The notes under the pieces are model-generated. The model ran no database searches. It was not told the DNA's origin and was given only the letters and a program-made list of their open reading frames with translations. A stretch of 12,358 bases of DNA, taken from Candidatus Firestoneibacteriota bacterium. Its GTDB lineage: Bacteria > Oederibacteriota > D2-FULL-39-29 > JBDRBU01. This document shows, one piece after another, positions 1-12,358 of the stretch; positions within the stretch are counted from its first letter, which is position 1, and each line of letters opens with the position of its first letter. The position numbers were made by a program, and so were the translations under genes. Where the stretch lies: positions 1 through 12,358 of the forward strand of contig JBDRBU010000116.1 of assembly GCA_043822305.1 (NCBI GenBank). Reading direction: 5' to 3'.

Positions 1-49
1 GGATGGCTAATAAAAACAAAAAAAGTAAAAAAGAAAAAGAAAAAAGTTC

Positions 50-78
50 TTGACAATTTGAAAAAAATGAGATATGCT
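50..78 (+). promoter_or_regulatory. Sigma70-type promoter
   Basis: TTGACA (50-55), 17-bp spacer, TATGCT (73-78); an overlapping TG-n-TACAAT (75-83) is also present; A-rich tract upstream could act as an UP element. Confidence 0.55.
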
Positions 79-171
79 ACAATAGAAAGAGGGCTTGAAT
101 TGGTTAAGATGTGTAGGTCAAAGATTCAGGACGGTACCAAATCTTTTAGCAAAATTTATTTTCTTTATTAA

Positions 172-200
172 ATCCTATCATATTTTTTAAATAAAGTCAA
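172..200 (-). promoter_or_regulatory. Minus-strand sigma70-type promoter facing the 50-78 promoter
   Basis: On the minus strand TTGACT (200-195), 17-bp spacer, TG-n-TAGGAT (-10 at 177-172). Confidence 0.4.
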
Positions 201-244
201 AACTAATTTTCAAAAAAAATAATAAAAATTTAATAAAAAAAACC

Positions 245-269
245 TTGACATATATATATATAGTATAAT
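245..269 (+). promoter_or_regulatory. Consensus -35/-10 pair with a (TA)6 microsatellite spacer, likely promoter of the 362-5841 operon
   Basis: TTGACA (245-250), (TA)6G (251-263, 13 bp), TATAAT (264-269); A-tract upstream. Confidence 0.55.
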
Positions 270-361
270 ACATAATATTTTATTTTTGATTTTAAAATAA
301 TTAATATTAAAGATTTAAGTAATCAGATTTCAAGGTTACAAAAATCTCAAGGAGGCGTAAA

Positions 362-1057
362 GTGTTTAGAAGAATAGTAATAGTTTTCGTAAGTATGTTT
401 CTTGTTTCGTTAGGATATAGCGAGGAAGTTACTAAAACCGATGATACCCAAAAGAAAATAGTTAAATACATGGAAGAAGTCCAGGAATATAATACGAAAC
501 AAATAAAAGATTTTTCGGCTAAACTTATTCAAAGTACTATGGGCGGTGAACCTTTGACCTCAATGTATTTTCAGAAAAATAATCCCGACGGGTCTATGTG
601 TATGAGGACGGAATCTAAAATATTTGATAAAAAAATTATTGTAATATTAAACAGCAAGGGAATGTGGAGCATTGACGGAGACAAGGCATATAAAATAGAG
701 TATATGGATAATATGAAGAAAGATGCTGGTCAAGAGATTTTTAAAAGCATTAAACCCGAAGACATTGAACAAGGTGAAAAGACATTTTCAAGGGAAGAAT
801 CAAAATATAAAGATATCCCGTGCTATTTGGTCAGTGTGAAAACTGTACTTTCTGAGGAGGCAAAAAAACTAAAAAAAGAAATGATAGATAAGTTTATGCC
901 AAAAGATATGAAAGCACTACTCAAGAATATCAATATGAATGATGTGATGCCGTTTGTGACAGAATCATATATAGGGAAAGAAGATAAGTTTATTTATAGA
1001 ACAGTATCTTACAATGAAAAGGAAAAGTCATATCAAAAACATCTTATGAAGATGTAA
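362..1057 (+). CDS. Secreted LolA-like/DUF4412-like protein; frameshifted near its 3' end (true end probably 1164)
   Basis: SD AAGGAGG at 349-355, GTG start, Sec signal peptide MFRRIVIVFVSMFLVSLGYS; beta-rich segments (MRTES, MWSIDG, IPCYLVSV, YIGKEDKFIYRTVSYN) typical of LolA-fold proteins; the expected C-terminal motif lies in another frame. Confidence 0.75.
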   Translation: MFRRIVIVFVSMFLVSLGYSEEVTKTDDTQKKIVKYMEEVQEYNTKQIKDFSAKLIQSTMGGEPLTSMYFQKNNPDGSMCMRTESKIFDKKIIVILNSKGMWSIDGDKAYKIEYMDNMKKDAGQEIFKSIKPEDIEQGEKTFSREESKYKDIPCYLVSVKTVLSEEAKKLKKEMIDKFMPKDMKALLKNINMNDVMPFVTESYIGKEDKFIYRTVSYNEKEKSYQKHLMKM

Positions 1058-1164
1058 AAATAAATGGTGGTCTAAAAGATGATTTATTTGAAGTGCCAAA
1101 GTCAATGAAAATTGAAGTAAAGAAAAATATATCAGATATGTTGAAGAATGTAAAAATTAAGTAA
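1021..1164 (+). other. Out-of-frame C-terminus of the 362 gene
   Basis: Frame starting at 1021 reads GKVISKTSYEDVKINGGLKDDLFEVPKSMKIEVKKNISDMLKNVKIK* (TAA 1162-1164). YxDVKINxGLxDDLFEVP is a typical LolA-like C-terminal motif, and the stop sits directly before the next SD. Confidence 0.8.
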
Positions 1165-1180
1165 AAAAGGAGGTGAAAAA

Positions 1181-1468
1181 GTGATGAAAAAGATAATAGT
1201 TGTTACTTGTGTTATTTTGTCATTATTAGTAATTCAAGTAGAACAGGTGAATGCATACACATATGAGGAATGTAAGAGTGCTTCAATTGACTGGCTTTGG
1301 GCACTTGCCGAAGCGGCGGCAGTTTGTTATTTGTGTGTTAGGTTTCCTACTCCTCCTGTTTGTCTTTCTTGTATTACGCTTGCTGAAAGAGCAGTTCGAC
1401 TGGAAGCGAGAGCGGATTATATATGCAGCAATGTTAATGATGAACCAGGGCCTCCTCCTTCTTCTTAA
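1181..1468 (+). CDS. Sec-exported cysteine-rich small protein (25-aa signal, 70-aa mature part with 6 Cys); candidate peptide precursor
   Basis: Strong SD AGGAGGTG at 1168-1175; GTG 1181 or ATG 1184; signal peptide KK + hydrophobic core + VNA cleavage site; mature YTYEECK...CYLC...PTPP...CLSC...YICSN...PGPPPSS. Confidence 0.85.
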   Translation: MMKKIIVVTCVILSLLVIQVEQVNAYTYEECKSASIDWLWALAEAAAVCYLCVRFPTPPVCLSCITLAERAVRLEARADYICSNVNDEPGPPPSS

Positions 1469-1509
1469 TTATTCTTATTAGAAGCAATGATGATATTTTT
1501 TGTAAATAC

Positions 1510-1562
1510 TGTAGATACTTACTGAACACCGTCATTATGGAGGTGTTTGGTGAGTATTTATA
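1510..1562 (+). other. Intra-operon RNA stem-loop (21-bp stem, 11-nt loop)
   Basis: 1510-1530 pairs with 1542-1562: 16 Watson-Crick and 5 G.U pairs, no mismatches on the + strand; no following U-tract. Confidence 0.8.
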
Positions 1563-1586
1563 AATTGATGCTAGGAGGTTAATAAT

Positions 1587-1853
1587 ATGAAAGCAATAAT
1601 GGTGACTATTATTGTCATAGTAGTTTCTATGTTATTGGGATTTTTAACAAGAAAACGTTTTAATAAAAAAAATGTAAAACGATCAAAAGGATACTTTATA
1701 TCTACGGCTATTATTTTTCTTATTGCAGTTATTACTGCGATTCAATATTTTAGAAATAAAGATTTGATGACTCTCGTTACTAGTTTATTCATGATATTTA
1801 TGACAATATGGAGTTTAATAAGCGGAATACAACTTCGTAAAAAAGGCGAATAA
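1587..1853 (+). CDS. Small membrane protein, about 3 TM helices, function unknown
   Basis: SD AGGAGG at 1573-1578; three hydrophobic stretches with a strongly basic loop (RKRFNKKNVKRSK). Confidence 0.8.
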   Translation: MKAIMVTIIVIVVSMLLGFLTRKRFNKKNVKRSKGYFISTAIIFLIAVITAIQYFRNKDLMTLVTSLFMIFMTIWSLISGIQLRKKGE

Positions 1854-1862
1854 TTTATTATT

Positions 1863-3404
1863 GTGTCTCATTATCTTTCAATACTAAGAATACAATTATT
1901 TTTTAAAACGCCCAATGAGTGCGGGGCGTTTCTTTCTATTGTTACATTTTTATTGATAGGCGTAATTCTTTATTTGAATCAAAAAAATTTGTTTGGTAAA
2001 TTATCAAAAAGTATTGTTTTGATATTAACCCTTCTGACTGTTCTGAGTGAATACCTTCTTGTTTTAACCTACTCTCGCGGTGGCTATATTGCTTTTGTTT
2101 TTACAGCTTTAATGTTTTTGTTGGCCGTGAAAAATGGCAAAGCAAAAAAACAATTAGTTCTTTTCTTAAGTGTATTTATTGTATTACTGATTCTTACACC
2201 AAAAGGGATAAGCCGAGTTGGATCAATAATTGCTTCTGATGATGCAATAGGAAACAGATTAATCCTCTGGAAAAGCGCGACAGAAATTACTTTTGACCAT
2301 TGGCTTTTTGGAACAGGTTTTCACTATTTCGGCGATACTTTCGTCGGTTGGTATCAACCGTTGGATATGTTTATTGATTATGCAAGCGCGGTTAATACTC
2401 CTTTGACGATTGGGGCTGGAGGAGGAATTTTCTTACTTTTCATATATCTTATGATAAGTTTTACCGCAATACTCGGACCAATCATGGAGAATGTAAAGAA
2501 AGAAAACGGAATAATCCTTGGTGTTGCTTTTTCTCAATTATCTTATTTTATTGCCGGTATTTCCAGCACTTTTATTCATTCCTTTTGGCTAAACATAAGT
2601 ATTGTAATTTTGTTGATAATTAGTTTTGCATATTTAATAAAATGTTGGTTTAAAAGAAAAGATAGATTAAAGGATATATTGTTAACTTTAAGGACTCCTT
2701 TTTTAATTTCTTTGATAATTTGTTTGGCTTTAATCGTTTTAGGTAGTTACTTTAATAGTGAAGCAAGCACTCACCACAAAATACTAAAGAAAATAGGCAA
2801 GAATAAAATAACTGTATATATCCTTACACCGGCAAAAGCAAAGAAAAAAGCAATAATTCTTTATACTTTTAACAATAAAAGCACATGTATTGGAAGAGAA
2901 GCAAGGAGAACTCTGCGATATCTTGCAGAAAAAGGATATATTGTCTTTACCCCGGAATTAACAGATATGGATCTTCACGGTTTGGCTGATTTAAAAGAAG
3001 TTGTTAACTTTGTTTTGGAGCAAAAGGCATATAGTGATTTTTCTGTAATACAAATGGGGCAGTCCGAAGGTGGGCAATATACTATCATTGCTGCGTCTGA
3101 AATATCAAACCCTCGTCTTAAAGCGGTTGTTTCAATAGGTGCCCCCGCAAAATGGCCATTTAAGGAAATGTCTCCTGAAAGATATATCGCAAATGTAAAG
3201 GTCCCAATTTTTTTACTGCATGGCAGTGAGGATTTGGTTTATGAAGTGGAAAACGCTTATATTCTGGAAAAATCCTGTAAAAATGCAAAGTCAAAATTGT
3301 TAGTCGTAAAAGGTGTTGCAAATTATTTGGAACCCAAAAGAAATGAAGCCATAGATGAAATTGACAAGTTTATAAATAAGGTATTAAAAAATGAAAAGAA
3401 ATAA
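1863..3404 (+). CDS. O-antigen ligase (Wzy_C/WaaL/O-OTase-like) membrane domain fused to a C-terminal alpha/beta-hydrolase domain
   Basis: Ligase-family motifs FKTPNECGAFL, LVLTYSRGG, RLILWKSA, WLFGTGFHYFG; hydrolase motifs YLAEKGYIVF, GQSEGG (S401), PIFLLHGSED (D457). Start uncertain because the GTG has no clear SD. Confidence 0.8.
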   Translation: MSHYLSILRIQLFFKTPNECGAFLSIVTFLLIGVILYLNQKNLFGKLSKSIVLILTLLTVLSEYLLVLTYSRGGYIAFVFTALMFLLAVKNGKAKKQLVLFLSVFIVLLILTPKGISRVGSIIASDDAIGNRLILWKSATEITFDHWLFGTGFHYFGDTFVGWYQPLDMFIDYASAVNTPLTIGAGGGIFLLFIYLMISFTAILGPIMENVKKENGIILGVAFSQLSYFIAGISSTFIHSFWLNISIVILLIISFAYLIKCWFKRKDRLKDILLTLRTPFLISLIICLALIVLGSYFNSEASTHHKILKKIGKNKITVYILTPAKAKKKAIILYTFNNKSTCIGREARRTLRYLAEKGYIVFTPELTDMDLHGLADLKEVVNFVLEQKAYSDFSVIQMGQSEGGQYTIIAASEISNPRLKAVVSIGAPAKWPFKEMSPERYIANVKVPIFLLHGSEDLVYEVENAYILEKSCKNAKSKLLVVKGVANYLEPKRNEAIDEIDKFINKVLKNEKK

Positions 3405-3984
3405 ACTGGAACAAAATTCAGAGTCGGGGTCGTCCCTGACCCCGACATTTAAATCTATGTTGATTGCCTTAAATATTGCTTTGTGCAGTATTGCGGTTGG
3501 ATTTCTCTTTAACTCCATAAATCCTTTAGGACTGGAGATAAAAACACCTGAAACCGTTTATAATAAAGTTATTATATTTAAAGACGGCAAAAGGATTGAC
3601 CCCGAAAAAGGAATTCTTATGTATGGTTACGCCGATGAATTGGAGTATCTCGATTTGCGTTTAGCAAGACGATATTATGACGGTGGGAAATCTGTTTTCA
3701 TTGATGCCAGAACTAAAGACGGTTTTGCGAACGGACATATAAAGGGTGCGATTTCGTTACCAGCTGGCAATTTTGAAGAAAATTATAATAATTCAAAATC
3801 TAAAATCGAGAAGGACTCTGCCTTAATCATATATTGCAGTAATCCTCTTTGTTCGTTGAGTGAGAGAGTAGCCGTACTGTTAAAACTAAAAAAACACAAG
3901 AACATTAAGGTACTCAGCAGTGGCTGGGGTGGGTGGGATGATGCGAAGTATCCGACGGAGAAGACAGGAAATGAAACGAAGTAA
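3391..3984 (+). CDS. Membrane-anchored rhodanese-domain protein with CxxxxC active-site loop
   Basis: VFIDAR, FANGHIKGAISLP, IIYCSNPLC, C-terminal GWGGW..KYPTE; N-terminal TM ending NSINPLGL; 14-bp overlap with the upstream gene. Confidence 0.9.
   Translation: MKRNKLEQNSESGSSLTPTFKSMLIALNIALCSIAVGFLFNSINPLGLEIKTPETVYNKVIIFKDGKRIDPEKGILMYGYADELEYLDLRLARRYYDGGKSVFIDARTKDGFANGHIKGAISLPAGNFEENYNNSKSKIEKDSALIIYCSNPLCSLSERVAVLLKLKKHKNIKVLSSGWGGWDDAKYPTEKTGNETK
3423..3446. repeat. Perfect 9-bp GC-rich inverted repeat (REP-like) inside the rhodanese 5' end
   Basis: GTCGGGGTC-gtccct-GACCCCGAC. Confidence 0.7.
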
Positions 3985-4414
3985 ATTATTTGAAAAATAT
4001 TTAACTAAGAATATTCTATTTGTTTTAAGATTGATAATAGGCATCTTATTCATCCTTTCAAGTTTTAATGATTTATACAATCCTGAATATTTTCGAACCT
4101 CTATATTAATGTATAAAATACTTCCTGTGATGTTGGCTTCTATTACGGCCATCGTTCTTCCATGGTTGGAATTTGTATGCGGAATATTAATTATCCTTAA
4201 TGTGCACACAAAAAGTAGTGCCTTAATATTATCCGTGATTTTGGTTGCTTTCATCGGTGCTATCTCGTTAAATCTGGTAAGAGGATATATTCACGATTGC
4301 GGATGTTTTAATATTTTCGGGTTTAAAGAGAATATCAGTATTTTCGTCGTTATCAGAGATATTGTGTTGTTGTGCTTTACGGTCGTATTAAGTATAAAGG
4401 GGGAGAAAAAATGA
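3971..4414 (+). CDS. MauE/DoxX-family redox-associated membrane protein (147 aa)
   Basis: LRLIIGILF, P..F..SI..Y..LP, LPWLEFVCG, DCGCF, RD motifs. ATG 3971 is preferred over the track start 3920, which would add an implausible leader overlapping the rhodanese. Confidence 0.88.
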   Translation: MKRSKLFEKYLTKNILFVLRLIIGILFILSSFNDLYNPEYFRTSILMYKILPVMLASITAIVLPWLEFVCGILIILNVHTKSSALILSVILVAFIGAISLNLVRGYIHDCGCFNIFGFKENISIFVVIRDIVLLCFTVVLSIKGEKK

Positions 4415-5841
4415 TAAAGAAAACTCTTATTTTAGTGTTATTAAATATAATAGTTGCTATTGGTTCTGATGATTTTACGGCAAAATACGGGCAATATGTG
4501 ATTGATACTGATTTTCCGAACAACAGGAAGGTTGTTGTGTATTATGCTGTCCCGATAAGAGGCGACAGAGTTCTTTCACTAATCGCGAGCAATATGGTTT
4601 TCTGTGCTCCATATGTGGGAGAGACAGAGTTTTTTAAAAGAAATTTTAATAACTATTTTGTGAAAAAACTTGGTTGTAGTGTGTTTTCTTTTGAGTTTAA
4701 ATATACTGAGGAGAATGCAGGAGACAGAAAAAAGTGGTATTATTTTAAAGAATCAGGTTGGCACGATTTAGCCCTGGAAGTTCAGAATAAATTGATACAT
4801 GATTATGGGCTTGAGAGAAGGAAAATAATTGTTGTAGGAGAGTCCGGCGGAGCAAGTATGGGACAGCAAATGGGTATATACTATCCGGACAAAATTGAGG
4901 CCGTGGCTGGTATTGGTGGTGGTTACTTTGACGAACCAAAAGTTAAATCTAATGTTGCCTGGTTGATGATAAACACCTGGGGGGATATCGCCATGGTTAA
5001 AAATGACGAATTTTGTAGAAACGCCGATGCTTTAGGTATGCAAGTTTTAAGAATACTCACACCACCCGTCTGGGACAAAAAAGGCGATGATAATTTTCAT
5101 CATATACCAAGCAATCTTGCGGAAAAATATGTCTTTGAATTTGTAAAAGGGATACTTGATTTAAGAAAGTATAATGGCGGAAAAGTCCCAATGTGTGAAA
5201 AGTGGCCGGTGAAGTATTCTTCCGAAGATAAAATCTTGTATTTCCCTTCGGAAGATTTTAAGAGGACATGGGAAAAACTGCCGCATAAATTTATAAGAGC
5301 GATGCTGAAGCCGTCTGAGAATAATGAAGTGGTGGAGTTTCCGGCTAAAGACGCTAAAAAGATAGTATTATTTTTACAGGATAAGAAGTTTTATTCCACC
5401 GTGCTTTTGGATAATGTCTATTATCTGCATGAACTCGGATATGATGTGGTTACCATAGATATTGAAATGGATATATATGATGTTTGTAAAAAAAGAATTA
5501 TTAAGGCACTACAATATTCTGTTGAGAAGTCGAAGAAAGAAGGCAAAGAACTTTATGCCGTTGGTTTTTGGGAGTCTGGGCTTACGCTTTTAAGTGAAGT
5601 GAGCAAGTTAAAGAAGTCCGAAGTTAAAAAAATCCTTATCTTTAATCCTCAAAGAAATTTATATTCGGAAGCGGTTAATGATTTTCCTTCGGGTTGTGAG
5701 TGTAATATATATTACACAAAAGATTATTGGGATGATAAGCCGATTACAGATAAAACCTGGTGTAAAGAAAAGGATTTGCACACAAAAAGTGATTTTGGAT
5801 ATAATTGGTTTAATTTTCTTAAAAACCAGATAAATAATTAA
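4411..5841 (+). CDS. Secreted protein with an alpha/beta-hydrolase domain and a second, degenerate hydrolase-like domain (476 aa)
   Basis: SD GGGGAG before ATG 4411, ATGA overlap with the MauE stop; signal-like MIKKTLILVLLNIIVAIG; VVGESGGA nucleophile elbow, INTWGD, FHHIP; second domain LHELGYDVVTID...YAVGFWESG. Confidence 0.8.
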   Translation: MIKKTLILVLLNIIVAIGSDDFTAKYGQYVIDTDFPNNRKVVVYYAVPIRGDRVLSLIASNMVFCAPYVGETEFFKRNFNNYFVKKLGCSVFSFEFKYTEENAGDRKKWYYFKESGWHDLALEVQNKLIHDYGLERRKIIVVGESGGASMGQQMGIYYPDKIEAVAGIGGGYFDEPKVKSNVAWLMINTWGDIAMVKNDEFCRNADALGMQVLRILTPPVWDKKGDDNFHHIPSNLAEKYVFEFVKGILDLRKYNGGKVPMCEKWPVKYSSEDKILYFPSEDFKRTWEKLPHKFIRAMLKPSENNEVVEFPAKDAKKIVLFLQDKKFYSTVLLDNVYYLHELGYDVVTIDIEMDIYDVCKKRIIKALQYSVEKSKKEGKELYAVGFWESGLTLLSEVSKLKKSEVKKILIFNPQRNLYSEAVNDFPSGCECNIYYTKDYWDDKPITDKTWCKEKDLHTKSDFGYNWFNFLKNQINN

Positions 5842-5867
5842 TAATTAAATAAATATGGTGTCTGTCC

Positions 5868-6260
5868 CTATTCACTTGTTTCTAATTGTTCTTTTGGGCC
5901 GGATGTAATTCTTAGAGAAACCCTTGCTTTATTATTATTTACCTCTATTAACTTTACTTCTACTACAGCAATATTGCTAATTACTTTTCTTAAATCTCTC
6001 GATTTTGTAACAGTGCCAAAACTCTTATATATTTGCAATACTATGGAATTAGAGTCATTTATTTTTGATAATTTAATTTCACCTTTAGGAACACTTTTTG
6101 ATTTTATCATCACAAATTTGCCTAATTCTATATCTAGTATAAGGGGGTTTTGAATTTCTTTTACAGATGTGGTACTTTTAAAAATTGGTCCTTTTATGTA
6201 TTTTTGATAGGCAAAATAAATTAACAGTCCTAGAATTAAAAGTATTATTAGTTTTTTCAT
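5868..6260 (-). CDS. Hypothetical protein with an N-terminal membrane anchor and a small beta-rich domain
   Basis: SD AGGAGG (6272-6267), MKKLIILLILGLLIYFAYQKY anchor, fills an otherwise empty gap and has its own promoter. Confidence 0.8.
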   Translation of the reverse strand: MKKLIILLILGLLIYFAYQKYIKGPIFKSTTSVKEIQNPLILDIELGKFVMIKSKSVPKGEIKLSKINDSNSIVLQIYKSFGTVTKSRDLRKVISNIAVVEVKLIEVNNNKARVSLRITSGPKEQLETSE

Positions 6261-6280
6261 ATAAAACCTCCTGAAATAAT

Positions 6281-6309
6281 TTGACTTTAAAGATAATATA
6301 ATATATAAT
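6281..6309 (+). promoter_or_regulatory. Sigma70-type promoter for the Ig-like gene-glyQ-glyS unit
   Basis: TTGACT (6281-6286), 17 bp, TATAAT (6304-6309). Confidence 0.7.
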
Positions 6310-6336
6310 TATATCATGAATTTATCTGTTTGTAAA
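6308..6336 (-). promoter_or_regulatory. Sigma70-type promoter for the 5868-6260 gene
   Basis: Minus strand TTTACA (6336-6331), 17 bp, TG-n-TATAAT (-10 at 6313-6308). Confidence 0.65.
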
Positions 6337-6343
6337 GAATTAT

Positions 6344-8164
6344 ATGAAATATCTTAAAATAGTGTTAAGTATATTTGTTGTTTTTGTTATTGGATATTTA
6401 TTGTTTAAGGAAAATATCAAGGAAAGCAAGGGAAGTAAAGAAAGTAGGGAAAGCAAGGGAAGTAGGGAAAGTAAAGAAAGTAAAATAAAAGAAAGTTTTT
6501 TAAAACCGAAATTTGAGATGGCTACTTCAGATATGAAATTTGATTTTAAGAAGGATTTAGGAATTAAAAGTAAATCTAAAACATCATTAGCAGGTTCCAA
6601 ACCTGATTATAGTGTAAGCATAGCGCAAACTGGCAATATTTCTGGAACGGCTGTTTTACAGGATTCACAATTTAATGAAGGTATATGCATTTCTTTAGAA
6701 AAGACAGTTTACTCTACATATACAGATGAAAATGGGAAATATTCATTTCAGTTTTTACAAGAAGGTAATTATAATTTAATAGCCAGTATGTCGGAATATA
6801 TTTCTGAAAAGAAAGAAAATATAACTGTATCGAGTAGTAAAGATATTAAAATCCCGGAGATAGTGCTCCAGCCTAATTTTGATATGGCTTATCCAAAAAT
6901 CATTAGGGTAAAGCCAGAAAGGAATTCAAAAAATGTTCCTGTTCCAAATTCTTTTGGAGTATATGGGATGGAAAAAGAGATGGGCCGGACTGGATTTTGC
7001 CTGAGTTTAGATTTTAGCAAACCTATGAATATAGAAAGTGTAGAGAAAGGAATAAACTTTGAACCACCTTTGAATTACAACTTTCAATGGATTGGCAACA
7101 AAAGACTATTATTAAAAACAAATACTTCTTTGCCTGTTGATCCATTAAGATTAAAGACAACATATAAGATTTTATTTAAAGAGGGTATATCAGCCATTGA
7201 TGAGAAAAAGATGGTAGATTTAACTCCAATTGAGTTTAGTTTGGGAGGATTTAAAGTAGTAGAAACAATTCCTAAAAATAATTCAAGTAATCATCCGCCT
7301 CATAAAAGGATGTTCGAAATATTTTTTAATTCACCAGTTGATAGGAACACGGTTAATTTTGATACATTTTTAATATCTCCCAAAATTGATGGAAAGATTA
7401 ACTTCTCAGATACTAAATTAAATTGTATCTCATATTCTTCTGTTGAAAAGTTACCTTCAGATACTAAGTGGTTAATTACTTTAAAAAAAGATATAAAAGA
7501 TTCGTACGGTATTGGTTTAGATGAAGATTGTAATTTAAATTTTTTAACATCTCCTTTGAAAATTGCCGATGTTTGGCCAAAGGATAATGAAAAAAATGTT
7601 CTAACAAGTAGTTATCCATATATTTTTTTTAATACAACAGTAGATAAAGATTCTTTTAAGAATTCATTTGTTATTTTACCTGAAATAAAAGGAAATTTTG
7701 TCTGGTCAGCAGATAAAAATGAAGAGGAATATTGCAATTTTGTGCATAGTGATTATTTTAATACTAATACAATTTATAAAATTAGTATATCTGATAATGT
7801 TGTTGATCTATATGGTAAAAAGATGCAAAGACCATATAGTTTTTCTTTCAAAACTGAATCACCGCGGGTTAGTTATATGAGGCCTGATAGTGGGAAGGTG
7901 AATATAGAAACAGATACTGAGGTTAAATTAGTTTTTAATACTTTAATGGAACGAGATGAAACAGTTAAATGTGTGTCCATATTTCCATTAGAAGAAATTT
8001 TGTTTCATTGGGGTTCTGAAAAAAATTATGATATATTAAGTATTGAGCCAAAGCATAAATGGAAATCCAATACTGGTTATACCTTTGTCGTGAATAATAA
8101 AGCAAAGGATTTAAATGGTAATAGTCTAATCAAGTGGTTTAAAGGGGAGATATTTACCAAATGA
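6344..8164 (+). CDS. Membrane-anchored surface protein: carboxypeptidase-regulatory-like domain plus four bacterial Ig-like (Big_5/SbsA-type) domains
   Basis: N-terminal TM; TGNISGT...[19 protein letters not shown]; four repeats of the pattern P.......(N/V)V....I.F(S/N)..(M/V)(D/N)...T.Y.I......D..G......F.T. Confidence 0.85.
6422..6484 (+). repeat. Seven tandem 9-bp units (consensus GRAAGYARR) encoding [21 protein letters not shown]
   Basis: gaaagcaag ggaagtaaa gaaagtagg gaaagcaag ggaagtagg gaaagtaaa gaaagtaaa. Confidence 0.9.
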
Positions 8165-9021
8165 ATTTTCAAGAAATAATGTTTAAATTAAATAGATTTT
8201 GGGTAGATTATGGATGTGTTATATATCAACCATATGATATAGAGAAAGGTGCCGGGACATCAAATCCCGCGACATTTTTTAATGTTCTGGGTAAAAAGCC
8301 AGTAAAAGTTGCTTATGTTGAGCCATCGAGAAGACCTACAGATGGAAGATATGGAGAAAATCCAAATAGATTGCAGTTGTTTTATCAATATCAAGTTATA
8401 ATTAAGCCCCCTCCAAAAGATATTCAGAATGTATATATGATGAGCTTAAAAAAGTTAGGAATTAATCCAAGACAACATGATATAAGATTTATAGAAGATG
8501 ATTGGGAATCACCAACACTTAATGCCTGTGGAGTTGGATGGGAAGTAAGGTTAGATGGATTAGAAATTACCCAGTTTACTTATTTTCAACAAATGGGGGG
8601 TGTTGAACTAAATCCGATTTCTTGTGAGATTACATATGGATTGGAAAGAATGGCTATGTTTATTCAAAAAAAAGAAAATGTGTTTGATGTCGAGTGGGCG
8701 AAGGGTGTTAAATATGGAGATATACGACATAAATCTGAAGTGGAGTTCTGTAATTATAATTTTAAATATGCGAATGTTGATATGCTGGTTGAGTTATTTA
8801 ATAAATATGAGAACGAAGCGGAAAGTTTGTTAAAGAACAAGTTGGTATTACCGGCATATGATTATGTGTTAAAATGTTCACATACATTTAATTTATTAGA
8901 TGCAAGAGGTGCGATAAGTGTAACTCAAAGGATAAATTATATTAATAAAGTGAGAAATTTGGCAAAAAAATGTGCAAAAGGGTATCTGGAAAGTATTGGA
9001 GAGAATAATGGTTATGAGTAA
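8161..9021 (+). CDS. glyQ: Glycine--tRNA ligase alpha subunit
   Basis: [87 protein letters not shown]. Confidence 0.99.
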
Positions 9022-11062
9022 TGATTTATTATTAGAGATAGGTGTAGAAGAATTACCGGCAAGCTGGATATTGCCTGCTTTAGAGCAGTTGAAAGTTCAT
9101 TCAAAAGTGTTATTTGAAAAACAAAGAATAAGATATAAAGATTGCAGGGTATTTGGTACTCCAAGAAGATTGGGTATTTTTTTATTTGGTGTAGATGAAA
9201 AACAGGAAGAAAAAATTATTGAAATAATTGGTCCACCCAGAAAAGTTGCATTTGACAATTTAAATAACCCTACGAATGTTGCCATTAAGTTTGCAGAAGG
9301 GCATAAGGTAAATGTATCTGATTTAAAAATAAAAAAAATTCCCAAAGGTGAATATGTTTATATAATTAAGACAGAAGGAGGACATAAAACAGAAAAAATA
9401 CTGCCGGGTCTTTTAAAAGAGTTGATTTCATCATGGTCATGGCAAAAGTCAATGAGATGGGAAAGCGACTTTAGATTTGCTAGACCTATAAGATGGATTT
9501 TAGCCTTATTTGGAGATTCAGTTATAAAGTTCAATATAGCCGATGTAACTTCAGGAAATAAAAGTTATGGGCATAAAATACTTAAAACAAAACCGATAGT
9601 AATAAAGAACATATCTAAATTTGAGACAGTTTTAAGAAAAAATTTTGTAATTTTGGATTACGAGGAGAGGAAAAACTTGGTATTAGAACAAGTATTTAAA
9701 ATTGCAAGCAGGATAAAAGGTATTCCGCATATGAACGAGAGATTGATTGAAGAAGTTGCTAATACGATTGAATATCCTAATGCGATTCTTGGAAAGTATG
9801 ATAATAAATATCTTGATTTACCTGAAGAAGTGTTGATTGAAGTTATGGAAAAAAATCAGAAGTATTTTCCAGTAATTAATAAAGATAATAAATTACTTCC
9901 TTATTTTATATTTGTTGAAAATGGTATAGGCCAGTACCATCATACGGTAAGAGAAGGGAATGAAAGAGTGCTTAAGGCAAGATTTAAAGATGGTGAATTT
10001 TTCTTTAAAGAAGATAAAAAAACCACTCTTCATAGTAAAGTTGATAAATTGAAATTAGTGGTTTTTCAAGAAGAGTTAGGAAGCGTGTACGATAAAATTC
10101 AAAGGTTAACGATGCTAAGTGAAAAAGTTAAAGAAATATTTAAATTGTCAAATTTGGATAAAGTTAAAAGAGCGATTTATTTATGCAAAGCAGATTTAGT
10201 AACAGATGTTGTCAAGGAATTTCCGGGTTTACAAGGAATTATCGGAAGAGAATATGCTTTAATTGATGGCGAGCCAGAAGAAGTTGCGAATGCTATTTGT
10301 GAACATTACCTGCTACCAAAATCAACTATTGGTCTGGTGTTAAGCATATTGGATAAAATAGATACTATTGTCGGTTGTTTTTCTGTCGGGTTAATTCCAA
10401 CTGGTTCACAGGACCAATACGGGTTAAGAAGAGATGCTTTAGGTATAATAAATGTAATATTTAAAAATAATATAGATATCAAATTAAAAGAAATTATTGA
10501 TAATTCTTTTGATACTTATTCGAATAAATTAAAAGTTGATAAAGAAAAAGTTTCATTTGATATATTGGAATTTTTTAAAGGCAGAATGCAGAGTATTCTT
10601 TTGGAAAGGAATATAAGATATGATATCGTCAATGCAGTTTTAAATGTTAATTTTGATAATATTTATTTGACATTTATCCGGGCAGAAATACTAAATAATA
10701 TAAGCAAAAGAGATGATTTTAATAAAATCATTACAGTATTTTCAAGAGTTATGAATATATTACCCAAAAGTTTAGGATTTAAAGAAATAAAAGAGAATTT
10801 GTTTAGGGAAGAGATAGAAAAAGAATTATTTACTATGGTTAAAAGTAATGAAAACAAGTTTTTAAACCTTATAGATAAGAAAGAATTTGATAAAGCGTTT
10901 GATATTATTTCAAGTTTTTCTCCACACATAGATAGATTTTTTGATAAAGTTTTAGTCATGGATAAAAACAATGATATTAGAAATAACAGGTTATCTTTAC
11001 TTCAATATATAAATTCAATGTTTACAAAAATAGCAGATTTTAGTAAAATAGTAATAAAATAG
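9008..11062 (+). CDS. glyS: Glycine--tRNA ligase beta subunit
   Basis: [48 protein letters not shown]...[33 protein letters not shown]; start set at ATG 9008 (GGAG at 8998-9001), 9014 also possible. Confidence 0.98.
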
Positions 11063-11080
11063 GGACACTATTTAAATTTA

Positions 11081-11098
11081 CAGGGTCTAAAGACCCTG
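11081..11098. repeat. REP-like palindrome
   Basis: CAGGGTCT-aa-AGACCCTG, perfect 8-bp arms; minus strand reads GTAC-T-CAGGGTCTTTAGACCCTG. Confidence 0.65.
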
Positions 11099-11118
11099 AG
11101 TACTGGATGGGGATATAA

Positions 11119-11481
11119 ATGCAAAAAGAAAAACGTATACATGAAAGAGTTTCGGTTGTTATGTCTGGAGTTAGGTTTAAGGATGTTGATGCTTTAGAAC
11201 CATCACAAATGCTTGGTGATATAAAAAATATTAGTTTGGGTGGAATATGTGTTGGGACTAATGAGGAAATAAAAGCTGGTGGTAAACTTAATTTGAGTTT
11301 TGTATTTCCTGATGGTAGAGAATTTTCTGACATAACCGGGAAAGTTATTTGGGTAAAAAGGAGTGATGAATCGAATTTAGCAGGGATTAATTTTTTAAAA
11401 TTAGGATTATTTCAAAGGATAAAATTATCAAACTCTATAAAAAGAATTATGACTTACTTTAATGTAAGATCAATATATTAG
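11119..11481 (+). CDS. Standalone PilZ-domain protein (c-di-GMP receptor)
   Basis: EKRIHERV (RxxxR), NISLGG ([D/N]xSxGG), GKVIWV, GINF. Confidence 0.9.
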   Translation: MQKEKRIHERVSVVMSGVRFKDVDALEPSQMLGDIKNISLGGICVGTNEEIKAGGKLNLSFVFPDGREFSDITGKVIWVKRSDESNLAGINFLKLGLFQRIKLSNSIKRIMTYFNVRSIY

Positions 11482-11542
11482 GAATACTTGATTGCAAAGC
11501 AATCAGAGTAGGAATAGTTGGTTACGAAAGTAACCAGACTAT
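11481..11542 (+). ncRNA. Tandem pair of homologous bulged hairpins (candidate cis-acting structured RNA)
   Basis: Units 11481-11510 and 11511-11541 differ by 6 substitutions that form 3 compensatory base pairs, plus one loop indel (AAA vs GAAA). Confidence 0.6.
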
Positions 11543-11553
11543 GAAAGAAAAAA

Positions 11554-11883
11554 ATGTTTAAAGAAGAAAAAAGGGAATATAAAAGAATACCAGTATATTT
11601 CAAGATAGCCAGTCTTAGCGTTCTTGAACCTTCTGAAAATTGTGGTTATATTAGAGATATAAGCGAAGGCGGAATGAAAATAGACGCTATTACAAGAATT
11701 GAATCAGGTATTACGATTCTGTTAAATTTTTCATTACCTGTTGATGATTTTGAGTTTAAAGATGTAGGTGCAATAGTTAAGTGGATAGCAAAAGGTAGAA
11801 TGGGGATAGAGTTTATAGATTTAAGTGAAAGACAAAGACAAGTTATAGAAGTATATGCAACTGAGTATGGCCATTTAAAGTAG
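11554..11883 (+). CDS. Standalone PilZ-domain protein (c-di-GMP receptor)
   Basis: EKREYKRI (RxxxR), DISEGG, AIVKW, MGIEF. Confidence 0.92.
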   Translation: MFKEEKREYKRIPVYFKIASLSVLEPSENCGYIRDISEGGMKIDAITRIESGITILLNFSLPVDDFEFKDVGAIVKWIAKGRMGIEFIDLSERQRQVIEVYATEYGHLK

Positions 11884-11940
11884 TCGCAGGCTTTTTATTT
11901 CTGTATCCGAGTATAACAAGTGGTACAGGGTTAGCCTGCG
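11880..11940 (+). repeat. GTAG-type REP-like extended hairpin
   Basis: GTAG (11880-11883), CGCAGGCT (11885-11892) pairs with AGCCTGCG (11933-11940); inner stem CTGTATC/GGTACAG with one G.U. Confidence 0.55.
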
Positions 11941-12003
11941 TGATTTATCAGGCTTTTATCCGCAAACTGTTACACGATTTGGCTTAATTTAGGATGATGA
12001 GAT

Positions 12004-12243
12004 ATGGATTGGATTCGAAAAATAAAAAGATGTTTTGTTAATAACTCAGTATTTTATACGAGACATGCTAAGTATGAGATGGAAAATGAAGAATTTGGTC
12101 GAATATTTGATGATGAGGTGTGCGAATCTGTTTGTAATGGAAAAGTTATAGAAAAATATCCAGAAGATAAGCCATATCCAAGTGTTTTGATATATGGAAG
12201 AACAAAAATTAATCGTTCTTTAGAGGCTGTCCCAAAACTATGA
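12004..12243 (+). pseudogene. DUF4258-like (putative toxin-antitoxin toxin-like) gene, C-terminally truncated
   Basis: FYTRHA..EM, NGKVIEKYPEDKPYPSVLIYGRT..NR matches the family; the usual PLHxV...ITVY ending is replaced by LEAVPKL*, read from an IS-like end. Confidence 0.7.
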
Positions 12244-12358
12244 TTTAGAGGATAAAAAATAAATTTATTTACAGAAAAATTAAAAAGATATACAAAAATG
12301 AAATGATATATGGTATAATAAAGTTTGATGAAAGGAATAAAAGGAAATTCAGGAGGTA
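12223..12358 (+). mobile_element. Probable left end of an insertion sequence (IS5/IS1182-like terminal repeat) continuing beyond the window
   Basis: GAGGCTGTCCCAAAA begins where DUF4258 similarity stops, after TTTA; it is followed by TG-n-TATAAT (12311-12319) and SD AGGAGG (12351-12356). No transposase is visible in the window. Confidence 0.5.

Follow-up and report, generated by a model that had tools for sequence, protein, structure and literature searches.

A recurring bacterial gene cassette likely to mature a secreted, disulfide-stapled hairpin peptide outside the cytoplasm

When a run of genes encodes nothing but membrane-bound and exported proteins, the question arises of what cargo they serve. 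The window analysed here, a stretch of 12,358 nucleotides from Candidatus Firestoneibacteriota bacterium, contains seven open reading frames, all on the + strand (362-1057, 1181/1184-1468, 1587-1853, 1863-3404, 3391-3984, 3971-4414 and 4411-5841), with overlaps of 14, 14 and 4 bp in the last four genes. An earlier note on this DNA had described them as co-directional genes for exported or membrane-bound products, with no methylamine dehydrogenase to account for them. The coordinates bear out the arrangement, hydropathy finds N-terminal signal or transmembrane (TM) segments in all seven proteins, and a domain search found neither methylamine dehydrogenase (MADH) nor MauD among the window's ORFs. 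Here we argue that the cassette is a real recurring unit, and we lean, with moderate confidence, to the view that this conserved, patchy set of genes serves the wholly extracytoplasmic maturation and release of a disulfide-stapled helical hairpin, a secreted peptide that is most likely antagonistic and against which the producer is protected.

The peptide and its neighbours

A promoter-like site can be read from the sequence at 245..269 (+), with TTGACA and TATAAT separated by a 13-nt spacer that contains (TA)6 and is shorter than the consensus; the orthologous locus L001 has TTGACA-15 nt-TATAAT plus a TA tract. The first gene (362..1164, +) encodes a Sec-exported LolA-fold protein and is frameshifted near 1016-1021, as judged from the ORF frames, an intact orthologue and the family alignments A5 and A8 (L047's candidate being excluded from A8). 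The annotated frame stops at 1057 and the C-terminus ends at 1164 in another frame; this displaced segment (1018-1164) matches the last part of the intact orthologue (266 aa) at 63% identity. The LolA likeness claimed earlier holds at the level of fold, the intact orthologue giving TM scores of 0.54-0.63 to LolA/DUF2092/RseB clusters of the Atlas (predicted models on both sides); the protein has no Pfam or NCBIfam match, and the frame is broken here. The window genome's copy of the cassette looks damaged and is probably decaying.

The second gene (1181..1468, +) is preceded by a near-perfect Shine-Dalgarno sequence (AAAGGAGGTGA, 1166..1176, +) with a pairing energy of -17.7 kcal/mol, the other genes ranging from -4 to -11.5. 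Its product consists of a Sec signal and a mature part of ~70 aa with a net charge of -4 and, as the earlier note had it, six Cys residues, a seventh being in the signal. The AlphaFold2 model is a helical hairpin (H3-29/H33-58, pLDDT 93), and the Cys residues are spaced as mirror images, 6-57, 24-39 and 27-36, with position sums of 63/63/63 (P=0.0014), so that model and spacing together predict three nested disulfides. Mirror spacing is also seen in L046 (P=0.002) and L049 (P=0.002), and is non-significant for four of nine peptides (P 0.09-0.22). Typical bacteriocins are cationic, so the anionic charge of the mature peptides (-2 to -10 in 8/9) runs against a bacteriocin reading. No known family was matched by the peptide in Pfam, NCBIfam, Atlas and profile searches: the profile search returned the four input families alone, the fold searches generic helical hairpins alone, and the Atlas nothing above its bar.

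The third product, an 88-aa protein (1587..1853, +) for which hydropathy confirms the three TM segments noted before, is a hypervariable, optional candidate immunity protein; its gene is missing from two of the four Firestonebacteria copies (G002 and C112). Identity to the G010 copy is 29% for the peptide, 23% for the 3-TM protein, 50% for the LolA-like protein and 61-71% for the enzymes: the hypervariable peptide and the 3-TM protein diverge together, and much faster than the enzymes.

Between these two genes lies a 21-bp RNA stem-loop (1510..1562, +), which is real (z -4.9, 0/200 shuffles), as claimed; its arms, however, are copies of a repeat dispersed throughout the genome. In four of the seven cases tested, a strong stem lies downstream of the peptide gene (z -3.7 to -4.5), and L051 has a local stem as well. 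Given the dispersed repeats and the differing sequences of orthologous stems, a cassette-specific structured RNA was rejected; Rfam gave 0 matches. Also rejected were TAG recoding in the C112 peptide, since TAG ends 206/1143 long ORFs and ARAGORN found no CUA tRNA among 42, and matches to TALE, which were only sums of non-significant repeats.

A ligase without its histidine, and the other enzymes

The fourth gene (1863..3404, +) encodes a Wzy_C (WaaL-like) membrane domain (1.7e-13; 51.1 bits, above the curated cut-off of 31.7) fused to an alpha/beta-hydrolase domain (DLH, 1.4e-7). The only PDB match of the Wzy_C domain profile is WaaL, 7TPG (E 5.5e-8), with which the TRG and RxxxW arginine motifs align. 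Among the 131 representatives of the ligase family (E<=1e-30), the R72 and R132 columns contain Arg in 117/117 and 121/121, respectively, and R9, N18, Y173 and the WYQP loop, also on the active-site side, are strongly conserved. The column of His313 contains no His in any of the 123 hydrolase-fused representatives, which have V/I/L/M/Q instead (Val in the window); the catalytic His is absent from 16/16 family loci, whereas the HxHN motif is present in 51/51 comparison ligases. The role of WaaL H313 is taken from the alignment with 7TPG and from the available part of PMC12800693, which describes the H324 Ala mutant of PglS as inactive. The ligase-hydrolase fusions form a clade of their own (support 100/99) in a tree of every fourth representative, from which four short family loci were omitted. 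Elsewhere the ligase part occurs in other fusions: LolA-ligase-hydrolase (P0092, L044), MauE-ligase (P0131) and ligase-glutaredoxin (P0006, P0079).

Since the catalytic His of WaaL and the O-OTases is missing, ordinary O-glycosylation is unlikely, and so is the assignment of the fusion as a standard O-glycosyltransferase; judged from the sequence, an enzyme that has lost this His may just as well be dead. The proposal that the ligase-like protein modifies the peptide is weakened by this. The fused domain has the alpha/beta-hydrolase fold (Z 26.5, rmsd 2.2 over 210 residues to 7qjn); in the window it retains the Ser of GQSEG, with Asn at the His column and no intact Ser-Asp-His triad, and its homologues have the Ser in 8/125 and both Ser and His in 3/125. 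Because the triad is intact neither here nor in most homologues, this domain probably trims nothing. The other hydrolase to which the earlier note had ascribed trimming or deacylation is the last gene product (4411..5841, +), a Sec-exported alpha/beta-hydrolase with weak domain matches (Pfam 0.036; PHB-depolymerase-like 5e-6), whose N-terminal domain has a Ser (GESGG) and a His and whose C-terminal domain is degenerate; GxSxG and a downstream His motif are found in 8/8 copies, and a candidate Asp, by sequence, in 6/8.

The likely source of the disulfides is MauE (3971..4414, +; 2.8e-22), a four-TM protein with a CGCF motif that is by family a DsbB-like disulfide oxidase. Its CxC is invariant (11/11), no match to DsbB or VKOR was found in the window genome (96.8% complete), and MauE, according to the available part of a 2026 preprint (bioRxiv 10.64898/2026.03.05.709764), is a DsbB-like oxidase able to take the place of DsbB in E. 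coli, all of which backs its proposed function. Of the conserved quinone-site residues, Lys and Glu, the Glu (PWLE) is kept, and the window has Asp at a position occupied by Lys in the G002, G010 and C18 copies, presumably the counterpart of the preprint's Lys. The claim that the rhodanese, too, handles the peptide's disulfides fares less well: the membrane-anchored protein (3391..3984, +) has the domain (3.5e-14) and a CxxxxC loop, yet 3/12 aligned copies lack the Cys, two of them at loci whose 6-Cys peptides show perfect mirror spacing, and the pair is a general one. MauE is found in 88/99 genomes of the phylum, with a rhodanese adjoining it in 29/29 loci; rhodanese-MauE is thus a phylum-wide pair of which the cassette holds an extra copy, the cassette-bearing genomes of the order having 3, 2 and 2 MauE copies versus one in seven of the other nine.

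Recurrence and diversity of the cargo

The full cassette is present in four copies in 3/12 genomes searched of the same order (Firestonebacteria), two of them in the window genome; these copies are kin and not independent. Among the 19 metagenomic family loci, five combine the LolA-like, peptide, rhodanese, MauE and ligase genes. The test proposed in the earlier note, whether homologous blocks have a neighbouring small exported Cys-rich ORF, came out in favour of the proposal: where LolA-like, rhodanese and MauE genes occur together, a small Sec Cys-rich ORF directly adjoins the LolA-like gene (9/9 loci). The comparison ligase loci (553 kb) have no such ORF at all (0/56), nor any LolA-like match. 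No small Sec Cys peptide was found in 14/19 metagenomic family loci, of which several are cut by contig ends and two, L038 and L045, appear to do without it; L045 keeps the ligase and the hydrolases. In these counts, heuristic peptide calls at L048 and L053:9451 were judged spurious and left out, and L058 is placed among the family loci, not the comparison loci. In G010 and G002 the cassette is poorer in GC than the sequence on either side, and L041 and L045 each have a relaxase or integrase nearby; no relatives were found by a scan of viral contigs or by tblastn against plasmids.

Exported Cys-rich cargo of other kinds is found alongside this ligase clade, too. The cargo types (hairpins, Tat radical-SAM substrates and a 205-aa protein) are unrelated to each other; neither rhodanese nor MauE occurs within the recovered sequence of the three radical-SAM cargo loci. 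A terminal Glu, a pattern spotted post hoc, is seen in 9/12 cargoes against a background of 6.5-8%; the window peptide ends in PPPSS, not in Glu. There are no dedicated sugar-donor genes in the cassette.

Possible mechanism, alternatives and known systems

The maturation of an antagonistic peptide can be envisaged as follows. The strong Shine-Dalgarno sequence and the downstream stem-loop suggest that the peptide is made in excess over the enzymes, to be exported via Sec. MauE and its rhodanese partner would likely form the nested disulfides, an activity known for other MauE proteins, and the LolA-fold protein, whose gene invariably adjoins that of the peptide and in some cases is fused to that of the ligase, would bind the peptide and present or carry it. 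More speculatively, the His-less ligase may bind an undecaprenyl-pyrophosphate-linked donor via the retained arginines and hand it to an anionic acceptor for which no catalytic base is required, the best candidate being a C-terminal Glu or carboxylate of the cargo; the dead hydrolase domain might serve as a binding cap, and the ester might be released or edited by the secreted esterase. The 3-TM protein would confer immunity. Extended to all cargo, this would amount to a new class of extracytoplasmic maturation, in which a His-less WaaL-like ligase with a lipid-pyrophosphate-linked donor esterifies the C-terminal Glu or carboxylate of diverse exported Cys-crosslinked peptides, be they hairpins whose disulfides are formed by MauE-rhodanese or thioether peptides of the radical-SAM type, and the LolA-fold carrier and secreted esterase deliver and release the conjugate; we regard this extension as doubtful.

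It is possible, at a fairly low probability, that the peptide is instead a structural or surface subunit present in large amounts, as in a filament, a coat or an adhesin, which the cassette folds and attaches to the envelope, the LolA-fold protein acting as periplasmic chaperone. The Shine-Dalgarno sequence and stem-loop, the anionic, amphipathic hairpin, Ig-like (DUF1573-type) partners and fusions, the prepilin-like genes within L049 and L051 and the glycosylation of exported proteins by Wzy_C relatives, for which the available part of PMC12800693 speaks, would all suit such a subunit; the rapid joint divergence of the peptide and the 3-TM protein and the mutual unrelatedness of the cargo types would not, and in the loci read neither usher nor secretin genes turned up.

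Rather unlikely, in our view, is that the ligase-hydrolase is catalytically dead and binds lipid II or undecaprenyl-(pyro)phosphate, so that, with the hydrolases, it protects the producer or exports a peptide receiving disulfides only. Both catalytic centres are degenerate with the pyrophosphate-site arginines invariant, donor-synthesis genes are absent from the cassette, and RHS fragments adjoin the family member in L039; against this, the active-site side is otherwise strongly conserved, and a terminal Glu common to unrelated cargoes suggests that cargo is recognised. Quite improbable is a module of general envelope functions, with glycan transfer, esterases and a disulfide oxidase collected in mobile islands, where the small ORFs would be passengers or else signalling peptides that the LolA/RseB-fold protein senses. 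The phylum-wide spread of rhodanese-MauE, a hydrolase paralogue without cassette (C37), the peptide-less L045 and the RseB-type clusters among the structural look-alikes fit this picture, but the strict adjacency of peptide and LolA-like genes, the gene fusions and the extra MauE copies do not, nor were sigma factor or kinase genes seen in the cassettes read.

If the maturation reading is right, the acceptor chemistry of the His-less ligases must differ from that of WaaL and the O-OTases, which would concern >100 uncharacterised ligases (131 representatives); there would be a route to mining signal-peptide-bearing precursors, which leader-based RiPP tools would tend to miss, and the rhodanese would become a candidate non-thioredoxin partner in the recently described pathway of disulfide formation by MauE. 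The cassette was not found described in the main text of open-access papers, and it departs in a defining feature from every family compared. With WaaL, PglL and PglS its ligase shares the Wzy_C domain and arginine motifs; the HAHND motif of WaaL is replaced by TxVN[DN], ~130 N-terminal residues are absent, and the pseudo-hydrolase and the separate clade set it apart. The mau cluster has the four-TM MauE with CGCF in common, together with MADH subunits and MauD that the window lacks; the cassette MauE is instead partnered by a membrane-anchored rhodanese, and the word rhodanese occurs 0 times in the available part of bioRxiv 10.64898/2026.03.05.709764. Homologues of MauE have also been noted in putative RiPP clusters of Streptomyces, where the cassette's gene set is lacking, as far as the available part of PMC7794033 tells. 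To the LolA/DUF2092/RseB proteins the likeness is one of predicted fold; the cargo of LolA, the Lol carrier, is an acyl-lipoprotein, whereas the cassette peptide has a Sec/SPI-type signal with no lipobox Cys at +1, and some cassette LolA-like members are TM-anchored or ligase-fused. Similar in layout are the glycocins (sublancin, glycocin F, thermoglycocin), which, according to the available part of PMC12457901, cluster a small secreted nested-disulfide peptide with dedicated thiol-disulfide enzymes and a glycosyltransferase-type gene. Glycocins bear their nested disulfides on a helix-loop-helix, for which the window peptide offers a predicted hairpin and mirror-spaced Cys residues. The window peptide has no sequence similarity to them and no free loop Cys, and a Pfam scan found no C39-peptidase ABC transporter or SunS-type glycosyltransferase in the window or among the neighbours of the hairpin-peptide loci. 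The SunS-type glycosyltransferase is a cytoplasmic enzyme dependent on nucleotide sugars. Where glycocins employ this enzyme, thioredoxin-like oxidoreductases and a C39-peptidase ABC transporter that cuts the leader, the cassette has a membrane WaaL-like protein, MauE and a Sec signal.

The cassette, its relatives and its surroundings

The cassette is real and conserved. The window sequence bears out what the earlier note says on domains, hairpin, SD and the three gene overlaps, and all seven plus-strand ORFs are confirmed, namely, those for a LolA-like protein (362-1164), a Cys-rich peptide (1181-1468), a 3-TM protein (1587-1853), a ligase-hydrolase fusion (1863-3404), a rhodanese (3391-3984), MauE (3971-4414) and a secreted hydrolase (4411-5841). 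The first gene, however, had been taken as intact, an apparent frameshift near 1016-1021 having been missed; the frame 1018-1164 shows 63% identity to the end of an intact LolA-like orthologue and terminates two bases upstream of the peptide SD. The contig (C116) belongs to a 2.15-Mb genome (completeness 96.8%), in which neither full cassette copy has an undamaged LolA-peptide pair: the window shows the apparent frameshift, and the second cassette, on contig C112 (rhodanese, LolA-like protein, Cys-rich peptide, ligase, rhodanese, MauE, hydrolase), has a premature TAG in the peptide gene (1642-1875), beyond which one more Cys and a terminal Glu are encoded.

Among the 99 genomes of the phylum searched, full-length matches are confined to the window genome, G002 and G010, all with the same gene order, the G010 copy being split across two contig ends. 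The closest relative of the window cassette, locus L001 (Ca. Firestonebacteria), is the same stretch as G010, a genome of the same taxonomic order. Between the window and G010, identity is 61-71% for the enzymes, 50% for the LolA-like protein, 29% for the mature peptide and 23% for the 3-TM protein, and no 3-TM gene was found in the G002 or C112 cassettes. A third, more distant locus of the window genome with a His-less ligase (contig C56; L139, 501-5520) encodes a Sec-exported Cys-rich 205-aa protein with the C-terminus PCDE and, at the contig edge, a possible LolA-like tail (probability 36%, E 4e-4); further products of this locus are an Ig-like protein and a secreted protein that is helical-repeat-like. 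Downstream of the G010 cassette (L023, 3081-5357) lie three genes, whose products are a small TM protein, a TPR protein and one with MORN_2 repeats; they may form an immunity-like array.

To the right of 5841, the window holds a reverse 130-aa ORF of no known family (5868-6260), divergent from the gene for an exported 606-aa protein with four Big_5 domains (6344-8164; 9-bp tandem repeat at 6418-6482), followed by glyQS and, 3' of it, a DUF4258 ORF and two stand-alone PilZ genes (11119-12243); none of these genes was seen adjoining other cassette copies. The short repeat ATGGTGTCTGTCCCTATT lies at 5853-5870, its 12-nt core having 33 copies in the genome, 23 of them outside or at the edges of ORFs. 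Upstream, at 245-269, perfect -35 and -10 hexamers flank a 13-nt TA tract; L001 has equally perfect hexamers upstream of 8543, with a TA-tract spacer of 15 nt. The promoter could be tuned by changing the number of TA units; alternatively, the tract length may reflect assembly collapse.

The peptide and other cargoes

The profile search yielded 131 representatives of the ligase family at E<=1e-30, one of the 20 looked up bearing the organism name Puniceicoccaceae. The metagenome scan kept 74 loci, that is, 55 with ordinary ligases and 19 of the family (18 by score plus the truncated L058). Rhodanese with MauE occurs in 8 of these 19, and a LolA-like gene or fusion likewise in 8. The five loci that have all three (L041, L042, L046, L049 and L051) encode a Sec-exported peptide of 79-114 aa with 6-8 mature Cys, directly adjoining the LolA-like gene; this adjacency is 9/9 once the four copies from Firestonebacteria are counted in. 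The heuristic used to find such ORFs gave 0 in 56 comparison loci (553 kb, L058 then still counted there) and, over the whole window genome, four matches, two being the cassette peptides. Prepilin-like N-terminal domains were seen within two cassettes (L049, 1264-2424, fused to MauE; L051, 3288-3992).

The window peptide is modelled as a two-helix hairpin (AlphaFold2, single sequence; pLDDT 93). For each of the Cys pairs 6/57, 24/39 and 27/36, the two positions add up to 63 (P=0.0014 versus random placement). This mirror spacing, from which the disulfides are predicted, is significant in five of nine peptides and non-significant in four. The premature TAG on C112 falls exactly on the mirror position of the second Cys. 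Eight of the nine peptides are anionic. Six end in Glu, the other three being those of L046 (Glu-Gln), C112 (cut short by its TAG) and the window (PPPSS). Since the cargoes of C56, L053 and L036 all have terminal Glu, the total is 9/12 against a background of 6.5-8%, the pattern having been spotted post hoc. Strong stem-loops follow the peptide gene in four of seven cases tested, each differing in sequence; that of the window is composed of dispersed repeat arms.

In place of the Sec peptide, L037 and L053 encode radical SAM enzymes of the ranthipeptide type along with Cys-rich precursors of the Tat type, and L036 combines a radical SAM enzyme with PqqD, an ABC exporter and a 57-aa ORF. No rhodanese or MauE was seen in the sequenced DNA of these three loci, which fits MauE serving disulfide cargo, although the contigs are short. 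These uncharacterised clusters (L037, 923-5956; L053, 1495-4286; L036, 3365-9549), which share the His-less ligase, are a separate RiPP lead; the Tat-type precursors have Cys-rich repeats, with 33 Cys in 427 aa in that of L053, while the precursor of L036 is the 57-aa ORF. At L039, a truncated ligase is adjoined by RHS fragments.

The ligase-hydrolase and the redox pair

The ligase-hydrolase model is confident (pLDDT 96, pTM 0.92). In alignment with WaaL (7TPG), the membrane domain is alike in its arginine motifs, the TRG and RxxxW arginines being kept, and differs in lacking the catalytic His, HAHND being replaced by TxVN[DN]. No His stands at the catalytic column in 123 fused representatives or 16 family loci; an HxHN-type motif was found in 51/51 comparison ligases, the same loose pattern also matching 11/147 representatives at other positions. 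In PMC12800693, this His is proposed as the catalytic base and its Ala mutant serves as an inactive control. The tree separates the family, itself defined by profile score, from the comparison ligases with branch support of 100/99. The fused domain has a hydrolase fold (Z 26.5), and some structural alignments extend into it from residues 153-170, which suggests that it may pack onto the WYQP loop on the periplasmic side. The ligase also occurs naturally fused to a LolA-like domain, MauE, Ig-like domains, or glutaredoxin plus a membrane domain that we take to be CcdA/DsbD-like.

MauE, present in 88/99 genomes of the phylum, has an invariant CxC, the motif by which it substitutes for DsbB according to bioRxiv 10.64898/2026.03.05.709764; DsbB/VKOR gave no matches in the window genome. 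A rhodanese adjoins MauE at 29/29 fetched phylum loci (L110-L138), with neither a ligase nor a LolA-like gene present out to 1.5 kb; therefore, rhodanese-MauE is a general module, of which cassette-bearing genomes hold extra copies. The rhodanese beside MauE at these loci is membrane-anchored, as it is on contig C18 of the window genome (14696-15797). The rhodanese may be the MauE partner replacing DsbA; its loop Cys is absent in 3/12. In the secreted hydrolase, both motifs, Ser and His, are conserved (8/8).

Mechanism, rivals and known systems

From the observed gene set, adjacency, fusions, residue patterns and predicted folds, we infer that the peptide would be exported, that MauE would make its nested disulfides, that the LolA-fold protein would bind it, and that it would have an antagonistic role, with immunity. 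The earlier picture of an operon maturing a disulfide-stapled peptide outside the cytoplasm holds in outline, whereas the roles assigned to the ligase, the fused hydrolase and the rhodanese need revision. Speculatively, the ligase might move a lipid-pyrophosphate-linked group onto the C-terminal carboxylate of the cargo, which would explain the lost catalytic base and the terminal Glu together. The ligase-hydrolase, whose fused domain has Ser and His together in only 3/125 representatives and not in the window copy, could also be a dead lipid-binding protector or exporter.

The peptide might, alternatively, be a structural surface subunit, or the whole cassette a generic envelope module. Fourteen of the 19 family loci have no small Sec Cys-rich peptide, which counts against a single fixed cargo; several of these end at contig edges, and L038 and L045 appear cargo-free.

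The cassette is apparently undescribed, no published account having been found in the freely accessible main texts covered. MauE is placed in candidate Streptomyces RiPP clusters in PMC7794033. The defining glycocin exporter and transferase are absent from the cassette, and no part of the glycocin cluster (PMC12457901) is shown to be homologous to it; that cluster is, nevertheless, its closest analogue.

What the first reader, a model, noticed from the sequence alone, without database searches (positions are those of the whole stretch)
1256..1468. Mature peptide has exactly mirror-symmetric cysteine spacing around a PTPP turn
Seen: mature residues C6, C24, C27, C36, C39, C57 give C-X17-C-X2-C-X8-C-X2-C-X17-C; both X17 segments are Ala-rich and helix-like and the central X8 is VRFPTPPV. 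Inference: an antiparallel helical hairpin with three nested disulfides (6-57, 24-39, 27-36), a compact stapled fold that could be an antimicrobial peptide, signalling peptide or metal binder. I do not recognise it as a named family.
Basis: partly seen in the sequence, partly recalled or inferred. Interest (0 to 1): 0.8.

Follow-up and report, generated by a model that had tools for sequence, protein, structure and literature searches.

The report
Cysteine-stapled hairpin protein in envelope cassette
This is a real gene for a small exported protein, predicted to fold as two helices pinned together by paired cysteines; it belongs to a tiny unnamed family and always sits inside a conserved, undescribed set of cell-envelope genes whose function is still unknown.

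Summary
ORF 1184-1468 encodes a signal peptide plus a 70-residue mature protein with Cys at 6, 24, 27, 36, 39 and 57 (C-X17-C-X2-C-X8-C-X2-C-X17-C). AlphaFold2 predicts a confident two-helix hairpin turning at F30-P31-T32.

The family is tiny: four distinct sequences in the protein libraries searched, and 3 of 99 genomes of the phylum. One homologue keeps all six Cys and one keeps the outer four. Two others have five.

The gene lies in a conserved cassette:
- a LolA-like protein
- the peptide
- a Wzy_C membrane protein fused to a serine hydrolase
- a membrane-anchored rhodanese
- MauE/DoxX
- a secreted hydrolase

A distant cassette on a GC-rich metagenome contig carries an unrelated small exported protein. 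Its six Cys are again exactly mirror-symmetric (C-X3-C-X10-C-X18-C-X10-C-X3-C), and it is again predicted to be a hairpin.

The order shows no DsbA, DsbB or VKOR (0 of 12 genomes each). Each cassette adds one MauE copy.

My best reading is a cross-linked hairpin stapled by the cassette's own redox pair. Its end function is open. I could not measure Cys-Cys distances, and the exported proteome shows no even-cysteine bias. The scan's earlier notes on other genomes also link MauE to small Cys-rich exported proteins.

The parts
362..1164 (+). Gene for a secreted LolA/MucB-RseB-like protein ('X'). As assembled it stops at 1057. After an A5 run at 1035-1039 the homologous C-terminus continues in the -1 frame to the stop at 1162-1164.
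   Evidence: ORF list. Alignment A2 shows the window copy lacks the C-terminus that its homologues share. Translating 1042-1167 gives SYEDVKING...LFEVP...KIK*, which matches them. The LolA-like fold is a lead from the Atlas structure rows for the G010 orthologue, TM 0.54-0.63. Pfam and NCBIfam find nothing.
1168..1173 (+). AGGAGG ribosome-binding site, 7 nt before GTG 1181 and 10 nt before ATG 1184.
   Evidence: Read directly from the sequence.
1184..1255 (+). Signal peptide, MKKIIVVTCVILSLLVIQVEQVNA, with inferred cleavage after VNA.
   Evidence: The same n/h/c pattern followed by Y-T-x-x-x-C occurs in the homologues. The cleavage site is inferred by eye, not predicted by a tool.
1256..1468 (+). 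Mature 70-residue hairpin protein plus stop codon. Cys lie at 6, 24, 27, 36, 39 and 57. A conserved C-terminal motif, [YW]-[IV]-C-[SN]-x-[VI]-[ND]-[DG]-E, follows the last Cys.
   Evidence: AlphaFold2 model.
1587..1853 (+). Small membrane protein of 88 aa with three predicted TM segments. It is present in the window and in G010 only.
   Evidence: Only sub-threshold Pfam matches.
1863..3404 (+). Polytopic Wzy_C (O-antigen-ligase-like) membrane protein fused to a C-terminal alpha/beta serine hydrolase with a GQSEG motif. A crude topology places the hydrolase domain in the periplasm.
   Evidence: Pfam Wzy_C E 1.7e-13 and DLH E 1.4e-7. Orthologues at 72%, 50% and 32% identity. Hydropathy-based topology.
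3391..3984 (+). Rhodanese-domain protein anchored by a single TM segment, with a Y-C-x4-C active-site loop. A GC-rich 24-nt palindrome at 3423-3446 lies in its 5' part, so the true start may be further downstream.
   Evidence: Pfam Rhodanese E 3.5e-14. Alignment A7. Palindrome found.
3920..4414 (+). MauE/DoxX-family membrane protein with an H-D-C-G-C motif in a predicted periplasmic loop.
   Evidence: Pfam MauE E 2.8e-22 and DoxX E 3.1e-9..
4372..5841 (+). Secreted alpha/beta-hydrolase-like protein with a GESGG motif. The likely start is the ATG at 4411, which overlaps the MauE stop.
   Evidence: NCBIfam gives only a weak PHA-depolymerase-type match, E 5.3e-6. A homologue in the distant cassette L043 shares 33% identity over 153 aa, E 3e-21.

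Best explanation
ORF 1184-1468 encodes a Sec-exported protein of about 70 residues. It folds as an antiparallel two-helix hairpin. Its cysteines sit in facing pairs (6-57, 24-39, 27-36) and are cross-linked into a ladder of up to three nested disulfides. It is not a free-standing peptide gene. It is the small-protein component of a conserved extracytoplasmic cassette made of a LolA-like protein, the hairpin, a Wzy_C membrane enzyme fused to a periplasmic serine hydrolase, a membrane-anchored rhodanese, a MauE/DoxX membrane protein and a secreted hydrolase. This lineage shows no DsbA, DsbB or VKOR. I therefore infer that the cassette's own MauE/DoxX (CxC loop) and rhodanese (CX4C loop) pair is the oxidant that staples the hairpin. 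I also infer that the LolA-like protein, which is translationally coupled to the hairpin in two cassettes, holds it, and that the hairpin then serves the Wzy_C/hydrolase enzymes as partner or acceptor. What is shown: the gene, its Cys pattern, its conservation, the predicted hairpin, the cassette and the Dsb/MauE counts. What is inferred: the disulfides, the oxidant, binding to the LolA-like protein and the end function.
For: Hairpin prediction: AlphaFold2 gives mean pLDDT 80.9, blocks of 90-98 across residues 31-80, helices 25-54 and 58-87, and a turn within one residue of the Cys mirror centre. Conservation: P0003 (55% identity, E 1.5e-18) keeps all six Cys at identical spacing. P0005 keeps 6, 24, 39 and 57 and lacks 27 and 36 together, as expected if 27 and 36 are partners. 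Intra-helix spacings are 18 and 3 residues, which place the Cys on one helical face. Independent replicate: in a distant cassette (L043), a small exported ORF (P0006) has no sequence similarity beyond the signal peptide (hhalign probability 4%). Its Cys lie at 7, 11, 22, 41, 52 and 56, again exactly mirror-symmetric, and it is predicted as a hairpin with pLDDT 78.6. The chance of exact symmetry per peptide is 0.0016. Cassette: the same gene order occurs in the window, G002, G010 (up to the contig end) and a paralogous copy on G000 contig C112. Start and stop codons of the LolA-like gene and the peptide gene overlap (ATGA) in G002 and C112. Redox context: DsbB, VKOR and DsbA are each found in 0 of 12 genomes of the order. 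MauE is found in 11 of 12, with copy numbers of 3, 2 and 2 in G000, G002 and G010 and at most 1 in the others, which equals one plus the number of cassettes. The rhodanese Y-C-x(3-4)-C loop is present in 5 of 5 copies from this order. A crude topology puts the MauE CGC loop, the rhodanese domain and the fused hydrolase in the periplasm. Complex prediction of the LolA-like protein with the peptide (G010 pair): weak support only. The score was 0.44 and the best of 3 controls 0.02. The pass mark was reached by 116 of 157 solved complexes and 2 of 215 mismatched pairs. At 0.60 or under it was reached by only 18 of those 157 and by both mismatches that passed. The runs agree in at least 64% of contacts, and the partner's pLDDT is at least 64. 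Precedent: a DoxX-family membrane protein works with the rhodanese-type SseA in a membrane oxidoreductase complex (PMC6930017, passages read).
Against: No model coordinates were available, so no Cys-Cys distance was measured and the disulfides remain unshown. My crude test on this genome's predicted exported soluble proteins shows no even-cysteine bias: 114 even against 110 odd of 224, p 0.84. Together with the missing Dsb genes, this could mean that the periplasm here does not make disulfides at all. Two family members have five Cys (G002/P0004, and the C112 paralogue if read through), and P0004 has unequal arms of X20 and X18. The hydrophobic-moment test was inconclusive: the Cys lie 17-85 degrees from the hydrophobic face in the window protein but 100-165 degrees in P0003. 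In the distant cassettes L043 and L042 the rhodanese lacks the loop Cys, and Pfam finds no MauE in L043, so the redox pair is not universal. In this assembly the window's LolA-like gene is frameshifted and the C112 peptide gene carries an in-frame TAG. These could be assembly errors or signs of decay. There is no expression evidence.
Confidence: 0.5

Rival explanations
1. The cysteines stay reduced and bind metal, such as Cu(I), Zn or Fe. The hairpin, or a dimer of hairpins forming a four-helix bundle, would then be a periplasmic metal binder or store.
For: The lineage shows no DsbA, DsbB or VKOR, and the exported proteome shows no even-Cys bias. The window protein and P0003 carry CxxC-X8-CxxC near the hairpin tip, a spacing that can chelate a metal. 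Copper-storage four-helix bundles with Cys-lined cores exist (recalled, not checked here).
Against: The CxxC...CxxC tetrad is not conserved: P0005 has only one Cys on each side. The always-conserved pairs (6/57 and 24/39) are 18 residues apart along the helices, so they cannot form one tetrahedral site. The P0006 pattern (3/10/18/10/3) also reads as three separate two-Cys rungs. No His, Met or other ligand motif is conserved.
Confidence: 0.15
2. It is a secreted antimicrobial or signalling peptide, a cystine-stapled helical bacteriocin or pheromone, and the downstream 88-aa membrane protein provides immunity or sensing.
For: It is small, exported, Cys-stapled and lineage-restricted. A three-TM small protein follows it in the window and in G010. 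Plant alpha-hairpinins with the same architecture are antimicrobial (PMC7191063, passages read).
Against: The 88-aa membrane gene is absent from G002, C112 and L043, so it is present in 2 of 5 cassettes. There is no exporter, no double-glycine leader, and no two-component or quorum-sensing gene in the cassette. The peptide is acidic to neutral, not cationic. It is translationally coupled to a LolA-like periplasmic protein and always travels with envelope enzymes.
Confidence: 0.1
3. It is the dedicated protein acceptor of the neighbouring Wzy_C-type enzyme acting as an O-oligosaccharyltransferase. A Ser or Thr at the hairpin tip (T32 in P-T-P), or the C-terminal Ser, would receive a glycan. This is a sharper version of the best explanation.
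For: The Wzy_C family includes protein O-oligosaccharyltransferases whose dedicated pilin acceptor gene lies next to them (recalled, not checked here). The peptide gene is next to, or within two genes of, the Wzy_C gene in all 5 cassettes. A Thr or Ser is present in the tip loop in 5 of 6 peptides. The window protein ends in ...PPPSS.
Against: Ser, Thr and Pro are common in any loop. The C112 loop (FPDNYL) has neither Ser nor Thr. The Ser-rich tail is absent from P0003 and P0005. Pfam reported only Wzy_C on these proteins, with no other glycosylation-ligase family at E up to 0.01. No glycan-synthesis genes were seen in the cassette.
Confidence: 0.15
4. It is a chance ORF or a decaying gene with no function.
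For: The family is very rare. There is no expression evidence. Two neighbouring defects appear in this assembly: a frameshift in the LolA-like gene and a TAG in the paralogue.
Against: The frame, signal peptide, N-terminal Y-T-x-x-x-C and C-terminal C-N-x-x-N-[DG]-E motifs are kept at 24-55% identity across genera. There is an in-frame 2-codon indel between G002 and P0004. Synteny is conserved, and a strong RBS is present.
Confidence: 0.03

Closest known systems
Plant alpha-hairpinins (C1-X3-C2-Xn-C3-X3-C4 helix-loop-helix peptides; PMC7191063, passages read)
   Same: Two antiparallel helices joined by a loop. The Cys motif is mirror-symmetric and the disulfides are nested (C1-C4, C2-C3). The tails are unstructured. 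P0006 of the distant cassette even has outer CX3C...CX3C pairs.
   Different: These are plant defence peptides of about 30-40 residues, cut from larger precursors, with two disulfides and a CX3C motif. The window protein is bacterial, has a Sec signal, is 70 residues long with helices of about 30 residues, has spacing 17/2/8/2/17 and up to three rungs, and is embedded in an envelope cassette. No sequence similarity was found by any search here.
Twin CX9C / CX3C (CHCH-type) hairpin proteins of the mitochondrial intermembrane space (recalled, not checked here)
   Same: A helical hairpin in which equal Cys spacings on the two helices give nested disulfides that are installed by a dedicated oxidase.
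   Different: These are eukaryotic and use the Mia40/Erv1 pathway. The X9 or X3 spacing is not met here (X17, X2). No homology was detected.
MauE of the methylamine dehydrogenase (mau) cluster and its Cys-rich small subunit (Pfam PF07291; the role of MauE is recalled)
   Same: A MauE-family membrane protein is encoded beside a small exported, Cys-rich protein that needs several disulfides.
   Different: The cassette has no dehydrogenase large subunit, no tryptophan-quinone cofactor genes and no thioredoxin-like MauD. A rhodanese domain stands in that place. The small protein here is a helical hairpin, not the MADH light chain.
DoxX-SseA-SodA membrane oxidoreductase complex of Mycobacterium tuberculosis (PMC6930017, passages read)
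   Same: A DoxX-family integral membrane protein is paired with a rhodanese-type thiol oxidoreductase.
   Different: That complex has a cytoplasm-side stress-defence role, and no dedicated small Cys-rich substrate or Wzy_C enzyme is described in the passages read.
Pilin-specific O-oligosaccharyltransferases of the Wzy_C family with the acceptor gene next door (recalled)
   Same: A small exported, disulfide-containing protein gene lies adjacent to a Wzy_C-family membrane enzyme.
   Different: There is no pilin leader or pilin fold. The Wzy_C protein here is fused to a serine hydrolase. Glycosylation was not tested.

Membership tests
Any Pfam-A / NCBIfam family | Profile match above the curated cut-off | tested here: not met
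   0 families for the 95-aa product in Pfam (E up to 0.01) and in NCBIfam. 0 for P0006 in Pfam.
alpha-Hairpinin | Cys motif C-X3-C-Xn-C-X3-C | tested here: not met
   The window protein has C-X17-C-X2-C-X8-C-X2-C-X17-C. Only P0006 of the distant cassette carries outer CX3C pairs.
alpha-Hairpinin | Helix-loop-helix fold with antiparallel helices | tested here: met
   AlphaFold2 predicts helices 25-54 and 58-87 with pLDDT 90-98 in the core. This is a prediction only.
alpha-Hairpinin | Nested disulfides C1-C4 and C2-C3 | not testable with these tools
   No coordinates or chemistry were available. The mirror symmetry and the joint loss of the inner pair in P0005 are consistent with it.
Twin CX9C / CX3C (CHCH) | Two CX9C or CX3C motifs, one per helix | tested here: not met
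   The spacings are X17 and X2.
Zinc ribbon / CxxC-CxxC metal knuckle | Four conserved Cys in two CxxC pairs | tested here: not met
   These are present in the window protein and P0003, but P0005 has one Cys on each side and P0004 has CxxC on one side only. The segment is predicted helical.
Double-glycine-leader (class II) bacteriocins | GG-type leader plus a C39 peptidase/ABC exporter | tested here: not met
   The leader is Sec-type and ends VNA. No ABC or C39 gene was found among the window ORFs scanned.
MauE-dependent Cys-rich exported proteins (functional class, not a sequence family) | A MauE (PF07291) gene in the same operon-like cluster | tested here: met
   MauE at 3920-4414, E 2.8e-22. 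It is also in the C112 and G002 cassettes. It was not detected in L043.
MauE-dependent Cys-rich exported proteins (functional class, not a sequence family) | Dependence of folding on MauE | not testable with these tools
   This needs genetics or biochemistry.

The most novel reading that the evidence does not exclude
In bacteria that lack DsbA, DsbB and VKOR, a MauE/DoxX-rhodanese pair is the periplasmic disulfide (or sulfane-sulfur) machinery. This cassette would then be a previously undescribed envelope system. A dedicated hairpin protein is first stapled rung by rung by that pair, is then carried by a LolA-like chaperone, and finally serves as the protein primer or acceptor on which a Wzy_C-hydrolase fusion builds or remodels a surface polymer. 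The rule that the Cys pattern must be mirror-symmetric whatever the sequence would be the system's recognition code.
Probability: 0.15. Interest if true: 0.8.

Novelty: new variant of a known kind. Interest (0 to 1): 0.55.

Why it matters
Cystine-stapled helical hairpins are known from plants, animal venoms and mitochondria. I found no bacterial, Sec-exported family of this kind, and no description of this cassette, in three full-text searches. The case has two uses. First, it is a natural, very simple scaffold: two 30-residue helices with up to three rungs. The rung positions move between homologues but stay paired, which is informative for protein design. Second, it points to how a Dsb-less lineage might oxidise exported cysteines, because MauE/DoxX plus rhodanese is present in 11 of 12 genomes of the order and is duplicated into every cassette. 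If that pair proves to be a disulfide-forming system, it fills a gap in the known set of bacterial oxidative-folding pathways.

Tried and rejected
- Single-sequence search of 5.8 billion clusters: only the query itself was found.
- Weak hits in relatives: the G013 hit (E 8.8e-4) is a 57-aa ORF with no signal peptide and two Cys. The G001 hit (E 0.017) lies over an integrase gene. I treated both as chance. Ten further genomes with E 0.015-0.07 in the profile search were not inspected.
- Search with P0006: only itself was found.
- Profile A1 against small ORFs of 34 fetched loci: no new member. Among the 30 more distant Wzy_C loci inspected, only L043 had a signal-bearing Cys-rich small ORF in a cassette-like context.
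- The genome-contig scan returned only the G010 record.
- Foldseek against PDB gave no match at E <= 0.001. VIA wide search gave a best Z of 9.9, with only generic long hairpins. The Atlas gave nothing above 0.77 by features.
- PDB sequence search: nothing below E 0.15.
- hhalign of the X profile against the L043 322-aa protein gave probability 5%, with only a shared LFxIPxxxK motif, so homology of that gene is not established.
- The L043 ORF 1264-2421, which I first took for MauE, has no Pfam MauE match and only a pilin N-methylation motif.
- The hydrophobic-moment test was inconclusive.
- TAG recoding as an explanation for the C112 stop is rejected, because TAG ends 207 of 1,148 long ORFs in this genome.
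- Sequencing runs: none was listed and no RNA holder was listed.
- The promoter/terminator scan was uninformative: 32 promoter-like sites against 30.6 expected.

Full report
**1. The observation.**
The window is a whole 12,358-bp contig (C116) of a 2.15-Mb, 125-contig assembly estimated at 96.8% complete. Its G+C content is 31%. The ORF at 1181/1184-1468 follows an AGGAGG box at 1168-1173. It encodes a Sec-type leader ending VNA, then a 70-residue product starting at codon 1256. The cleavage site is my reading by eye, since no signal-peptide predictor was available.

The mature Cys lie at 6, 24, 27, 36, 39 and 57, which is C-X17-C-X2-C-X8-C-X2-C-X17-C, with VRFPTPPV in the middle. Random placement of six Cys in 70 positions gives exact mirror symmetry with probability 0.0016.

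**2. It is a real gene with very few relatives.**
- Pfam and NCBIfam give no family.
- An exhaustive phmmer search of 1.84 billion representatives found 2 proteins at E <= 0.001: the query itself and P0003 (87 aa, 55% identity, E 1.5e-18).
- A profile search of 5.8 billion clusters found 4 proteins among 6,519 candidates: P0002, P0003, P0004 and P0005. One source names P0005 as coming from a Candidatus Firestonebacteria MAG.
- Among 99 genomes of the phylum, strong matches (E < 1e-37) occur in 3: G000, G002 and G010. Ten others gave only E 0.015-0.07, and I did not inspect them.

Family features visible in the alignment are:
- a signal peptide
- a mature N-terminus of Y-T-x-x-x-C
- a C-terminal motif [YW]-[IV]-C-[SN]-x-[VI]-[ND]-[DG]-E

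G002 and P0004 differ by an in-frame two-codon indel, which supports the reading frame.

**3. Cysteine conservation.**

| Peptide | Cys found | Note |
|---|---|---|
| P0003 | all six | identical spacing to the window protein |
| P0005 (G010) | 6, 24, 39, 57 | 27 and 36 are lost together |
| G002 / P0004 | five | C-X20-C-X2-C-X33-C-X18 in P0004; the last arm is X20 in G002, by my count |

All rows rest. A paralogue on contig C112 of the same genome is the second-best hit of the family profile among 8,089 small ORFs (E 0.013; hhalign probability 48.7%). It ends at an in-frame TAG. The ten codons after that TAG encode S-E-M-Y-D-A-C-N-G-E, which is the family's C-terminal motif. TAG is an ordinary stop codon in this genome, ending 207 of 1,148 long ORFs. 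That copy is therefore nonsense-mutated, mis-assembled or truncated. The conserved core of the family is the two outer rungs; the inner rung varies.

**4. Fold.**
AlphaFold2 on the single sequence gives mean pLDDT 80.9, with blocks of 90-98 over residues 31-80. It predicts helices 25-54 and 58-87 and a three-residue turn at mature F30-P31-T32.

The helix ends flanking the turn (mature 29 and 33) sum to 62, whereas each Cys pair sums to 63, so the predicted turn falls within one residue of the mirror centre. The intra-helix spacings of 18 and 3 residues keep the Cys within a 60-degree arc of each helix.

I had no access to coordinates, so I measured no distances. A hydrophobic-moment test was inconclusive. 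Foldseek, VIA-align and the Atlas return only generic long helical hairpins.

**5. Context: a conserved cassette.**
All genes from 362 to 5841 lie on the + strand with short gaps or overlaps. In order they are:
- a secreted protein 'X', with no Pfam match. The Atlas model of its G010 orthologue aligns to LolA, DUF2092 and MucB/RseB models at TM 0.54-0.63, which is a lead only
- the hairpin
- an 88-aa three-TM protein
- a Wzy_C membrane protein fused to a DLH-type serine hydrolase
- a TM-anchored rhodanese
- a MauE/DoxX protein
- a 489-aa secreted hydrolase-like protein

The same order, without the 88-aa gene, is found in G002. It is also found, with an extra rhodanese in front, in a second copy on G000 contig C112. 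G010 shows it up to its contig end. Full-length Wzy_C-hydrolase fusions occur in 3 of 99 genomes of the phylum and in 3 of 33 metagenome loci. The X and peptide genes overlap by ATGA in G002 and C112.

A complex prediction for X plus peptide (the G010 pair) gave weak support only:
- The score was 0.44, and the best of 3 controls was 0.02.
- The pass mark was reached by 116 of 157 solved complexes and by 2 of 215 mismatched pairs.
- At 0.60 or under, it was reached by only 18 of those 157 and by both mismatches that passed.
- The runs agree in at least 64% of contacts, and the partner's pLDDT is at least 64.

**6. An independent replicate.**
Metagenome contig L043 is GC-rich and from a different organism. 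It carries a rhodanese gene, a small exported ORF (P0006) and a 322-aa protein that shares only the LFxIPxxxK motif with X. It also carries a Wzy_C protein (31% identity to the window's, E 5e-14) and a homologue of the 489-aa hydrolase (33% over 153 aa, E 3e-21).

P0006 has no detectable similarity to the window family beyond the signal peptide. Yet its six Cys lie at 7, 11, 22, 41, 52 and 56, which is C-X3-C-X10-C-X18-C-X10-C-X3-C and again exactly mirror-symmetric. AlphaFold2 again predicts a hairpin (pLDDT 78.6; helices 22-44 and 50-77). There the predicted loop centre sits about 2.5 residues before the mirror centre.

Two unrelated sequences, at the same place in homologous cassettes, obey the same symmetry. 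This is the strongest indirect evidence I have that the Cys act in cross-helix pairs.

**7. Redox context.**

| Family | Genomes of the order with a match |
|---|---|
| DsbB | 0 of 12 |
| VKOR | 0 of 12 |
| DsbA | 0 of 12 |
| MauE | 11 of 12 |

MauE copy number is 3 in G000, 2 in G002, 2 in G010 and at most 1 elsewhere, which equals one plus the number of cassettes. The third G000 copy is a stand-alone rhodanese-MauE pair next to cysS.

The rhodanese active-site loop reads Y-C-x(3-4)-C in 5 of 5 copies from this order, but it has no Cys in L043 and L042. A crude hydropathy topology puts the MauE H-D-C-G-C loop, the rhodanese domain and the fused hydrolase on the periplasmic side.

Against a general disulfide-forming periplasm, my crude test on 246 predicted exported soluble proteins found 114 with an even and 110 with an odd number of Cys (p 0.84). 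The corresponding counts in proteins without a signal peptide or TM segment were 488 and 580.

**8. Reading.**
The most economical account is a Sec-exported hairpin whose facing Cys are cross-linked. It would be made and handled by its own cassette: the MauE/DoxX-rhodanese pair as oxidant, the LolA-like protein as holder, and the Wzy_C-hydrolase and the secreted hydrolase as the enzymes it serves. The gene, the pattern, the conservation, the predicted fold, the cassette and the gene counts are shown. The cross-links, the oxidant, the binding and the end function are inferred.

The rivals are a reduced metal-binding hairpin, a bacteriocin or signal peptide with the 88-aa protein as immunity, a glycosylation acceptor (a sharper form of the main reading), and a functionless ORF.

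**9. Comparison with the known.**
The architecture matches plant alpha-hairpinins, which have the motif C-X3-C-Xn-C-X3-C, a helix-loop-helix fold and C1-C4/C2-C3 disulfides (PMC7191063, passages read). It also matches, from recall, the twin-CX9C/CX3C proteins. The defining spacings of both are not met, and no homology exists.

The pairing of a DoxX-family membrane protein with a rhodanese-type thiol oxidoreductase has a precedent in M. tuberculosis (PMC6930017, passages read). The link between MauE and a Cys-rich exported subunit is recalled from the mau cluster.

Three full-text searches found no description of such a bacterial hairpin family or of this cassette:
- MauE / rhodanese / O-antigen ligase
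- helical hairpin / disulfide / hairpinin / bacterial
- MauE / DoxX / disulfide / rhodanese

For the 19 papers that mention Firestonebacteria, I saw only the listing of 12.

Two earlier notes of this scan, on other genomes, report MauE next to small exported Cys-rich proteins (e1-6380954, e1-974577). They agree with my reading, but they are unchecked AI notes and not independent evidence.

**10. Verdict.**
This is a real, rare, unnamed protein family and a real, undescribed cassette. The fold principle is known from eukaryotes, so I rate it a new variant of a known kind, with interest 0.55. What remains open is whether the Cys are oxidised, by what, and what the cassette makes.

Noticed in passing
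window 1035-1164: As assembled, the LolA-like gene upstream of the peptide stops at 1057. After an A5 run (1035-1039) the -1 frame continues with the C-terminus that all homologues share, up to the stop at 1162-1164. This is either a homopolymer assembly error or a real frameshift.
   Followed up: partly
L032 (G000 contig C112) 1642-1875: The paralogous cassette's peptide gene ends at an in-frame TAG (1840-1842), and the next ten codons encode the family's C-terminal Cys motif. TAG is a normal stop in this genome, ending 207 of 1,148 long ORFs. The gene is therefore a nonsense allele, an assembly error or a truncated form.
   Followed up: partly
window 3423-3446: A GC-rich 24-nt palindrome (9-bp stem with 7 G-C pairs) lies in the AT-rich 5' part of the rhodanese ORF, just after the Wzy_C stop. 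It corresponds to an N-terminal insertion relative to the G002 orthologue.
   Followed up: no
L076 (G000 contig C18) 6697-7798, minus strand: A stand-alone pair of TM-anchored rhodanese (CX4C loop) and MauE/DoxX lies directly upstream of cysS. It looks like the housekeeping copy of the module that each cassette duplicates.
   Followed up: partly
12 genomes of the order: DsbA, DsbB and VKOR were each found in 0 of 12 genomes, while MauE was found in 11 of 12. The lineage may rely on MauE/DoxX plus rhodanese for extracytoplasmic thiol chemistry.
   Followed up: partly
L043 1264-2424: In the distant GC-rich cassette, an ORF joins a membrane N-terminus carrying a C-H-C motif to a prepilin-type N-methylation motif (Pfam N_methyl, E 9.5e-5). 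These may be two genes read as one.
   Followed up: no
window 11119-11481 and 11554-11883; 12004-12243; 6344-8164: Downstream of glyQ/glyS there are two tandem small PilZ-domain genes and a DUF4258 gene. Between the cassette and glyQ lies a 606-aa secreted protein with four Big_5 domains and a low-complexity ESKGS repeat.
   Followed up: no
window 4411-4414: The likely ATG of the 489-aa hydrolase overlaps the MauE stop (ATGA). Rhodanese/MauE and Wzy_C/rhodanese also overlap, so the cassette reads as a single operon.
   Followed up: no
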